Shown here: in pieces, positions 1-64,000 of the stretch
Position numbering within the stretch: the first letter of the stretch is position 1
How the letters are laid out: every line of letters begins with the position of its first letter
From: Bacillota bacterium
GTDB lineage: Bacteria > Bacillota > Clostridia > Saccharofermentanales > DTU023
DNA length: 64,000 nucleotides
NCBI GenBank assembly: GCA_023622515.1
Contig: JAMNZB010000057.1
Coordinates: forward strand, 16,243-80,242
Direction of reading: 5' to 3'
The notes under the pieces: model-generated
The model's input: only the letters and a program-made list of their open reading frames with translations
The model's database searches: none
What the model was told of the DNA's origin: nothing
Translations under genes and position numbers: made by a program

Positions 1-549
1 CAGGGCAAGATTGATAGGTGCGGCCTGGCAGCCCGGGATATTACCCTAACTGCCCAGAGGCCCTACCTGATCCGCGATACAGTCTATGAGAATATTATCT
101 ATCCTCTGCGGATTAGAAAGATTTCAGGCAAAGACAGAACGAAAAAAGAGAAGGAAATAGATGACTACCTGGCCCTCTTTAATCTTCATGAAAAAAAGAA
201 TCAATACAGTCTGAGTTTGTCCAGCGGAGAAAGGCAGAAGCTATCTTTAATCAGGGCCCTGATTTTTGATCCGGAACTACTAATCATTGATGAGAGTCTT
301 TCCAACATGGATATAGAGAGTTCGGAGAAAATGGAGAAAATAATCCTTGACCGCCAGGCCGGTCAAGGGAAGACTTGCATCCTCATAAGCCATCAAATGT
401 CTTGTGTGTATCGGCTCTGCCAGCAAGTCCATTTTTTTTCCTCAGGCAGAATCCTTGAAAGTGCCTCTCGGGACCAGATTTTTCATAGATCGACAAATCC
501 CTTGGTAAGGAAATATATAGACAGTCAAAAGATAGGAGTAAAAGCTTAG
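1..549 (+). CDS. ABC transporter ATP-binding protein, C-terminal part (N-terminus lies upstream of the window)
   Basis: Frame 1 is open from base 1 (QGKIDRCGLAARDITLTAQRPYLIRDTVYENI...) into the listed 217..549 ORF. It has an ABC signature-like LSSGERQKLSLIRAL, Walker B LLIIDESLSNMD and H-loop-like ILISHQ. It lies directly upstream of two moeA genes, so a molybdate/tungstate importer ATPase is plausible but not shown. Confidence 0.8.
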   Translation, partial: QGKIDRCGLAARDITLTAQRPYLIRDTVYENIIYPLRIRKISGKDRTKKEKEIDDYLALFNLHEKKNQYSLSLSSGERQKLSLIRALIFDPELLIIDESLSNMDIESSEKMEKIILDRQAGQGKTCILISHQMSCVYRLCQQVHFFSSGRILESASRDQIFHRSTNPLVRKYIDSQKIGVKA

Positions 550-1778
550 TGAAATTACTAAAGGTAGATACTTTGGCAGAGGCTCGAGAAAAACTTCTGA
601 AAAGTCCTTTTGTCCAAAACATAAAGACGATGAAGGTGCAAGTGGCTCAAAGCCTTGCTTGTATTCTGGCCGAGAACATAACCTCCCCCCATGCTGTCCC
701 CGCCTTCCGGCGGTCAACGGTAGACGGCTATGCCGTTCAATCTCAGGACACTATGGGGGCAACAGAGTCGATCCCGTCATTTCTAAAAATTCTTGGAGAA
801 GTTGATATGGGGGAAGTCAATCAATTCCGGATAGATGCCGGAGAGTGCGTTTATGTTCCCACCGGCGGTATGTTGCCTCAAGGGGCCGACGCAATGGTGA
901 TGGTGGAATTTTGTGAGCCCTTTTCAGAAGATTCTCTTGCCGTCTATAGGTCGGTGGCACCCGGCAACAATCTTGTCGAGATTGGTGATGACATACAAAT
1001 GGGCAGCCCGGTTTTTGAAAAAGGCAGGAAAATTGGAGCGCATGAGATTGGGGTTTTATCCTCTATGGGGATAGGGGAGGTGGAAGTCTTTCAGCCCTTC
1101 ACGATAAGCATCTTCTCTACGGGAGATGAACTTATCGGAACTGATGAAAAACTAAGTCCGGGTAAGGTCTATGATATCAACACCCCTGCCTTAGAGGCAC
1201 TCTGTCTTGAAGCCGGCTTTCGTGTACTTGAAAAGGGGGTCCTGCCCGATGAAAGAAATGTCCTGGAGAAGGCGGTTGCCGGAGCAATGGAAACTGCAGA
1301 CATAGTGTTGGTGTCAGGTGGCAGCTCGCAAGGCAAAAAGGATATGACTGCTGAAATATTGGATGCGGCTTCAGCTGGCGGCCTGATGACTCATGGTTTA
1401 GCTTTAAAGCCCGGAAAGCCTACGATTACCGCCTATGACCGGAGAACAGAGACCTTGCTTTTTGGCCTGCCCGGTCATCCGGTTGCAGCTGTAATGATTT
1501 TCAGATTTTTAGTCCTTTGGCTTAAGGACCAATACTTGGGCAAAGAAAAGGAAAGACCCCTTTGGGCGGAGCTAACGGCCAGTATTGCCGGGGATTCCGG
1601 TAAGGAAACCGTTCAACTGCTTTATTTGGAGGAAACGGAAGAGGGCTATTTGGCGCATCCGATTTTCAGTAAGTCAGGACTCATGACCGGTCTTAGCAAG
1701 GCAGAAGGGTATACCTTGATCGGGAGAAATACAGAGGGTATCAAAAAGGGAGACAAAGTAAAGGTATACTTATTTTAG
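549..1778 (+). CDS. moeA: Molybdopterin molybdenumtransferase MoeA
   Basis: 409 aa with a GTG start that shares one base with the upstream TAG stop (TAGTG). MoeA-type motifs are present: RRSTVDGYAV, STGDEL, VSGGSSQGKKD and GLPGHPVAA, at typical MoeA length. Confidence 0.85.
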   Translation: MKLLKVDTLAEAREKLLKSPFVQNIKTMKVQVAQSLACILAENITSPHAVPAFRRSTVDGYAVQSQDTMGATESIPSFLKILGEVDMGEVNQFRIDAGECVYVPTGGMLPQGADAMVMVEFCEPFSEDSLAVYRSVAPGNNLVEIGDDIQMGSPVFEKGRKIGAHEIGVLSSMGIGEVEVFQPFTISIFSTGDELIGTDEKLSPGKVYDINTPALEALCLEAGFRVLEKGVLPDERNVLEKAVAGAMETADIVLVSGGSSQGKKDMTAEILDAASAGGLMTHGLALKPGKPTITAYDRRTETLLFGLPGHPVAAVMIFRFLVLWLKDQYLGKEKERPLWAELTASIAGDSGKETVQLLYLEETEEGYLAHPIFSKSGLMTGLSKAEGYTLIGRNTEGIKKGDKVKVYLF

Positions 1779-1788
1779 ACAGGAAAAA

Positions 1789-3699
1789 ATGATGAAAAAA
1801 AGAAGGTTATATTTAGAAAATACTCCGGCAGAAGAAGCCTTGGAAAAATATATGGCAGCCCTGGCAGGCAAGCTTCAGCTTAACTATGAAGAGATACCCG
1901 TGGTGGAATCTCTGGGTAGAAAGACTAAAGAGGCTGTCATGGCAAAATATTCCTCCCCCATGTTTAATGCGGCAGCTATGGATGGAATAGCGGTTATAGC
2001 TGAACGAACTTATGGGGCTAGCGAGGTTAATCCCCTTATCTTGGAAGAAAACAGGGACTACATCTATGTGGATACAGGTGACCCCATAAATGAGCCTTAT
2101 AATGCTGTGATTATGGCTGAGGATTTAATCGAGCAAGGGGAGGGGAAACTCAAAATTTTAGCCTCTGTTCCCCGCTGGAATGATATAAGGCCTGTTGGGG
2201 AGGATATTGTAGCAGGCGAGATGATTATTCCCGGCAAGCATATTATCCGGGCCATAGATATCGGTGTCCTGTTGTCCGCCGGTATAACAGAAGTTAAGGT
2301 TATTAAGCAGCCCGAAGTTGCGATTTTTCCAACCGGAAGTGAGCTGATAGAAGCAGGGGAAGAACCCCAAGAAGGAAGCATCGTGGAATCAAATTCCCGA
2401 ATGTTTGAGAACATGGTAACCGAGCAAGGGGGACGAGCAAGACGCTTTCCCATCCTTGCAGATGACTATGAGATTATACGAGCTAAGGTTCAAGCAGCTG
2501 TTCGAGACCATGATTTAGTTATTATAAATGCCGGTTCCAGTGCGGGAAGGGAAGATTATACCGTCCACGTGCTGGAAGAATTAGGCGAGGTCATTATTCA
2601 TGGTGTTGCCATTAAGCCGGGCAAGCCGGTTATTCTGGCTATTGTCGAAGGAAAGCCGGTAGTTGGTCTCCCGGGCTACCCGGTTTCTGCCTATATTGCC
2701 TTTAAAAATTTTGTTTCTCCTATTCTCAGACTTTTAGCAGGCCAAGGCGCGGAGGAAACAAAAAGGGTAAAAGCAGTCATCACAAAAAGACTGATATCCT
2801 CTTTGAAGCATAGGGAGTATATTCGAGTCAAAGTAGGGGATGTTGCCGGAAAGATGGTGGCATCACCTCTAGCTAGGGGAGCAGGCGCTGCCATGTCCTT
2901 AATTCGAGCAGACGGCTTTTGTGTAATAGACCAAAACAGTGAAGGGATAGAGGCAGGAGAAGAAGTTGAAATAGAACTCTATAGGGATATTGACCAGGTT
3001 AAAAACACCTTGATGCTTGTTGGCAGCCATGATTTAATCTTGGACTTAATTGCTGATAAAATGTCTAATCTTACTGCCGATACCTATCTCTCAAGTACCC
3101 ACATAGGGTCTCTGGGGGGCTTGATGGCCTTAAGAAGGGGGGAGGCCCATATGGCACCTGTACACCTGCTTGACGAGGAAGAGGGACTTTACAACATTCC
3201 CTATGTGAAAAGACTTTTCGATGAACCCATGTCCGTTATTAAGGGAGTAGAAAGAATACAAGGGATTATGATAAAAAAAGGAAATCCTTTGAATATAAAG
3301 ACTTTGTCAGACTTAAGGAGAGTCCGGTTTGTTAACAGGCAAAGAGGAGCCGGTACAAGAGTTCTTTTAGATTACCTCCTGAGGAAGAAAGGTATAATAC
3401 CGGAAGAAATCAATGGTTATGCCCATGAAGCTGCTACCCATATGGCTGTGGCCGCTATGGTAAAAAGTCAAAGCGTAGATGCCGGGATTGGTATTTATTC
3501 TGCAGCTAAAGCAATGAACTTGGACTTTATTCCTATAGGAAAGGAAGAGTATGATTTTGTTATCCCTAACCGTTTCTTAGATTTAGCTCACGTTCAAATC
3601 TTTATCTCTATCCTGAAGTCTAGGGATTTTAAGGACGGTTTGCTTGAATTGGGCGGCTATGGTTGGTTGAAGGCGGGAGAGGTTATTGCGGTAAAATAG
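1789..3699 (+). CDS. Second MoeA paralog fused to a C-terminal periplasmic-binding-protein-like domain
   Basis: 636 aa. The first ~400 aa repeat the MoeA motifs (AAMDGIAV, PTGSELI, INAGSSAGREDY, GLPGYPVSAY). The last ~230 aa (LMLVGSHDLILDLIAD ... GYGWLKAGEVI) look like a substrate-binding (PBP-type) domain. The domain call is from pattern recognition only. Confidence 0.75.
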   Translation: MMKKRRLYLENTPAEEALEKYMAALAGKLQLNYEEIPVVESLGRKTKEAVMAKYSSPMFNAAAMDGIAVIAERTYGASEVNPLILEENRDYIYVDTGDPINEPYNAVIMAEDLIEQGEGKLKILASVPRWNDIRPVGEDIVAGEMIIPGKHIIRAIDIGVLLSAGITEVKVIKQPEVAIFPTGSELIEAGEEPQEGSIVESNSRMFENMVTEQGGRARRFPILADDYEIIRAKVQAAVRDHDLVIINAGSSAGREDYTVHVLEELGEVIIHGVAIKPGKPVILAIVEGKPVVGLPGYPVSAYIAFKNFVSPILRLLAGQGAEETKRVKAVITKRLISSLKHREYIRVKVGDVAGKMVASPLARGAGAAMSLIRADGFCVIDQNSEGIEAGEEVEIELYRDIDQVKNTLMLVGSHDLILDLIADKMSNLTADTYLSSTHIGSLGGLMALRRGEAHMAPVHLLDEEEGLYNIPYVKRLFDEPMSVIKGVERIQGIMIKKGNPLNIKTLSDLRRVRFVNRQRGAGTRVLLDYLLRKKGIIPEEINGYAHEAATHMAVAAMVKSQSVDAGIGIYSAAKAMNLDFIPIGKEEYDFVIPNRFLDLAHVQIFISILKSRDFKDGLLELGGYGWLKAGEVIAVK

Positions 3700-3767
3700 A
3701 AGTTAGTGAAATTTTTTCCACATACTTTATAATATGGGAGGTAAAAACAGAAATAAGGAGAGGACCT

Positions 3768-4121
3768 ATGTTTGGAGAGAAAGTTAGAGCCTTGCGCTTA
3801 CAAAGGGAAATGACTCAAAAGGAACTTGCCGAAAAGATAGGTGTTTCTACCCGGAGTCTGATTAACTACGAAACCGGTAAATGCCATCCTCGCCAAGCTT
3901 CGGTCGTGGCCAAATTAGCGGAGGCCTTAGGGGTAACAGCTGATTTTTTATTTAATGATAGAGAATGTATGAGCAAAACAAGTGAGGCAATGGATGCTGA
4001 AAATTTAGTTCAGCAGTTGTCGGCCTTATTTACCGGGGGCAAACTCAGCAAGGCTGACCGGGATGCGGCGATGCAAAGCTTGCAAAAAGCCTACTGGGAC
4101 GGACTAAAAACAGAGGAATGA
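3768..4121 (+). CDS. XRE-family helix-turn-helix transcriptional regulator
   Basis: The ATG at 3768 is preceded by AAGGAGAGG. The N-terminus MFGEKVRALRLQREMTQKELAEKIGVSTRSLINYETGK is a classic Cro/C1 HTH. The in-frame 3663 extension has no such support. Confidence 0.8.
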   Translation: MFGEKVRALRLQREMTQKELAEKIGVSTRSLINYETGKCHPRQASVVAKLAEALGVTADFLFNDRECMSKTSEAMDAENLVQQLSALFTGGKLSKADRDAAMQSLQKAYWDGLKTEE

Positions 4122-4251
4122 GGCCTTGTAAGCCCGGTATGTTTTGTAGCTGATGACTTGTTTGTATCAGTATGCAGACCGGGCTGTAGAATTTATTCGT
4201 AATACAAGCTAGTGTATTGTCAGATTTTCTCGAGAAAGATAAAATGAGAGT

Positions 4252-5628
4252 ATGAAAGAAATGAATGTTCAATATAGAGATAATATTGTTGGCAAATTTG
4301 TCGTCATCCTTTTACTCCTAGCCCTCTGTTTACCTCTTGTTGCCTGTGATATGTTTGCGAGAAGTAAGGGAGATAGTGAGGTTGCTCGCTATGGTGATTC
4401 AGGCAGGTCTTTTGCCTTGCGCATGATTAAGCAATTTCCTTTTCGTGGTCCGGGTACGGCAGAAGAAAGCCAAGTTGCCGATTTTATCATGGCAGATTTG
4501 GCCAGATACGGTGTGCAGGCTGAAAAACAAGAGTTTCATTACACCGGGCCAAGTGGCGAACGAAAAACGTCGGCAAATGTTGTCCTTACCATCAAGGGAA
4601 AAGGTCTTACCAAGGCGGAAGTGGAAGATGACAATCCTCTAAAGGATTCTGTGGCTATGCAATTACCGGTAAATTTGGAAGACTTATACATTCTTGTGGG
4701 TGCCCATTACGACACAAAATATAGCTATCAAGAGGCGGAGCGAGTAGAAGCGGAGCGGCAGACTGCGGCGACCAATGAAGATGGTCTTCCGATTAGCGAG
4801 GGCTCTAAATTGCCCCCCTTGACGGAAAGTAACGGCATAGATGACAATGCAGCGGCTGTTGCCAGCCTCTTTACACTAATCGGCAACCTGCAGAGCGAAC
4901 GACCTGCCCTTGACGTACGTATTGTCTTTTTTGGTGCCGGGCACGATGATTATGCCGGAGCGAGGCACTATGCCCAAAATCTGAGTGAGGCGGAAAGGAT
5001 GAACATGCATACGATGGTCAATCTTGAGCGGATCTATGCAGGGGATAAGGTCTATGCCCATGCGGGGCAAAATGCTGTCTTGGGAGGAAGTGCAAAAGAT
5101 TATAGTAAGCGGCAAAGCCTCTATATTTGTACCGATGTGTACTACAATAATTTACTCTTGACCAATAACGGTTTTGCCTTATATACCAACCAGAGCAATT
5201 ACTTTAAAACTTTGCCCGACGGCACAAGGGCGGCCTATCGTGAGTGGACAGAGAGAAGGGGGAACCATAGTCCCTTCGATGAGATGGGAATTCCCATCGT
5301 ATTCTTTGAATCTGCAGATTATGACGTCCGCCATGGCGACGACCCGATTAAGCAAAGTAATGACCCCTTTTTCTCGGCGGTCGACGGGTATATTGCCGGC
5401 AGTGCCTATGATTCCGCCAAGATCCTTCTTGATTACTATGTGCCTTCCGGCCAACTGAAAAATATGAATTATTTCGGCGCCGAAGAAGCAGAAGAGGCCA
5501 CTTCTGTGGAGGAAACGGAGCTGGACTATATTGAAAAAGTTGACCCGCTGGAAATTCGCATCAATAATATTGCTTTCATTATTGCTGAGCTTTGTTCTCA
5601 CGTGCCCTATGGGGCAAAGATTAAGTAA
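4252..5628 (+). CDS. M28-family peptidase-like lipoprotein
   Basis: 458 aa with a signal peptide and lipobox-like LPLVAC. M28-like motifs are VGAHYDT, IDDNAAAVASL and NHSPFDEMGIP. The usual GAEE metal/catalytic motif reads GAGHDD here. Confidence 0.6.
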   Translation: MKEMNVQYRDNIVGKFVVILLLLALCLPLVACDMFARSKGDSEVARYGDSGRSFALRMIKQFPFRGPGTAEESQVADFIMADLARYGVQAEKQEFHYTGPSGERKTSANVVLTIKGKGLTKAEVEDDNPLKDSVAMQLPVNLEDLYILVGAHYDTKYSYQEAERVEAERQTAATNEDGLPISEGSKLPPLTESNGIDDNAAAVASLFTLIGNLQSERPALDVRIVFFGAGHDDYAGARHYAQNLSEAERMNMHTMVNLERIYAGDKVYAHAGQNAVLGGSAKDYSKRQSLYICTDVYYNNLLLTNNGFALYTNQSNYFKTLPDGTRAAYREWTERRGNHSPFDEMGIPIVFFESADYDVRHGDDPIKQSNDPFFSAVDGYIAGSAYDSAKILLDYYVPSGQLKNMNYFGAEEAEEATSVEETELDYIEKVDPLEIRINNIAFIIAELCSHVPYGAKIK

Positions 5629-5738
5629 AAGGACACTTCGCAAAAAACACCTATTAAGAATTAACACAAAACATCTATTACAAAAGAATAATCAAGTGAT
5701 ATGATGAAATTAGTGATACAGAAGGAGGTTAAGATCAA

Positions 5739-6179
5739 ATGTGGGTTTATTGGTTGATTATTATCCTTTTGGCTATTGTTGCGGAATTAGCCACCATAAA
5801 TTTGGTAAGTATTTGGTTTGCCCTTGGAGCTGCTGTTGCCTTGCTGGCTGACTTGTTGTCAGTCAAGCAAACGGTTCAAATCCTTTTGTTTTTCGTTGTT
5901 TCCTTTATCGGAATTATCGTCTTTCTTATCGTTTTCCGTCCTAGGATGCAAAAAGCACAGGGCAAGCTCGAATCAACCAATGCAGATAGAATTATCGGCC
6001 GCGAGGCAGTCGTTATAAAAGAAATCAAACCCTATGAAAACCTTGGCCAAATAAGAGTCCTGGGGCAAATTTGGAGTGCTGTTTCTGTAGATGAAGAAGA
6101 ATCCATACCAGTGGATACAAAGGTGAAAGTTGTTGGAATCAAAGGTGTGCGCGCTGAGGTCTGCCTGTTGGATGAGTAA
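5739..6179 (+). CDS. NfeD-family membrane protein
   Basis: 146 aa with two or three N-terminal TM helices and a C-terminal soluble beta-domain (GQIRVLGQIWSAVS...VKVVGIKGVRAEV). It sits in the classic position upstream of an SPFH gene. Confidence 0.75.
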   Translation: MWVYWLIIILLAIVAELATINLVSIWFALGAAVALLADLLSVKQTVQILLFFVVSFIGIIVFLIVFRPRMQKAQGKLESTNADRIIGREAVVIKEIKPYENLGQIRVLGQIWSAVSVDEEESIPVDTKVKVVGIKGVRAEVCLLDE

Positions 6180-6298
6180 TTTGCTCTTTAACAAAGAGTC
6201 AGGAAGTAATCCCTTAATAAAATCAGAGCGTATGTCTTCAAAGCGCTCAAACAAACTATAAGCTCAAACAAAGTATAAAAAGTATAAGGAGAAGAAAT

Positions 6299-7300
6299 AT
6301 GCTATTAGCCCTACCGGTAAAATTATCCCCCATTATTGCCCTAGTTGTCATTTTGCTCGTGGTTATTATTAAAAATATCCGTGTTGTTCCCCAAGCCTAT
6401 GCCTATATTGTGGAGCGCTTGGGAACCTATAAAGCGACTTGGGGAGTGGGACTTCATACTAAGGTGCCTTTTATTGATACTGTCGCAGAAAAAATTTCCT
6501 TAAAAGAGAAGGTCGCTGATTTCCCACCACAAGCGGTTATCACAAAAGATAACGTTACCATGCAGATTGACACCGTTATTTTCTATCAGGTGGTGGACCC
6601 CAAGTTGTACACCTATGGCATTGAAAACCCTATTGATGCCATTGAAAACTTGTCTGCAACAACCTTGAGAAACATCATTGGTGACTTAGAACTGGACGAT
6701 ACTCTGACTTCCCGTGATCACATTAATACTCAAATGCGCTTGATTTTGGATGAAGCGACAGATGCCTGGGGCATTAAGGTTAATCGGGTTGAGCTTAAAA
6801 ATATTATTCCGCCCACAGAAATTCAGGATGCCATGGAACGGCAGATGAAAGCGGAACGGGTCAAAAGGGAAAAGATTCTTTTAGCTGAAGGTGAGAAAGA
6901 ATCAAAAATTTTGGTCGCTGAAGGGGAACGCGAAGCTGAGATTCTACGGGCTGATGCAAAAAAGCAAAAGGATATTCTTGAAGCAGAAGGACGGGCCCAG
7001 GCCATACTTAGTGTCCAGGAGGCCACCGCCAAAGGGCTTAAAATGATAAAAGATGTACAGCCGGATGACGGGCTTATTAGCCTGCAAGCCCTAGATACGA
7101 TGAAAATAGTTGCTGACGGAAAAGCAACCAAGATTATTATTCCTTCTGAACTGCAATCTTTAGCCGGCTTGGCCGTTTCTATGAAAGAAATTCTGGCTGA
7201 TAGCGAGATACATGGCGAAGAGAATTCCCCAACAAGTCCCCAAAGGCCGGAAAGATCAAGACCCGGCAGCCAAGGTGAAAATCCGACTCGCAGTCTCTAG
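6299..7300 (+). CDS. SPFH/Band-7 (stomatin/QmcA-like) membrane protein
   Basis: 333 aa with an N-terminal TM helix and an SPFH core (VVPQAYAYIVERLGTYKATWGVGLH ... TLRNIIGDLELDDTLTSRD ... WGIKVNRVELKNI). A coiled-coil E/A/K-rich region and a proline-rich tail follow. Confidence 0.9.
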   Translation: MLLALPVKLSPIIALVVILLVVIIKNIRVVPQAYAYIVERLGTYKATWGVGLHTKVPFIDTVAEKISLKEKVADFPPQAVITKDNVTMQIDTVIFYQVVDPKLYTYGIENPIDAIENLSATTLRNIIGDLELDDTLTSRDHINTQMRLILDEATDAWGIKVNRVELKNIIPPTEIQDAMERQMKAERVKREKILLAEGEKESKILVAEGEREAEILRADAKKQKDILEAEGRAQAILSVQEATAKGLKMIKDVQPDDGLISLQALDTMKIVADGKATKIIIPSELQSLAGLAVSMKEILADSEIHGEENSPTSPQRPERSRPGSQGENPTRSL

Positions 7301-7323
7301 GAGCGGGTGTTAGGGGAAGAAGG

Positions 7324-8481
7324 ATGTTACGCGGCTTATACTTCAAAAATTTCTCGCTGCTTCGTGAGTTTCATCTTGGTTTAGGCCAGTCCGATCTAGC
7401 GGAAAGGAAGCCTGTAAAAGAGAGTCATGAGCGAGCTCGTGAGCTTGGCTCTTTGGTAGGCCTTATCGGTAAGAATAGTAGTGGGAAAAGTACTATTTTT
7501 GAAGGGCTGGCCTTTCTTCGTGATATCCTCTTGTTTAGTCTTGCGGAAGCGGCCAGCAGGGAGGAACGGGGCGGATTTGCCCGTTTACGGTCTCATGAGG
7601 CCGAAGCCGGTGAGGAGATGGTCCTGTCGGTTATCTTGGACGACAAGCAGAATTATTTTTTATATAGCTTGGTCTTAAATGCCGATCGATATGAGCGCCC
7701 TTACATCCAGGAAGAAACACTCAGGCTTTATGCCAAGGAAGGCGGGACAAAAAAAGACCTTATTTCCTTAAAGGAGAGGCAACTTTCCTTTCTTTCGCCT
7801 GAGGGTGAAGAGCGGAAAATTCATCTTGAAGATGGGAAGAAAACAGCCTTGTCTTTTTTAGGCAGAGTAAAGGAGTTTCCGCTCTTGCGCTACGTCTATC
7901 ACAGTTTGACAAGGGTTTTTGTCTATCGCCTTTTGCCCGAGCGGGAAAGTCGGCCATATAGAGAGGCAGGAGGCCATAAGCATTTGAAAGAGGGGCTGCA
8001 CAATCTTGAAAATGTGCTTGCCTATCTTGAAGGGCAAGATGCGTCAGCCTATTATGACTGGCTAAACCGGGCACTGGATAAAATTCCCCAATTTTCTTTT
8101 CGCGGTGAGCGCTTTTCGCTCGAAAAAATGAGTCCGGGTGAACGGAAATTATTTGAAATGCTTGTTCTTCTGGCCAATAACTATTCACTCCTCTGTTTTG
8201 ATGAGCCGGATGTTAGCTTATATTACAAGTTGATTGAGGCACTTCTGAAGGAAGTGCGCGACTACACCCTAAGAGTGGACAATGCCCAAATCTTTATAAC
8301 CACCCATAATACCAATATGCTGCAAGGCCTGCGACCGGAAGAGGTCTGGGTCTTGGAGCGGTCCGGACTAAACAATGCGACGGCGCGCCCGGCAGACCGG
8401 GATCCCCTTGTTCGTGCCATGTATGAGGAGGGTATCGACATGGGAACGCTCTGGTATGGTGGATATTTGGGAGAGGGATAG
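7324..8481 (+). CDS. ABC-type (AAA_15/AAA_21-like, SMC/OLD-like) ATPase without transmembrane or substrate-binding partners
   Basis: 385 aa. The N-terminus LRGLYFKNFSLLREF is typical of the family. Walker A is GKNSSGKST, the signature-like motif is MSPGERKLFEMLVLL, Walker B/D-loop is LLCFDEPDVSLY, and the H-loop-like motif is IFITTHN. Confidence 0.75.
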   Translation: MLRGLYFKNFSLLREFHLGLGQSDLAERKPVKESHERARELGSLVGLIGKNSSGKSTIFEGLAFLRDILLFSLAEAASREERGGFARLRSHEAEAGEEMVLSVILDDKQNYFLYSLVLNADRYERPYIQEETLRLYAKEGGTKKDLISLKERQLSFLSPEGEERKIHLEDGKKTALSFLGRVKEFPLLRYVYHSLTRVFVYRLLPERESRPYREAGGHKHLKEGLHNLENVLAYLEGQDASAYYDWLNRALDKIPQFSFRGERFSLEKMSPGERKLFEMLVLLANNYSLLCFDEPDVSLYYKLIEALLKEVRDYTLRVDNAQIFITTHNTNMLQGLRPEEVWVLERSGLNNATARPADRDPLVRAMYEEGIDMGTLWYGGYLGEG

Positions 8482-8483
8482 GC

Positions 8484-9176
8484 ATGCTGATTGAAGTATT
8501 AAGTGAAGATCGATCAGCGATCCCGGTTTTAGAGCACTTCCTTGGGGAAGAAGTAAAAAGACGCAAGCAAAAGTATGGCATGAACTTTCGCCCGCATCGC
8601 GGCATAGGTAGACTTGCCGATGACCCGCACTGTCCCCCCGCCATAAACAAGACGGGCCTTTATGATTTGCTTCCGGCTAAGCTTCGTGCCTATGAAAAAC
8701 TCAGTAAAAAATTCAACATTTTACTTGTTGTCGTTCATGACGCAGACGAAAAGGACGAGGATTCTTTTTATCAACAATTGGAATATCTGTTTCGTACTTT
8801 CAGCCCAAGCCACTTTTTTGTAATCGGCATTGCTGTAGAGGAGGTTGAAGCCTGGCTGCTTGGTGATTTTCAGGCTATTCAAAAAGCCTATCCTACTGCT
8901 GATAAAAAAATGTGGCAGACCTATCGGCAAGATAGTGTTTGCGGAACCTGGGAACTTCTTGCTCGGATTGTAGAGGGGAAGAAAAGGGCTAAAGAGTTGA
9001 TACGACTGGGCTATCCCGCAGTTGGTATTTACAAAAGTGAATGGGCGAAGAATATTGCCCCCTATCTGGTGGCTGAAAGAAATCGGTCCCCCAGTTTCCG
9101 GAAGTTTTTTACCCGTTTCCGGAACATTCTTTCCCTGGCAGAAGAAAGGCAAAATGATTCAGGGGGTGTGTCATGA
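8484..9176 (+). CDS. Toprim-like protein resembling the DUF4276 family (possible nuclease effector)
   Basis: 230 aa. It has an N-terminal acidic strand MLIEVLSEDRSAIPVLEHFL, a DxD-type acidic cluster LLVVVHDADEKDED, EEVEAWLLGD, and a C-terminal SPSFRKFFTRF. It starts 2 nt after the ATPase stop. The family assignment is from memory of the family pattern, not from a search. Confidence 0.55.
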   Translation: MLIEVLSEDRSAIPVLEHFLGEEVKRRKQKYGMNFRPHRGIGRLADDPHCPPAINKTGLYDLLPAKLRAYEKLSKKFNILLVVVHDADEKDEDSFYQQLEYLFRTFSPSHFFVIGIAVEEVEAWLLGDFQAIQKAYPTADKKMWQTYRQDSVCGTWELLARIVEGKKRAKELIRLGYPAVGIYKSEWAKNIAPYLVAERNRSPSFRKFFTRFRNILSLAEERQNDSGGVS

Positions 9177-10405
9177 GTCAGGCTGGCTCCGGAAGGCAGG
9201 AGAAGCGAAAGGGCCAAGAGCAGACGGAAAGCTGTAATCCCTTTGCCTGTGTGGCTCCCGAGGCCATGTATATCCATGTTCCCTTCTGTGAGAGCAAGTG
9301 CCATTACTGTAATTTTTACAGTATTAAGGCGAATAAAGCAGAGCGGGCAGCTTATGTTGACTTGCTCTTGCTGGAACTAAGGGAAAGGGCGAGAGAACTT
9401 ACGGCTTCAGGTGTGGCAAAACGTCCCTTGCGCTCCATTTACTTTGGCGGCGGAACGCCCGGTATTATGTCTCCGGGGGAAATTGAAAAGATTCTCTTAG
9501 AAATAAGCAGGCACTGGTCATTTGCTTCTGATATAGAAATTACCCTGGAAGCTAACCCGGGTTCGGATTTTGCGGAAAAAACCGCTGGCTTTAAGCAGCT
9601 TGGCATAAACCGCCTGAGTCTTGGTTTGCAAACTACGGACAATAAAAAGTTGGCCGCCTTAGGCCGCCGGCATACACGGGAAGATTTTGACCACAGCCTT
9701 GAAGCTGCCTATCGGGCAAATTTTACCAATATTTCCCTAGACTTGATGCTTGGCCTGCTTGGTGAAAGCTTTGATTCTTTTCAAGAGAATCTAGAGCTTG
9801 TCCTAACCTATAAAACACCGCACATTTCTTTCTATAGCTTGCAAATTGAAGAGGGGACAGCCCTGGCAAGGCAAGTTCGCGCCCGGCCCGATTTAGTCCC
9901 GGAGGAGGCCGAAGAACGTAAAATGTATCACTACCTCCTGGAAAGAGTGGAGGCGGAGGGGCTCCTCCCCTATGAAATTTCTAATGCCGCTAAGCCGGGC
10001 TTTGAATCCCGTCATAATTGTGTGTATTGGCGGGCGGAGCCCTATTATGGCTTAGGTCCGGCTGCCAGCTCCTACGTCTTTGGGTTGAGAAGTAGTAATC
10101 TTGCTGACTATAGTGCCTGGGCAGAGGCCATTTCTACGGGTAATTTTTCCAAAGCCTGTGTTATTGAGGAAGATGTCGATGGGACTGGCGCCCGCAAAGA
10201 ATTTATGATGCTGGGCTTCCGTCTGCTTGCCGGAATCTCAAAAGAGGCATACCGTAGCCTGTTTAAGGAAGAAATGGATGAGCGGTTTTCAGCAGAGCTA
10301 GGCTTGCTTCTCAAAAAGAAATATATTGAGGTAAGGGCGGAAGGCTACCGACTCACGGCCTTAGGTCTTGATTATGCCAACCGGGTTTTTGGAGAATTTA
10401 TCTAA
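9173..10405 (+). CDS. hemW: Radical SAM heme chaperone HemW (HemN-like, oxygen-independent coproporphyrinogen oxidase family)
   Basis: Radical SAM motif CESKCHYCNF, plus GGGTP and a HemN C-terminal-like region. The ATG at 9173 overlaps the upstream stop (ATGA). An alternative start at ATG 9266 (MYIHVPFC) would give the more usual N-terminus. Confidence 0.85.
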   Translation: MSQAGSGRQEKRKGQEQTESCNPFACVAPEAMYIHVPFCESKCHYCNFYSIKANKAERAAYVDLLLLELRERARELTASGVAKRPLRSIYFGGGTPGIMSPGEIEKILLEISRHWSFASDIEITLEANPGSDFAEKTAGFKQLGINRLSLGLQTTDNKKLAALGRRHTREDFDHSLEAAYRANFTNISLDLMLGLLGESFDSFQENLELVLTYKTPHISFYSLQIEEGTALARQVRARPDLVPEEAEERKMYHYLLERVEAEGLLPYEISNAAKPGFESRHNCVYWRAEPYYGLGPAASSYVFGLRSSNLADYSAWAEAISTGNFSKACVIEEDVDGTGARKEFMMLGFRLLAGISKEAYRSLFKEEMDERFSAELGLLLKKKYIEVRAEGYRLTALGLDYANRVFGEFI

Positions 10406-10459
10406 CAAAATAATGTCATCCTTCTTCACAATCGTTCAGATTTGAGGAGGCAAATTCTC

Positions 10460-10488
10460 TTGACGCACTGATAGTAGAATGTTAGAGT
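10460..10488 (+). promoter_or_regulatory. Sigma-A-type promoter of the hrcA operon
   Basis: TTGACG (10460..10465), a 17-nt spacer, then TAGAGT (10483..10488), immediately upstream of the CIRCE element. Confidence 0.5.
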
Positions 10489-10491
10489 GGA

Positions 10492-10518
10492 TAAGCACTC
10501 GAAGCAGAAGAGTGCTAA
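10492..10518 (+). promoter_or_regulatory. CIRCE operator (HrcA binding site)
   Basis: TAAGCACTC-gaagcagaa-GAGTGCTAA differs from the consensus TTAGCACTC-N9-GAGTGCTAA at one position. It lies 22 nt upstream of hrcA and is flanked by a further inverted repeat, GTTAGA/TCTAAC. Confidence 0.88.
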
Positions 10519-10540
10519 ATTCTAACAAGGGGGTTGGTCT

Positions 10541-11692
10541 ATGCCGGATGCAAAGGAAAAAAGAGAACTGAAACATCCACTTAGTGAACGAAAACGTGAA
10601 ATCTTATCGGCAATCATACAAGACTATGTTCGTTTTTATGAGCCGGTCGGTTCGAAGGCCCTCTTGTCCAGGCATGAATTAGGGGTCAGTTCAGCCACGG
10701 TACGAAATGAAATGGCGGAACTGGAAGAATTGGGCTATTTAGAACAACCCCATACATCCGCCGGCAGAATTCCTTCAGACAAAGGCTACCGCGCTTATGT
10801 AGACGATATGTTGCTCATCCCCGATTTGACGAGAAAAGAAAAAGAATATTTTGATAGTGTGCTAGCAAAGAGCAGTGATGAGATTAAAAATTTAATTCAC
10901 TGTGCAGCCGGAAGCCTGGCAGAATCGACCCGTCTAACCTCTCTGGTTCTGACACCAACCTACGGGGAAAGTGAACTGAAACAAGTCAAAATCCTCATGA
11001 TTGAGCCGGGTAAGGCTGTGGTCGTTGTCGTTCTCTCTGTTGGTCTTGTGCGTGACCGGATAGCCTATATCCCCGAAATGATTACCCAGGAAGAGCTGGA
11101 AAGTATTGCTGAAGCGGTAGAAACAACCCTTGCCGGACAAAAACTGCATGAAATCACCTTGCTTGCTGTTACGGATGCCGGTCAAACAGAAGGGATACCG
11201 GAGCCCCTCTTAAATCAAGTCCTCTTTGAGACCTATTTAGCCATCAAGCAAGCAGAAAATATAGATGTATTTATGCAAGGGTCTCATCAATTATTGAAAC
11301 AACCGGAATTTGCTGATGCAAAAAAAGCGCACCGGGTACTGGAAACAATAAGTCAAAACGGTCTTGTTGCCGGCTATCTTTCCGAGCTGGAAGAGGACAA
11401 TGCTCCGGAAAAATATCAAAAGGACAGTCCTGCCTTTGCTATCCGTATTGGCCAGGAGATTACTCTGGAAGGCCTGGAGGAATGTAGCTTTATCTCTACT
11501 TCCTACCGGCTGGGCGATAGTGTACAGGGAAAAATTGCCGTTGTTGGTCCCAAACGGATGCAGTATGCCCAGATTATTTCCGAGGTCCAATTTGTAAGAA
11601 AAAAAATCAATGAAAGAATCATTGAGTTAAGTGATAAAGATATCAAAGAAATAAAAGGAGATTGCGATGACCAAACAAGAAGAAAAGCGTAA
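10541..11692 (+). CDS. hrcA: Heat-inducible transcription repressor HrcA
   Basis: The N-terminal winged helix LSERKREILSAIIQDYVRFYEPVGSKAL...SSATVRNEMAELEELGYLEQPHTSAGRIPSDKGYR is near-canonical HrcA. It sits in front of grpE-dnaK-dnaJ. Confidence 0.92.
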   Translation: MPDAKEKRELKHPLSERKREILSAIIQDYVRFYEPVGSKALLSRHELGVSSATVRNEMAELEELGYLEQPHTSAGRIPSDKGYRAYVDDMLLIPDLTRKEKEYFDSVLAKSSDEIKNLIHCAAGSLAESTRLTSLVLTPTYGESELKQVKILMIEPGKAVVVVVLSVGLVRDRIAYIPEMITQEELESIAEAVETTLAGQKLHEITLLAVTDAGQTEGIPEPLLNQVLFETYLAIKQAENIDVFMQGSHQLLKQPEFADAKKAHRVLETISQNGLVAGYLSELEEDNAPEKYQKDSPAFAIRIGQEITLEGLEECSFISTSYRLGDSVQGKIAVVGPKRMQYAQIISEVQFVRKKINERIIELSDKDIKEIKGDCDDQTRRKA

Positions 11693-12350
11693 CAAGGCTA
11701 ATGACCAAGCATCGCCGGAGATTCTTGAAGAGGACGTAAAGGAAAAGGGCAGCCCCCTCGAAAATCTTCCGCCTGAAGAAGTCTTTTCTGAAGACGATGC
11801 TGATGAAGGAGACGACCGGAAACTTAGCGAAGAAGATGAGGAATTTGAAGAAACTGAGGATCTTGAGGAGGGTCTCCTAGAGTCCGATCCTGTTTCCGAA
11901 CTTGTTACTGAGTTAAGTGAAAAACTGGCAGAGGCTGAAGATGCCAAGCTCAGGCTGAGTGCTGAATTTGATAATTTCAGGCGGCGCAGCCGCAAAGAAA
12001 GAGAGCAGGTATATACAAATGCGAAGCTTGACTTGGTGAAGAGCTTTTTACCTTTGTTTGACGGCTTAGACCGGGCTCGCGACAGTTATGTCATGCAAGA
12101 TAGCGAAGAAGCAAAAAACATGCTTGAGGGCATTAATCTCCTCATAAAGCAAGGTCAAGACTGCCTTCGGGAAATCGGTGTCGAAGAGATTGATTGCGAA
12201 AATCAGGAGTTTGACCCCAATTTCCACGAAGCCGTTCAACATATAGAAGATGAGCAGTATGGAAAAAATGAAGTGATTGAAGTACTTCTCAAAGGCTATA
12301 AAGCAGGTGATACGGTAATTCGCCACAGTCTTGTTCGAGTAGCCAATTAA
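11667..12350 (+). CDS. grpE: Nucleotide exchange factor GrpE
   Basis: An acidic N-terminal region is followed by the GrpE core ([19 protein letters not shown] ... [11 protein letters not shown] ... [20 protein letters not shown]). The start overlaps the hrcA end by 26 nt. Confidence 0.9.
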
Positions 12351-12442
12351 GAGACAAGAAGCAAATAATTGAACAAATAGTTGAAATAGTAAAGACAAGA
12401 AAAAAGAAAGAAGCAGCCAAGCTGTTAGGAGGATTAGATAAT

Positions 12443-14281
12443 ATGGGAAAAATTATAGGAATTGACTTAGGTACAACAAATTCATGTGTAGCGGTATTAG
12501 AGGGTGGCGAAGCTGTCGTTATCCCCAATGCGGAAGGATCCAGGACAACCCCGTCTGTTGTCGCGTTTGCTAAGGATGGGCAGCGCTTGGTTGGTCAGAT
12601 TGCCAAACGGCAAGCCGTAACCAATCCGGACCGTACCGTTCTCTCTATAAAAAGAGAAATGGGAAGCAATTTCAAGGCAAGGATTGATGGTAAAGATTAT
12701 TCACCACAAGAAATTTCGGCCATGGTCTTACAAAAACTAAAACAAGATGCAGAAGCCTATTTAGGTACGACGGTTGACCAAGCGGTTATTACCGTTCCTG
12801 CCTACTTCAGTGATGCCCAGCGTCAAGCCACAAAAGATGCCGGTCGCATTGCCGGTCTTGAAGTACAAAGAATCATCAATGAGCCAACAGCCGCAGCCCT
12901 GGCTTACGGCCTTGACAAGGAAGAAGAACAGAAAATAGTTGTTTTTGACCTTGGTGGCGGCACCTTTGACGTATCCGTCCTGGAAATTGGTGATGGTGTA
13001 TTTGAAGTTTTAGCCACATCCGGAAACAACAGGCTTGGTGGTGATGACTTTGATAAGCGGGTTGTTGATTGGATTGTTGATGAAACAAAAAAATCACAAG
13101 GCATTGATTTGAGCAATGACAAAATGGCTATGCAAAGACTGAGAGAGGCTGCTGAAAAAGCAAAAATTGAACTCTCCGGCGTAACCACAACCAGTATTAA
13201 CCTACCCTATATCACGGCAGATGCCAGTGGCCCCATCCACTTAGATTTGAGCTTGTCCAGAGCCAAATTTGATGATTTGACAAGTGATTTGGTTGAAGCC
13301 AGCATGAAACCTGTACGCCAGGCCATGAAGGATGCCGGTTTGGAAGCAAGAGATATTTCTAAAGTTCTATTAGTTGGCGGCTCAACACGAATTCCCGCAG
13401 TACAGGATGCCGTACAGGATTTCTTCAATAAAGAGCCCTTTAGAGGTATTAATCCTGACGAGTGTGTAGCCCTTGGTGCAGCCATTCAAGGTGGTGTTCT
13501 CTCCGGTGATGTCAAGGGCATGGTCCTGCTCGATGTCACCCCCTTGTCTCTCGGTATTGAAACCATGGGTGGGGTTATGACGAAAATTATTGAAAGAAAT
13601 ACCACAATCCCCACAAAAAAGAGCCAGATTTTCTCTACGGCAGCAGATGGGCAAACTTCTGTTGAAATCCACGTCCTCCAAGGAGAGAGGGAATTTGTCA
13701 GGGACAATAAAACCCTGGGCAACTTTATCTTAGACGGTATTGCACCGGCGCCCAGAGGCATTCCTCAGATTGAAGTTACCTTTGATATTGACGCCAACGG
13801 TATTGTTAATGTCAGTGCTGTTGATAAAGGAACAAGCCGTGAGCAACATATCACCATTACGGCCTCCTCCAACCTCAGTGAAGAAGAGATTGAGAAAGCG
13901 GTAAGCGATGCCGAAAAATTTGCTGAAGAAGACCGCAAAGAAAAGGAAAAGGTGGATACGAAGAATGCTGCGGACAGCATGATTTATCAAGCCGAAAAAA
14001 GTTTAAGAGATTTAGGCGATAAGGTTGAAACAGAAGACAAAAATAATATAGAATCAGCAATAGAGGACGTAAAAGCTGTGCTTGACCAAGATGATGTTCA
14101 GCTAATCAAGGCCAAAACGGAAGAGTTACGGTTGTTATTCTTCAAGGTATCGGAGAAGGTTTACCAGAAAGAGGCCGCCGCTGCCAATGCAGCACAGGCT
14201 GAGCATAGCCAGGCAGGCCAAAGTGCTTCTCCTGAAGGAACGTATGAAGCGGATTTCAAAGACGCCGGCGGCGATGAATAA
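12443..14281 (+). CDS. dnaK: Molecular chaperone DnaK (Hsp70)
   Basis: [41 protein letters not shown] and [16 protein letters not shown]; 612 aa. Confidence 0.98.
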
Positions 14282-14335
14282 TCTCTCCGGTACAGACAGT
14301 ACGGAGAAATATTAGTAAGATAAGACAGTAGAAAA

Positions 14336-14366
14336 TCTCGTCTTTGAAAAAAGACGAGAATTTCTT
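14336..14366 (+). terminator. Rho-independent terminator/attenuator between dnaK and dnaJ
   Basis: A 10-bp stem TCTCGTCTTT / AAAGACGAGA with a GAAA loop, followed by ATTTCTT. Confidence 0.6.
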
Positions 14367-14412
14367 GTCTGATTTAAAACGATTTTCTCTTATGCGGAAG
14401 GAGGATCTCTGA

Positions 14413-15591
14413 GTGGCGCAAAAACGCGATTATTATGAGGTTCTGGGTGTCTCGAAAGACGCGGATGAAAAACAAATAAAAAGAGCTTACTGGAAGTTGG
14501 CAAAAAAATATCACCCCGATGTTAATCCGGGCGATGATGAAGCGGAAGCTAAGTTCAAAGAAGCCAACGAAGCCTATGAGGTACTTAGTGACCCGGAAAA
14601 ACGTCAACGCTATGATCAGTTCGGCCACGCCGGATTTGATCCGACAAGCTTTACCGGGGGCTTTAGTACCGGCTCCTTCGGCATCAATCTGGAGGATATC
14701 TTTAATTCGCTCTTTGGTGATTTTGGCTTTGGCGGTTTTGGCGGTTTTAGCCAAAGAGGAAGCAGGCGGACGCAAACAGCTGTTCCGGGGGCCAACCTGC
14801 GCTATCGCATGAATCTCGATTTCATGGAAGCTGCTTTTGGAACTGAGCGGGTAATTAATATTCGCCGGGAAGACTTGTGTGATGCTTGTGACGGTACAGG
14901 GGCAGCGGAGGGTGGCAAACCGACGACTTGTCCAACCTGTAAGGGAAGCGGTACTATTCACATGCGCCAACAGACCCTGTTCGGGCAAATGACCAGCACC
15001 CAGACTTGTTCACAGTGTCATGGCAGTGGTGAGATTATCGATAATCCCTGTCAAAGTTGCCGGGGTTCCGGGCGAAAAGAAAAAGTAAAAAGTTTAAAAG
15101 TAAAGGTCCCTGCCGGTATTAATGAGAACGAACAGTTGACATTACGAGGTGAGGGAGAGCCGGGATATCGTGGAGGCCCGCGTGGCAACCTTTATATTTC
15201 TATTCATATCAACCCCCACCCTGTATTTACCAGGAAAAATAATGATACTTATTGTGAGGTGCCTGTCACATTTGCCCAGGCAGCCTTGGGGGCAGAGGTG
15301 GAAGTGCCAACGATTGACGGGAATGTAACTTTTAAGCTCAATGAGGGAACTCAGCCCGATGATGTGTATACGCTGAAGGGGAAGGGGATCCCTTATATTC
15401 AAGGCCGGGGCAGGGGCAACCACCACTTCAAGGTCATCCTTGAAGTACCGCGCAATTTAAGCGAAGAGCAAAAAAATTTCCTGAAAAAGTTTGATGAAAA
15501 TATAAATGAAAGCCATTATCAAAAAAGAACGGGTTTTTTCGACAAAATAAGAAATTTGTTTTCAGGTAAAAATAATGATGCAAAACATTAA
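14413..15591 (+). CDS. dnaJ: Co-chaperone DnaJ
   Basis: The GTG start follows GGAGG. It has a J domain (DYYEVLGVSKDADEKQIKRAYWKLAKKYHPD), a G/F-rich linker and four CxxCxGxG zinc-finger repeats. Confidence 0.95.
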   Translation: MAQKRDYYEVLGVSKDADEKQIKRAYWKLAKKYHPDVNPGDDEAEAKFKEANEAYEVLSDPEKRQRYDQFGHAGFDPTSFTGGFSTGSFGINLEDIFNSLFGDFGFGGFGGFSQRGSRRTQTAVPGANLRYRMNLDFMEAAFGTERVINIRREDLCDACDGTGAAEGGKPTTCPTCKGSGTIHMRQQTLFGQMTSTQTCSQCHGSGEIIDNPCQSCRGSGRKEKVKSLKVKVPAGINENEQLTLRGEGEPGYRGGPRGNLYISIHINPHPVFTRKNNDTYCEVPVTFAQAALGAEVEVPTIDGNVTFKLNEGTQPDDVYTLKGKGIPYIQGRGRGNHHFKVILEVPRNLSEEQKNFLKKFDENINESHYQKRTGFFDKIRNLFSGKNNDAKH

Positions 15592-16669
15592 ACTACGTTT
15601 TCATGTTTCCCACATTCTGTCCGATCTACTTGCCGATTGCCTAAGCTCTCTCGGGGCAAGTGGCGTAGCTAGTGTAGACCGGACAGAATTTGAAGCTATC
15701 TATCTGGCCCAAAAGGATGCCGTCTACGCTACCGATGCCGTTGATGAATATCTTTCAGAGCTGCCGGAATTTGTTCTTGTGGAAGCCTGGTTTAGTCCTG
15801 AAAATAAACTAGTGGGGGTTCAAAATAATACCCCTGTCCTCGTTGACTTAGATGGCGATTTCCAAGGTGAATTATATGAGGTGCAGGACAAAGAACCTGT
15901 GCCTCTTTGCGATGTCGTGGCCTTTATTGAGGAAAAAATGGCCGCTTTTCAAGAGTTTTTCGGGGGTGATTACCGCTATCTGGGTGCAGAGCTTATTGAA
16001 AGTGAAGATTGGGAAAATGCCTGGAAAGAGTTTTATGCCCCTTTACGTCTGAGTAGCCGAATTACCGTGTGCCCCAGTTGGATTGATTATCAGGCAAATC
16101 CGGGTGAAGAGCTTATTTCTCTTGATCCCGGCACAGCCTTTGGTACGGGCTACCACGAAAGCACAGAACTTTGTACAGCCTATTTGGATGAGCTTGCCTT
16201 CCGCGAGGAAGATTTTTTTCAAGAGGCCAGGATGCTTGACCTGGGGACCGGAAGCGGTATTTTGGCTATTATCATGGCTAAGCTCGGAGCAAAATATCTT
16301 GAGGCGGTCGATATTGATGGGCAGGCGGTAGAGACGGCAAAGGAAAATTTTGCCAAGAACAACTTGAACTTTTATCCGGAAAAGAGCGGGGACAAAAAAG
16401 AAGGCTATTTCCTTTATCCGGGGGAACTATCCGATACAGGCGGAAAGTTTGACCTGCTGGTGGCGAATTTAATTGCGAAACTGCATGTCGACCTGGCCGA
16501 GGAGTATGAACGCGCACTCAATAAGAAAGGCTATCTGCTCCTATCCGGAATTATTGACAGTAAGATGCGGGATGTCTTGACTGCCCTGGAAAAAGTTGGC
16601 CTGAAACTAAAAGAGGCCCGCTTAAAAAACGACTGGTGGGCCTTAGTCTTTCGTAAACCGGAAAAATAG
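15575..16669 (+). CDS. prmA: Ribosomal protein L11 methyltransferase PrmA
   Basis: SAM-binding motif LDLGTGSGILAI, GTGYHESTELC, and the conserved position after dnaJ. The start overlaps the dnaJ end by 17 nt, and the exact start is uncertain. Confidence 0.85.
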   Translation: MMQNIKLRFHVSHILSDLLADCLSSLGASGVASVDRTEFEAIYLAQKDAVYATDAVDEYLSELPEFVLVEAWFSPENKLVGVQNNTPVLVDLDGDFQGELYEVQDKEPVPLCDVVAFIEEKMAAFQEFFGGDYRYLGAELIESEDWENAWKEFYAPLRLSSRITVCPSWIDYQANPGEELISLDPGTAFGTGYHESTELCTAYLDELAFREEDFFQEARMLDLGTGSGILAIIMAKLGAKYLEAVDIDGQAVETAKENFAKNNLNFYPEKSGDKKEGYFLYPGELSDTGGKFDLLVANLIAKLHVDLAEEYERALNKKGYLLLSGIIDSKMRDVLTALEKVGLKLKEARLKNDWWALVFRKPEK

Positions 16670-16794
16670 TTTTTTCTTGTGAACATTTAATGTAGCGTAC
16701 GAGTCAAAATTGGGAATTATTTAGAATTATCTAGAGTATATTCCGGCTACATGTTAAAATAAGAGGGTAGCAATATATTGAATGGAGGTTACCT

Positions 16795-17898
16795 ATGAAA
16801 CGAACACCTTTGTATGAAAAGCATCTTGCCTTGGAGGCAAAAATGTCCGAGTATGCCGGCTTTGAGATGCCGATTGAGTATCAGGGCATTCAAGAAGAAA
16901 TTCATGCAGTAAGAAATGAGTGTGGGCTTTTTGATGTCTCACATATGGGAGAAATTCGGGTAAAAGGCGAAGCAGCAGAAGCTTTCCTGAATTGGCTCCT
17001 CAGCCGTCCGATTGATGGAAGAAAGACTCATATCGTCAGCTATGTTGCCTTATGCTATGAGGATGGAGGAACCGTTGATGACTTTTTAGTCTACCGTTTT
17101 GCAGAAAAACATGATTATTGGCTGGTTGTCAATGCAGCAAACAAGGATAAGGACTATGCCTATCTCCTTGAGATGAAAGAAGAGTTCTATAAACGCTTCC
17201 CTGAGCAAAGTCAGGACTTAGTCATTATTGACGAAAGCGACTTATATGGGCAAGTTGCCGTACAGGGACCGAAAACAGTGGAGATTATGACAAAGTTCCT
17301 TGAGGGAAGGAATAAGGAGCAAGCGGTTATTGATCAAATCTTAGGACAAAAGAGCTACCATAGCTATCGTGAAGTCTTAGAAAATGACCTTTCGCTTGTT
17401 ATTTCAAGGACAGGGTATACCGGAGAAGATGGCTTTGAAGTATATGTACCGGTAGCTGATACCGAGGCTGTTTGGGATGAGTTTATGGCTTTAGGCTGTG
17501 TTCCTTGTGGTCTGGGTTCTCGCGACGTCCTGCGCCTTGAAGCCGGTATGCCCCTCTATGGCAATGAAATGAGTGCCGAGCTGAATGCCTTGGATGCCGG
17601 AATGAAGTTTATCGTCAGCGACCATGAACCCTTTATTGCCGGAAAATTGGTGCAAAAGTACAAGATTATTCCCATTGTCAGTGTAAAGAAGGCCATTCCC
17701 CGTTCAGGTTACCCGGTTAAAGTGGACGGAAAAGAAGTCGGTGTAATCAGTTCAGGTGCCTATTCACCAACTATAGGTAAAGGTATAGCCTATGCTCGGG
17801 TTCCCCTTGATTTCCCCGAGGATGTTGAGGAGTTTGACGTAGAGATTCACCGTAAAGACAGGCCCTTCGTAAAAGCGACAACCCCCTTTTATAAGTAG
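16795..17898 (+). CDS. gcvT: Glycine cleavage system aminomethyltransferase GcvT
   Basis: KRTPLYEKH, CGLFDVSHMGEIRVKG, SRTGYTGEDGFEVY and RDVLRLEAGMPLYGNEM. Confidence 0.93.
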   Translation: MKRTPLYEKHLALEAKMSEYAGFEMPIEYQGIQEEIHAVRNECGLFDVSHMGEIRVKGEAAEAFLNWLLSRPIDGRKTHIVSYVALCYEDGGTVDDFLVYRFAEKHDYWLVVNAANKDKDYAYLLEMKEEFYKRFPEQSQDLVIIDESDLYGQVAVQGPKTVEIMTKFLEGRNKEQAVIDQILGQKSYHSYREVLENDLSLVISRTGYTGEDGFEVYVPVADTEAVWDEFMALGCVPCGLGSRDVLRLEAGMPLYGNEMSAELNALDAGMKFIVSDHEPFIAGKLVQKYKIIPIVSVKKAIPRSGYPVKVDGKEVGVISSGAYSPTIGKGIAYARVPLDFPEDVEEFDVEIHRKDRPFVKATTPFYK

Positions 17899-17998
17899 CA
17901 GGAATTCGTAAAATTCCGCAAGTGAGATTAGTTAAGTAAGATAGAAAGTACGATTTTAAGAAGAACGGACATGTTCAAAGAAGAAAGGAAAAAAGATT

Positions 17999-18394
17999 AT
18001 GGCAAATTATGAAGTAAGAAAAGATCTGCTCTACACAGAATCCCATGAGTGGGTCCGCAAAGTTTCCGACACAGAAGTAGAAGTTGGTATCAGTGATTAT
18101 GCGGCTACAGAATTAGGCGAACTGGTCTATGGTGAAGCAGAGCCGGTAGATACGGAAGTTGAAAGAGGCGATATCGTTGGTAGTGTTGAATCCGTAAAAA
18201 TGGCCAGTGATGTTTTTGCCCCGGTCAGCGGCACAATCATTGACGCAAATGAAGATATTGAAGATGAGCCGGAAGCCATCAACGAATCACCTTATGATGT
18301 TTGGATTGTAAAAATTGAACTTTCTGACGTATCCGAACTTGATGACTTAATGGATGCCGAAGCTTACGAAAAGTTTTTGGATGAGGAGGCCTAA
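17999..18394 (+). CDS. gcvH: Glycine cleavage system H protein
   Basis: YTESHEWV and the lipoyl-lysine motif VESVKMASDVFAPVSG; 131 aa. Confidence 0.93.
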   Translation: MANYEVRKDLLYTESHEWVRKVSDTEVEVGISDYAATELGELVYGEAEPVDTEVERGDIVGSVESVKMASDVFAPVSGTIIDANEDIEDEPEAINESPYDVWIVKIELSDVSELDDLMDAEAYEKFLDEEA

Positions 18395-19743
18395 TGTCTT
18401 ATTACGTTCCTATAAGTAGGGAAGAACGTAGGAAGATGCTCGAGAGCGTTGGCGTCTCTTTAGATGACCTTTATGCCCATATTCCGGCAGAATTGCGGGT
18501 AAAACGCGATTCGCTCAAGAAGATGGCTGAAAAAGGTATGTCTGAGTTCGAATTAAAGCGTTATTTCTCAGAAGCCGCCTCCTTGAATAAAACTGTAGAC
18601 GAGTATGACTCCTACCTGGGCGCAGGGTGTTATGACCACTATATTCCCAGTGCTCTGGGGCATATCACAAGCCGTCAAGAGTTTTTAACTTCCTACACTC
18701 CCTATCAGCAAGAAATTTCCCAAGGTACACTACAAGCAACCTTTGAATGGCAGACTTATATCAGCAGATTAACCGGAATGGATGTGTCTAACTCATCCAT
18801 GTACGATGGGGCCACGGCTGCGGCAGAGGCTGCTCTGATGGCTTTCCGCGAAAAAAGAAGAGCCAGTAAAATTTGGCTTTCTGCCGGCCTGCATCCGGAA
18901 TATCTTGAAGTGGTTAAAACCTACTTGGATTTCCAGAATTTAGAATATGAAGTGGGTGAACTTAATGCCGATGGCAGAAGCTGTGACTCCTTCCCCGAGG
19001 GTGAGGGCTATGCAGCTTTCGTGGTCCAAAGCCCCAACTTCTACGGTGTTATTGAAGATCTTGATGGCTTAGTTGCTGCAGCCCACAAAAACAAGGCTCT
19101 TGCTATAGCCGTTTGTGACCCCTTTGCCCTTGCCCTCTTCAAAACTCCCGGCGAAGCCGGTTGTGATATTGTTGTTGGCGAGGCCCAGGTACTCGGCACA
19201 GGCCTCAACTATGGCGGACCCTCTTTAGGCTACATGTGTTGCACTGATGCCCTGGTGCGTAAAATGCCCGGGCGTATTTGCGGGCAAACTGTTGACGCCG
19301 ACGGAGAAACAGCCTATGTTTTGACCCTGCAGGCCCGTGAGCAACATATCCGTCGTGAGCGTGCAACCTCCAATATCTGTACCGCCCAAGCCTTAATGGC
19401 AACAACGGCCGCAATTTACATGGCCTTGATGGGTAGGGACGGTATGCGTGAAGTGGCCCTCCAATCAGCAGATAAAGCAAAATATTTGCATGACAAACTT
19501 GTTGCCACAGGACTTTTCAGCTCCCTCTATCCCTCTACGCCCTTTTTCCGTGAATTTGCGGTAAAAGCAGATGAGTCACTCGACTTGAATGCCCTGAACA
19601 AGGCCCTGCTTGAGGAAGGAATTATTGGCGGAGCCGTGTTAGAGGAGAATGTATGGCTGCTTGCCGTTACAGAAAAGAAACAAAAAGAAAATCTTGACCG
19701 CTTTGTTGAAGTGGTTGAAAAATTAGCAAGGAAGGGGGCTTAA
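18394..19743 (+). CDS. gcvPA: Glycine dehydrogenase (decarboxylating) subunit 1
   Basis: TSYTPYQQEISQGTLQATFEWQT, with the ATG overlapping the gcvH stop (TAATG). Typical split P-protein arrangement. Confidence 0.92.
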   Translation: MSYYVPISREERRKMLESVGVSLDDLYAHIPAELRVKRDSLKKMAEKGMSEFELKRYFSEAASLNKTVDEYDSYLGAGCYDHYIPSALGHITSRQEFLTSYTPYQQEISQGTLQATFEWQTYISRLTGMDVSNSSMYDGATAAAEAALMAFREKRRASKIWLSAGLHPEYLEVVKTYLDFQNLEYEVGELNADGRSCDSFPEGEGYAAFVVQSPNFYGVIEDLDGLVAAAHKNKALAIAVCDPFALALFKTPGEAGCDIVVGEAQVLGTGLNYGGPSLGYMCCTDALVRKMPGRICGQTVDADGETAYVLTLQAREQHIRRERATSNICTAQALMATTAAIYMALMGRDGMREVALQSADKAKYLHDKLVATGLFSSLYPSTPFFREFAVKADESLDLNALNKALLEEGIIGGAVLEENVWLLAVTEKKQKENLDRFVEVVEKLARKGA

Positions 19744-19746
19744 TTC

Positions 19747-21195
19747 ATGTTAGTGAATGATAAAAAATTAATCTTTGAATTGCCGGAAACCGGTGGAAGA
19801 AGAGAGTTTATTCCGACAGAAGACCGCCTTTCAGATTCTCTGGAATCCTGGTATGGCAAAGATAATTTGCGTGAAGAACTCCCTTTCCCGAATCTGGCAG
19901 AAATACAAGTATTGCGTCATTACACCAATTTATCCTCGAAGAATTTTGGTGTAGAGAACGGTCCCTATCCGCTTGGCTCTTGTACTATGAAGTACAACCC
20001 CAAAGTCAATGAGGATATCGTTGCCTTACCGGGCTTTAAGAATGTCCACCCCTTGCAACCCTATGAGACCGTTCAAGGTACCTTGAAGGCCCTGTATCAC
20101 AATGAGGAATTACTCTGTGACCTGACCGGTATGGACCGTTTTACCTTCCAGCCTGCAGCAGGTGCCCACGGCGAGTTGGTTGGTGTTATGCTCATTGGGG
20201 CCTACCACAGAGATCGCGGCGATGATAAACGTAAATATATGCTGGTTCCCGACTCGGCCCACGGTACAAACCCGGCTTCTGCTGTCATGGGCGGATTTAA
20301 GGTGCGTGAAGTAAAATCGGATGAACATGGTGAAGTGGATATCGAAGACTTAAAAGCCAAATTGGATGATGAAGTTGCCGGTATGATGCTGACCAATCCG
20401 AATACATTGGGTATTTTTGAATGCAAGGTGCAAGAGATTACTCGCTTAGTTCATGAGGCCGGCGGCTTGATGTATTATGACGGAGCTAACCTCAATCCTA
20501 TTATGATGCAAGTTCGCCCCGGCGACATGGGCTTTGATGTTGTTCACCTGAATGTACATAAGACCTTGTCCACACCACATGGTGGAGGTGGCCCGGGTGC
20601 AGGCCCTGTAGGCTGTAAGGCAATTTTAGAGCCTTATTTACCCGTTCCTGTTCTGGAGAAAAAAGATGACTTTTATTTCTGGGACTATGACAGACCTAAA
20701 TCCTTCGGTAGAGTCCGCTCATTCTATGGAGCGGTTGCTGTTATGCTTCGCAGCCAGGCCTATATTATGGCTAACGGTATCGAGGGTCTTTCCGATGCGG
20801 CGGAAGCGGCTGTTGCTAATGCAAACTACCTCTTCCACAGCTTAAAAGAATATTTTGATACCTCAAGTGATAGGCCGGTCATGCATGAATTTGTTTTCTC
20901 CGGTGACAGGCAAGCTAAGCTGGGCTGCACGACAAACGATATGGCCAAGCGTATGATTGATTTCGGTATCCATCCGCCGACTGTCTATTTCCCGCTTACT
21001 GTTCATGAAGCCATGATGGTTGAGCCGACAGATACAGAGACAAAAGAGGGCCTTGACAAGATTGTTGAAGCCTTTAAAGCAATTGCTCGTGAGGTTGAAG
21101 AATGTCCTGAGCTGCTCCATGAAGCCCCACACCACACCCCGGTGAGAAGGCCCGATGAAGTAAAAGCAGCAAAAGATTTAATTTTAAAAGCTTAG
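19747..21195 (+). CDS. gcvPB: Glycine dehydrogenase (decarboxylating) subunit 2
   Basis: GSCTMKYNP and the PLP-lysine region HLNVHKTLSTPHGGGGPGAGPV. Confidence 0.92.
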   Translation: MLVNDKKLIFELPETGGRREFIPTEDRLSDSLESWYGKDNLREELPFPNLAEIQVLRHYTNLSSKNFGVENGPYPLGSCTMKYNPKVNEDIVALPGFKNVHPLQPYETVQGTLKALYHNEELLCDLTGMDRFTFQPAAGAHGELVGVMLIGAYHRDRGDDKRKYMLVPDSAHGTNPASAVMGGFKVREVKSDEHGEVDIEDLKAKLDDEVAGMMLTNPNTLGIFECKVQEITRLVHEAGGLMYYDGANLNPIMMQVRPGDMGFDVVHLNVHKTLSTPHGGGGPGAGPVGCKAILEPYLPVPVLEKKDDFYFWDYDRPKSFGRVRSFYGAVAVMLRSQAYIMANGIEGLSDAAEAAVANANYLFHSLKEYFDTSSDRPVMHEFVFSGDRQAKLGCTTNDMAKRMIDFGIHPPTVYFPLTVHEAMMVEPTDTETKEGLDKIVEAFKAIAREVEECPELLHEAPHHTPVRRPDEVKAAKDLILKA

Positions 21196-21210
21196 TAAAA
21201 AACGATAAGC

Positions 21211-21248
21211 AAGGCTTGGTCCTGTACAGGACCAAGCCTTATATTTTC
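21211..21248 (+). terminator. Rho-independent terminator after gcvPB
   Basis: A 12-bp stem AAGGCTTGGTCC / GGACCAAGCCTT with a TGTACA loop, followed by ATATTTTC. Confidence 0.7.
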
Positions 21249-21278
21249 GAGGGGAAAAACTCAAAAAAGGAGAAAGAA

Positions 21279-22364
21279 ATGGCAATAAAAGTTGCAATAA
21301 ACGGATTTGGTAGAATTGGGCGTCTAGTACTGAGAGCCTTTGCGGATAGAGATTTGTTAGGGAAAGAAATTGACGTAGTAGCAATTACGACTAGAGATTG
21401 TGATGCTGCTTATGAAGCCTATAAGCTGAATTATGACTCAGCTCAAGGACGTTTTAAATATAAGATTTCCAGTAAAAAGAGTTCGGCAGACAAGCCCCAT
21501 GATGATGTCTTAGTTGTACATGGCAAGAATGGTGAAGATGCCATTCAGTTAATTACTCGTGCCGACCATCCTTCAAAGCTACCTTGGAAAGAACTTGCTG
21601 TTGACTATGTTATTGAAAGTTCCGGGAAGTTCAACAATCTTGATGATGCTAAAGGCCATCTTGAAGCCGGTGCTAAAAAGGTTATCCTTACTGCACCCGG
21701 CAAGGGTGGGGTAAAAACCTTTGTTATGGGTGTTAACCATGAGAACTATGTTCCCGAAGAGGATCATGTCATTTCTAATGCTTCCTGCACCACAAACTGC
21801 TTGGCTCCTGTCGTTCATGTTTTGATTAAAGAAGGGATTGGCATAGAAAAGGGCCTGATGACCACCATCCATGCCTACACTTCCTCCCAGTTTGCGGTTG
21901 ACTCAACCTCGACAAAAAATTGGCGTATCGGCCGGGCTGCAGCCACAAACATTATTCCTACAACTACCGGTGCGGCCAAAGCTGTTGCCGAAGTTATCCC
22001 TGAGGTGAAGGGAATCATGACCGGTATGGCCTTCCGGGTGCCGACAATTACAGGATCTGCTGTTGACTTGACGGTTACGACAAAGCGTGACACTTCAATT
22101 GAAGAAATAGACAGTTTGATGAAGAAAGCTTCCGAAAGCTACCTGAAGGGTGTTTTAGAATATACGAAAGATCCTATTGTTTCAACGGACGTTATTGGTA
22201 ACGATGCTTCCTCTATTTACGACTCGGAAGCCAGCCTGAAGAATAACCTCCCCGGCGAGAAACGCTTCTTTAAACTGGTTAGCTGGTATGACAATGAATG
22301 GGGCTATTCCATGCGCACCGTTGATATGTTACTCTATGTTGCCGAAAAAGATGGCAAACTTTAG
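21279..22364 (+). CDS. gap: Glyceraldehyde-3-phosphate dehydrogenase
   Basis: The ATG at 21279 follows AAAGGAGAAAG. Motifs are MAIKVAINGFGRIGR, catalytic SNASCTTNCLAP and WYDNEWGYS. The upstream in-frame extension from 21216 runs through the gcvPB terminator and is rejected. Confidence 0.9.
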   Translation: MAIKVAINGFGRIGRLVLRAFADRDLLGKEIDVVAITTRDCDAAYEAYKLNYDSAQGRFKYKISSKKSSADKPHDDVLVVHGKNGEDAIQLITRADHPSKLPWKELAVDYVIESSGKFNNLDDAKGHLEAGAKKVILTAPGKGGVKTFVMGVNHENYVPEEDHVISNASCTTNCLAPVVHVLIKEGIGIEKGLMTTIHAYTSSQFAVDSTSTKNWRIGRAAATNIIPTTTGAAKAVAEVIPEVKGIMTGMAFRVPTITGSAVDLTVTTKRDTSIEEIDSLMKKASESYLKGVLEYTKDPIVSTDVIGNDASSIYDSEASLKNNLPGEKRFFKLVSWYDNEWGYSMRTVDMLLYVAEKDGKL

Positions 22365-22462
22365 AGTGATATTGTGTTACATGTGAACTAGTTTAAGTTA
22401 TCCCTTTTGTGTAGAATAGGACAAAGCAGAAATTAAATTTTTGCGAGGAAGGAGCAGTTATT

Positions 22463-23008
22463 ATGAGAATTGAAATTCATGGAGTAAACACTCAAGTAAG
22501 CGATGCTACCAGAGAGCAGACAAATAAAAAGTTAGAAAAATTTCAACGGATATTCAAAGGTGAAAATGCCATTTGTACGGTAAAGTATCAACCGGCGAAG
22601 AGAGGAATGAGTGTTGAAATAACTTTAAAAATACGTCGTCATATGTATCGCGTTGAATCCGAAGCTCAAGACTCGATTACTGCGCTGGATGAAGCAGTCA
22701 GTAACCTTGAAAGAAAAATTCGCAAGCATAAGACAAAAATAAAAAGAAATAGACACGCTGCACCTGAATTGCCAACCTACTTTGAAGCTGTTCCGGAGTT
22801 GGAAGAGGCAGAAGTAGCCGAGGAAGTTCCCAAGATTGCCCGCCGGAAAAAGTTTGCTATTGATGTCATGGATCCGGAAGAAGCGGCATTACAGATGGAG
22901 TTGATTGGCCATGACTTTTTCATTTTTATCAATGCGGAAACAGGGCAAGTGTCTGTATTATATAGACGACATGATAATAATTATGGTCTTTTAGAGCCGG
23001 AATACTAA
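22463..23008 (+). CDS. hpf: Ribosome hibernation promoting factor, long form
   Basis: 181 aa with an N-terminal S30AE domain (MRIEIHGVNTQVSDATRE...KIRKHK) and a C-terminal dimerisation domain (KFAIDVMDPEEAALQMELIGHDFFIFINAETGQVSVLYRR). Confidence 0.9.
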   Translation: MRIEIHGVNTQVSDATREQTNKKLEKFQRIFKGENAICTVKYQPAKRGMSVEITLKIRRHMYRVESEAQDSITALDEAVSNLERKIRKHKTKIKRNRHAAPELPTYFEAVPELEEAEVAEEVPKIARRKKFAIDVMDPEEAALQMELIGHDFFIFINAETGQVSVLYRRHDNNYGLLEPEY

Positions 23009-23014
23009 AAAGGA

Positions 23015-23040
23015 GAAGGGACGCAAGTCCCTTCCTTTTA
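23015..23040 (+). terminator. Rho-independent terminator after hpf
   Basis: Stem GAAGGGAC / GTCCCTTC with a GCAA loop, followed by CTTTTA. Confidence 0.7.
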
Positions 23041-23069
23041 CTCATATTGAAAATCGTAAAGGAGCATTA

Positions 23070-25523
23070 ATGTACGATTTCCCTCGAGAATCTACTCGGA
23101 TTACCGACAAGTTAAACCCTCAACAGAAAGAGGCTGTCACCTACGGGGATGGCCCTTTGCTAATTTTTGCGGGAGCGGGCTCCGGTAAAACACGGGTTAT
23201 TACAAACCGGATTGCCTGGCTTGTTAGCCGGGGCGTTCACCCTGCGGAAATATTAGCTATCACTTTTACAAATAAAGCGGCCAATGAGATGAAAGACCGG
23301 CTGGAAACTTTGCTGGGCATGGTTGCACAAAGAATGTGGGTCGGAACCTTTCACAGCATGTTACTCCGAATCTTGCGGCGGCATGCTGAGGAACTGGGCT
23401 TTACCCCCAATTTCACGATACTTGATACGGATGACCAGCAAACTCTCTTAAAGCAGTTGATGAAGAGCTTGCGTATTGATGAAAAGGCGCTTTCCGTTCG
23501 TGAAGCCCAGTCTTTTATCAGCCGCCACAAAAACCAGTTGCACTGGCCGGAGGACATTCCTTCCGGAAATTGGAGCAAGTATTTATATTACAACGAGCTC
23601 ATTGAACTCTACCGGGCTTATCTAAGGGCACTCAAAGAACAAAACAGCATGGACTTTGATGATATTTTGCTTTATTCTGTCCGGCTGTTTGATGATTTCC
23701 CGGAAGTTTTAGATATTTACCGCAAACGCTTTCGGCATTTGCTGGTGGATGAGTATCAAGATACGAACCATGCCCAGTATAGGGTAATTCAACAGTTATC
23801 CGGCTTCCATAAGAATTTGACCGTTGTTGGTGATGATGACCAGTCGATTTACAGTTTTCGCGGGGCTAACCATGAAAACATTCTAAATTTTGAGCAAGAC
23901 TTTCCTAATTGCCATATCATAAAATTAGAGCAAAATTATCGCTCTACCGGAACGATTCTAGAAGCGGCAAATGCCGTTATTGCAAACAATCAGGCAAGAA
24001 AAGAGAAAGAGCTTTGGACGGCTAACGTCAAGGGTGAGCCGATTCAGTTTTATAGGGCCAATGACCAGTACGACGAGGCAAGGTGGGTGGCAAAAGAAAT
24101 TAAGCGACTCAGCACAAGAAGGGAAAATCCGATTGCCCCGCAGGAGATTGGTATTATGTATCGGGTAAATGCCCTAAGCAGGAATATTGAGTCCGCCTTG
24201 CGTGAAGAAGGAATCCCTTACCATATTTACGGTGGGGTAGGCTTTTATGAGCGCAAAGAAATTCGCGATATTTTAGCCTACTTGCGCCTGCTTATCTCAG
24301 AAGAAGACCGCTTGGCCTTTCAACGCGTGGTGAATACACCCAGGAGAGGGATTGGCGATGTCACGATTGACCGGGTGATGGATCATGCGACAGCTGAAGG
24401 AAAAAGTCCCCTGGATATTGCCGGACGTGCTTCGCAATATCCTGATCTCGCCTATGCAGCATCACGCTTACAGGCTTTTGCTCACTTGATCCGTGATATG
24501 CGAGAAAGTATGCAAAAAGACGCCAAAAGCTTTCCGGAATTCCTCCGTTATGTTGCTGAAGAATCCGGCTTAATCCCCTTTTGGGAGACAGAATTGGCAA
24601 AAGGGAGTTTAGAAGCAGAGAGTCGCTTGCAAAATCTGGAAGAGTTGCGTTCCGACGCCCTGGAGTTTGAAGCCAGACAGGAAGAGGATATGCGCCTCTT
24701 AACCGAGTTGGCTGAGCGCTTTGGTGATGATGGGATGAACCGGGTGCTTTTTGAAGATAGGCATGGGGAGGTTGCAGAGGGCCTCACGCTAACGGCACTT
24801 ACCGGGGCATTCCTCGAAAACACCAGTTTGTACACCTCGGCGGATGAGGAGGAAATGGGCGGTGCAGTCTCTTTGTTGACGGTGCATAGCGCCAAGGGCT
24901 TGGAATTTGATGCGGCTTTTGTTGTTGGTATGGAAGAAGGTATTTTCCCCGGTTTTCGTTCTCATAATTCAAAATCTGAGATGGAGGAAGAGAGAAGGCT
25001 GGCCTATGTCGCTATTACCAGGGCACGCAAACACCTTTATTTAAGTTCAGCCAGGGCGCGTCTTTTATATGGCAGAAGTTCTTATAATCCGGTTTCCCAG
25101 TTCCTTGCTGAAATACCGGGTGACTACATAGAAGAACTGGGCGGCTCACGATTTGGTGATGGTGAATACCTTAAAGAAGAGGCGGGCTATCCCGGTACAT
25201 CCTTTGTGGAAAAAAGGCAATGGGATAATCCAACAAGCTCTGTGGGGCAAGCCGGGACCGGGCTGAGCGGGGCGATAGCCGCCAAAGAAAATCCTTTTGC
25301 AAAAAAGCACCGTCCCAATATCAATAAGAACACTATGAAAACGAAACGAAATTTACAAGAACTGGCTATCGGAACAAAAGTTCGGCATAAACGTTTTGGT
25401 GAGGGTGTACTCTTGAAAATAGAGAAGTTAAGCCATGATGCTATCCTCAGCATTGATTTTTCAGGAAAAATAAAACATATGACTGCGGGAATGGCGAAAT
25501 TGGATATTGTTGACAAAGAGTAA
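23070..25523 (+). CDS. pcrA: ATP-dependent DNA helicase PcrA (UvrD family)
   Basis: LNPQQKEAV, Walker A AGAGSGKTRV, DEYQDTN, NYRST, VHSAKGLEF, RRLAYVAITRA, and a C-terminal Tudor-like tail (GTKVRHKRFGEGVLL); 817 aa. Confidence 0.92.
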   Translation: MYDFPRESTRITDKLNPQQKEAVTYGDGPLLIFAGAGSGKTRVITNRIAWLVSRGVHPAEILAITFTNKAANEMKDRLETLLGMVAQRMWVGTFHSMLLRILRRHAEELGFTPNFTILDTDDQQTLLKQLMKSLRIDEKALSVREAQSFISRHKNQLHWPEDIPSGNWSKYLYYNELIELYRAYLRALKEQNSMDFDDILLYSVRLFDDFPEVLDIYRKRFRHLLVDEYQDTNHAQYRVIQQLSGFHKNLTVVGDDDQSIYSFRGANHENILNFEQDFPNCHIIKLEQNYRSTGTILEAANAVIANNQARKEKELWTANVKGEPIQFYRANDQYDEARWVAKEIKRLSTRRENPIAPQEIGIMYRVNALSRNIESALREEGIPYHIYGGVGFYERKEIRDILAYLRLLISEEDRLAFQRVVNTPRRGIGDVTIDRVMDHATAEGKSPLDIAGRASQYPDLAYAASRLQAFAHLIRDMRESMQKDAKSFPEFLRYVAEESGLIPFWETELAKGSLEAESRLQNLEELRSDALEFEARQEEDMRLLTELAERFGDDGMNRVLFEDRHGEVAEGLTLTALTGAFLENTSLYTSADEEEMGGAVSLLTVHSAKGLEFDAAFVVGMEEGIFPGFRSHNSKSEMEEERRLAYVAITRARKHLYLSSARARLLYGRSSYNPVSQFLAEIPGDYIEELGGSRFGDGEYLKEEAGYPGTSFVEKRQWDNPTSSVGQAGTGLSGAIAAKENPFAKKHRPNINKNTMKTKRNLQELAIGTKVRHKRFGEGVLLKIEKLSHDAILSIDFSGKIKHMTAGMAKLDIVDKE

Positions 25524-25538
25524 AGATGAAGGTGAAAT

Positions 25539-26687
25539 ATGCCTGGCAAAGAAACAATTAGCATTCGTCAAGAAAAGGAAAGGGCGGAACTAATGCGCCT
25601 TAGTCCCTTTGCGGCACATTCACAAAAATCTCGCGGGAGAAAAAGGAAAGAGGCGGAATGTCAAACACGGACGATTTATGAACGGGATGTGGGCCGAATT
25701 ATCTACACCCGGGAATTTCGCCGCCTGCGCCATAAAACACAAGTTTTCTTCAATCCCAGAAGCGACCATGTTTGCACCCGTATGGAACATGTAATATACG
25801 TCTCCTATATCGCCCGGACAATTGGCAGTTCCTTAAGGTTGAACTGCGACCTCATTGAGGCGATTGCCCTTGGTCATGATATAGGACATGCTCCCTTTGG
25901 CCATAGCGGTGAGGCGGAAATTAATGCCATATTAAAGCGAGAACAATCAGATATGGTCTTCCAGCATGAGGGCCACAGTTTACGTGTTTTAGATATTTTG
26001 GCTGAACGCGACGGGAAAGCCGGGGGCTTAAATTTGAGTTTTGAGGTCCGAGATGGCATAGCTTCGCATTGTGGGGAAAAATATCTGGAAGCAAGATTAA
26101 TCCCGCAAGCTATGAAGAGCGAGGAGGATATGCTTAAGGGGATTAAGACCCATGCCCTCCCGGCAACTTTGGAAGGCTGTGTTGTACGCATAGCCGACCG
26201 CATTGCCTATTTGGGGCGAGATATTGAAGATGCCGCGCGGGCCGGTTTGATGGATTTTACTGATATACCCGGAGATATCAAAAAAAGCTTGGGGAAAAGC
26301 AATGGCGAAATCGTGAACAGCCTCGTCACCGATATTATTTCTGAGAGCAGGGGGAAAAATGAAATTAGCCTTTCCCGGGAAAAAGCCGAAAGTATGAGCC
26401 GCTTGTTGCAAATCAACAGCCTGCAAATTTACCAGGCAAACAAAGTTCGCCGCTATGAATTTCTGGTTCGGCAAATTATTGACGGTTTGTATCAGGCCTA
26501 TAAAACGGCACTTGAAGATCCGGAGAGATTGGCTGCGGCTGAAGATGGTGTCTTACAGAATTTTTCCCGTTATATTGCCGCCCATCCGGAACCACAAGCC
26601 ACTAATCAGCGAAAAATCATTGACTATATTGCCGGAATGACGGATGCCTTTGCTACAGAAAGTTTTAACCAGCTCTATCAGATATAA
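25539..26687 (+). CDS. dGTPase-like HD-domain triphosphohydrolase (Dgt family)
   Basis: RTIYERDVGRIIYTREFRRLRHKTQVF, HVCTRMEHV, the HD motif GHDIGHAPFGHSGE, and C-terminal DYIAGMTDAFA. Confidence 0.8.
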   Translation: MPGKETISIRQEKERAELMRLSPFAAHSQKSRGRKRKEAECQTRTIYERDVGRIIYTREFRRLRHKTQVFFNPRSDHVCTRMEHVIYVSYIARTIGSSLRLNCDLIEAIALGHDIGHAPFGHSGEAEINAILKREQSDMVFQHEGHSLRVLDILAERDGKAGGLNLSFEVRDGIASHCGEKYLEARLIPQAMKSEEDMLKGIKTHALPATLEGCVVRIADRIAYLGRDIEDAARAGLMDFTDIPGDIKKSLGKSNGEIVNSLVTDIISESRGKNEISLSREKAESMSRLLQINSLQIYQANKVRRYEFLVRQIIDGLYQAYKTALEDPERLAAAEDGVLQNFSRYIAAHPEPQATNQRKIIDYIAGMTDAFATESFNQLYQI

Positions 26688-26762
26688 TATTGCATTAAAC
26701 AAATTACAGCTATAAAGTTACAAAATCTATCAGACGCAAAGCTATAGAAAGAAGGGCAGACC

Positions 26763-27380
26763 ATGTCTCCAAAGAATTATTTTTATGCCATGCTCCACCG
26801 GATGCGCTACATTAAGCGCTGGAGTTTGATGCGTAACAGCGAGGAAGAGAATGTACAAGAACACACCCTGGAAGTAGCCTATATAGCTCATGCCCTGGCC
26901 CTTATCAGCCCGAAAGTTTCGCCCGGCGAAGTTTTTGCGGACCCGAAAACCTGTGTCATGCTGGCCTTGTACCATGATGTATCGGAAATGATTACCGGCG
27001 ATCTTCCTACCCCTATAAAGTACTATAATCAAAAAATCTACGATTCCTTTTTAGAATTGGAAGAGGAAGCCCTCCAGCTTATGGTTGAAACTATTCCGGA
27101 AGCCCTGCGGGAAGAGTATGCTAAATATTTAAGACCTCAGAGCGAAGACCCCTCTTTTTTAAAGTGCCAAAGAATTGTAAAAGCAGCCGATACTTTGTCC
27201 GCCTATATTAAATGCTTGGATGAAAAGGCTGCCGGTAATAAAGACTTTGAAGATGCGGAAAAAACAATTTTGAAAAAACTTCATGCCTATCAGATGCCTG
27301 AGGTGGAATGGTTTTTGGATAGCTGTATAGAGGCCTATTCCCTGACCCTTGATGAATTGCGTGAACAAGACAGAGGGTGA
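26763..27380 (+). CDS. HD-domain 5'-deoxynucleotidase (YfbR-like)
   Basis: RMRYIKRWSLMRNSEEENVQEHTLEVAYIAH and ALYHDVSEMITGDLPTPIK; 205 aa, matching the YfbR-type HD layout. Confidence 0.75.
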   Translation: MSPKNYFYAMLHRMRYIKRWSLMRNSEEENVQEHTLEVAYIAHALALISPKVSPGEVFADPKTCVMLALYHDVSEMITGDLPTPIKYYNQKIYDSFLELEEEALQLMVETIPEALREEYAKYLRPQSEDPSFLKCQRIVKAADTLSAYIKCLDEKAAGNKDFEDAEKTILKKLHAYQMPEVEWFLDSCIEAYSLTLDELREQDRG

Positions 27381-27567
27381 AAGTAAAAGAGGCTTTTTCT
27401 CGTTACAGAGACGTTACGTTTTTCCTAAGTTTAGCTAACAAATGCCTAAATATGGGCTTTTTCAGCTTTTCGTTCAAATTTTTGTAAAGTGAAAATGCTA
27501 GAATGCTAAAAGATATTATCCTTTATTTTAGGATGGTAAATTATACTTTTAGACAGGAGAAAGTAGC

Positions 27568-29685
27568 TTGAAAAGGAAAGGTACTCTTTTAGTCGTTGCA
27601 CTTTTGTTGCTGGTACTTGTTATTGAGCTTGGTCTTTTATATAGAGAAAATATAACTGCAGAGCCGGTATACCCTCTTACAGGAATTATTACAGCGAATC
27701 CCTCCTGTAATATGAGGCGCGATCCCAACACTTCACGGGAGGCCTTACGTGAGCTGAAAAAAGATGTAAAGGTAACCGTCTTGGCTGAGGTAGAGGGGCA
27801 AATGGTGGGCAGCAACCCCCTTTGGTATGAGATTAGCTATGGAAATATCCATGGCTATGTCAGTGCCGAATTTGTTCGCCTGGAATATGAGATTCAGTTG
27901 CCGGACTACGGAATCCCTCAAGTCAACCTGCCGGCAACGGCGGATTTTCGTGCAGGCTTGGAGCAAAGCGGTTTTCCGCAAGATTATGTTAACGCCTTAA
28001 TGGCCCTGCATGAAAAATATCCGAATTGGAAGTTCACTCCGCTTTTTGTAAATTATAGTTTTGAAACAGCTGTCCGCGGAGAGTTCCGCCCCGGCGTCAA
28101 CATGGTAACAGCATCAGCTCCACCGGAGTATAAATCAAAAGCGGATGCCGATTTTAACTATGTGACCAATACCTGGTACCAATATGAACCGGGCTGGGTC
28201 GGAGCCTCAAAAGAGCTGATTGCCTTCCAGATGGATCCGCGCAACTTCCTTAATGAAATTCAAATTTTTCAATTTGAGAATCAAAGATATAACGGGGAAA
28301 TCCCCTATTTACAAGGACTCAATAATATTGTTCGCCATACCTTCATGGAACAATATCCTATCCAATATTTGGATACTGAAGGTGAGACCCGTACACTGGA
28401 TTCATCCTACCCCATGCTTATTGAAGAAGCAGGACGAAGTTCAGGTGTCAGCCCCTATCATCTGATTTCAAGAATTTTACAGGAAGTAGGCCCGCAGGGC
28501 TCCTCCTCGGTACGAGGTGATTATCTTGACATGAAGGGCTACTACAACTTCTTTAATATCGGTGCTTTCGGGGGTTCGGATCCACTCTACATGGGCCTTG
28601 TTACAGCTCGTGACGGGATTAAGGGATACTCTGAAATGAAGAATTCAAAGTTTCTCTTTCCCTGGATAAATCCTTCAAGAGCCATCAGCGGGGGAGCCAT
28701 TTTCCTCGGAGAAGACTATATTAACGTAGACCAACATACCCTATATTTACAAAAGTTTAACCTGGCCTCGCGCTATACCCGCCCTTTCACTCATCAATAC
28801 ATGGGTAATGTCCTGGCCCCGGAATATGAAGCCATTGATGTATATAAGGCCTATGAAAACATGGGTGCCCTGGCCGATGCCAAAGAATTTGTCATCCCTG
28901 TATTTTTAGATATGCCGGATGTTGTACCCTCGCCAACCGGAGGGGGGAATGTAAATAACTGGCTTAAGGCAATCTACATTAATGGAGAGCCGTTAACCGA
29001 TTTTCAGGCGAACCGCTATGAATACAAATTAAATATCAAGGCAGCCGGTAAAGGCTTGTTTGTTGAAGCCTTACCTTGGAATAGTGATGCCGCTGTCTAT
29101 GGCAACGGTGTATACCGTTTAGGTCCCGGTATCAATGAAATTATCATTCAGGTAAATTCACCGGCCGGAACGGCACGAAATTACCGCCTTAGCATCTATC
29201 AGTCAGAACATACTGCCCATCAAAATCCGTCCGACCTACCGAAAGTACAAAGTCATAATTATCAAATTAGCGCATTAGGCTACTTATACGGTGTTGACCC
29301 CAAGGTGGGGGCCAATGCAAGTGAATATCTGATTAGCCAGTATTCTCTGCCGGATAGCTATCGGCTAGTAGTGGTTGCGCAAGATGGCCAAACCCCGATA
29401 GAAAGAGCCGGCACAGGCTCTGTTCTTCAATTGAGGCGAAATGACCTGATTGTCAATGAGTTTCCTATTGTTATCCTGGGAGATATCAATGGTGATGGTT
29501 TAATCAATTTTGAAGACCAATTAATTTTACGCGAGCATATTTTAAACATGGGGAACAGCCTGACAACGGCACATAACTTAGCAATGGACATCAATCAGGA
29601 TGGCTACGTTAATATTATCGATCTCAAAATGTTAATAGACCATGTTAGAGGAGTATCAACGATTAACCAGTATTTAGGACTCTAG
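27568..29685 (+). CDS. Secreted/membrane-anchored multidomain protein: SH3b, putative glucosaminidase-type peptidoglycan hydrolase, cadherin-like beta-sandwich, C-terminal dockerin
   Basis: 705 aa starting at TTG, with an N-terminal TM/signal anchor. Domains read by eye:
- SH3b-like: NMRRDPNTSREALRELKKDVKVTVLAEVEG...WYEISYGNIHGYVSAEFV
- central hydrolase-like region: SGVSPYHLISRILQEVG ... TLYLQKFN
- cadherin-like: LKAIYINGEPLTDFQANRYEYKL
- two dockerin calcium loops: GDINGDGLINFED and MDINQDGYVNIID. Confidence 0.65.
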   Translation: MKRKGTLLVVALLLLVLVIELGLLYRENITAEPVYPLTGIITANPSCNMRRDPNTSREALRELKKDVKVTVLAEVEGQMVGSNPLWYEISYGNIHGYVSAEFVRLEYEIQLPDYGIPQVNLPATADFRAGLEQSGFPQDYVNALMALHEKYPNWKFTPLFVNYSFETAVRGEFRPGVNMVTASAPPEYKSKADADFNYVTNTWYQYEPGWVGASKELIAFQMDPRNFLNEIQIFQFENQRYNGEIPYLQGLNNIVRHTFMEQYPIQYLDTEGETRTLDSSYPMLIEEAGRSSGVSPYHLISRILQEVGPQGSSSVRGDYLDMKGYYNFFNIGAFGGSDPLYMGLVTARDGIKGYSEMKNSKFLFPWINPSRAISGGAIFLGEDYINVDQHTLYLQKFNLASRYTRPFTHQYMGNVLAPEYEAIDVYKAYENMGALADAKEFVIPVFLDMPDVVPSPTGGGNVNNWLKAIYINGEPLTDFQANRYEYKLNIKAAGKGLFVEALPWNSDAAVYGNGVYRLGPGINEIIIQVNSPAGTARNYRLSIYQSEHTAHQNPSDLPKVQSHNYQISALGYLYGVDPKVGANASEYLISQYSLPDSYRLVVVAQDGQTPIERAGTGSVLQLRRNDLIVNEFPIVILGDINGDGLINFEDQLILREHILNMGNSLTTAHNLAMDINQDGYVNIIDLKMLIDHVRGVSTINQYLGL

Positions 29686-29755
29686 CCTATAGCCTGCAGC
29701 CTACAGCTTAAGGGAGGGCTGGATTTACCTCTTTAAACTAGAAGGAGTTACTCTT

Positions 29756-30925
29756 ATGGATACAAAAAGTAGAAGAAAGCACGGCTTATTACTAGGGCTT
29801 TGCTTGCTGGCCTTGCTGTTGGCACAGATTCCGGTAGAGGCCCAAGGCGTTGTCGGTATGTCATCTCCCGATTTCGTTGAACGCGGTTATAGCATGACGG
29901 TGACGGTTACCGCTACAGGCGCTTCTGCCGGTGTTAACGGTGTAGAATTATACCTGATTTACGATGCCGCCAATTTTCAGTTTGTGAAAGTTAATTCAAC
30001 ATTCCTGGGTACTTTGGGCGGTTCTGTTACATCGCCTGCGGATGGCGGACTATTTGAACTGCAAGATACAACGGGTGGAGTTATTCAACTTTTAGCGGTC
30101 GATATTCCCTACACACCGGCAGATAATGTGATTGCCGTTTTGGAGTTTACAGCAAAGGCGGATGCCAATATTGGCCCTATCAGCTTTCAATTTAAAGATG
30201 GTTCTTTCGTACAAACCGTTAACGGCCGTGTTAATGCTACCAACGAAAAACTGGTTATGGAGATAACCGGTCAGACGGAAGCCCCTATTTCAGATACCCC
30301 CCTGCCTCCGGCAGAGCAGACAGAAGCTGCTGCAGAACCCGGTATTGACGTTCCCTATGATCCGAACAATCAAATAGCACCGGAAGGGCAGGGGACAGGA
30401 GATGGAGATGATTATAATATTGGTGCTTTAAACTCCGACCCTGCAGCAACGACGAAAGAAAGACGTACAGAGATAGTAAGTAAGCCGACCCTACCTGACA
30501 GCAAACGCACGGAGAGAACTGAAGAGGAAACCAAAACCCCCTTGCGTTCTGTTACCGGCCAAGCTTTGTATGCTCCGGAAGACGGCATGCCCTTAAGTAA
30601 AATTCCTGAAGGCTTCCAAGGTGGTATGGAAAAAATCCTGGGAGTCAACGTTCCGGTGGCAAAGTCTTCGGAGAAGGAGCTGAGCCTATATTATCTGAGA
30701 AATAGCCGCGGTGATGAGGATTTCTATACCTATGAAGAATCAACAGAGCGTTTTAAGTTCTATGATTTAGAAAAAGAAGCCGAGAAAGAGAGTGAGAGTA
30801 AATCGCGCTTTAGTGCCAAAGGGGGAAACGGAAACACCTGGAAAATTCTTTTAGTCTCTCTAATTGGCCTTTCAGCCCTGAGTATTATGATTTTCACCAT
30901 TTATCGGAATATACGTTTGAGATAA
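29756..30925 (+). CDS. Cohesin-like domain protein with C-terminal membrane anchor
   Basis: 389 aa with a signal peptide (LLGLCLLALLLAQIPVEAQG). The ~140-aa domain follows the cohesin pattern (YSMTVTVTATG...VNGVELYLIYDAANFQFVKV...VIAVLEFTAKADANIGPISFQF). An acidic, Pro- and Thr-containing linker and a C-terminal TM helix (WKILLVSLIGLSALSIMIFTIY) follow. Confidence 0.55.
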   Translation: MDTKSRRKHGLLLGLCLLALLLAQIPVEAQGVVGMSSPDFVERGYSMTVTVTATGASAGVNGVELYLIYDAANFQFVKVNSTFLGTLGGSVTSPADGGLFELQDTTGGVIQLLAVDIPYTPADNVIAVLEFTAKADANIGPISFQFKDGSFVQTVNGRVNATNEKLVMEITGQTEAPISDTPLPPAEQTEAAAEPGIDVPYDPNNQIAPEGQGTGDGDDYNIGALNSDPAATTKERRTEIVSKPTLPDSKRTERTEEETKTPLRSVTGQALYAPEDGMPLSKIPEGFQGGMEKILGVNVPVAKSSEKELSLYYLRNSRGDEDFYTYEESTERFKFYDLEKEAEKESESKSRFSAKGGNGNTWKILLVSLIGLSALSIMIFTIYRNIRLR

Positions 30926-30946
30926 TTCTTGTTGAAACATTTTTTT

Positions 30947-30982
30947 CAGCCGGTTCCACAATGCTAGCCGGCTGCTTTTTTC
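30947..30982 (+). terminator. Rho-independent terminator after the cohesin-like gene
   Basis: Stem CAGCCGG / CCGGCTG with a 14-nt loop, followed by CTTTTTTC. Confidence 0.6.
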
Positions 30983-31001
30983 TGTTATGATACGTTAGAT
31001 A

Positions 31002-31502
31002 GTGGCTAGTCAAAAGGAGAAATTAATGCCGGAGCCCGGAAACAAGAAGCAAGCTGGTCTCAAAGCTTGGAAACATTTTTTACTAGACAAGGAGATGGTG
31101 CGTTATTTAATCCTGGGTGTCTTGACCACCTTGGTTGATTTTTTTCTGGCAACCATCTTGAGGGAAATCTTTGGGGATGAACATAAGCTTGTGTTCAACA
31201 GCATAGCGGTTGTTTCAGCCATTATCTTTTCCTATATCGGTAGCCGGCTTTTTGTCTTTAAGTCAAAAGGACCGATCGTACAAGAATTCAGCCAATTCTT
31301 TTTTTCCCGTATCGGGATTTCTTTTATTTTCAGCAATGGTACAATTTGGTTTCTGGAAGATGTCCTTAATTTCACAAAAAAAGTACCCATCATCAGGCTG
31401 GCTTGGTCTAAAATTATAGGTGCCGGCCTGGTTGTAACTTTAAACTATCTGGTAGGTAAATTTCTTGTCTTTCGGAAGCGGAAGATAAAAAAAGAAATGT
31501 AG
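31002..31502 (+). CDS. GtrA-family membrane protein
   Basis: Four predicted TM helices with a GtrA-like start (VRYLILGVLTTLVDFFLATIL) and end (LNYLVGKFLVFRKR). The start codon is uncertain: GTG 31002, ATG 31026 or a later ATG. Confidence 0.7.
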   Translation: MASQKEKLMPEPGNKKQAGLKAWKHFLLDKEMVRYLILGVLTTLVDFFLATILREIFGDEHKLVFNSIAVVSAIIFSYIGSRLFVFKSKGPIVQEFSQFFFSRIGISFIFSNGTIWFLEDVLNFTKKVPIIRLAWSKIIGAGLVVTLNYLVGKFLVFRKRKIKKEM

Positions 31503-31559
31503 AATAGATTGCAATAAGAGGAAAGAGTGTATATGAAAACATTTACACAAGGAGAAAAA

Positions 31560-32990
31560 ATGGATTTTGAAGCTGCTTTAGACTACCTGTTTAGCGCCAA
31601 TGATTTAGGCATTAGGCCGGGCTTAGAGAGAATCCGCGAACTCATGAATCGCTTAGGTAATCCGGAAGAGGATTATGAAATTATCCACATTGCGGGTACA
31701 AATGGCAAGGGCAGCATCTCAAGCTACTGTGCCCATATTGCTGCAGAGGCAAATAAAAAGACGGGCTGGTTTACCTCTCCTTACTTGGAAAACTTTAATG
31801 AAAGAATCCGGGTCATTGATGGTAAGAAAGGTCTTGAGGACTTTCAGAAAAACTTCCGCAGCCCGGAAATTTCCGATGAGGATTTTGCCGGCTTGATGAC
31901 AGATATCAGCCTTGTTATTGAAGACATGAAAAAAGAGGGCTATCAGATGCCCACTGTTTTTGAAATGCTTACCGCTTGTGCCCTTTTACACTTTTCACGG
32001 GAAAAAGTTGATTTGGCCGTTTTAGAAGTTGGTCTGGGCGGACGTCTGGATTCTACAAATGTCATTAAAAAATCTTTGGTTTCCGTTATTAGCTCGCTTG
32101 GCTATGATCATACGGATCGTCTGGGCAAAACACTGGCAGAAATTGCCGGGGAAAAAGCGGGTATTATAAAGGAAGGGTCCCACCTTGTTCTTTATGACCC
32201 CTGTGATGTGGTTGAAGCCGGAGAGGAAGGACGAAAGGCCAAAGAGACGGTTCTGGCTATAGCGAAACAAAGGGGAGCTTCCTTACAAGTAGTTTCCAAG
32301 TCCATGATCTCCGACCATAATATTGACCACAATATGCAAAGCTTCAGCTACGATAACAAACGTTGGGAAACATCATTAAAAGGGGAGTTTCAAGTCCTGA
32401 ATGCAGCTGTGGCCATTGAAGCCTGTCGTAAAATTACGGATGATGAAACAATTCAGCAAGGGCTCCAAAAATCCATCTGGCCCGGCAGACTGGAAGTTTT
32501 ACGAGAGGAGCCCTTACTTATGATTGACGGGGCCCACAATGTACAAGGCTGTGCTGCGCTTGCCCGTGAACTCGAACGGGATTATAATAATGAAGATATT
32601 ATATATTTGTGTGGCATTTTAGCTGATAAGGAACATGAAAAGATGCTTCGTCTTGTCTTAAGCGAAAGGACAAGAAAGCCTTATGCGATTTATTGCACAG
32701 AAGCACCGGTACCGAGAACGATGAGTGCACCGGACTTAGCCAAAGAACTGGCTAAAATCCTTGAACTGGAAGAAACAAATCTCCGGAATATTGATGCAAG
32801 GACGATAGAAGCACCGCAAAATAAAAAATCTATGATTGCCTACTCGGCTGATATGGAAAAGGCTTTTTTAGAAGCTTTTTCCCAGGCGAATGAAGAACAA
32901 AAAGCCTTGGTAGCCTTTGGGTCTTTATATTTAATCGGCAATCTCAGGCCTATTATCCGCCGAGAGCTGGGTAAGAGAGAAATGTATTAG
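31560..32990 (+). CDS. folC: Folylpolyglutamate synthase / dihydrofolate synthase
   Basis: The ATG at 31560 follows AAGGAGAAAAA. Motifs are the P-loop HIAGTNGKGS, EVGLGGRLDSTN, GEKAGIIK and IDGAHN. Confidence 0.88.
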   Translation: MDFEAALDYLFSANDLGIRPGLERIRELMNRLGNPEEDYEIIHIAGTNGKGSISSYCAHIAAEANKKTGWFTSPYLENFNERIRVIDGKKGLEDFQKNFRSPEISDEDFAGLMTDISLVIEDMKKEGYQMPTVFEMLTACALLHFSREKVDLAVLEVGLGGRLDSTNVIKKSLVSVISSLGYDHTDRLGKTLAEIAGEKAGIIKEGSHLVLYDPCDVVEAGEEGRKAKETVLAIAKQRGASLQVVSKSMISDHNIDHNMQSFSYDNKRWETSLKGEFQVLNAAVAIEACRKITDDETIQQGLQKSIWPGRLEVLREEPLLMIDGAHNVQGCAALARELERDYNNEDIIYLCGILADKEHEKMLRLVLSERTRKPYAIYCTEAPVPRTMSAPDLAKELAKILELEETNLRNIDARTIEAPQNKKSMIAYSADMEKAFLEAFSQANEEQKALVAFGSLYLIGNLRPIIRRELGKREMY

Positions 32991-33028
32991 GCAGTAATGT
33001 ATTAGGCAGTAAGGTAAAGGGGTTACAC

Positions 33029-33865
33029 TTGAATTTTAAGCAGCGCATTGATTTTTTTCATAGCTTGGAGGAAAATGACTTGACCTTCTTCGCCCCGCCC
33101 GGCGAAGTTTATACGGCTGCCAATTCCTACAACAAAGCTCTGCAGCTTTTCCTTGACGGAGATGAAAAACAGGCCCAAGAACGTCTTGCTCAGATTAGTG
33201 AGGATTACCCCTTATTTCCTCAAGCCAGTCATTTGTATGGTATTTTGCTGGCTGACGAAAAGCGCTTTGAAGAAGCGGAGCAATATCTGGAGCGAGTCCG
33301 TCTCTTAGATATTAGCGAAGAAGAGCGTAAGCAACTTGAGGCAGAATATAAAGTTGTCAAGCGGGAAGCGAATAAACGTCGTAAGGAACGGGCTAAAATA
33401 AATAAGCGGGAGAAAATGCTGGCACCGGTCAAAAAAGAAATTGCCATGGAGAGTATCCTGCAGAGGGCCAGCTTCACCGGAGAGACCGGGGCAAATCAAG
33501 ATGTCGTCCAAAAGGGACATTTTATTTACGAGGATGCCGAAGAAAAAAGAAAAACAGCCTTAACGCTTATTCTGGGGCTGGGTGCCGCCCTCTTACTTCT
33601 CCTCTTCTTTTTCTTTTTTTGGCGGCCGGGAATTCTTAAAGAGCAAGCAAGAAGAGAGGCGGAAGTGGAAAAGCTGGCCTGGCTTGAAGAGGAGTTAACG
33701 GAGCGTGCGGCAAGCTCTTATGATTTGGCCCTCCTCCTGTCTGAGTATCAAGGCTGGATAGAAGCCGGCAGGCCCAAAGATGACAGCATAGGCGGTCAGA
33801 GGCCAAGTGTGGAATCAACTACAGAAGAAATGGCAGAAAATGACATAACAGATAAAGGAGAATAA
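33029..33865 (+). CDS. Hypothetical membrane protein with TPR-like N-terminus, basic coiled coil and one TM helix
   Basis: 278 aa with a TTG start after AAAGGGG. It has a TPR-like segment (YNKALQLFLDGDEKQAQERL...HLYGILLADEKRFEEAEQYLERV) and the TM helix ALTLILGLGAALLLLLFFFFFW. I recognise no family. Confidence 0.45.
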   Translation: MNFKQRIDFFHSLEENDLTFFAPPGEVYTAANSYNKALQLFLDGDEKQAQERLAQISEDYPLFPQASHLYGILLADEKRFEEAEQYLERVRLLDISEEERKQLEAEYKVVKREANKRRKERAKINKREKMLAPVKKEIAMESILQRASFTGETGANQDVVQKGHFIYEDAEEKRKTALTLILGLGAALLLLLFFFFFWRPGILKEQARREAEVEKLAWLEEELTERAASSYDLALLLSEYQGWIEAGRPKDDSIGGQRPSVESTTEEMAENDITDKGE

Positions 33866-33867
33866 CC

Positions 33868-35385
33868 TTGAAGTTTGTATCGACAAGAGATGAGAATATA
33901 CAGGTGACTTTTAAAGAGGCTGTCTTGTCAGCCCGTTGCCCCAGAGGCGGATTTTTTGTGCCGGCGAATTTCCCGGAAATAGACCTGTCCCTTTTATCAT
34001 CATTCCGGGAACTCAGTTTTCCTGAAAAAATGGCGAAATGCTTGAGCCTATTCCTTTCAGAAATGGAGTACTCCCAGGCTTTGAAGCATTGTTATGCGGC
34101 CTTCAATGAGACCGATTTTAGCGAAAAACCTTTTCAGGCCTCAGCCCTCAATCCCTATAAAAAAGAAGAGCAAATTATTTTCCTTGAAAGGGGGCCGGCC
34201 GGTGTTCGTCAAGACTACGCCAATGCCCTGCTACGTGAGTTTATTGCAGAATGGCTTGGTGAAGAAAAGCTTTTGCTCTTGTCCGATTCCCGCCTTAGCT
34301 CAATCCTTTCTTTGGCTGCGAGCATCCGCCCTGAAGGAGGGATAAGACCGGTATATTTTCTGGATAGGCGCTTCCCTCAAAACAGGATTAATTTGCTCAG
34401 CAACTATTTGCAAAAGGATCAGTCCTTTGGCCTTTTCCTTGATAAGGAATTACCGCAAGCGGAGATTACACTCTATAAAATTTTCCATTCGCCCGGTTTT
34501 TTGGAAGGACTTCGGGAAAAAGGCTGCCAGGTTCTTTTTGCTGATGGTAGTTCAGTGGTCTCCTTGCTGACCCAAATGAGTCTTCTGCTGATTAGCTATA
34601 CAGACTTTGTTGCCCAGGATGTTTTTCCGGATAGAGATAGTCTTGATATGTATGTGTCCAGTGATGATCTCGACCTGGTTTTAGCTATTCTCTATCTAAA
34701 AAGCATGGGCCTTCCTTTTGGTCATATTTTTATAGCGGAAAATAGTCAAAAAGTATACAGTAATTTCTTCCGGACAGGGCGTTTCCAAAGCAGGCAGCAT
34801 TTTTCTAATACCATAGCTCCCAGCTTGGATAATCAGGTTTCGCCCCATTTTGAGCCCCTGCTTTTTGAACTTCTGGGCAGGAATCGGGAACTTTTGAGGG
34901 AGTGTGCTGTAGCCTATGATGACAATGAGAATTTTGTTTTGGACCGGCAATTACAACGGTCTTGGAGAATGCACATTAGCGCCGTTTATAATAGCGATAA
35001 AGACTTAATCAGAATGTGCCGCAGCCTGTACGACAGGACAGATTATTTGCTTGATGCAGGGGCTTCCATAGCTTTTTGCGCCAGGCAAGTACAACGTAGT
35101 AAGTTGGACGATATTTTTTGTGTTGTTTCTTCTCAAAATCCCTTATGGTCATTAGCCCTGGCTTCTGAAGCACTTTTTCACAAACCGCTCCAGGAAAGAA
35201 CAAAAATCAAAGCCTTGATAAGGGAAACGATTGAAGAAAGCGGTATTGCCCTGCCCGGAGCATTCTCAGAATTGCTGGAAGCGAAAAAGCAGCCGGAAAA
35301 TTTATTCCGAACCGTTTCCGGAGAGAATCTTCAGGAAGAAGTTCTTGCCCAATTGCTTCTCTTTCTTGAGGCAGATAATCAGTAA
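33868..35385 (+). CDS. Threonine synthase-like protein, apparently lacking the PLP-binding lysine
   Basis: 505 aa with a TTG start 2 nt after the previous stop. The N-terminus MKFVSTRDENIQVTFKEAVLSARCPRGGFFVP matches the ThrC N-domain pattern. The position of GPT.AFKD reads GPAGVRQD, and the SGDTG-type loop reads SDSRL. Confidence 0.6.
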   Translation: MKFVSTRDENIQVTFKEAVLSARCPRGGFFVPANFPEIDLSLLSSFRELSFPEKMAKCLSLFLSEMEYSQALKHCYAAFNETDFSEKPFQASALNPYKKEEQIIFLERGPAGVRQDYANALLREFIAEWLGEEKLLLLSDSRLSSILSLAASIRPEGGIRPVYFLDRRFPQNRINLLSNYLQKDQSFGLFLDKELPQAEITLYKIFHSPGFLEGLREKGCQVLFADGSSVVSLLTQMSLLLISYTDFVAQDVFPDRDSLDMYVSSDDLDLVLAILYLKSMGLPFGHIFIAENSQKVYSNFFRTGRFQSRQHFSNTIAPSLDNQVSPHFEPLLFELLGRNRELLRECAVAYDDNENFVLDRQLQRSWRMHISAVYNSDKDLIRMCRSLYDRTDYLLDAGASIAFCARQVQRSKLDDIFCVVSSQNPLWSLALASEALFHKPLQERTKIKALIRETIEESGIALPGAFSELLEAKKQPENLFRTVSGENLQEEVLAQLLLFLEADNQ

Positions 35386-35397
35386 GCGGGGAATGCG

Positions 35398-36798
35398 ATG
35401 AAGCGTCTAAAGAGTATTGGCTACCTGTTAATTTTCAGTCTTTGCCTGAGCCTTTTTGTTTCTTTTCCCGACCGCCCGGTGCAAGGTGAAGAGCTTCCTC
35501 TAGATGAACCGGCTGAAGAGATGGCAGAGGAGCTAACCGATGAAGGATCGGATGAACTAAGGGATGAATCATCCGATGAAGAGTCGGGAGAACCATCGAA
35601 GCCTGTTTTAGGGCCCTTGATTGCTGATGAAGAATTGAATGCCCTGGTTTTTGATGTTCCGCGGCCGGAAGAAGCCTGGCCAAGCCTCGATGAAATTAGT
35701 GCCGCAGCTTATATTGTTGCTGATGCGGATACAGGCGAAATTATTTTTGAACATAATGGGGGAGACATTGCCTATCCGGCCAGCATGACAAAGATTATGA
35801 CGGCCCTGGTTGTTATCGAACACCCGGAATACGAGCCCGACAGGCCTATTTATTTTAGTAATGTCAGCTGCGCTATGCCGGCTCCCGAGTCATCAACGGC
35901 CGGCTATGTACCCGGAGAAATAGCACCGACAATTTCTTTGTTATATGTCATGATGACCCGTTCGGCTAATGAGGTTGCTAACGCCTTGGCAGAAAACTAC
36001 GGCGGAACAATTGCCAACTTTGTGGACTTAATGAACCAAAAGGCCAAAGAGTTAGGCTGCGAAAACACAAATTTTGTAGACCCCTGCGGTTTTGGCTATG
36101 TCGACCACCATACAACCGGAGAAGATATGGTGAAAATCATTCGACACGCTATGTCGCATGATCTTTTCCGCGCCCTGGTTTCCTGTAAATTTTATAGTGC
36201 GCCGCCCACCAATATCCACAAAATGTCAGGTTGGTCAAATAACTTTAACGGAAATTACTTATTATTATTCCAAGATGCCGGCTACCAGTCCCCCTGGCTG
36301 AGATCCATTGACGGGATAAAAACAGGCCATACGGATTTAGCGGGTGACTGCTTGGCCAGTGCGGCGACAACCCATGACGGGCGCCACCTCATTGCGGTAA
36401 TTTTTAACGCCCTGTATGTAGGGAACAACTATAATTCCTATGTCGGCTCTAATATTATGTCGCGGACCTTGCTTGAAGAAGGGGCGAAGCGGATTGGTTC
36501 GCCCAGAAAAGATGATGCCGAGGAACTGGCCGATTCGGATTATGCCTGGCCCATCTTGCGGGAACGTAGTGGTGAAACGGTAGCCGAAGAGACCCTCCCC
36601 TTGCCAAGCTATACACTAGCCCCTCGTATTCAGGATGTGGCTGAGCAAGATATTGATCGTTCAAAGATAGAAATTAATAAGCTGACCCTGGCCCTATTAA
36701 TTATTTTCTTGAGTCTGTTTTTTGTTGTTTCACTTACTTTGATCTACCACGCTCTCCAAGAGCGGAAAAGAAAGAAGCGGTCGCGGAGGAGATTGTAA
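35398..36798 (+). CDS. D-alanyl-D-alanine carboxypeptidase (S11, PBP5/DacB-like) with acidic N-terminal linker and C-terminal TM anchor
   Basis: It has a signal peptide, the SxxK motif PASMTKIMTALVV, the SxN motif RSANE, and KTGHT. The C-terminal TM helix is followed by the basic tail KRKKRSRRRL. Confidence 0.85.
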   Translation: MKRLKSIGYLLIFSLCLSLFVSFPDRPVQGEELPLDEPAEEMAEELTDEGSDELRDESSDEESGEPSKPVLGPLIADEELNALVFDVPRPEEAWPSLDEISAAAYIVADADTGEIIFEHNGGDIAYPASMTKIMTALVVIEHPEYEPDRPIYFSNVSCAMPAPESSTAGYVPGEIAPTISLLYVMMTRSANEVANALAENYGGTIANFVDLMNQKAKELGCENTNFVDPCGFGYVDHHTTGEDMVKIIRHAMSHDLFRALVSCKFYSAPPTNIHKMSGWSNNFNGNYLLLFQDAGYQSPWLRSIDGIKTGHTDLAGDCLASAATTHDGRHLIAVIFNALYVGNNYNSYVGSNIMSRTLLEEGAKRIGSPRKDDAEELADSDYAWPILRERSGETVAEETLPLPSYTLAPRIQDVAEQDIDRSKIEINKLTLALLIIFLSLFFVVSLTLIYHALQERKRKKRSRRRL

Positions 36799-36918
36799 GG
36801 CTGTAGATCCGGCTGCCGGTGCATACAGGTTAAAAACTGAAGGCGCACAGTGAAAACACGAGAAAAACAAAAAGAAACAAAGAAAAACGGAGCAATGAGC
36901 GTGCAAATTAAAAATGAA

Positions 36919-36976
36919 TTGACAAAGTGAGCAGAAAGAGATATCTTATGTAGGCGCCAAAAGGCGTCTTATTTTT
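36919..36976 (+). promoter_or_regulatory. Candidate promoter plus terminator-like leader hairpin upstream of rplM (possible L13-type autoregulatory leader)
   Basis: TTGACA (36919..36924), a 17-nt spacer, then TATCTT. The hairpin AGGCGCC-aaaa-GGCGTCT (one G-U pair) follows, then TATTTTT, about 45 nt before the rplM ATG. Confidence 0.35.
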
Positions 36977-37019
36977 GTAATACGAAAGATTAAGATAGGA
37001 AAAAGAAGAGGGAGAAAGA

Positions 37020-37451
37020 ATGAAAACATATGTTCCAAAGGCTTCCGAAATAGAACGCAAATGGTTGCTTGTTGATGCAAAAGACCAAGTTGTCGGCCGT
37101 ATCGCAACTCAAATTGCCGCTCTGCTTCGTGGTAAGCATAAAGCTGAATACAGTCCTTTCCAAGACACCGGAGATTTCGTTATTGTCATTAATGCGGACA
37201 AAGTAAGGTTAACCGGTAACAAGGAACAACAAAAAGTCTACAGAAGACATTCCGGCTACATGGGCGGATTGAAAGAAGTTAGCTATCAAAATATGATGGA
37301 AAAGCATCCTGAGCGCATTATCGAAAAAGCTGTTAAAGGGATGCTTCCCCATAATAGCTTAGGTCGGCAAATGTATAGAAAATTAAAAGTGTATGCAGGG
37401 CCTGACCATCCACACGCTGCCCAACAACCGGAAGTGTATGAGTTGGATTAA
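37020..37451 (+). CDS. rplM: 50S ribosomal protein L13
   Basis: [35 protein letters not shown] and [20 protein letters not shown]. Confidence 0.97.
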
Positions 37452-37468
37452 GGAAAGGGGTATTATAA

Positions 37469-37867
37469 ATGGCCAATAAAGATTTTTTCTACGGTACAGG
37501 TAGACGTAAAAAAGCAATTGCTCGCGTAAGATTATATCCTGGTCAAGGTCAAATTATCATTAATGGCAAGGATATTGATGATTATTTTGAAATGGAAACC
37601 TTGAAATACATCGTCAGACAACCCTTGAACCTGACCGGCTCAAGCTCTGACTTTGATATTAAAATCAATGTCCATGGTGGTGGTATTTCCGGCCAGGCCG
37701 GTGCAATCCGTCACGGCATTTCCCGGGCCTTAGTTGAAGCAGACGCTGAAAAATATAAAGCAAGTCTGAAAAAAGCCGGTTTCTTAACTCGTGATTCCAG
37801 AGTTAAAGAACGTAAGAAATACGGTCTCAAGAAAGCCCGTAAAGCTTCTCAGTTCTCCAAACGTTAA
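37469..37867 (+). CDS. rpsI: 30S ribosomal protein S9
   Basis: [34 protein letters not shown] and the C-terminal [11 protein letters not shown]. Confidence 0.97.
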
Positions 37868-38409
37868 TGGAACAAGAAACGACAACATCGGGGGGCGCGG
37901 GTTTCCGCGCCTCTTATCTTTCGAGAAGTCCGGAAGAAACAGAAGAAATCGCATATTTGTTTGCCCCCTTGTTGGAAGAGGGCGATTTAATTCTTGCTTT
38001 TGGAGGGCTTGGAGCCGGGAAAACTTGCTTTGCCCGAGGTCTTGCCCGTGGCCTTGGAGTTCTTGGAGAAGTAGCCAGCCCCAGCTTTACCTATTTGCGT
38101 GAACACAGGCCCAAAGAGGAGGGCGGGCCGGCTTTTTATCATTTTGACTGCTACCGCCTCCATGATGCAGATGAATGGTTTGAACTCGGCTTTGATGAAT
38201 ATTTAGGCGGCCATGCTGTCAGCTATATAGAATGGCCGGAGCGTGTGCTCCCTTCCTTACCGAGCAAATATATTGCCATTTTTTCAGAAAATACGGACAA
38301 TCCCCGGGAGCGAATCTTTCACTTTGTATTTCCCGAGCAAGATAAGCGGCAGAAGGGTAAAATGTTGGAGGAGGCTCTTGCTGCTTTTGTGCGTGTAGAT
38401 GTTGTGTGA
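37867..38409 (+). CDS. tsaE: tRNA t6A biosynthesis ATPase TsaE
   Basis: P-loop GGLGAGKTCFARGLARGLG, SPSFTYLREH and HFDCYRL. The ATG shares one base with the rpsI stop (TAATG). Confidence 0.8.
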   Translation: MEQETTTSGGAGFRASYLSRSPEETEEIAYLFAPLLEEGDLILAFGGLGAGKTCFARGLARGLGVLGEVASPSFTYLREHRPKEEGGPAFYHFDCYRLHDADEWFELGFDEYLGGHAVSYIEWPERVLPSLPSKYIAIFSENTDNPRERIFHFVFPEQDKRQKGKMLEEALAAFVRVDVV

Positions 38410-38425
38410 AATATAAGGAAACTAT

Positions 38426-39604
38426 ATGCGTTGTTTAGCCATTGATAGTTCGACAAAAAGTTTATCTATTGCCATTACGGAAAATGGTAAGTTGCTTTGT
38501 GAGCGAAATCAGAATCTCGGCTTTACCCATTCTGAAACCCTTCTTCCGCAAATGTTAGCCCTACTTGAAGATGCCGGACTTTCCTTTGAAGATATGGATT
38601 TTTTTGCCGTAACCAGCGGTCCCGGCTCTTACACCGGTATCCGTATTGGCTTGAGTACCATGAAGAGCATTGCCTGGTACCTAAATAAGCCACTTTTTGC
38701 CTTTTCCGGCTTAAAAGTTATGAGCCGGGCTTTTGCCAATACAAATCAGTTCATTTTACCGTCTCTTGACGCCCGGAGTAAAAGAGTGTTTAGCGCCCTC
38801 TTTAAGGGGGAGAAGACAATCTTGCCGGAAGCAAATCGTACGAGCAACATTCTTCTTGAAGAGTTAAAGGATATCTTTTATGCAGGGAGGAGGGAGAAGC
38901 CTGAGCTCTATCTGCTTGGTGATGGCAGCCCGGTAATCTTCCGTGACTATAAAGAGGATCCGCTCAGTCAGGAACATGTTACTCTTGTGCAGATGGAGGA
39001 CGGTCTTGCGGGATTGCGGGCCTACCATCTAGCCAGATTGGCGGAAGAGGCCTATCAAAAAGGCCTTCGTCCCGGCTGGCAGGAAGCCGAGGCAAACTAT
39101 TGCTCGCCGACACAGGCGGAACGGGTTCGGCAAGAAAAACTTAGCCACATGCTTATTCGGAAAGCCAGCCTTCAGGATCTTGACCTTATCCACTATATTG
39201 AACGGATGACCTTCCCGACACCCTGGTCTAAAAGGTCCCTGCAAGCACAGCTTGACCCGGAAAACAAGCATGCCTATTTATATTTAATTTTTTCTGATGA
39301 GAGTGAAGAGGAAGTTTTAGGCTATGCCGGCTATTATATGCATCTTGATGAAGCGGAAATTCTCAATATTGCCGTTTTAGAAGAAGCCAGGCGGGCCGGT
39401 GTGGGAAGAAAACTTTTGCGCTATCTTTTGCAAGAGGCGAGAAAGTGCGGTGCGCTTCGTATTACCCTGGAAGTTAGAGAGAGTAATCTGCCCGCACAAA
39501 AACTATATTATTCGCTTGGTTTTCAAAAGTGTGGCATAAGGAAGGGCTACTACGACAAACCGCGTGAAGATGCCCTCATCCTGGAATTAGTCCTTACTGC
39601 CTAG
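38426..39604 (+). CDS. Fusion of TsaB (YeaZ-like t6A protein) and RimI-type GNAT acetyltransferase
   Basis: The N-terminal half is TsaB-like (MRCLAIDSSTKSLSIAI ... VTSGPGSYTGIRIGLST). The C-terminal ~150 aa is GNAT (ILNIAVLEEARRAGVGRKLLRYLL ... LEVRESNLPAQKLYYSLGF). Confidence 0.8.
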   Translation: MRCLAIDSSTKSLSIAITENGKLLCERNQNLGFTHSETLLPQMLALLEDAGLSFEDMDFFAVTSGPGSYTGIRIGLSTMKSIAWYLNKPLFAFSGLKVMSRAFANTNQFILPSLDARSKRVFSALFKGEKTILPEANRTSNILLEELKDIFYAGRREKPELYLLGDGSPVIFRDYKEDPLSQEHVTLVQMEDGLAGLRAYHLARLAEEAYQKGLRPGWQEAEANYCSPTQAERVRQEKLSHMLIRKASLQDLDLIHYIERMTFPTPWSKRSLQAQLDPENKHAYLYLIFSDESEEEVLGYAGYYMHLDEAEILNIAVLEEARRAGVGRKLLRYLLQEARKCGALRITLEVRESNLPAQKLYYSLGFQKCGIRKGYYDKPREDALILELVLTA

Positions 39605-39740
39605 GCTTTCAGGCTAATATCCGACCACCATTGCTCAGACTGATATCCGGCCACCATTGCTGTGATAAATTAGGCACAAGGCATGAGCCAAGGCAGCAAG
39701 ACCGCCTTTGGCAAACCCATCTCCGATACTGATTGATTCT

Positions 39741-41387
39741 TTATGCTTTAGCCCTTAAAATGGCCTGGGTTGTAAGGGGGATGACTTGCTTTTTACGTGA
39801 GAGTACACCTACAGCATCAAAAGCTTGTTCATCCAAAGAACTTCCAAATGTACGGGCAATTTCACTATCAAAGGCTCCAACAACCAAGATGCGAGACATT
39901 TCTTTGAAAACATCTGTAAAGACAAGGAGATAGGTGGAAAGTCCGGCAAGCAGCAAGTCCTCCTGCATCTGTGCAATTAATTCAGACTTGCGAGACTCTA
40001 AATCATCGAGATTCATGGTAAAGACTTGGGCTACCCGCACGAGTTCGCCATCAATCTCAAAATCCTTTACATCTTCGGCCAGTAGGCTTTTGGCATCTTT
40101 TCCTTCAAGTGAAGTGCCTGCTTGGAACATTTCTTGGGCAAAACTCGGAATATCAAGGTTGGCAATCTGGGCCATCCGCCGCAACATACGCCGGTCGTCA
40201 TCAGTGGTTGTCGGGGACCTCAGCATCAAGGTATCGGAGATTATGGCCCCGCAAAGTAGTCCGGCAATCTGCCTTTTCGGATGGATTCCCTGTTCAAAGT
40301 ACATCATGGAGATAATCGTTGCCGTCGATCCCACCGGGACATTGCGAAAATAAATGGGTTGTGGTGTGTTGATATTAGCGACCCGATGATGATCAATGAT
40401 TTCAATAATTTCGGCAGAATCAAGATCCGGTACAGATTGGTTGCGCTCATTGTGGTCGACCAGAATGATCTTCTTCTTGGGTGTGGCAATCAAATGATAA
40501 CGGGCAATGCTCCCCAAAACCTGACCTTTCTGATTGACAACGGGGTAGGAGCGATAGCGGGTTTGCCCCATTACGCTCCTAAGTTCGTCAATCGTATCAT
40601 TTTCTTGGAAGGTTACCAGGTCTTCTTGACTCATTATATAAGAGACGGGTACCGCCAGAGGTAGGAGTCGTGCCGCAAGAAAGGTATCCATTGCGGTACG
40701 GATGACCGTGATCTCGTTCTGCTGTGCCAGCTCTAAATGCTCAGCAGACAGAGTTGCGTCAACGGTCAGAATCAAGAGGCTTACCCGTCGTTTAATCGCC
40801 TCCCCTTGTGCGTTCTCACGATTGCCTACAATGACGATATCGTCAGCTAGGATGTGGTTGCCCACGCTTTCCGGCTCCATGGCAAAGACGGTCATCCGGC
40901 CTGTAAAGGCGCGGGGTGGGTCAGGGCTGCAGAGAATTTCTCCCCGCAGAACTTCGAGAATGTTCATTAAGGGTGTCTCTGCCCGTCCCAAAATCCGGTT
41001 ATCCCATAAGTCCATATAACCACGGGTCAGGTTTGAAAAGGAAACAACACCAAGCAGGGTCTCTTTGTCGTCGACCACATTTAAATTGGGTAAGTGCTCA
41101 TTTTGCAGTAAGGTCAGCGCCTTGTACATGGTTGTAGTTGGGGCAATAGGATAGGGCGGGTCATATTGAAAGTCTTTGACTTGAGGCTTCATGGTATCAA
41201 TCAGCTTCGGTGGATCGACCTCAAACTTTTCCAAGAGAAAGCGGGTCTCCCGATTCAGTTCACCCAGACGCACGGGGATGGCATGGTAGGCCCCTCGTTT
41301 ATTCTTTAAATCCGCATAGGCAATGGCTGATACGATGGAGTCCGTATCGGGATTGCGGTGGCCTGTAATGTAAATTGTTTCTTTCAT
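39741..41387 (-). CDS. CBS-domain-containing family II (DHH) inorganic pyrophosphatase
   Basis: The DHH N-terminus is ITGHRNPDTDSIVSAIAYA. An internal CBS/DRTGG insert is followed by VDHNE, IIDHHR and a DHHA2-like C-terminus; 548 aa. Confidence 0.82.
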   Translation of the reverse strand: MKETIYITGHRNPDTDSIVSAIAYADLKNKRGAYHAIPVRLGELNRETRFLLEKFEVDPPKLIDTMKPQVKDFQYDPPYPIAPTTTMYKALTLLQNEHLPNLNVVDDKETLLGVVSFSNLTRGYMDLWDNRILGRAETPLMNILEVLRGEILCSPDPPRAFTGRMTVFAMEPESVGNHILADDIVIVGNRENAQGEAIKRRVSLLILTVDATLSAEHLELAQQNEITVIRTAMDTFLAARLLPLAVPVSYIMSQEDLVTFQENDTIDELRSVMGQTRYRSYPVVNQKGQVLGSIARYHLIATPKKKIILVDHNERNQSVPDLDSAEIIEIIDHHRVANINTPQPIYFRNVPVGSTATIISMMYFEQGIHPKRQIAGLLCGAIISDTLMLRSPTTTDDDRRMLRRMAQIANLDIPSFAQEMFQAGTSLEGKDAKSLLAEDVKDFEIDGELVRVAQVFTMNLDDLESRKSELIAQMQEDLLLAGLSTYLLVFTDVFKEMSRILVVGAFDSEIARTFGSSLDEQAFDAVGVLSRKKQVIPLTTQAILRAKA

Positions 41388-41490
41388 CGATAAACTCCGA
41401 TTCTGTTTCCTTTCTCATTTATGCAAATCATTATCTGTCATTTTCGGTGTATCTTCAATCAGAATTTAGATTATATATCAGCTTTTATTT

Positions 41491-42165
41491 CTAAATTAGT
41501 TCGAACAACATGAAAAAGGAAGCAAAAAGATTTGTGATAGCATGCGCAACAATTGATGTTGAAACTTGGCTGCCATTTTTTAAATAGATATGTGTGAGAG
41601 CTATGGACAGCGGTAAATAGTAAATCACGGATGCTATGTTTTTCGGATTAGTTAGATCTACGTGCATGGCTGCAAAAAAGATGACCGAAAGCGTCGCCAG
41701 GGCAAATAATAAGGAACGCTTTTCCTTATCAACCCAACCAAGAAGTGCTTCGCGAAAAACTGCTTCCTCAATCAGCGGTGCAAAGGCTGACATCATGAGA
41801 AAGGTGAACACAAGGGGAATAGCGTCTTGGACTTGCTTAATGTTTTCCGTGTTTTGAGGAAGGATATTTATATCAAAAATGAGCCCCATAAGATTACTGA
41901 TTAAAATAGTTCCTATATAGCCGATCAGCATTGGCAGGCATATTTTTTTTAGTAAAAAAGGGGGGTCTGTCAGCTTATCTTTCATAGTACGAAAGCTTTC
42001 GAGGATAGGATTTTTATAGAGATAAGCTATGATGACAGCTAAGATTAAATATACGTAGAAGGAGGCCCACTCAGGGCTCACATTATGCGTTAAGACCAAA
42101 TAGTCCCACAGGCCATGGTTGATGGCAAAAAATATTAAAAGAGAAAAAAGACCTTTCATTATCAT
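41491..42165 (-). CDS. CPBP-family (CAAX/Abi) intramembrane metalloprotease
   Basis: A polytopic membrane protein with the EExxxR motif APLIEEAVFREALL, FAAMH, and the distal HAITN motif. Confidence 0.75.
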   Translation of the reverse strand: MIMKGLFSLLIFFAINHGLWDYLVLTHNVSPEWASFYVYLILAVIIAYLYKNPILESFRTMKDKLTDPPFLLKKICLPMLIGYIGTILISNLMGLIFDINILPQNTENIKQVQDAIPLVFTFLMMSAFAPLIEEAVFREALLGWVDKEKRSLLFALATLSVIFFAAMHVDLTNPKNIASVIYYLPLSIALTHIYLKNGSQVSTSIVAHAITNLFASFFMLFELI

Positions 42166-42292
42166 CCGCTTGCACCTCGTAGAAATAAACCTTACTTAAT
42201 ACCGGCAAAGCCTTTGCCTTGCTTAAGACAGACCCATGTTATCATTTTTATGTAAATAGTAGATTAAGACCGGTTTTTTCTAGCTTAGCTGT

Positions 42293-43069
42293 TTACTCAC
42301 TAGCTTTTTGTATCAGGGAGATGACCCTCTCATCCTTTAAATAGTGTTCATGGTCAATGTCCGGAAAAATCTTTAAATCGGGGGACTTGTAGCATTGGGC
42401 TAATTTGGCTTGGAGGTCACTTCCTAGAGTCTTGTCTGCATCAGATCCTATAATTGTTACCGGGCAGGTTGTTTGCGCGGCATATTCACTGACGACCATA
42501 TTGTCAGAGATAAAAACTTTTAAGGGGCCTAAAAATACAGGTAGAATCTTATTATAGAGATCAGAGAGGTCGCGGAAGCCGGAGAGCAAAAACAGATGGT
42601 CGCAGCTGCGAACAGAGGCAAGGTAGGCGGCCATACCACAGCCATAGCTATGGCCGACGACAATAATCTTTCGGTCCGGATACTCTTCCTTTGCCCAATC
42701 GTAGAGTCCCTCGGCTGATGCCTGCATCGAAGGCAGGTTCATTTTACCTTGACTATCTTGTGTCCCGTAATAATCAACAGCAAGAAAGGGAACATGGTAG
42801 TCGGCAGCGAAAAGGCTGACCGTATTGTAGGCGACATAAAAAGAGCCGCCAAAGCATAAAATAAGGGAGTTGGAGTCCTTAGCCAGATTATGGCCATAGC
42901 CGGTTAGCTTGTCGGTGTAGTAGATTTTTTGCGGGATTACATGGACCTTTTCCATCTGTCGATTTCCCTTGTAAAAAGAGTAGGAAATGGTGCGAAAAAC
43001 ATAATTTACAAGAAAACCGCTTATCAAAAGCCACATAATAATTTTTAATATAAATCTCATGACTTTCAT
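42293..43069 (-). CDS. Alpha/beta hydrolase with N-terminal membrane anchor
   Basis: It has an N-terminal TM helix, the nucleophile elbow GHSYGCGMAA, and later D (GSDADK) and H (DHEHY) candidates for the catalytic triad. Confidence 0.7.
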   Translation of the reverse strand: MKVMRFILKIIMWLLISGFLVNYVFRTISYSFYKGNRQMEKVHVIPQKIYYTDKLTGYGHNLAKDSNSLILCFGGSFYVAYNTVSLFAADYHVPFLAVDYYGTQDSQGKMNLPSMQASAEGLYDWAKEEYPDRKIIVVGHSYGCGMAAYLASVRSCDHLFLLSGFRDLSDLYNKILPVFLGPLKVFISDNMVVSEYAAQTTCPVTIIGSDADKTLGSDLQAKLAQCYKSPDLKIFPDIDHEHYLKDERVISLIQKASE

Positions 43070-43344
43070 TTTTTCACCGCTAGCTGCCTACTGTTTCTTC
43101 AGGGCTTTTTGTTCAGTGGCACTTATGACCAGGCATTTCATTTTCTTGCCCTCCCAATTAGCAAAAGCTTCTTCTCATAGATTAAAAAGTGCTTATTCTT
43201 TATCTCCAAGGATTGAAATCATTTTAGCATTTCATTGTTAATTGTAGGTCAAGAAAGGTATACGTGTAGTCATGGGAGAGGGTAATAACATTTAACTTTC
43301 CTCTTTCCATCACAACCTACTCAAATTTGGCTTGTTTTTCTATT

Positions 43345-43375
43345 GAATCCCTTTAGCACACAAGATCTTGTGTGC
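43345..43375 (+). terminator. Strong + strand rho-independent terminator with no annotated + strand gene upstream
   Basis: A 9-bp stem AGCACACAA / TTGTGTGCT with a GATC loop, followed by TTTTTGTTTG on the + strand. The opposite orientation has no U-tract. Confidence 0.5.
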
Positions 43376-43451
43376 TTTTTTGTTTGTCAAGTGTCTTTTA
43401 CATTTCCATTCTCCGCAGTGCTCCCTTAGAAAAATTCCTAGCCTCCCGAAT

Positions 43452-44648
43452 TTAGGGTTTTGCTAAAAGTTTCTCATAACTTTTATCAATCGCAAGGGCG
43501 CCCAATGGAGCGGTTACTACTATCGATAAAACAGCTACGGATAGTATGAGCTTCCCGCTTGGCAATCCGGCAGCTAGAGGTATACTTCCTATTGCAGCTT
43601 GTACAGTTGCTTTTGGCAAATAAGAAATAACACAGAATAGTTTTTCTTTTGGATTATAATCTGTGCCAAATAAGCAAATGAATACGCCTAAACTCCTAAA
43701 AACAAGGGCGAGACCTATCATAATCAGAGCTGGAAAACCTGCCTTCAAGGTATAGCGAATGTCAACAGTGGCTCCTACTAAAACGAAGAGCATGAGCTCA
43801 GCAGCAAGCCATAGTTTGCCAAATTTAGCGGAAAGTCTCTGTGATACAAAATCTATGCTCTTAAGTTTCAAGACGACCGCCATACTCATCACGGCAAGTA
43901 AGCCGGAAAAGAATCCCTGACTTAAACTTTCTATTGACATAAGGGAGAAAGAAATGCCTAAAATAACAATGACTTTCAAACTGTTTCGCACATGTTTTTC
44001 TCTAGCATAGGCTGTTTCAAACAATGTAAATAGACCATAACCTAGCAGTGAGCCTATTAATATTCCTACCAATACAGATGTGGGGATTTTTATTAAACTG
44101 GTAAAATTGAAATGGGTCTCATCTCCCTTAGCCATAGATAATAATGTTGTAAACAGCACAATTACATAAATATCATCACAGGATGCCCCGGCCATAATAA
44201 GTTGCGGAATTCGCTTTTTTGTACCGTAATTGGACTCAAGCAAATGCACCATTCGCGGAACAACGACAGCAGGTGAAATAGCCGAGAGCACACTTCCTAG
44301 CAGGGCACTTTCCAATAAGGAAAGGCCAAGGAGGCTAGGAGCAAAAAATAGATAGGCAATGATTTCAAAGCTTGCCGGTAAAATGGCCATAAGCAATGCA
44401 GGACGGCCAATTTCTTTTAAATCAGCAAGATCCAATGATAAACCGGCTTTCAATAAAATTATGATTAAGGCAATTGTTCTTAAATCAATTGAAATAGAAA
44501 GGATTGAAGCATCAAGCAGGTTTAGTCCATAGGGCCCAAGAACAATTCCTGTAAACAGCATACCTATAAGCCCAGGAATATTAAATCGTTTACATAATGC
44601 AGAAAAAATTAAGCCAAGCAGAAAGATTAAAGATAATGACGTTAACAT
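43452..44648 (-). CDS. Cation:proton antiporter (Na+/H+ exchanger family)
   Basis: About 12 TM helices. The ATG at 44648 follows GGAGGGGG (MLTSLSLIFLLGLIFSALCKRFNIPGLIGMLFTGIVLGPYGLN is a typical CPA N-terminus). The longer ORF reaching 44756 lacks an RBS. Confidence 0.8.
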   Translation of the reverse strand: MLTSLSLIFLLGLIFSALCKRFNIPGLIGMLFTGIVLGPYGLNLLDASILSISIDLRTIALIIILLKAGLSLDLADLKEIGRPALLMAILPASFEIIAYLFFAPSLLGLSLLESALLGSVLSAISPAVVVPRMVHLLESNYGTKKRIPQLIMAGASCDDIYVIVLFTTLLSMAKGDETHFNFTSLIKIPTSVLVGILIGSLLGYGLFTLFETAYAREKHVRNSLKVIVILGISFSLMSIESLSQGFFSGLLAVMSMAVVLKLKSIDFVSQRLSAKFGKLWLAAELMLFVLVGATVDIRYTLKAGFPALIMIGLALVFRSLGVFICLFGTDYNPKEKLFCVISYLPKATVQAAIGSIPLAAGLPSGKLILSVAVLSIVVTAPLGALAIDKSYEKLLAKP

Positions 44649-44997
44649 TGCTTTCCCCCTCCGGAAACTCGAAAAAGATGAGATTCCACAAAATAAGTAG
44701 TAGAAGTCATCAGCTAAACAGCAGTTCCGGTTTCCCGCGGGAGACATCATTCCCATTAAGAAGGCATTATATCAAGATAAAGTAGGATTGTATAGCAGAG
44801 GAGGCTAACCCTAATAACGACTTTAAACAATATTGTTAATTAATATACAAATTGTGTTTGCGTTGCTATAAAGTAACTTGAACAAGTATCCTTTTATAGG
44901 GGGGATTACGCAGTATACAAAGCTGCGTAAGGATAAAGGCAAATATATTATACAAAATAGACAATAAATTTCTTCAGAAAATTGACAAAAATAGCAA

Positions 44998-45026
44998 TTT
45001 GCAAAAAAGTTTATCTGTAGTATAAT
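44998..45026 (+). promoter_or_regulatory. Candidate promoter of the peptide/nickel-type ABC importer operon
   Basis: TTTGCA, a 17-nt spacer, then TATAAT (45021..45026), about 100 nt upstream of the SBP gene. Confidence 0.4.
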
Positions 45027-45126
45027 CGTAACCAGCTACGGGTCATAAATAAATTTACCGTGACCCTCGACTCGAGTTCGTAATTTTATGCAGTAATCGG
45101 AATTCGAGTAAAAAAAGGAGGATTAA

Positions 45127-46704
45127 ATGAAAAGAAGAAAACTACTTAGTATCATTCTTAGCCTAGCCGTCCTGGTAGGGATATTCGGTGGATTTGCAGG
45201 CGTAAGCTTTGCAGAAGATGCCGAAAAACCTGAACCCGCAGAAGAACAAAAAGAGATTCGTGCACCCTTAGTAGCAGCAGCCTCTACAACCGATCCCTTT
45301 GCCCACTCTAACGTTAATGACAGACAATGGCACCTAAATGTTTTCGAGCCACTTGTTTCCTATAACGGTGTTTTAGATGAGTATGAAGGTCGCGTTGCCG
45401 AAGCCTGGGAAGCCAATGACGAAGCAACGGAATTTATTTTCCATATCCGTGAAGGTGTCAAGTTCCACAACGGAAGAGATTGTAAAGCCGAAGAAGTAAA
45501 ACGTTCTATTGAATATGGAATGCAAAGCCCCTTTAACAAAATCTATTCCGGTGATATTAAAGAGATGGAAGTACTCGATGAGTATACCCTCAAAGTCACA
45601 CTGAATAACCCCAACGCAGCTTTCCTACATAACAATGACAGAATTTTCATCATGGACGTTGAAGAAGCAGAAGAGCAAGGTGATGACTATGGTGTTATTG
45701 CCAACCTCTCCGGTACCGGTCCTTTCAAAATCGACTACTATGTTTCTGATGTAGAAATTAAGTTGGTTAGAAATGATGATTACTACTTAGGCGCCTCTCT
45801 CATCCCCAGCATTCACTTCCGTGTTATGACTGACGTCAATGCTCAGTTAATGGCATTTGAAGCAGGTGACTTAGACTTTGTCAGTGTTCCGTCTGCAAAC
45901 TTCGACTTTATTCAGTCTTCCGGTTTGTATAACACACACTTGGGGCAAACCTCTCAAAACGTACACATTTGTGTTAACCACAAGGCCAATGACATCTTAG
46001 CTAACAAGTTAGTCCGTCAGGCTCTTGCTTATGCAATTGACTATGAAGCCGTTAACCTGGCCAGCTTTGAAGGCTATGCCTCAACGAACGGTAAAATCAT
46101 GTATCAACCCCTCACCATTGCTGCACCGGATGAAGAAGGTATCGTTTACGAATACAATCCTGAAAAAGCAAAAGAACTCTTGGCAGAAGCCGGTTATCCG
46201 GATGGAGTCCATGTTGGTGAGTTAGCGGCTATTGCCAGCGGTTCCCACGAAAAAATGGCTCAAGCCATTCACGCCCAATGGGCAGAAGTAGGTATTGATT
46301 GTGACCTGCAAACCTATGAGCAAGTTACACTTATCGCCGACATGCGCGCAGGCAAATACGAACTGGGTGTCATGGGTATCTACAACATGCTCGACTTCGA
46401 CTATATCAACATGAGTATCGGAACGGATGCGGAAGAAGCTAAGATGATGAAAATTAGCAACTCGGAAGACTTCGATTGGGAAAGAATTGATGAACTTCTG
46501 AAACTTGGTAGAAGCACTCTTGACCTCGAAGAAAGAAAAGCCTACTACAAAGAACTGGATGACATCGTCATGGACGCAGCCATCTTCCTTCCCTTACTCC
46601 ATACAGCACTGGCTTATGCATGGGACGAAGACCTGTATGTTAATACAGACAAATCTTATACCTATCAATACACAAGCTTCTGGGATGCCTACTGGACAAA
46701 GTAA
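45127..46704 (+). CDS. ABC transporter substrate-binding protein, family 5 (Opp/Dpp/Nik type)
   Basis: 525 aa with a signal peptide. The family-5 SBP pattern is present (VKFHNGRDCKAEEV, VRQALAYAIDYEAV), and the gene is followed by two permeases and two ATPases. Confidence 0.88.
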   Translation: MKRRKLLSIILSLAVLVGIFGGFAGVSFAEDAEKPEPAEEQKEIRAPLVAAASTTDPFAHSNVNDRQWHLNVFEPLVSYNGVLDEYEGRVAEAWEANDEATEFIFHIREGVKFHNGRDCKAEEVKRSIEYGMQSPFNKIYSGDIKEMEVLDEYTLKVTLNNPNAAFLHNNDRIFIMDVEEAEEQGDDYGVIANLSGTGPFKIDYYVSDVEIKLVRNDDYYLGASLIPSIHFRVMTDVNAQLMAFEAGDLDFVSVPSANFDFIQSSGLYNTHLGQTSQNVHICVNHKANDILANKLVRQALAYAIDYEAVNLASFEGYASTNGKIMYQPLTIAAPDEEGIVYEYNPEKAKELLAEAGYPDGVHVGELAAIASGSHEKMAQAIHAQWAEVGIDCDLQTYEQVTLIADMRAGKYELGVMGIYNMLDFDYINMSIGTDAEEAKMMKISNSEDFDWERIDELLKLGRSTLDLEERKAYYKELDDIVMDAAIFLPLLHTALAYAWDEDLYVNTDKSYTYQYTSFWDAYWTK

Positions 46705-46782
46705 TCTAAAAGGCTAATCGGATAAGGAAAAAACTCCTTTATCTGAACATTTGTAAAAGATTGATATTTAAATACGGAGTAC

Positions 46783-46806
46783 GGAGTGAGCCCTAGGGCT
46801 CACTCC
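46783..46806 (+). terminator. Intra-operon stem-loop after the SBP gene (attenuator or mRNA-stabilising hairpin)
   Basis: A perfect 10-bp stem GGAGTGAGCC / GGCTCACTCC with a CTAG loop. Only a weak T-tract (TTGCTTG) follows. Confidence 0.5.
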
Positions 46807-46834
46807 TTGCTTGCGAATCGGAGCGTAACGTAAT

Positions 46835-47773
46835 ATGTTAAAATTTACTTTGAAGAGAATCTTATTGATTATTCCGGTCTTGCTTGGAGTATCATTTATT
46901 ATATTTTTCATCATGGATCTGACCCCGGGCGACCCGGCAACGATTTTGCTGGGTGAAGCGGCAACGCCGGAGCAGATTGCAGAATTAAATGCCCAGCTGG
47001 GCTATGATAAGCCCTTTTTTATCCGCTATACCGACTATATGAAGAACCTCATTTTTAAATTTGATATGGGTACTTCCTACAGAACAAGGGCAAATGTTTC
47101 TGATGAAGTTTTTAGCCGTCTGCCGGTTTCCTTAAAATTAGCGTCTATGTCCATTATTGTTGCTATCTCGGTAGGGATTCCCCTGGGCATCCTTTCTGCC
47201 GTAAAGCAGTACAGCCTGTTTGATACGATACCAACAATTATGGCTTTGGCCCTGGCTTCCATGCCCGTCTTCTGGGTAGGGATGCTTCTCATGTGGGGCT
47301 TTGCCTTAAAGCTGGGTTGGTTCCCGGCGGGAGGAGCGGGAACTTGGCGCCACTTTGTTTTGCCTGTTGCCGGTTCCGGTCTGGGGGGTGCAGCCTCCTT
47401 ACTTAGGTATACTCGTTCCTCAATGCTGGAAACAATCAGACAGGACTACATCACAACGGCGAGAGCCAAGGGGGCGAAAGAACGGGTTGTCATTTGGGGC
47501 CATGCCTTAAAAAATGCCTTGCTGCCGATTATTACAGTAGCCGGCTTAAACTTTCTGGGTGTTATGGGTAACTCCATCACGACGGAAACTCTATTTACCT
47601 TGCCGGGAATTGGCTCGCAACTAGTTAATAGTATTCGCATGCAGGATGTTCCCATGGTTATGGGTGGCGTTTTAACCTACTCTTTCTTTTGTGCGGTAAT
47701 TATCCTTATTGTGGACATTTTATACGCTTTTGCTGACCCAAGAATAAAAGCAAAATATACGAAGAAGGTATAG
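46835..47773 (+). CDS. ABC transporter permease (OppB/DppB-like)
   Basis: MLKFTLKRILLIIPVLLGVSFIIFFIM is a typical N-terminus, and YITTARAKGAKERVVIWGHALKNA is the EAA-loop region. Confidence 0.9.
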   Translation: MLKFTLKRILLIIPVLLGVSFIIFFIMDLTPGDPATILLGEAATPEQIAELNAQLGYDKPFFIRYTDYMKNLIFKFDMGTSYRTRANVSDEVFSRLPVSLKLASMSIIVAISVGIPLGILSAVKQYSLFDTIPTIMALALASMPVFWVGMLLMWGFALKLGWFPAGGAGTWRHFVLPVAGSGLGGAASLLRYTRSSMLETIRQDYITTARAKGAKERVVIWGHALKNALLPIITVAGLNFLGVMGNSITTETLFTLPGIGSQLVNSIRMQDVPMVMGGVLTYSFFCAVIILIVDILYAFADPRIKAKYTKKV

Positions 47774-47777
47774 ATTT

Positions 47778-48665
47778 ATGTTGAATACATCAGTAGTAAG
47801 TGAATCTTTAGAATTTAAAAAGGAAAGTAACGCTAAGGAAATTTGGCGTCGATTTAGAAAAAATCCAAGCGCAATGGCCGGCTTAATAGTATTTATTATT
47901 ATACTTATCGCTATCATTGCAGCTCCGCTCTATGCTGATTATGGTGCGGTAACAAAACAGGATGTGCGGAATAAATTTGCCATCCCATGTGCAGATTATC
48001 CGCTTGGGACAGATGCTTATGGGCGTGATGAGCTGGCCAGATTGCTCTATGGCGGTCGAACTTCACTCATGATCGGTTTGTTGAGTTCGCTGGGCGCCCT
48101 TGTATTGGGTGGCACGATGGGACTGGTTGTTGGTTATGTCGGTGGACAATTTGATAATATTGTCATGCGTCTGGTCGATATTTTGGCCTCAATTCCTACT
48201 ATTCTCCTGGCACTTGCGATTGTTTCCGCCCTGGGTTCGAATTTTGTAAACCTCTTAATTGCCATTACGATATCCAGGGTACCGGCCTTTATTCGTGTAA
48301 CGAGAGCCTCCACCCTGAATATTGTTGATATGGAATATATCGAAGCCGCAGTAGCGGGTGGGGCGGGCCCTGTTCGGATTATTAGCAAGCATTTATTCCC
48401 TAATACCTTAGGTACGATTATTGTTCAGACCACGATGAGTTCTGCCCAAATGATTTTGCAAGCAGCAGCCCTTAGCTTTCTGGGTCTCGGTATTCAACCA
48501 CCTACACCGGAGTGGGGTTATATGCTTAGTGAAGCACGTGAAGTTATGAGGCTTCATCCCAGGTTAATGGTTTACCCCGGTGTAGCAATAATGCTGACAA
48601 CACTTTCGTTAAGCCTAATTGGTGACGGGTTAAGAGATGCTTTCGATCCACGTCTTAGAGATTAA
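47778..48665 (+). CDS. ABC transporter permease (OppC/DppC-like)
   Basis: PLGTDAYGRDELARLLYGGRTSL and the EAA-loop region YIEAAVAGGAGPVRIISKHLFPN. Confidence 0.9.
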   Translation: MLNTSVVSESLEFKKESNAKEIWRRFRKNPSAMAGLIVFIIILIAIIAAPLYADYGAVTKQDVRNKFAIPCADYPLGTDAYGRDELARLLYGGRTSLMIGLLSSLGALVLGGTMGLVVGYVGGQFDNIVMRLVDILASIPTILLALAIVSALGSNFVNLLIAITISRVPAFIRVTRASTLNIVDMEYIEAAVAGGAGPVRIISKHLFPNTLGTIIVQTTMSSAQMILQAAALSFLGLGIQPPTPEWGYMLSEAREVMRLHPRLMVYPGVAIMLTTLSLSLIGDGLRDAFDPRLRD

Positions 48666-48683
48666 AAGAGTTGAGGTTGCAAT

Positions 48684-49658
48684 ATGAGTGAAAGATTATT
48701 AGAGATAGAAAACCTGGAAGTGGTCTATGAAACAGATAAAGAGACGGTACACGCCGTTAATGGTATCTCTTTTCATATAGACAAAGGGGAAACCATTGGG
48801 ATTGTAGGAGAGACCGGAGCAGGAAAAACAACGACAGCCTTGTCTATTCTCAGACTCTTGCCTGAGCGGACGGGTAGAATAACCAATGGCTCAATTAAGT
48901 ATATGGGAGAGAATATACTGGAAATGAGCAACGATGAGATGATTTCCATTCGGGGAAATAAGATTGCCATGGTTTTCCAAGATCCGATGACAAGCTTAAA
49001 CCCGGTTATTTCCATAGGCAATCAAATTGGGGAAGTGGTAAGTATACATAACCCTACCTGGTCAAAGGCTCAGATTGAAGCCAGGGTTGAAGAGGTTTTG
49101 GAGCTGGTTGGTATCCTGCCATCAAGAAAAAACGAGTATCCCCACCAGTTTTCCGGTGGCATGAAGCAAAGGGTTGTTATCGCCATTGCTCTTGCTGCAA
49201 GCCCGCAGATTTTAATTGCCGACGAGGCGACGACGGCTCTTGACGTTACCATTCAGGCTCAAGTCTTGCTCCTGATGCAGGACTTAATTGAGCGCCTAGG
49301 TACGGCCTTGCTTCTGATTACTCACGACCTGGGTATTGTTGCAAAAATGTGTGACCGTGTAGCTGTTATGTATGCCGGTGAATTTATTGAGTTTGGCGAT
49401 GCCAAGGATATTTTTACCAGTGACAAGCACCACCCTTACACAGTAGGCTTATTCAACTCCATCCCTAATTTACGGGAAAAAACGGATAGGCTGTCGCCCA
49501 TTCCGGGCTTGATGCCTGATCCCACCAAACTACCTGAAGGATGCAACTTCTTTCCTCGATGTCCCTACCGTACCGAGATCTGTGAAAAAGTTGCTCCAAA
49601 GGCGATTGAAGTAGCTCCGGGACATGAGATTGCTTGCCACCTGTTTAATGAACAATGA
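48684..49658 (+). CDS. ABC transporter ATP-binding protein (OppD/DppD-like)
   Basis: Walker A GETGAGKT, signature FSGGMKQR, Walker B LIADEATTALD, and a C-terminal oligopeptide-type domain (CNFFPRCPY). Confidence 0.92.
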   Translation: MSERLLEIENLEVVYETDKETVHAVNGISFHIDKGETIGIVGETGAGKTTTALSILRLLPERTGRITNGSIKYMGENILEMSNDEMISIRGNKIAMVFQDPMTSLNPVISIGNQIGEVVSIHNPTWSKAQIEARVEEVLELVGILPSRKNEYPHQFSGGMKQRVVIAIALAASPQILIADEATTALDVTIQAQVLLLMQDLIERLGTALLLITHDLGIVAKMCDRVAVMYAGEFIEFGDAKDIFTSDKHHPYTVGLFNSIPNLREKTDRLSPIPGLMPDPTKLPEGCNFFPRCPYRTEICEKVAPKAIEVAPGHEIACHLFNEQ

Positions 49659-50650
49659 TGCTAGAGGTTACCATGATGAATAAAACGAACGATGTACCAT
49701 TAATAGAGTGTGTAAATTTAAAAAAGTACTTTGCTATTGACCGCCACTATAAAGTACATGCTGTAGATAACATAAACCTTAAAATACACAAGGGAAAAAC
49801 CCTAGGTGTTGTTGGCGAATCCGGCTGCGGAAAATCAACCTTGGGGAGGGTTATTCTTAAATTGCATGAACCGACTGCCGGACGGCTTTTATACCAAGGC
49901 AAAGATTATACCGACTATAGTAAAAGAAAAATGCGCGGAAACCGTCTTAAGATGCAATTTATTTTCCAAGACCCCTACGCCAGCCTTAATCCAAGAATGT
50001 CTGTTGCCGACCTGATTGCGGAAAACCTTATTGTCAATAAGCTTTTTAAGACAAAGGCAGAAATCTATGCTGAAGTTGGACGTATTATGGATGTTGTCGG
50101 TCTTGCCAGACGGGTTGCCGGCTCCTTCCCCCATGAATTGGATGGTGGGCGGCGTCAGCGTATTGGTGTTGCCCGTGCTATTTCCCTAAGGCCTGAATTT
50201 ATCGTCTGCGATGAACCGGTCTCTGCCCTTGACGTTTCTATCCAGGCTCAAATTCTCAATCTTTTGATGGATATTCAGGATGAGATGAAAATGACCTATA
50301 TGTTTATCACCCACGACTTAAGTGTTGTAAAACATATTTCCGATGAGATTATGGTTATGTACTTAGGCCAATGTGTTGAAATAGCCGAGGCAGACGAACT
50401 TTTTGATAATCCTCGTCATCCCTACACACGGGCCTTGCTTGACGCAATCCCTGAACCGGACTACAGCATGCGTCATAAGAGACTGAATGTTATTGAGGGA
50501 GAAGTTGGTAATCCGATTAACCCGAAGAAGGGTTGCCGTTTTGCCCCCAGATGTAAATATGTAACGGACGAATGTCTTAAGGAAGACCCGCCCATGCTTG
50601 AGGTTAATGATGCTCACCAAGTTGCCTGCATCCACCACATGAACATATAG
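49655..50650 (+). CDS. ABC transporter ATP-binding protein (OppF/DppF-like)
   Basis: Walker A GESGCGKST, signature-like LDGGRRQR, Walker B IVCDEPVSALD, and CRFAPRCKY. The start is either ATG 49655 (ATGA overlap) or ATG 49673. Confidence 0.9.
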   Translation: MMLEVTMMNKTNDVPLIECVNLKKYFAIDRHYKVHAVDNINLKIHKGKTLGVVGESGCGKSTLGRVILKLHEPTAGRLLYQGKDYTDYSKRKMRGNRLKMQFIFQDPYASLNPRMSVADLIAENLIVNKLFKTKAEIYAEVGRIMDVVGLARRVAGSFPHELDGGRRQRIGVARAISLRPEFIVCDEPVSALDVSIQAQILNLLMDIQDEMKMTYMFITHDLSVVKHISDEIMVMYLGQCVEIAEADELFDNPRHPYTRALLDAIPEPDYSMRHKRLNVIEGEVGNPINPKKGCRFAPRCKYVTDECLKEDPPMLEVNDAHQVACIHHMNI

Positions 50651-50879
50651 GCTGTTTACCGGAGTAAAAGATTCTTGTAAAAGTCGCAACATAGTTACAT
50701 TATTTATCTCCAAGCTAAGAGGAAGGGCTGGCTTGTTTGAAAGGACAGCCTTTTCTTTTAGCTTGTCCCTTTGGAATATGTAGGTCTGCTAAGGGCCTTC
50801 TTCTATTGCTCTAAAAGTGTCCAAAAGCTTTCTTCGTTCATAAGGTATAATCCCTTTTTTGCAAATAAATACTCTGAAA

Positions 50880-50909
50880 TTGGATAATAAGATTATATAC
50901 GGTTATAAT
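50880..50909 (+). promoter_or_regulatory. Candidate promoter for the crh-like/uvrC unit
   Basis: TTGGAT, an 18-nt spacer, then TATAAT (50904..50909), about 45 nt upstream of the ATG at 50953. Confidence 0.45.
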
Positions 50910-50952
50910 GTAAGCAGGAGTCGCTTTTAGTTTGTAACATGCGGAGGGAAAT

Positions 50953-51216
50953 ATGAAAGAATGCAAAATTATCTTAGAAGGTGAAGAGTCAACACAAATG
51001 AAGGCTATTGCCTTATTGATTCAAAAAGCTTCAGCGTTTCGCTCAAATATCCATATTCAAAGCGGAGAAAAACGGGCAAACGCAAAAAGTCTTTTAGGGC
51101 TAATGACGCTCGGGCTTACAGCAGGGTCGGAAATTTGTTTGTTGATTGATGGACCGGATGAAGAAGAGGCGATGGAGACTCTCCGAACCTGGCTCCAAAA
51201 TCCTGTGTTAGAGTAG
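50953..51216 (+). CDS. HPr-family protein of the Crh type (Ser46 region present, His15 absent)
   Basis: 87 aa. The region aligning to GLHARPA reads STQMKAI, with Gln at the His15 position as in Bacillus Crh. The Ser46 region NAKSLLGLMTLGL is conserved. Confidence 0.8.
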   Translation: MKECKIILEGEESTQMKAIALLIQKASAFRSNIHIQSGEKRANAKSLLGLMTLGLTAGSEICLLIDGPDEEEAMETLRTWLQNPVLE

Positions 51217-51237
51217 AGGTCTTTAAGGAGTTTAATT

Positions 51238-53139
51238 GTGGAAAGACCGGCGTCTTTTGATGCAAGATTAGATTTGATCCCTGAGGAACCGGGTGTATAT
51301 CTGATGAAAGATGCGGATGGCACGGTGATATACGTAGGCAAGGCGATTCAATTACCGCGGCGCCTACGTTCTTATTTTGTGCCTAATCCTAAGGGGGATG
51401 CACGAATTTTAGCGATGATTTCTCATATTAGAGATTTCGAGTATGTTTTGTGTGCCAATGAACTGGAAGCCTTAGTGCTGGAGAATAACCTCATTAAGCA
51501 ATACCGGCCGCGCTATAATATTCTCTTGCGTGATGACAAGGAATATCCCTATATCAAGGTGACCAAAAATGAGGCCTACCCCCGCGTTATGAAGTCTTTC
51601 CATATCGAAGAGGACTATAAGGAAGGGGTGCAATATTACGGCCCCTACCAGAGCGGCGATTTGCAGCGAGCTTTAAAAGCTATCTACGATATCTTCCCTC
51701 TTAAACGTTGCCGGCGGGTCCTGCCCCGCGATATAGGGAAAGAACGCCCTTGTTTAAATTACTATATTGGCAAGTGTGTGGGGCCCTGCCTAGGCTCTGT
51801 TTCTGAGGCAGATTATCGTGCCGTCATTGAGGAATTATGTTCTTTTCTGGATGGAAAATCCGTACCCTTTAGTCAAAAACTGGAAGAAGAAATGCATGGG
51901 GCGGCAGAGATAATGGACTTTGAAAGGGCTGCCCGCCTTCGTGACCGCCTTTATGCTTTGCAAAAATTGAATGAGCGCCAAGTTATTGTTAATGCCGACC
52001 TTAAGGGAGAGGCGGATGTTTTGGGGGCAGCGGAAAACGGCTCGGAAAAGGCCATCCAAATTCTTAAAATAAGGGAAGGTCGAATTATCTCGAGCGGCTC
52101 TTTCTTTTTTCCTGACCGGGGAGAAGAGAAAGCAGAAGTCTACCGTTCTTTCATCGAGCAGTATTATAGCCTTGGGCATAGCCTTCCTAAAGAGATTATC
52201 CTCTCTGAAATTCCCACTAACGGAAGGCAGATTGAACACTGGCTTAGTGGCCTGCGGGGAACAAAAGTTAGCTTACATAGGCCGGAGCGTGGCCTTAAGA
52301 AACGCTGGCTGGAAATGGGGGAGCGCAATGCAGGGGAAAGCCTGCTCCGGCACACGCTTGTGGGTGGTGGCTATGGAGATCGGGAAAGGACGCTGGAGGA
52401 TTTGCGTGAACGTCTGGCTTTAGCAGAATATCCAAGGCGGATCGAAGCCTATGATATTGCTAATCTGGGCGGTGTAGATAAGGCTGCTTCTATGGTGGTT
52501 TTTATCGATGGAAAGCCGAAGCGTTCCCTCTACCGCCACTTTCGCATCAAGAGCGTAGAGGGCCAAGATGACTATGCCTCCATGAATGAGGTGCTGGAAA
52601 GACGGTTGAAAAATTTATCGGACAAAGAGTTTGGCGAAAAGCCTCAGCTGATTCTTATTGACGGGGGGCTGGGCCACCTCTCAGCTGTCCGCTCCCAATT
52701 TACCGGGCAAGGAGCAGACATTGGCCTGGCTGCCATGGTTAAAGATTCCAAGCACAGGAGTCGTGGCTTGGTAACCATGGAAGGCAAAGAGATAAATCTG
52801 CGTCATAGCCGCGAAGAAGAAGATGAGATGGCTCCGGCAAGCCGCCATAAAGACTTGGCCTTATTACGCCTGGTAACCGCTATACAAAACGAGGCCCACC
52901 GCTTTGCCGGAAGACTTCAGAAAAATTTATCGAAAAAACGCAACTTGCGTTGGAACTTAGAAAGCATTCCCGGAGTTGGTCCCACCCGCCGCAAGCAGCT
53001 CTTGAAGGAGTTCAAAACACTTAAGGCCATCTCGGAAGCCAGCTTGGATCAGCTAAAAGCGGTTAGAGGGCTGCCGGAAAAGACCGCTGAAGCGGTATAT
53101 CGACATTTCTCAGAGAGGCAAGCGGGTGAGAACAAATGA
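51238..53139 (+). CDS. uvrC: Excinuclease ABC subunit C
   Basis: The GTG start follows AAGGAG. It has a GIY-YIG domain (PGVYLMKDADGTVIYVGKA ... LENNLIKQYRPRYNILLRDDK), a UVR domain (FERAARLRDRLYAL) and a C-terminal HhH (IPGVGPTRRKQLLKEF). Confidence 0.93.
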   Translation: MERPASFDARLDLIPEEPGVYLMKDADGTVIYVGKAIQLPRRLRSYFVPNPKGDARILAMISHIRDFEYVLCANELEALVLENNLIKQYRPRYNILLRDDKEYPYIKVTKNEAYPRVMKSFHIEEDYKEGVQYYGPYQSGDLQRALKAIYDIFPLKRCRRVLPRDIGKERPCLNYYIGKCVGPCLGSVSEADYRAVIEELCSFLDGKSVPFSQKLEEEMHGAAEIMDFERAARLRDRLYALQKLNERQVIVNADLKGEADVLGAAENGSEKAIQILKIREGRIISSGSFFFPDRGEEKAEVYRSFIEQYYSLGHSLPKEIILSEIPTNGRQIEHWLSGLRGTKVSLHRPERGLKKRWLEMGERNAGESLLRHTLVGGGYGDRERTLEDLRERLALAEYPRRIEAYDIANLGGVDKAASMVVFIDGKPKRSLYRHFRIKSVEGQDDYASMNEVLERRLKNLSDKEFGEKPQLILIDGGLGHLSAVRSQFTGQGADIGLAAMVKDSKHRSRGLVTMEGKEINLRHSREEEDEMAPASRHKDLALLRLVTAIQNEAHRFAGRLQKNLSKKRNLRWNLESIPGVGPTRRKQLLKEFKTLKAISEASLDQLKAVRGLPEKTAEAVYRHFSERQAGENK

Positions 53140-53852
53140 GACTATTTGCCATTGCCGATTTACACTTATCCTTGTCAACAGATAAACCCATGGATATTTT
53201 TGGTGCCCGTTGGGAAAATCACCATGAAAAGCTGGCGAAAAATTGGTGCGGGCTGGTAAAAAAAGAGGATGTTGTGCTTATTCCGGGAGATGTTTCTTGG
53301 GCTATGAACCTTAGGGAGGCCGAAGCAGACCTAAGGTTTTTACATGAGCTGCCCGGAGAAAAAATCCTCTTGCGGGGTAACCATGATTTTTGGTGGCAAG
53401 GTATTGGTAAGCTGGAGCGCTTTTGTAAGGAAAAAGGCTTCACGAGCCTGCGTTTTTTGCAGAATAATGCTTTCCTTCTCAAAGAACAGCTGGTCATTGC
53501 CGGAAGCCGTTTATGGCTCTTTCCTGATGACAGTCGTTTTACCAAGGCCGATGAAAAAATTCTCTTGCGGGAAAAAGCCCGTTTGCAGCTCTCGCTTGCC
53601 CAGGCTGAAAAATATCAAGGCCGCTACCCCATCCTGGCCATGACCCACTATCCCCCTTTTCGGAAAAACTTTGATGCGAATCCCATCACTGAACTGTTTC
53701 AAGAAGCCGGTGTCCGGCAAGTGGTTTTCGGGCATATCCACAACAGTGATAGCCCTTATTGTATTAGAGAAAAAATAATAGAAGGTATACCTTATAGCTT
53801 GGTGGCTGCAGATTATTTAGACTTTCTGCCGCAGCAGCTGGAGTATAGCTAA
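53136..53852 (+). CDS. Metallophosphoesterase-family protein
   Basis: AIADLHL, PGDVSWA, RGNHDFWW, MTHYPP and GHIHN match the calcineurin-like phosphoesterase motif series. The ATG overlaps the uvrC stop (ATGA). Confidence 0.75.
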   Translation: MRLFAIADLHLSLSTDKPMDIFGARWENHHEKLAKNWCGLVKKEDVVLIPGDVSWAMNLREAEADLRFLHELPGEKILLRGNHDFWWQGIGKLERFCKEKGFTSLRFLQNNAFLLKEQLVIAGSRLWLFPDDSRFTKADEKILLREKARLQLSLAQAEKYQGRYPILAMTHYPPFRKNFDANPITELFQEAGVRQVVFGHIHNSDSPYCIREKIIEGIPYSLVAADYLDFLPQQLEYS

Positions 53853-53894
53853 TAAGCATGAGCCAAGTGTAGATTATAGGTTACGGAGGATCTT

Positions 53895-54782
53895 ATGGCA
53901 AAAAGTATGACCGGCTTCGGTCGAGCAAAAGGTGAATATAATGGACTGACTATCAGCATGGAGTTGCGTTCGGTTAATTCTCGATATTTTGATATCAATA
54001 TACGCAGTCCGCGGATTTTTTCCGCCTTTGAAGCAGAATGGCGCAATCTCATAAAAGAAGAAATCAGTCGGGGCAAGTTGGAGCTTTCCGTGCGCTATAC
54101 GAATGAAAGTGATGACAGTCTAAATATTAAAGTGGATATCCCAAGAGCGAAAGCCTACAGAAAAGCTTTCCAAGAACTCTCTGAAGTCTTGGATGAAGAT
54201 GCCCAAAAACTACTCGGGCATATTTCCTCGGTTCCGGATATTTTCAGGATTGAAGAAGAACTACAAGATGAGGAAAGCCTAAAAGCCTTCAGCCTCGAAG
54301 TCTTGCAAGAGTGCCTGGAGGATTTTTCTTCAATGCGAGAACGAGAAGGCAAGATGCTGAAGGAGGATATGCTTTTGCGAACGGAAAAGATGACGGTTCT
54401 GCATGATAAGATTGCAGAAAAAGCAAAAACAATCCCGGAATATTATAGGAAGAAGTTATTGCAGCGCGTTGAAGAACTCTTAGGCGAATCGAAGGAAGAA
54501 TACTATGATGGCCAGAGAATTGCTGCGGAAGTGGCTATATTTGCCGATAAAGCGGACATTACAGAAGAGTTGGTCCGCTTGGAGAGCCATATAAGACAAT
54601 TTTCCGAGCTCATGGGCAATGAGGGGCCCAAAGGAAAGAAACTGGACTTTATTATTCAGGAAATGAATCGCGAGGCGAATACTATTGCTTCCAAGTCGCA
54701 AGATGTTGAGATGACCCGGCAGGCCGTTGAGATGAAAGGGCACATTGAACAATTGCGAGAGCAAGTTCAGAATATCGAGTAA
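53895..54782 (+). CDS. yicC: YicC-family stress-induced protein
   Basis: MTGFGRA, RSVNSRYFD, and the C-terminal KLDFIIQEMNREANTIASKS. Confidence 0.85.
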   Translation: MAKSMTGFGRAKGEYNGLTISMELRSVNSRYFDINIRSPRIFSAFEAEWRNLIKEEISRGKLELSVRYTNESDDSLNIKVDIPRAKAYRKAFQELSEVLDEDAQKLLGHISSVPDIFRIEEELQDEESLKAFSLEVLQECLEDFSSMREREGKMLKEDMLLRTEKMTVLHDKIAEKAKTIPEYYRKKLLQRVEELLGESKEEYYDGQRIAAEVAIFADKADITEELVRLESHIRQFSELMGNEGPKGKKLDFIIQEMNREANTIASKSQDVEMTRQAVEMKGHIEQLREQVQNIE

Positions 54783-54952
54783 AGGTAAATACAGCCGCTA
54801 GCACCACCCCCGGCAAATAAATGCTATGCTATTGGCTAGCGGAAAGGCTTTGAATTTGCTATCCTAAGTGGACAAAGCTAAGCGGACAAAGTTTTGTATT
54901 TGTAATTGAGGCAAAATAGTTAATACAATTTTCATTTGGAGAGTTTTTGTGT

Positions 54953-55219
54953 ATGGCGGAGAAAAAGACCTATATTTCTTGTGGATATGGAAGTTTTATT
55001 TCTCTTGAGCGCTTAATTGCTGTTGTGATGCCCGATGCTGCCCCTATTCGACGCTTGATTCAAGAGGCGAGAGAGCGTGGCAGCTTGATTGATGCTACAG
55101 CAGGCAGAAAAACATTATCGGTGATTATTATGGATACGGATCAAGTTATTCTTTCTGCATTACCCCCGGAGAAGTTGATCCGAGATGGAGAGAGTGAGGA
55201 GACTAATCATGCTTACTAA
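54953..55219 (+). CDS. remA: DUF370/RemA-family regulator
   Basis: It has the RemA pattern (IAVVMPDAAPIRRLIQEARERGSLIDATAGRKTLSVIIMDTDQVILSAL) and the conserved position between yicC and gmk. Confidence 0.8.
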   Translation: MAEKKTYISCGYGSFISLERLIAVVMPDAAPIRRLIQEARERGSLIDATAGRKTLSVIIMDTDQVILSALPPEKLIRDGESEETNHAY

Positions 55220-55820
55220 AGAAGCCATTGTATTAGCCATATCCGGTCCTTCCGGGGTAGGCAAAGGAACAATAATAAAGGCTGTCCGCGAAAAATTGCC
55301 AGACTCATATTTATCCATTTCCTGTACCAGCCGTCCTCCGAGAGGCGAAGAAGAAAACGGCAGAGACTACTATTTTGTGAGTCGTGAAGAATTTGAAACA
55401 ATGATTCGGGACGGGGCTATTCTCGAATACGATAAGTTTGTTGAGGAATATTACGGCACCCCTCTTGGCCCCTTAAAGGATAATCTTGCTAAGCAAAAGG
55501 ATATTATCCTGGATATTACGGTGAAAGGGGCACTCAGTATCAAGGATAAGTTGCCGGATGCCGTGACGGTCTTTCTTGTTCCGCCAAGTCTGGAAGTCTT
55601 AGAAGAAAGGCTCCGTGAGCGGGGTACAGAAAGTGAAGATAAAATAAAAAAACGGCTGGCTTATGCAAAAGACGAATTAGAAATGGCCAAGACATTTGAC
55701 TATATCGTATGTAATAATAACTTGGAGCAGTGCATAGCGAAAGTAGAGGCCATTATCCAAGCTGAGCGCTGCAGTAGCCAAAGACAAGGAAAAGTAGTAG
55801 ATTGTTTGTTGAAAGAATAG
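55209..55820 (+). CDS. gmk: Guanylate kinase
   Basis: The start at ATG 55209 gives MLTKEAIVLAISGPSGVGKGT (P-loop). TSRPPRGEEENGRDYYFVSREEF follows. Confidence 0.92.
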   Translation: MLTKEAIVLAISGPSGVGKGTIIKAVREKLPDSYLSISCTSRPPRGEEENGRDYYFVSREEFETMIRDGAILEYDKFVEEYYGTPLGPLKDNLAKQKDIILDITVKGALSIKDKLPDAVTVFLVPPSLEVLEERLRERGTESEDKIKKRLAYAKDELEMAKTFDYIVCNNNLEQCIAKVEAIIQAERCSSQRQGKVVDCLLKE

Positions 55821-55850
55821 ACTAAAAGTAGAAGTGAAGGAGAGCATTTC

Positions 55851-56294
55851 ATGTTATCAGAACCCCCTATTGAAAAATTATTACCGAAAGTGGAAAATCG
55901 TTATGTTCTAGCCATGCTAACGGCAAAGAGAGCCAGGCAGCTTGTTGACGGTGCCCAGGCACTTTCCGAAAAACGTTCAGCCAACCACATTACACAGGCT
56001 TCTATCGAGATTGAAAAAGACAAAGTCATTTCCATAAAAGGCGAATATCAAGTGTCGGTTCCCTTGCGTCCGGAAGTCGAAGCTGAACGTCTGGAAGCCC
56101 AGCGTCAGGCCTTGGAAAAAGCGGAAGAAGCCCGCATGGAAGAAAGAAAATATCAAGATCCCACTCAAGCGACAAAAAGAGAGCGTAGAGAAAAACAGAA
56201 GGCAAGAACTGATGCTTTTATGGAGCAAAATGCTCGTGACTTTACAGCCCAACTCTTAGAAATTATTGGCAAACAGGATGAAGGGGTAGAATAA
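55851..56294 (+). CDS. rpoZ: DNA-directed RNA polymerase subunit omega with long charged C-terminal extension
   Basis: The omega core is [16 protein letters not shown]. The total of 147 aa includes an E/K/R-rich tail. Confidence 0.85.
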
Positions 56295-57682
56295 TGTCAG
56301 ACCTTAGCTTAACTATGGAAAAACTGGTTGCTCTCTGTACAAACCGCGGTTTTGTCTATCCCGGATCGGAGATTTACGGTGGCCTTGCCAATAGCTGGGA
56401 TTATGGTCCCTACGGTGTTGAGTTGAAACGAAATATTAAGCAGGCCTGGTGGGATAGTTTTGTCCGTAAGAATAAATACAATGTAGGCCTTGATAGTGGT
56501 ATCTTAATGAACCCTCAAGTCTGGGAAGCATCAGGCCATGTTGGCGGTTTCTCAGACCCCCTGGTTGATTGCAAGTCTTGCCGCAGCCGTTACCGTGCCG
56601 ACCACATTATTGAGGACTATTGCAAGGAACAAGGTCTGAGAATAAATATCGAGGGGGCAGACAACGAGCACTTGATGCAAATCATGAAAGAATATGACCT
56701 GGCCTGTCCGCGTTGTGGAAATAAGGACTTTACCGACGTAAGACAATTTAATTTGATGTTTAAGACCTTCCAAGGGGTTACGGAAGATTCTCAAACCCAG
56801 CTCTATCTCAGGCCGGAAACAGCCCAGGGTATTTTTGTGAATTTTAAAAATGTGCAGCGGACTTCAAGAAAAAAAATTCCCTTTGGTATAGGCCAAATCG
56901 GTAAAGCCTTCCGTAATGAGATTACTCCCGGCAACTTTGTTTTTAGAACGAGAGAGTTTGAGCAGATGGAATTACAGTTTTTCTGTGAACCGGACAAGGA
57001 TATGGACTGGTTTGCCTATTGGGAAAACTTTATTTTCGACTGGCTGCTTCAGCTTGGCTTGCAGGAAGATATGCTGCGCAAGCGCCAGCATGATGACGAA
57101 GAACTTTCTTTTTATTCCAAGGCAACAACCGATTTTGAATTCCGCTTTCCTTTTGGTTGGGGTGAATTATGGGGTCTTGCGGCAAGAACCGACTATGACT
57201 TGAAACGTCATATGGAGCACAGTAAAGATGATTTACGCTATTTTGACCCGCAAACACAAGAAAAATATATTCCTCATGTTATAGAACCCTCTGTCGGGGT
57301 TGAACGACTGCTGTTGGCCTGTCTTTGTGCAGCATACGAAGAAGAAGAACTGGATAATGGTGATATACGTACAGTCTTGCATTTAAATCCTAAAATTGCT
57401 CCCGTACAAGTTGCTGTCTTGCCCTTATCGGCAAAACTGAGTGAAGAAGCCTTACAGGTAGAAGAAAGTCTCCGGCAAGTCTTTGTTACCGAATTTGATG
57501 AACGGCAGTCTATTGGGAAACGCTATCGCCGCCAGGACGAGATAGGTACACCTTATTGTGTTACTTATGATTTTGACAGCCTTGAGGATCAGGCTGTGAC
57601 TATTCGTGACCGGGATAGCATGGAGCAAATCAGATTGCCTATCCCTGAATTAATTCCCTTTCTACTTGATAAATTTAAGTAG
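56294..57682 (+). CDS. glyQS: Glycine--tRNA ligase (dimeric class II GlyQS form)
   Basis: [44 protein letters not shown] and [10 protein letters not shown]. The ATG shares one base with the rpoZ stop (TAATG). Confidence 0.93.
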
Positions 57683-57690
57683 TCTAGCAA

Positions 57691-57727
57691 AAGAAAAGGT
57701 AGCCCCAGAGCTATCTTTTCTTTTTTA
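57691..57727 (+). terminator. Rho-independent terminator after glyQS
   Basis: Stem AAAGAAAAGGTAGC / GCTATCTTTTCTTT (one G-U pair) with a 6-nt loop, running into a T-tract. Confidence 0.7.
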
Positions 57728-57880
57728 TAAAGGCCCTCAAGGAAGAGAGCAAAAGCTATTATTTTGGAGACAAATTCTATCGGTACTCCGGATTGGATAC
57801 TGCTGGGGGAGGAAAATAAGAATTTGAAGCTTAAGCTGATAAAGTCTTTAAGCAAGTGAATAATCGGAGGAGAACAGCTA

Positions 57881-60538
57881 ATGAAAAAATTTACCTACAT
57901 GTTTGAAGAAGGCAATGCCGGTATGAAGAATTTACTTGGCGGGAAAGGGGCGAACTTGGCGGAGATGCGTGGTTTAGGCCTTCCCGTGCCGAATGGTTTT
58001 ACCATAACAACAGAAGCTTGTCTTGACTATTATGAAAAGGATGAAACTATTTCTGAAGAGCTGGAGGGTCAAATAAAAGACCTGCTCTCCCGTCTTGAAA
58101 AAGAAACAAATAAGGCTTTTAACAGTACAAAATCCCCCTTGCTTGTCTCCGTACGTTCCGGAGCAAGAGCGTCCATGCCCGGCATGATGGATACGGTTTT
58201 AAACCTCGGCTTGAATGATAAAGTGGTCGAAACGCTGGCCGGCTTAACCAGTAATCGCCGCTTTGCCTTTGACAGCTACCGCCGCTTTATCATGATGTTC
58301 TCGGATGTTGTCAAAGGTATCAACAAGGACGAGTTTGAGTCCCTTATGGATGCCGCCAAGCAAGCTAAGGGGGTCGAGGAAGATAATGATTTGGATGCTG
58401 CGGATTTAGAAAAGGTGACCCGGCAATCTCTTGCCCGCTATAAAGAGATTATGGGTGAAGATTTTCCCCAAGATCCCTATGTCCAGCTAATGGATGCGGT
58501 GAAAGCCGTTTTCCGTTCCTGGAATAACCCTCGTGCCGTTTATTACCGCCAAATTAATAACATTCCCTCTGACTGGGGTACGGCCGTTAATATACAAGAG
58601 ATGGTTTTTGGCAATCTGGGGAATAGCTCCGGCTCGGGAGTGGCTTTTTCCCGTAGTCCGGCAACCGGTGAAAACCGTATTTATGGTGAGTTTTTGGTGA
58701 ATGCCCAAGGGGAAGATGTTGTGGCCGGTGTGCGCACACCTATGGACTGGGAAGAGATGAAAGACTGGATGCCTGACGTCTACGAAGAGTTCAAAGCTAT
58801 TGCTAAACAGTTGGAAAATCACTATGGAGACATGCAGGACATCGAATTTACCATAGAAAAGGAAAAACTCTATCTTCTCCAAACCAGAAACGGCAAAAGG
58901 ACGGCCGATGCAGCCCTGCAAATTGCCGTTGATATGGTGGAAGAAGGTATTATCGATAAACACCGTGCCCTTATGCAAATTGAGTCAAAACTCCTGGATA
59001 ATCTCTTGCATCCCAGTTTTGAGGCAGGGGCCCTTAAAAAGGCTAAACCTATTGCCAAGGGACTTCCGGCCTCTCCCGGAGCTGCTACAGGCGGACTTGT
59101 TTTCTCCGTAGAGGCTGCCTGTGAAGCGGTTAATGCCGGCAAAAAGATTATCCTGGCTTGTGTTGAAACATCGGCGGAAGATATTGAAGGTATGAATATT
59201 GCCGAAGGAATCTTAACAGCCAAGGGCGGTATGACTTCACATGCTGCTGTAGTTGCGCGTGGAATGGGCACATGTTGTGTATCCGGTTGCTCTTCTCTGA
59301 GGATAAACAAGGAAGCTAAAGTGATGGAAGTTCAGGGAAAACGCTATCGGGAGGGTGACATAATCTCCTTAGACGGTTCGACCGGTTGTGTCTATGATAC
59401 GGAAATAGAAACTGTTGAAGCAGACCTATCCGATGTCTTTACCACTGTTCTTTCTTGGGCCAATGACATCCGCAGGTTAAATGTCCGGGCCAATGCTGAT
59501 AAAAAAGAAGATGTTGCTAAGGCAATGGAGCTTGGTGCCGGAGGAATAGGCCTGTGCCGCACGGAACATATGTTTTTTGCCAAGGACCGTATATTTGAAT
59601 TCAGAAAAATGATTTTGGCTGAAGATGAGGCGACCAGGCAGGCTCAGCTGGATAAGCTGCTAGCTATTCAACAAGCTGACTTTGAAGATATTTTCCGCAT
59701 ATTAAAAGGCTATCCGGCAACGATTCGTTTGCTGGATCCCCCGCTCCACGAATTTTTACCCGTAGAAAGGGAAGAAAGAGAAGAGCTTGCCGAAGGCATG
59801 GGCATTCCTTTAGATAAGTTGCAAACCATGATGAGGGCTTTGCGCGAAGTCAATCCCATGTTAGGTATGCGCGGTTGCCGACTGGCTATTGTCTTTCCGG
59901 AGATTGCCGAAATGCAGACAAAAGCCATTATTCAAGCGGCTATTACAGTGAAAAAAGAAGGCATAGAAGTGAATCCGGAAATTATGGTTCCCCTTGTTTC
60001 AGATATTAAAGAACAGGCCTATCTCCGGAAAATTATAGATTCTGTAGCTAAGCAAGTACTTGCTGAGGAAAATGTAGATTTAACCTATTCCGTAGGATGC
60101 ATGATTGAAACTCCCAGGGCAGCTTTAACTTCCGGTGAGATTGCTCTGGAAGCAGATTTCTTTAGTTACGGCACCAATGACTTAACCCAAATGGGTTACG
60201 GCTTATCTCGTGATGATGCCGGAAAAATCTTAGATGTTTACTATGAGAAGGAAATTTTTGAGACGGATCCGACCGCTATTCTCGACCAAAAAGGTATAGG
60301 CAGGATGATTAGGATTTCCTCTACAGAGGGCCGTGAAGGCAAACCTGAAATCCAGCTGGGCATATGTGGGGAGCATGGCGGGGAAGCCTCCAGCATCCGC
60401 CTCTGTCATGAGCTGAATTTTGACTATGTCTCCTGCTCTCCTTATCGCGTGCCTATTGCCATTCTGGCAGCAGCGCAGGCACAGATAAATTGCCCCCGTG
60501 AATATCTGGGAGCCGATTTGCAAAAATGGCCTCTGTAG
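57881..60538 (+). CDS. ppdK: Pyruvate, phosphate dikinase
   Basis: LLGGKGANLAEM, the phosphohistidine region GGMTSHAAVVARGMG, and the PEP-utilising C-domain GLCRTEHMF ... FFSYGTNDLTQ; 885 aa. Confidence 0.95.
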   Translation: MKKFTYMFEEGNAGMKNLLGGKGANLAEMRGLGLPVPNGFTITTEACLDYYEKDETISEELEGQIKDLLSRLEKETNKAFNSTKSPLLVSVRSGARASMPGMMDTVLNLGLNDKVVETLAGLTSNRRFAFDSYRRFIMMFSDVVKGINKDEFESLMDAAKQAKGVEEDNDLDAADLEKVTRQSLARYKEIMGEDFPQDPYVQLMDAVKAVFRSWNNPRAVYYRQINNIPSDWGTAVNIQEMVFGNLGNSSGSGVAFSRSPATGENRIYGEFLVNAQGEDVVAGVRTPMDWEEMKDWMPDVYEEFKAIAKQLENHYGDMQDIEFTIEKEKLYLLQTRNGKRTADAALQIAVDMVEEGIIDKHRALMQIESKLLDNLLHPSFEAGALKKAKPIAKGLPASPGAATGGLVFSVEAACEAVNAGKKIILACVETSAEDIEGMNIAEGILTAKGGMTSHAAVVARGMGTCCVSGCSSLRINKEAKVMEVQGKRYREGDIISLDGSTGCVYDTEIETVEADLSDVFTTVLSWANDIRRLNVRANADKKEDVAKAMELGAGGIGLCRTEHMFFAKDRIFEFRKMILAEDEATRQAQLDKLLAIQQADFEDIFRILKGYPATIRLLDPPLHEFLPVEREEREELAEGMGIPLDKLQTMMRALREVNPMLGMRGCRLAIVFPEIAEMQTKAIIQAAITVKKEGIEVNPEIMVPLVSDIKEQAYLRKIIDSVAKQVLAEENVDLTYSVGCMIETPRAALTSGEIALEADFFSYGTNDLTQMGYGLSRDDAGKILDVYYEKEIFETDPTAILDQKGIGRMIRISSTEGREGKPEIQLGICGEHGGEASSIRLCHELNFDYVSCSPYRVPIAILAAAQAQINCPREYLGADLQKWPL

Positions 60539-60635
60539 TGCAAGCGGCGAATAAAGAGGATAGGCATCTTAGCGCTTAGAAAGAAAGCCGTATCCTGTTG
60601 GTCGCAGTCGAAAAGAAATAAGAAATGAGGTTTTT

Positions 60636-60992
60636 ATGAAATTGCTAAAAGGTTTTGGGCTTATTTTTCTCTGCCTCTATTTGGGGGCTGTAGCAAAAAC
60701 ACTACTGCCCTTTGTTATACCGGAAACCGTTTATGCCATGGTCTTCCTTTTTTTAGCCCTCTATTTTCGGGTCATTAAAATGGAGACGGTTGAAGATTCA
60801 GGAAATCTGCTTTTGCAATATATGGCCTTGTTTTTTATTCCCCCCGGCGTAGCCATCATTGATCATTTTGAAGTATTGAAACATATAATGCTCCCACTTC
60901 TGGTTATTGTCGTTGTCAGCCTGGTCGCTACCATGCTTGTGACGGCAAAAGTCATAGAGTGGGTTCAGAAGGTGGTGGCTCGTGACCAATAA
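60636..60992 (+). CDS. lrgA: CidA/LrgA-family membrane protein
   Basis: 118 aa with four TM helices and an LrgA-like pattern (LLQYMALFFIPPGVAII). It is paired with an overlapping LrgB gene. Confidence 0.8.
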   Translation: MKLLKGFGLIFLCLYLGAVAKTLLPFVIPETVYAMVFLFLALYFRVIKMETVEDSGNLLLQYMALFFIPPGVAIIDHFEVLKHIMLPLLVIVVVSLVATMLVTAKVIEWVQKVVARDQ

Positions 60993-61671
60993 TATATACT
61001 TCGGGATTGTCCTTTCACTCGCCAGCTACCTCTTTGCTCTTTTTGTTAATAAGCTTTGTAAGGGCAATTCGCTGGCCAACCCCATGTTGATTAGTATTTT
61101 ATTGAATATCGGTTTTCTTGTCCTCTTCGATATTCCTTATGCCCACTATGCCTTAGGGGCAGACTATATCAGCTTTTTTATCGGGCCGGTCACGGTTGCT
61201 TTAGTTATCAACTTATATAAAAACATAGAGCTCCTAAAGAAAAACCTTGTCCCTATCCTTGCCGGGGTTTTTGCCGGTGTGTTAACGAATGCTGTTGTAG
61301 TGCTCGTTCTTGGTAAAGTGTTTTCCCTAGCGGACAAGGAGCTTCTCTCAATAATGCCTAAATCCATTACCACCCCGGTTGGTATGGCTTTGTCCGAGGA
61401 GTATGGAGGCTATCCCTCACTTACGGTTATTACCATAGTTATTACCGGAATCCTGGGAAGCTTTATTGCTCCCCTGGCTCTTAAGCTTTTCCGAATCAAA
61501 GATCCCATCGCCAAAGGGATTGCGATAGGTAGCTCAGCCCATGCCGGCGGGACCACCAAGGCGGTTGAGATGGGTGAGGTGGAAGGGGCGATGAGCGGAC
61601 TGGCCATAGCCTTAACGGCCTTGGTTACTGTCCTGGTCTTGCCCATCTTCATACAGCTATTCATCTTGTAG
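60982..61671 (+). CDS. lrgB: LrgB/CidB-family membrane protein
   Basis: 229 aa with a GTG start overlapping the lrgA end. The LrgB pattern is present: MPKSITTPVGMALSEEYGG and AIGSSAHAGGTTKA. Confidence 0.85.
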   Translation: MTNNIYFGIVLSLASYLFALFVNKLCKGNSLANPMLISILLNIGFLVLFDIPYAHYALGADYISFFIGPVTVALVINLYKNIELLKKNLVPILAGVFAGVLTNAVVVLVLGKVFSLADKELLSIMPKSITTPVGMALSEEYGGYPSLTVITIVITGILGSFIAPLALKLFRIKDPIAKGIAIGSSAHAGGTTKAVEMGEVEGAMSGLAIALTALVTVLVLPIFIQLFIL

Positions 61672-61748
61672 GCCTTAGTTCAGTGCAAACCGGTGCGGAG
61701 AAGCTGTCTGACAAGAAGAAAATAGAGCACAGCGAATAGGAGGGGAAA

Positions 61749-63245
61749 ATGACAAAATATATTATGGCGCTTGATTCGGGAACGAGTAGTAACCGTTGTA
61801 TTTTACTGGACCATGAGGGACAGATTTGCTCTTTGGGCCAGAGTGAATTCACGCAAATATTCCCTAAGCCCGGCTATGTGGAGCATGACCCTAACGAAAT
61901 TTGGTCTTCCTTGCTGGGCGTAGCGACAGAGGCCATGAGCCGGATTGATGCTTGCCCGGAGGAAATAGCGGCTATCGGGATTACCAATCAAAGAGAGACA
62001 ACCCTTGTCTGGGATAGGCACACAGGAAGACCGGTTTATCCGGCCATTGTTTGGCAATGCAGAAGGACGGCCCCTCTCTGTGAAGCTTTGGCTGCCAAAG
62101 GCTTCGCGGAAATAGTGCGTAAAAAAACAGGTCTTGTTTTGGATGCTTATTTCAGTGCGAGCAAAATAAAATGGATTTTAGACCATGTTGAAGGAGCGCG
62201 AGAGAAAGCGGAGCGAGGCGACCTCCTTTTCGGTACGATTGATAGCTGGATTATTTGGAAATTAACGCGAGGAAGAGTTCATGCCACAGATTATTCCAAC
62301 GCTTCGCGGACTATGCTCTTTAACATCCACGAGCTGGTTTGGGATGACGAGCTCCTGGCCCTCTTTGATATCCCGAGAAGCATGCTCCCCGAGGTCAAGC
62401 CGTCAAGCTATTTTTACGGAGAAACGGACCCGCAATTTTTTGGCCGGCCTATCCCGATTACAGGTGTAGCCGGTGACCAGCAAGCGGCCTTATTCGGCCA
62501 TACCTGCTTTGCCCGGGCTGATGTAAAAAATACCTACGGGACGGGATGTTTTTTATTAATGAATACCGGAAAAGTACCCATTATGAGTAAAAGCGGCTTA
62601 GTAACAACCATTGCCTGGGGCATCAAAGAGAAAATTTATTATGCTTTGGAGGGTTCTGTTTTTGTAGCCGGTGCAGCCATCCAATGGTTGCGTGATGAAC
62701 TTCGTTTGATTGACCGGGCAGAGGACTCCGCCTATCTGGCTAGCCAGGTAGACGACAGCAAGGGCTGCTATCTCGTGCCTGCTTTTACCGGCTTAGGAGC
62801 CCCCTACTGGGATCCCCGGGCCCGGGGAACCATTGTAGGTATAACGCGAGGGGTCAACAAGCGCCATATTGTACGAGCAACACTGGAATCAATAGCCTAT
62901 CAAACCTATGATATTCTCGAAGCGATGAAAGAAGATACCGGCCTAGCCATTAGCAGCCTGAAAACAGATGGCGGGGCGGCTATGAATGACTTTCTTTTAC
63001 AATTTCAGGCGGATATTCTTGACTGCTCGGTTATCCGCCCTAGACTCACCGAAATAACGGCCAAGGGGGCAGGCTATCTAGCCGGCCTTGCCTGCGGTTT
63101 TTGGACCTCTCTTGAGGAGCTTAAAGAAAAGTATGCCATCGACCGGACTTTTGTGCCGCAAATGATGGCGGATAAGCGTCTTCGCCTGCTTAAAGGATGG
63201 CATAAGGCGGTTGGAAAATCCTTTGCCTGGGCGGATGAAGATTAG
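61749..63245 (+). CDS. glpK: Glycerol kinase
   Basis: [38 protein letters not shown] and [11 protein letters not shown]; 498 aa. Confidence 0.95.
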
Positions 63246-63247
63246 TT

Positions 63248-64000
63248 TTATACCCGCTTTTTTTGCCAATCCCCTCTTTTGTAGTAATAGATAATAACAG
63301 CCAGTTCTGCCAGTTCTGCTATTAAAAAGGAAAGCCAGAGATAGCGTAGGGGAACCTTTAGGATATATACAAGCAGGGCCATGAGCGGGAGTTGAATAAG
63401 CCAACGCGAAATCATTGTAGACAAAAGAAGCGGCCTGTTGAAGCCCGAACCGGAAAAGACAACACGCATACCGGCGGCCAAGGCGGTTACAAGCATAGCA
63501 AGGGCGATGTAGCGAACCATAGGTGTTCCTTGTCGCAGTACCTCAGGATCTGTATTAAAAATTCCCAGGAAGAACTTAGGGAAGACCAGGGCGAAGATAG
63601 CAAAAATGCCGATAATGCGACTGATAAAAGATGTGGCAATCTTGGCAATATAATCGGCCTCCTCAATATGATCTCGGCCAAGGGCGTGACCCACCATAGA
63701 AGAGCCGGCAAACTGGAAGCCGACAATAGGGGTAAAGCTAAAGCCCATAATCTTGGTACCCAAACCGTAGATTGTGACAGCAATTGTACCGTAAGAAGTG
63801 ATAAAGGCCATCAGTAAAGCATTGAAACCCTGGCGAACAAACAATTGAAAACCTGCCGGTAGACCAATAGAGAGCAATTGCTTATCGATTTCCTTATCAA
63901 GTGTAAACAAGCCCTTAATAGAAATGCTGATACCATGCTGACCTCGAAGCAGGACTACAAAACCAAGGATAAAGCTGAGGCAGGTTGAGATAACAGTTGC
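63248..64000 (-). CDS. MATE-family efflux transporter, C-terminal half (N-terminus lies beyond the window edge)
   Basis: The - strand frame is open from the window edge (…ATVISTCLSFILGFVVLLRGQHGISISIKGLFTLDKEI…). The polytopic protein has a MATE-like second half (LSIGLPAGFQLFVRQG ... AGSSMVGHALGRD). Its stop lies 2 nt from the convergent glpK stop. Confidence 0.75.
   Translation of the reverse strand, partial: ATVISTCLSFILGFVVLLRGQHGISISIKGLFTLDKEIDKQLLSIGLPAGFQLFVRQGFNALLMAFITSYGTIAVTIYGLGTKIMGFSFTPIVGFQFAGSSMVGHALGRDHIEEADYIAKIATSFISRIIGIFAIFALVFPKFFLGIFNTDPEVLRQGTPMVRYIALAMLVTALAAGMRVVFSGSGFNRPLLLSTMISRWLIQLPLMALLVYILKVPLRYLWLSFLIAELAELAVIIYYYKRGDWQKKRV

Follow-up and report, generated by a model that had tools for sequence, protein, structure and literature searches.

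HEC-01-type ABC ATPase and DUF4276 genes form a vertically inherited unit with hemW in Clostridia

Two adjacent genes encoding an ABC ATPase (protein A) and a DUF4276 protein (protein B) were analysed in the window, i.e. the whole 64,000-nt stretch of DNA. Judged by profile matches, the pair is a split ABC ATPase and DUF4276 (Toprim-like) module of the candidate phage-defence family HEC-01. Here the two genes do not make up a mobile defence island. In hundreds of species of Clostridia they are joined with the housekeeping gene hemW in a fixed unit of three genes that is vertically inherited and under purifying selection. The explanation that we favour, with moderate confidence, is that an ATP-gated, Toprim-like nuclease module of defence ancestry has become a resident core operon, A-B-hemW.

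Results

Identification of the gene pair

As listed in Table 1, the dinucleotide GC separated the TAG stop of A from the ATG of B, and their coordinates and start and stop codons bore out the ORF pair as originally predicted (385 and 230 aa, 2-nt gap). All of the motifs quoted in that prediction were found in the translations (GKNSSGKST, MSPGERKLF, LLCFDEPDVSLY and FITTHN in A; LIEVLSEDRS, VVVHDADEKDED, EEVEAWLLGD and SPSFRKFF in B), and key residues within them, invariant across 80–82 species, show that the motifs are more than chance. No permease or binding-protein gene was present within 10 kb of the pair, again as predicted.

Table 1. Features of the A-B-hemW locus (positions in the window)
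Feature	Position	Strand	Product or signal	Assignment
nfeD + SPFH/Band_7 gene	5739..7300	+		Directly upstream of A; from translations and synteny
Protein A	7324..8481	+	385 aa, ATG start, TAG stop	ABC ATPase, OLD/GajA/PtuA-like (AAA_15/AAA_21), HEC-01A type
Protein B	8484..9176	+	230 aa, ATG start	DUF4276/HEC-01B, predicted Toprim-like metal-dependent nuclease
hemW	9173..10405	+	Radical-SAM heme chaperone family	NCBIfam TIGR00539 HemW, 265 bits (cut-off 205)
Promoter-like site, then CIRCE	10460..10518	+	TTGACG-17-TAGAGT	Just 5′ of hrcA

In PADLOC searches, both proteins matched subfamily models over their full length, A the HEC-01A model PDLC04182 (3.2e-62, 208.8 bits) and B the HEC-01B model PDLC04205 (4e-60, 201.2 bits). 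Since both proteins matched at about 1e-60, the family is one already catalogued, and the claim of an uncharacterised flavour of defence module falls. The HEC-01A gene and its adjacent, same-strand HEC-01B gene were thus both found, but the genomic context was not of a defence type.

The first in-frame ATG of hemW overlapped the stop codon of B by 4 nt (ATGA). Upstream, the SPFH gene ended 23 nt before A and a terminator scan found no terminator-like site between them, so that nfeD and the SPFH gene are probably co-transcribed with A in the present genome. This flank was found in only 21 of 82 species and was not a conserved part of the A-B-hemW unit. The CIRCE at hrcA (one mismatch) was the sole one in the window, with 0 expected by chance. 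The CIRCE/promoter site starts a separate heat-shock unit, placing A-B-hemW outside the CIRCE-controlled operon; heat-shock control of the pair was ruled out, the only CIRCE lying downstream of hemW and before hrcA.

The genes around the pair and across the rest of the window were housekeeping genes, and no other defence gene was found near the pair in the window. No signs of a mobile element (flanking repeats or a tRNA gene) were detected at the pair and its GC content was like that of its neighbours, ruling out a recent insertion.

Protein A resembles OLD-like ATPases

Protein A contained a Walker A motif (residues 49–57), a signature motif (MSPGE), Walker B with the catalytic Glu (LLCFDE, D293/E294) and an H-loop (TTHN, H328). 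Among Pfam families it matched AAA_21 (1.9e-24), and AAA_15 and ABC_tran also over their own thresholds. An AlphaFold2 model of A had a pLDDT of 87.7, from an alignment limited to the 22 proteins that a word-indexed homologue search gave. The best Foldseek matches of this model were GajA (8x5i) and OLD (6p74), at ~1.7e-11, followed by PtuA and Rad50. By sequence, the closest solved protein was AriA (1.1e-7, residues 264–331). Matches to the PADLOC AbiLi model (4.6e-26, far weaker than that to HEC-01A) and to the mad3 HMM (2.7e-15, weak) were also seen. The score against SMC_N (29.8 bits) was under the threshold of 40 bits, and among the 25 NCBIfam matches listed for A there was no RecF, RecN or SbcC model. 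These profile and structure matches agreed with the predicted relationship of A to the ATPases of OLD, Gabija, PARIS and AbiL rather than to RecF, RecN or SbcC.

Residues G49, G54 and K55 of Walker A were invariant in the 80–82 species. The catalytic Glu was kept in 14 of 80 species and lost in the other 66; Walker A and the H-loop were still conserved. Unlike most of the clade, the A protein of the present window retained it.

Protein B is a DUF4276 protein with hallmarks of Toprim

As originally predicted, B belonged to DUF4276 (PF14103; 1.9e-07, profile positions 37–190 of 192), with 32.0 bits exceeding the gathering score of 30.2. It was the sole Pfam match; none was obtained to DUF4435, RloB or Toprim_OLD at E≤1. 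In an AlphaFold2 model of B (pLDDT 95.4), a beta-alpha-beta-alpha-beta-alpha-beta core with strands at residues 2–7, 32–37, 79–86 and 111–117 was followed by a helical C-terminal half. An alignment of 96 homologues contained 31 invariant columns, and the acidic residues E8, D9, D86, D88, E119, E120 and E122 were invariant across 82 species. The hallmark residues of Toprim were rightly placed, with a Glu (E8) right after strand 1 and a DxD (D86/D88) ending strand 3. The candidate catalytic residues are accordingly positioned after strand 1 (E8), at the end of strand 3 (D86xD88) and after strand 4 (E119/E120/E122). Residues P37-H38-R39-G40, K66 and Y177-P178 were invariant and specific to the clade.

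The structural half of the Toprim-like prediction fared less well. Foldseek searches of the B model against the PDB and BFVD (a viral structure library) gave no significant match; the best Toprim match, 3ksa_D, was below significance (E 0.14, probability 0.63), and a weak resemblance to an RloB-like phage protein was seen. A profile search of PDB sequences with B found nothing. With no significant structural match, the label “Toprim-like” rests on motif placement and on published analyses, in which DUF4276 was placed in the Toprim superfamily (PMC12065111) and HEC-01B was called TOPRIM-like (bioRxiv 10.1101/2024.01.29.577857).

Comparison with known systems

HEC-01 (Hma-embedded candidate 01), consisting of the ABC ATPase HEC-01A and the TOPRIM-like HEC-01B, was described by Payne et al. 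as embedded in Hma defence systems, and one representative gave no protection (bioRxiv 10.1101/2024.01.29.577857). In another published test, a second representative protected E. coli B from one or more of the phages T4, T5 and T7. In MADS, both Mad3 and the DUF4276 homologue Mad4 are required for defence (PMC12065111). With two HEC-01 representatives assayed and Mad4 needed for MADS defence, the view that the effector family lacked any experimental characterisation could not be maintained.

The present pair shared with HEC-01 the two protein families, gene order, strand and predicted metal-binding acidic residues. Core members of the matched HEC-01 models are mobile (prophage, plasmid), whereas the present pair lay in a hemW operon, vertically inherited and outside Hma or other defence loci, and most members of its clade had lost the ATPase catalytic Glu.

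PARIS likewise splits an ABC ATPase (AriA) from a Toprim-type effector (AriB). However, AriB is a DUF4435 protein, while B is a DUF4276 protein with no DUF4435 match, and its PADLOC matches included no AriB model; A resembled AriA only in its C-terminal motifs; and PARIS resides on phage satellites and in defence hotspots, in contrast to the chromosomal, vertically inherited pair. Membership of PARIS was therefore ruled out, B not being DUF4435.

OLD and Gabija GajA combine an ABC ATPase with a Toprim nuclease by the same logic and include the best structural matches of A. There a single polypeptide carries both domains; here two separate ORFs encode them and B has no Toprim_OLD match, which rules out membership. 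No GajB-like helicase partner accompanied the pair. GajA is regulated by nucleotide binding, and loss of the catalytic Glu in the clade would fit regulation of this type.

Mad4 and some C-terminal domains of Menshen NsnC are DUF4276 or Toprim-like (PMC12065111), and A had its weak mad3 match. Against the NCBIfam model MAD3 (NF047739), A scored only 37.4 bits for a cut-off of 420, and no other mad or Menshen genes were found among the neighbour genes inspected; with this score and unrelated neighbours, membership of MADS was ruled out. AbiL (RloA-RloB) was ruled out as well, B falling outside the RloB family.

In RecF-RecR, a housekeeping ABC/SMC-like ATPase works with a Toprim-domain protein, a precedent for such a combination serving a core function, inherited vertically, instead of defence. 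No sequence relationship was found, A passing no RecF model and B matching no RecR model; moreover, RecR has a non-catalytic Toprim domain, in contrast to B with its invariant E and DxD. The SMC_N and NCBIfam results for A ruled out membership of a RecF-, RecN- or SbcC-type family.

The A-B-hemW unit is vertically inherited

In a genome sample anchored on B (loci carrying B were collected), the branch was present in at least 594 species-level Clostridia genomes (relatives of Saccharofermentans, Fastidiosipila and Mageeibacillus). The gene order A-B-hemW was found in 81 of 82 species examined, the remaining locus being cut by a contig end. Both outer flanks varied, and the unit stayed intact through at least four flank combinations. 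A start codon of hemW overlapped the stop codon of B by 1, 4 or 8 nt at 65 of 79 loci. At two loci (L001 and L002) hemW was inverted yet still adjacent to the pair, and in an 89%-identical relative (L086) 97 nt lay between B and hemW.

Distance matrices of A and B correlated with those of HrcA, DnaK and HemW (Mantel r 0.83–0.91), as the housekeeping genes did with each other (0.79–0.86). Compared with L086, dN/dS was 0.127 for A and 0.130 for B, and 0.04–0.37 for the neighbours. In outgroup Clostridia the pair was absent at 77 loci, of which the two examined closely read lepA-hemW-hrcA. An HrcA-anchored metagenome scan, which yielded mostly outgroups (30–37% identity) and only three in-clade loci, served as the outgroup control.

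Mobile cousins lack hemW

Cousins of the pair at 32–38% identity were found in an accessory-gene slot of a Rahnella prophage, on a conjugative Pseudomonas plasmid and on four viral contigs, with no hemW alongside. They formed the core of the PADLOC HEC-01 models (302–643 bits, versus ~200 bits for the present clade) and a branch separate from the present clade in a neighbour-joining tree. The clade-specific invariant residues of B were lacking in these cousins.

Discussion

The original prediction had cast the pair as a conflict system, with an ATPase sensor and a Toprim effector. This rested on architecture, and the housekeeping setting, vertical inheritance and purifying selection argue the opposite way. 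In the explanation that we favour, protein A, an ABC ATPase, would dimerise around ATP, and its nucleotide state would hold B inactive or release it in a putative A-B complex, by analogy with OLD, Gabija GajA and PARIS AriA/AriB. Active B would cut nucleic acid in a metal-dependent manner through E8, D86xD88 and the cluster E119/E120/E122. One branch of HEC-01 would have left the mobile gene pool to become the resident, vertically inherited A-B-hemW of a large Clostridia clade. The pair may then serve a fixed cellular function, either surveillance or processing of nucleic acids or a lineage-wide innate immunity gene; resident core-operon status of the branch points to such a function rather than to an exchangeable defence-island cassette. 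The clade-specific invariant residues of B and the loss of the catalytic Glu count for a functional shift in the branch; fixation by itself is no proof of a non-defence role. Simple operon inertia could account for the linkage to hemW: lepA-hemW is conserved in Firmicutes too, with no known functional link.

A tentative further step is that this HEC-01 branch has been domesticated and is no longer anti-phage. A mostly non-hydrolysing ATP switch would control the Toprim-like nuclease, which would work or be co-regulated with HemW, e.g. in processing or quality control of RNA or DNA.

It is possible, though we consider it less probable than our favoured explanation, that the pair is an active HEC-01 anti-phage system of the abortive-infection type that was merely fixed in the lineage. 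Protein A would sense a phage cue and release B for the degradation of DNA or tRNA, and linkage to hemW would be incidental. The strong HEC-01 matches of both proteins, the embedding of HEC-01 in Hma systems, the protection of E. coli B by one representative, the need for Mad3 and Mad4 in MADS and the mobile cousins in a prophage slot and on plasmids would all suit an active defence system, and A had diverged further than B (mean pairwise identities of 0.38 and 0.47), as a sensor might. Defence cassettes, however, are normally patchy and horizontally exchanged, whereas the present pair co-diverges with DnaK and HrcA in one operon. A dN/dS of 0.13 gives no hint of an arms race, no further defence gene lies nearby, most species have lost the ATPase catalytic Glu, and the other HEC-01 representative gave no protection.

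We consider it unlikely that A, B and HemW form one three-component system in which the radical-SAM protein acts as a heme- or redox-linked regulator or modifier alongside the pair, or shares a substrate with it. The triplet was kept through changes of both flanks, the stop/start overlap was conserved, inverted hemW still adjoined the pair, and B carries invariant surface residues that are specific to the clade and missing in the hemW-less cousins. But the HemW encoded in this locus is an ordinary equivalog, the gap between B and hemW was 97 nt in L086, and operon inertia can explain the adjacency. As outgroups have hemW but no pair and the cousins have the pair but no hemW, neither needs the other in general.

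The alternative of a housekeeping ABC protein, either the ATPase of a transporter or a repair protein of the RecF/RecN/SbcC type, beside an unrelated, non-nuclease B, or else of a decaying relic, is highly improbable and largely refuted already: the housekeeping neighbourhood and the weak SMC_N similarity of A would suit it, but that similarity is sub-threshold, no repair or transporter model was passed among the NCBIfam matches listed, the best relatives of A are OLD, GajA, AriA and PtuA, no permease partner exists, B exceeds the DUF4276 threshold, and ORFs intact in all 80–82 species, with invariant acidic residues and the low dN/dS, exclude decay.

A listed defence-candidate family thus behaves like a core gene in these bacteria: it occupies a single locus, co-diverges with DnaK and HrcA, is under purifying selection and is translationally coupled to hemW. 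Annotators of bacterial immunity should accordingly ask for more evidence before counting an automated HEC-01 call in these Clostridia as a defence island. In one reading, a whole bacterial order has conserved a single innate-immunity module over a very long period; in the other, a cassette for defence was recruited to a cellular task. If domestication were true, the clade would document how a defence cassette can become a housekeeping gene, and HEC-01 calls there would be false positives for immunity. Within the clade the ATPase has gradually lost its catalytic Glu, a natural experiment in which ATP binding can be compared with hydrolysis in OLD-like systems. Immunity and recruitment can both be tested in cultivable members of the clade.

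Family assignment of A and B

The two ORFs, A and B, were separated by 2 nt, and all the motifs quoted in the original prediction were present in their translations. The family guesses made there held: A matched Pfam AAA_21 (1.9e-24) as well as AAA_15 and ABC_tran, and B passed the gathering score of Pfam DUF4276 (32.0 vs 30.2 bits). PADLOC models run on the pair gave strong, full-length matches to both HEC-01 components, A to HEC-01A (PDLC04182, 3.2e-62) and B to HEC-01B (PDLC04205, 4e-60); matches to AriA, AbiLi and mad3 were far weaker. No NCBIfam model was passed by the pair (MAD3 model, 37 bits vs a cut-off of 420). At E ≤ 1e-3, the family accounted for 1,478 of 1.84 billion cluster representatives.

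HEC-01, an ABC ATPase plus a TOPRIM-like protein, was described by Payne et al. (bioRxiv 10.1101/2024.01.29.577857), who based its definition on genes lying inside Hma defence systems; the representative they tested did not protect E. coli. In a cold-seep study, a different representative was reported to protect E. coli B from one or more of T4, T5 and T7. Mad4 of MADS is a DUF4276 homologue (PMC12065111), and deletion of mad3 or mad4 weakened MADS defence. The original interpretation is partly supported: the architecture-based guess of a split ABC ATPase and Toprim-like pair was correct, but the description of the effector family as uncharacterised is outdated, since HEC-01 representatives and Mad4 have already been studied.

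The AlphaFold2 model of A (pLDDT 87.7) superposed best on Gabija GajA and the Thermus OLD nuclease (about 1.7e-11), followed by Septu and retron PtuA, Rad50 and SMC heads. The solved protein nearest to A by sequence was PARIS AriA (1.1e-7, C-terminal motifs only), and SMC_N reached only 29.8 bits (cut-off 40). These structural and sequence relatives indicated that A is an OLD-like ABC ATPase and not a RecF/RecN/SbcC housekeeping protein.

The model of B was very confident (pLDDT 95.4); in it, a helical half comes after a beta-alpha-beta-alpha-beta-alpha-beta core. E8 lies right after strand 1, D86xD88 ends strand 3 and E119/E120/E122 lie right after strand 4, a predicted placement that is the Toprim arrangement. 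Foldseek gave no significant match of this model in the PDB (best Toprim 3ksa_D, E 0.14) and only a weak RloB-like match in the viral structure library BFVD (probability 0.89), and a B profile found no relative among sequences of solved structures. The case for calling B Toprim-like thus comes from where its motifs lie and from published work (PMC12065111; Payne et al.), our own structure search adding nothing. An imperfect tandem duplication inside the 3′ end of B encodes SFRKFFT/RFRNILS.

Coordinates of features in the window and in compared loci
Feature	Locus	Position	Strand	Remark
moeA-like pair	window	549-3699		tandem; second protein 636 aa, far longer than normal MoeA
Xre/RstR-like HTH gene	window	3663-4121		5′ of M28 peptidase
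A	window	7324-8481	+	ORF, 385 aa
DE motif of A	window	8200-8210		
B	window	8484-9176	+	ORF, 230 aa
Duplication in B	window	9091-9132		21 nt, 76% identity
Promoter-like site + CIRCE	window	10460-10518	+	directly 5′ of hrcA
CIRCE element	window	10492-10518	+	TAAGCACTC-N9-GAGTGCTAA, 1 mismatch
Dockerin and cohesin genes	window	27568-30925		adjacent
HTH, then M78 peptidase genes	L001	4636-5573		
Inverted hemW	L001	10693-11961		
Inverted hemW	L002	8501-9769		
164-aa protein gene	L070	8200-8691		directly 5′ of A
IS110-family transposase	L004, L005	13291-14475		between hrcA and grpE
Outgroup hemW region	L170, L098	3000-9000		
Mobile cousin pair	L087	5712-7654		

Neighborhood and transcription of the A-B-hemW unit

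In the window, moeA, moeA, an HTH gene, an M28 peptidase gene, nfeD and an SPFH gene lie 5′ of A, and hemW, hrcA, grpE, dnaK, dnaJ, prmA and gcvT/H/P lie 3′ of B. All these neighbors from moeA to gcvP, with A and B, are on a single strand, and the remainder of the window is also housekeeping. B homologues with 60% and 48% identity had the same neighborhood. A scan of species-representative genomes found relatives in at least 594, the best 80 of which were all Clostridia (Saccharofermentans, Fastidiosipila, Mageeibacillus, or unclassified Oscillospiraceae/Ruminococcaceae/Clostridiales).

The order A, B, hemW was found in every locus with enough flank, and the unit stayed intact through all the outer-flank arrangements recorded among 82 species. 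Directly 5′ of A was an unknown 164-aa protein in 39 species and SPFH in 21; the M28 peptidase took this place in 5, and the remaining species had other genes there. On the 3′ side of hemW, hrcA followed in 43 species (further away in another 6) and an AMP-dependent ligase in 13. Isolate YAD3003 carried A-B-hemW behind nth, recG, rsmD and coaD. In 65 of 79 loci, a hemW start codon overlapped the B stop by 1, 4 or 8 nt, most of these overlaps reading ATGA or TGATG. No terminator-like site was detected in the window between SPFH and A or between B and hemW. The window has a single CIRCE element, where 0 would be expected by chance; this element and a promoter-like site immediately precede hrcA, which places A-B-hemW outside the heat-shock unit.

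Several other features were observed. In one Eubacteriales species (L001, L002), hemW alone is inverted, convergent with B and overlapping its end by 4 nt, still between B and hrcA. The 164-aa protein is conserved at L070 and 38 other loci, has no Pfam family and weakly resembles DivIVA/Wag31; it could be a further unit member in its subclade. Among metagenomic copies of the species carrying protein P0024 (L003–L005), only some had the IS110 insertion, L003 being without it. The second moeA-like protein has an extra C-terminal domain, judged from its translation only. The window ORF list had no gene at the position of the L001 M78 (ImmA-like) peptidase. A 705-aa SH3 and dockerin protein is encoded beside a 389-aa cohesin protein, a pair that hints at cellulosome-type surface complexes in the source organism.

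Inheritance and residue conservation

For the 39 species possessing the full gene set, A and B gave pairwise distance matrices that correlated with the matrices of HrcA, DnaK and HemW (Mantel r 0.83–0.91); the housekeeping genes among themselves gave 0.79–0.86. Compared with an 89%-identical relative, A had a dN/dS of 0.127 and B one of 0.130 (neighbors 0.04 to 0.37). GC content of the pair matched that of its neighbors, and no flanking repeats, tRNA gene or other mobile-element sign were found at the pair. A and B were absent from 77 HrcA-anchored loci of other Clostridia, including those with hemW next to hrcA; two outgroup loci examined in detail (L170, L098) had the classical order spoIIP-lepA-hemW-hrcA. 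In the clade, A-B holds the slot directly 5′ of hemW, lepA's place in the outgroup.

B relatives at 32–38% identity occurred in three kinds of mobile context: a Rahnella prophage, between antiterminator and lysis genes; a conjugative Pseudomonas plasmid; and viral contigs (4 of 2.9 million). They always had an A-like partner and never hemW, formed their own branch in a neighbor-joining tree and were the core of the PADLOC models (302–643 bits; the clade, about 200 bits). L087, the 571-kb plasmid pRA1 of Rahnella aquatilis HX2, carries its cousin pair within a plasmid-borne prophage; the position, flanked by the late antiterminator gene and the lysis cassette, is one where prophages typically carry accessory genes.

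B was under strong constraint: it had 31 invariant columns in 96 sequences, and its acidic residues were invariant across 82 species; P37-H38-R39-G40, K66 and Y177-P178 were invariant in the clade and missing from the mobile cousins. In A, Walker A, P295, Q322 and the H-loop were conserved. The catalytic position after the Walker B acid (E294 in the window) kept its Glu in just 14 of 80 species; in the other 66 it was mostly Thr, Asn or Ser (typical motif IFIETPDKDLYHD), and a large Saccharofermentans-like subclade had a degenerate signature, ESPDKLF. The window A is canonical (DE, SPGE), as are all mobile cousins. Since the Glu was mostly lost and Walker A and the H-loop were kept, these sequences suggest that selection in the clade maintains nucleotide binding rather than fast hydrolysis. 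Together with the clade-specific residues of B, the ATPase changes hint at a shift in function.

Proposed role

A and B may together make up a Toprim-like nuclease module, composed of two proteins, gated by ATP and descended from HEC-01. By analogy with relatives, the nucleotide state of an A dimer would control B, which would cut nucleic acid via E8, DxD and the EExE cluster. Within one large clade of Clostridia, the module has probably settled as a core operon with hemW that is resident and passed on vertically. This is the best-supported account, and we lean towards a resident, non-exchangeable role, which may be fixed immunity or a recruited cellular function. There is a smaller, still appreciable chance that the pair is an ordinary active defence system that happens to be fixed in this lineage, and it is improbable that A, B and HemW form a functional trio. 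Decay, a transporter ATPase and RecF-type repair were excluded by the Pfam/NCBIfam results, dN/dS and residue conservation.

The HEC-01 family, and so the pair itself, is not new; what is new here is its fixation on the chromosome, its coupling to hemW and the partly degenerate ATPase motifs of the clade. Such core-gene behavior would not be expected of a defence candidate, and it can be tested directly.

Follow-up and report, generated by a model that had tools for sequence, protein, structure and literature searches.

The window analysed here, a stretch of 64,000 nucleotides, belongs to the 2.0 Mb assembly of an uncultured gut-type Clostridia bacterium. Two neighbouring genes lie on its plus strand, as do all features given below. 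The first (27568..29685) begins with a TTG codon preceded by AGGAGA and codes for a protein of 705 residues. From Pfam, NCBIfam and PDB matches, an AlphaFold model and the fold matches of this model, it is predicted to be a secreted peptidoglycan N-acetylglucosaminidase of SH3b-GH73-Ig-X-dockerin architecture. The second (29756..30925) begins with ATG preceded by GAAGGAG and codes for a protein of 389 residues, a predicted type-I membrane protein with one cohesin according to Pfam, AlphaFold and the fold search. They are separated by a spacer of 70 nt (29686..29755) that contains the ribosome-binding site GAAGGAG, folds as RNA no better than shuffled sequences (z +1.05) and held no terminator-like site in the terminator scan. 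Downstream of the second gene, a terminator-like hairpin with a 9-bp stem and a 10-nt loop is followed by a U run (30947..30984, -14.7 kcal/mol, z -2.4); it was missed by the consensus terminator scan because its loop is longer than 8 nt. Judging from these signals, a terminator absent between the genes and a hairpin with U run after them, the two genes probably constitute one unit, a putative two-gene transcript. The next gene belongs to the GtrA family (Pfam, 59.6 bits), as a preliminary description of this DNA had stated; the reading frame coordinates, the spacer length and the motifs quoted there are likewise all present in the sequence and its translations. The neighbourhood is of housekeeping type (pcrA, HD hydrolases, folC), is fixed among relatives and contains neither an immunity gene nor signs of a mobile element.

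The AlphaFold model of the first protein has a mean pLDDT of 89.3. Its N-terminus reads as a signal peptide (residues 1-31, 27568..27660) with a K/R-rich start, a hydrophobic run of 19 residues and a probable cleavage site ITA/EP, whose Ala at -1 is kept in close relatives; distant relatives display classic AxA cleavage sites. Alternatively, this segment may be an uncleaved signal anchor. A bacterial SH3 (SH3b) cell-wall-binding domain follows (residues 37-105, 27676..27882), matched by Pfam SH3_3 (PF08239) over residues 48-103 with 35.4 bits for a cut-off of 27, and its model resembles the Clostridium perfringens SH3 domain 2krs (TM 0.80) and also 2kt8 in the fold search. Residues 122-445 (27931..28902) form the GH73 catalytic region with an N-terminal helical lobe. 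The preliminary description had proposed a glucosaminidase-like central region, and a GH73 fold with its catalytic Glu is indeed recovered there, although Pfam Glucosaminidase (PF01832) has no match at E <= 1 on this protein and none in the genome either. Searched against the PDB with phmmer, the region matches SagB (6fxp and 6u0o), AtlE (4pi7) and Atl (6fxo) with E-values of 7e-10 to 2e-6. Foldseek matches range from 1e-12 to 2e-8 and also include C. perfringens Acp (5wqw) and LytB; the lysozyme-like alpha/beta GH73 fold is closest to SagB 6fxp (E 1e-12, TM 0.75) and Atl 6fxo (TM 0.76). The NCBIfam SagB model matches the central region at 7e-11, a score far under the model's own cut-off. By sequence and model, this catalytic domain is a divergent GH73 branch, recognised by the NCBIfam SagB and PDB comparisons only. 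Its residue E306 (LQEVG, codon 28483-28485) aligns with Glu155 of chain 6u0o_B (LLETG), the catalytic residue of SagB, and E306, Y326, N327 and Y411 are invariant among 51 aligned sequences. No other GH73 was detectable in a search of the 2.0 Mb assembly.

The protein ends in an Ig-X-dockerin tail. The putative Ig-like, or cadherin-like, domain reported previously (residues 466-545, 28963..29202) appears as a beta sandwich in the model, and most relatives have precomputed Pfam Cadherin-like matches, but Pfam Cadherin-like (PF12733) scores below threshold on the present protein (residues 471-544, 16.9 bits, cut-off 24.2); the fold search returned weak protocadherin and Rib matches only. Directly before the dockerin lies a small conserved beta domain (residues 560-634, 29245..29469), here called X, modelled with a pLDDT of about 87-96 and matching no Pfam family. 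A home-made HMM found it in every examined dockerin-bearing relative of families f1, f2 and f4, and it is absent from the three hydrolases of family f3 (L053, L054 and L056). The type-I-like dockerin (residues 637-693, 29476..29646) is matched by Pfam Dockerin_1 (PF00404) over its entire length with 38.5 bits for a cut-off of 22.9; both it and the SH3b-like domain, already named in the preliminary description, thus score above their cut-offs. It consists of two repeats of about 22 residues, each with an EF-hand-like calcium loop presenting D1, N/D3, D5 and D12: DINGDGLINFED (residues 639-650, 29482-29517) and DINQDGYVNIID (residues 674-685, 29587-29622). D639, D650 and D685 are invariant among the 51 aligned sequences; in genus g2 the second calcium loop is degenerate. 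The model displays the three-helix dockerin fold (helices 648-660, 667-673 and 683-693) and matches the dockerins 4fl4_D (TM 0.87, rmsd 1.4 A), 5lxv_B (TM 0.84) and 4uyp_B.

In the second protein, the signal peptide, the cohesin, the acidic linker containing Pro and Thr and the C-terminal membrane anchor described before are seen in both sequence and model. The signal peptide (residues 1-29, 29756..29842) would be cleaved at VEA/QG and is modelled as a helix from residue 3 to 22. The cohesin (residues 33-171, 29852..30268) is matched by Pfam Cohesin (PF00963) over residues 44-162 with the small margin of 28.3 bits against 24.1, and with 30.4 bits in the genome search. Its model, which reaches a pLDDT of 80-90 on an alignment of just 11 sequences, is a nine-stranded jelly-roll beta sandwich like that of solved cohesins. 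The preliminary description had made its reading depend on such a fold in 29756..30925, and the best six PDB matches are all cohesins (among them 6kg8, 6kgc, 4ums, 6kgf and 2w1n; E 2e-7 to 1e-6), with TM values on the target of 0.45-0.71: the five single-module entries reach 0.65-0.71 and the 228-residue double-module entry 2w1n 0.45. The stalk of about 85 residues (174-259, 30275..30532) is acidic, rich in Pro and Thr and predicted to be disordered, with a pLDDT mostly below 55 and largely below 50 (174-197, 209-246 and 248-259) and no secondary structure. It leads to a juxtamembrane beta domain (residues 263-336, 30542..30763; IPxGF...LYYL...FYTY...RF) of seven strands and a pLDDT of about 80, for which Pfam and PDB searches returned no relative. 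The protein ends with a transmembrane helix (residues 361-387, 30836..30916), helical in the model and kept as a hydrophobic stretch in relatives, and a short basic tail RNIRLR.

The designation of the pair as non-cellulosomal in the preliminary description agrees with the genome search, in which the dockerin of the first gene and the cohesin of the second were the only ones found in the assembly. The pair appears to be passed on vertically within a lineage of uncultured Clostridia, the records of which go under the names of Oscillospiraceae, Eubacteriales or Clostridiales MAGs. Exactly one dockerin occurs in 49 of the 53 dockerin-positive genomes of the family, and exactly one cohesin in every cohesin-positive genome of the same family. 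At the level of the order, the Ig-X-dockerin tail is present in 87 of 151 sampled genomes, and 55 of the 75 Pfam-cohesin matches in these 151 genomes directly follow a same-strand match to the tail. The succession of the hydrolase and a protein with signal peptide, cohesin and transmembrane helix is common to all four sampled families, within the fixed synteny HD-HD-hydrolase-cohesin-GtrA-FolC. In genus g3, the hydrolase has no Ig-X-dockerin tail and the locus, otherwise unchanged, has no cohesin gene; the two g3 genomes contain no dockerin and no cohesin anywhere. This joint loss was probably a single evolutionary event. Adjacency, the presence of one module of each kind per genome and joint loss provide strong genomic support for a cognate pairing.

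Taken together, these observations make it probable that a docking principle of cellulosome style, a dockerin with a membrane-borne cohesin, holds the cell's own autolysin at the surface, since the enzyme ends in a dockerin and its neighbour displays the only cohesin of the genome. They support the reading of the preliminary description, in which a one-cohesin scaffold tethers a cell-wall hydrolase at the membrane, perhaps for septum cleavage, autolysis control or sporulation. The enzyme, the only detectable GH73 peptidoglycan N-acetylglucosaminidase of the cell, would be exported through its signal peptide, with a wall-binding SH3b domain in front and the Ig-X-dockerin tail at its end. The C-terminal helix of the partner would sit in the cytoplasmic membrane with the small conserved beta domain just outside, and the flexible stalk would take the single cohesin into the wall. 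There the dockerin would plug into the cohesin, most likely in a calcium-dependent manner. An autolysin docked in this way would stay leashed to its producer cell and not escape into the medium, and it could act on the wall over a limited reach. It would probably serve in housekeeping wall work such as the separation of daughter cells or the trimming of glycan strands.

Docking could instead be regulatory, the membrane partner positioning or activating the GH73 enzyme near the membrane so that nascent glycan strands are trimmed or released at a set distance, as a functional analogue of Staphylococcus aureus SagB-SpdC in which the juxtamembrane domain would aid recognition of the substrate or partner. 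Among solved structures, SagB and the SagB-SpdC complex come closest to the catalytic domain, and the juxtamembrane domain is better conserved across the order than the cohesin. It also persists in genus g11, where the GH73 enzyme has no dockerin; besides this domain, the neighbouring gene there retains a Cadherin-like one, and any cohesin-like match stays below threshold. However, the ordinary autolysins Atl, AtlE and Acp match the catalytic domain about as well as SagB does, the partner has no polytopic membrane domain like that of SpdC, and the enzyme has an apparently cleavable signal peptide where SagB has a transmembrane anchor. Moreover, a disordered stalk of this length places the cohesin far from the membrane and suits a leash more than a rigid ruler. 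We regard regulatory docking as rather unlikely.

It is improbable that the two proteins do not bind each other at all, the dockerin being a calcium-stabilised tail or a binder of wall polymers and the cohesin-like protein having a surface or adhesion role of its own within the shared operon. The evidence for the pairing is genomic, and the covariation of dockerin and cohesin (partial Mantel r 0.31) is no stronger than that of control domain pairs (0.24-0.36), so that no specific covariation was found. Partner-like genes adjoin dockerin-less GH73 genes in g11, and lone dockerins in the absence of cohesins were reported from many non-cellulolytic microbes (PMC4081043). Separate functions would nevertheless have to account for the occurrence of one module of each kind per genome in almost the whole family, for an adjacency kept across four families, for the loss of both modules together in g3 and for the canonical folds and calcium ligands that both modules retain. 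A weapon for contact attack on neighbouring bacteria, or a device acting only in spore formation or germination, is very improbable: a part in microbial competition was proposed for the dockerin-linked lysozyme-type modules of rumen metagenomes (PMC6487960) and Spo0A is encoded in this genome, but the enzyme is the sole detectable GH73 of a small genome and is set in a fixed housekeeping neighbourhood free of immunity genes and mobile-element signs. Spo0A does not discriminate between these possibilities, because the g3 genomes that lost the tether have it too.

The leashed autolysin proposed here can be set beside several known systems. In the OlpA/OlpC type of surface protein of Clostridium thermocellum, one type-I cohesin binds an enzyme-borne type-I dockerin directly and holds single enzymes on the cell. 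These proteins are anchored to the wall by SLH modules, and their cargo is drawn from plant-polysaccharide enzymes in a pool of dozens of dockerins. In contrast, the anchor is here a C-terminal transmembrane helix with a juxtamembrane domain of no recognised family, and the only predicted cargo is the peptidoglycan hydrolase of the neighbouring gene. Docking outside a cellulosome is also found among Firmicute glycoside hydrolases in C. perfringens, whose GH84C cohesin (2w1n) is one of the six best fold matches mentioned above. There, the modules link secreted mucin- and glycan-degrading toxins and enzymes together, whereas one of the two modules of the present pair is membrane-anchored and the predicted target of the enzyme is the cell's own wall. 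S. aureus SagB (in SagB-SpdC, 6u0o), Atl, AtlE and C. perfringens Acp have the same catalytic fold and catalytic Glu, and, as proposed here, SagB-SpdC keeps a GH73 enzyme at the membrane with the help of a membrane partner. SagB, however, is itself anchored by a transmembrane segment and contacts a polytopic CAAX-type protein by way of membrane helices, unlike the putative extracellular dockerin-cohesin plug on a long stalk. A release complex of SagB-SpdC type was rejected on the grounds that the partner has a single transmembrane helix and no CAAX/Abi-type domain, that the N-terminus of the enzyme resembles a cleavable signal peptide and that the catalytic domain alone is shared. A complex of cellulosome or amylosome type was likewise rejected, the assembly encoding one cohesin and one dockerin and the cargo being a peptidoglycan hydrolase.

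The closest precedents come from Ruminococcus, of the same broad lineage as the present host going by record names. A lone dockerin and a lone cohesin "associated with a GH73 enzyme" were noted for Ruminococcus bicirculans (Wegmann et al. 2014, cited in Ze et al. 2015, PMC4611034), and GH73 enzymes bearing dockerins for Ruminococcus albus (Dassa et al. 2014, PMC4081043, Table 3). The situation resembles the present one: the genome is that of a non-cellulolytic or cohesin-poor member of the Clostridia, encodes no cellulosome and has one cohesin, and its only dockerin belongs to a GH73 enzyme. The pair of GH73-dockerin and cohesin is thus not new in kind, in view of the R. bicirculans precedent (PMC4611034), and the present window is one more example rather than a new principle. 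Such pairs are little characterised, as the preliminary description had pointed out: the Ruminococcus notices just cited consist of a brief remark of one line on the genome, and they neither map the partner's domains nor analyse synteny or distribution nor report an experiment. Cohesin-dockerin docking is familiar chiefly from cellulosomes and has become a frequent tool of protein engineers. A real tether would add a housekeeping use to it, the control of the cell's own autolysin. This use would be common, given the frequency of the tail in the order and the several hundred sequence clusters that the enzyme family counts in gut metagenomes. Specificity could then be studied on a simple natural pair of one cohesin and one dockerin, and the turnover of cell walls would become approachable in abundant gut Clostridia, most of them uncultured.

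Two conserved modules, the X domain and the juxtamembrane beta domain, had been overlooked in the preliminary description. The latter would deserve characterisation if the tether holds, as a modest extra of the present pair. Because the g11 partner-like gene stands beside a dockerin-less enzyme, the partner may do more than hold a dockerin. A bolder version, to which we give little credence, assigns the cohesin protein an active part: its juxtamembrane domain (IPxGF...LYYL...FYxYD) would represent a novel module that senses the wall or the divisome and, together with the length of the stalk, determines the site and depth of cutting by the docked GH73 enzyme. The pair would then be a widespread Clostridia counterpart, made from cellulosome parts, of autolysins under the control of a membrane partner such as SagB-SpdC or FtsEX-PcsB. 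Among relatives, the stalk differs in composition and length. The juxtamembrane domain, single or duplicated, is kept from the genus out to other families, and most of the 169 library relatives match chiefly through it.

The two open reading frames previously proposed to form a cohesin-dockerin gene pair were both found on the plus strand: the hydrolase gene at 27568-29685 (TTG start, AGGAGA upstream, 705 aa) and the cohesin-protein gene at 29756-30925 (ATG start, GAAGGAG upstream, 389 aa). They are separated by a spacer of 70 nt, and the four motifs quoted in the preliminary description are all present in the translations. In the structure model of the hydrolase, built on a 51-sequence alignment (mean pLDDT 89.3, pTM 0.71), an N-terminal helix (residues 3-24) is followed by an SH3b barrel (37-105), then by a large catalytic region of helical and mixed structure (122-445), an Ig-like sandwich (466-545), a small X domain (560-634) and a three-helix dockerin (637-693, as delimited by Pfam). 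The SH3b-like domain and the C-terminal dockerin described from the sequence were recovered as Pfam SH3_3 (residues 48-103, 35.4 bits for a cut-off of 27) and Dockerin_1 (38.5 bits for a cut-off of 22.9). The model has a sandwich fold where a cadherin-like one was announced; the Pfam Cadherin-like match (residues 471-544) is sub-threshold at 16.9 against 24.2.

The center of the protein had been called glucosaminidase-like. The Pfam Glucosaminidase model has no match anywhere on the hydrolase; the central region does match the NCBIfam SagB family (7e-11) and, by sequence, the solved Staphylococcus aureus GH73 enzymes SagB, AtlE and Atl (E 7e-10 to 2e-6). A fold search against the PDB likewise points to a GH73 glycoside hydrolase fold for this region of the model, with matches to SagB (6fxp, E 1e-12, TM 0.75), the SagB-SpdC complex (6u0o), Atl (6fxo, TM 0.76), AtlE and the C. 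perfringens autolysin Acp (5wqw). Other matches of the model include clostridial SH3b domains (2krs, TM 0.80) and the dockerins 4fl4_D (TM 0.87, rmsd 1.4 A) and 5lxv_B. Glu306 of the hydrolase (LQEVG) is aligned to Glu155 of the SagB chain 6u0o_B (LLETG), the catalytic residue of SagB, and is invariant across the 51 aligned sequences together with Y326, N327 and Y411. The hydrolase is the only GH73 enzyme detectable in the assembly.

The X domain (window 29245-29469) is reminiscent of the X modules found alongside dockerins of types II and III. It directly precedes the dockerin in all examined dockerin-bearing relatives from three of the four sampled families of the order (f1, f2 and f4) and is absent from the three hydrolases examined in the fourth, f3. 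The two dockerin repeats are unlike at the usual recognition positions (F-E..R-E versus I-I..I-D), a difference that hints at a single binding mode. In genera g4, g5 and g10 the two repeats show almost perfect symmetry.

The second gene codes for a protein whose domain following the cohesin pattern was identified as Pfam Cohesin (residues 44-162, 28.3 bits for a cut-off of 24.1). Its model could be built on an 11-sequence alignment only (mean pLDDT 67), in which a cohesin beta sandwich (residues 33-171) is confidently predicted (pLDDT 80-90), followed by a disordered stalk (174-259), a second small beta domain (263-336, pLDDT about 80), hereafter the juxtamembrane domain, and a transmembrane helix (361-387). 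A cohesin fold is thus predicted, the six best PDB matches of the model all being cohesins (E 2e-7 to 1e-6; TM on target 0.45-0.71, and 0.65-0.71 in the five single-module entries), among them C. acetobutylicum CohA2, the P. cellulosolvens ScaB type-I cohesin and the non-cellulosomal C. perfringens GH84C cohesin. Few close relatives of the cohesin protein were retrieved: six proteins (word-indexed search), five genome-contig loci and three metagenome-contig loci. A more divergent alignment contained no stretch sufficiently conserved for scanning.

The argument for a partnership between the two proteins is genomic. In the assembly (2.01 Mb, 78 contigs, 90% complete), a Pfam search identified exactly one cohesin and one dockerin, both in this gene pair, in agreement with its description as non-cellulosomal. 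A dockerin is present in 53 of 61 genomes sampled from the same family and 49 of these encode exactly one, nearly always within an open frame of ~650-870 aa, i.e. the GH73 enzyme. In the family, no cohesin-positive genome has more than one cohesin, and over 151 genomes of the order 55 of 75 cohesin matches lie directly downstream, on the same strand, of an Ig-X-dockerin tail. Cohesin counts from this 151-genome search are lower bounds, because it missed the cohesin of the window, which was detected by the single-genome search. Such a tail occurs in 87 of the 151 genomes (f1 35/37, f4 31/37, f2 9/38, f3 11/38). In more distant genera and three other families, the gene directly after that of the hydrolase also encodes a protein that has a signal peptide and, close to the C-terminus, a hydrophobic TM-like segment. 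This neighbor matches Pfam cohesin at E <= 1e-3 in eight of ten cases (six above the Pfam cut-off), to which are added two minimal cohesin-TM neighbor proteins of 256-270 aa in family f3. Both modules can also be missing together. In two genomes of genus g3 (G006 and G015), the hydrolase is only 442 and 430 aa long, with nothing following its catalytic domain, and the cohesin gene is missing from an otherwise unchanged HD-hydrolase-GtrA-FolC-TPR locus; no dockerin or cohesin was found anywhere in either genome. This joint loss was probably one evolutionary event and is counted as one observation. The covariation of dockerin and cohesin distances (partial Mantel test controlled for GH73, 19 genomes) was no higher than in control pairs (r = 0.31; X-cohesin 0.31, Ig-cohesin 0.24, dockerin-X 0.36) and says nothing specific, the controls being similar. 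As far as computation goes, the predicted folds and the gene distribution support the earlier interpretation of a one-cohesin membrane scaffold tethering a cell-wall hydrolase.

In family f4, several separate gene pairs, each with a dockerin protein followed by a cohesin protein, are present in genomes G110, G055, G141 and G089. Adjacent cognate pairs therefore seem recurrent in this family, beyond the GH73 enzyme.

No functional study of such a cohesin-dockerin GH73 pair was found in a literature search. A lone dockerin and cohesin associated with a GH73 enzyme are mentioned for R. bicirculans in a passage of Ze et al. (PMC4611034, citing Wegmann et al. 2014), one dockerin-bearing GH73 was noted per R. 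albus strain (Dassa et al. 2014, PMC4081043) and dockerins on lysozyme-type modules were reported in rumen metagenomes (Bensoussan et al. 2016, PMC6487960). A 2025 cellulosome review treats anchoring by sortase and SLH only, and a term search of it gave nothing relevant on transmembrane or membrane anchors. The present pair is thus one more member of a kind already noted but uncharacterized.

The juxtamembrane domain (window 30542-30763; pattern IPxGF...LYYL...FYxYD...F.PY) is more widely conserved than the cohesin. Partner proteins across the order carry it once or twice, often after a Cadherin-like domain, and it is also found at loci L013, L014 and L035:8393-10363. Searches gave no matching Pfam family with the threshold relaxed to E 10, and no related PDB entry by profile. 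An exhaustive profile search with the cohesin protein retrieved 169 cluster representatives, mostly through this domain; seven of ten sampled among them have a Cadherin-like and/or cohesin match at E <= 0.01, with cohesin matches in six, two of which are above the Pfam cut-off. In genus g11 (L057 of G031, and genomes G034 and G037), the GH73 enzyme has no dockerin and the next gene retains a Cadherin-like and two juxtamembrane domains, with at most a sub-threshold cohesin-like match: a cohesin-like start in G034 and G037, and none detected in L057. Given this conservation and the dockerin-free enzymes of g11, the partner may have some function in addition to docking, perhaps one that does not depend on the dockerin. 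It may regulate the enzyme, by analogy with SagB-SpdC.

In genus g2 (L025 and L026), the second dockerin calcium loop is degenerate, for example NVVQDAELNVLD, and the partner carries very long Thr/Glu/Ser/Pro-rich repeats. No convincing juxtamembrane domain was found there, either in L025, whose sequence includes a run of X (masked bases), or in L026, where the sole match (51 bits) covers Ser/Thr-rich sequence.

The N-terminus of the hydrolase, with its basic start, 19-residue hydrophobic run and conserved Ala-Glu junction, reads as a cleaved signal peptide, so that the mature enzyme would be free unless retained. An enzyme anchored by its own transmembrane segment, like SagB, is disfavored by the conserved Ala at -1 and by the classic AxA signal-peptidase sites of distant relatives. 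The cohesin protein possesses its own signal peptide (VEA|QG), a C-terminal TM helix and a short basic tail, which would place the cohesin far from the membrane in an N-out, type-I topology. Its stalk, about 85 residues long, acidic and Pro/Thr-rich, could by simple geometry reach a few nanometers when coiled and up to about 30 nm at full extension, a length on the order of a Gram-positive wall. The best reading would be a housekeeping autolysin that stays on the surface of its producer through a membrane anchor bearing one cohesin; its SH3b domain would supply wall affinity and the leash would limit enzyme loss and reach. Spo0A is present both in tether-bearing genomes and in genomes that lost the tether, and so does not inform the suggested link to sporulation.

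The genes are ordered as dGTPase-like HD, YfbR-like HD, hydrolase, cohesin protein, GtrA, FolC, TPR protein and ThrC-like protein, an order kept in the genus, the family and public MAGs named uncultured Oscillospiraceae, Eubacteriales or Clostridiales. The spacer has no terminator and no stable structure, its fold being no better than shuffles (z +1.05). A hairpin with a U run (30947-30984; 9-bp stem, -14.7 kcal/mol, z -2.4) lies directly 3' of the cohesin gene and a weak terminator-like site precedes the hydrolase gene, which together suggests a two-gene transcript. A heptad AGCCTNN is repeated about 3.7 times at 29684-29710, beginning at the hydrolase stop codon. Cargo of a mobile element or prophage was rejected in view of the flat GC content and fixed synteny of the surrounding housekeeping genes. 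The gene following the cohesin gene (31002-31502) does belong to the GtrA family (59.6 bits) and probably starts at ATG 31026, with AAGGAG 7 nt upstream, rather than at GTG 31002. In genus g5 (L041:371-2209:-), GtrA is fused to FolC in one 613-aa frame made of GtrA_DPMS_TM, Mur_ligase_M and Mur_ligase_C.
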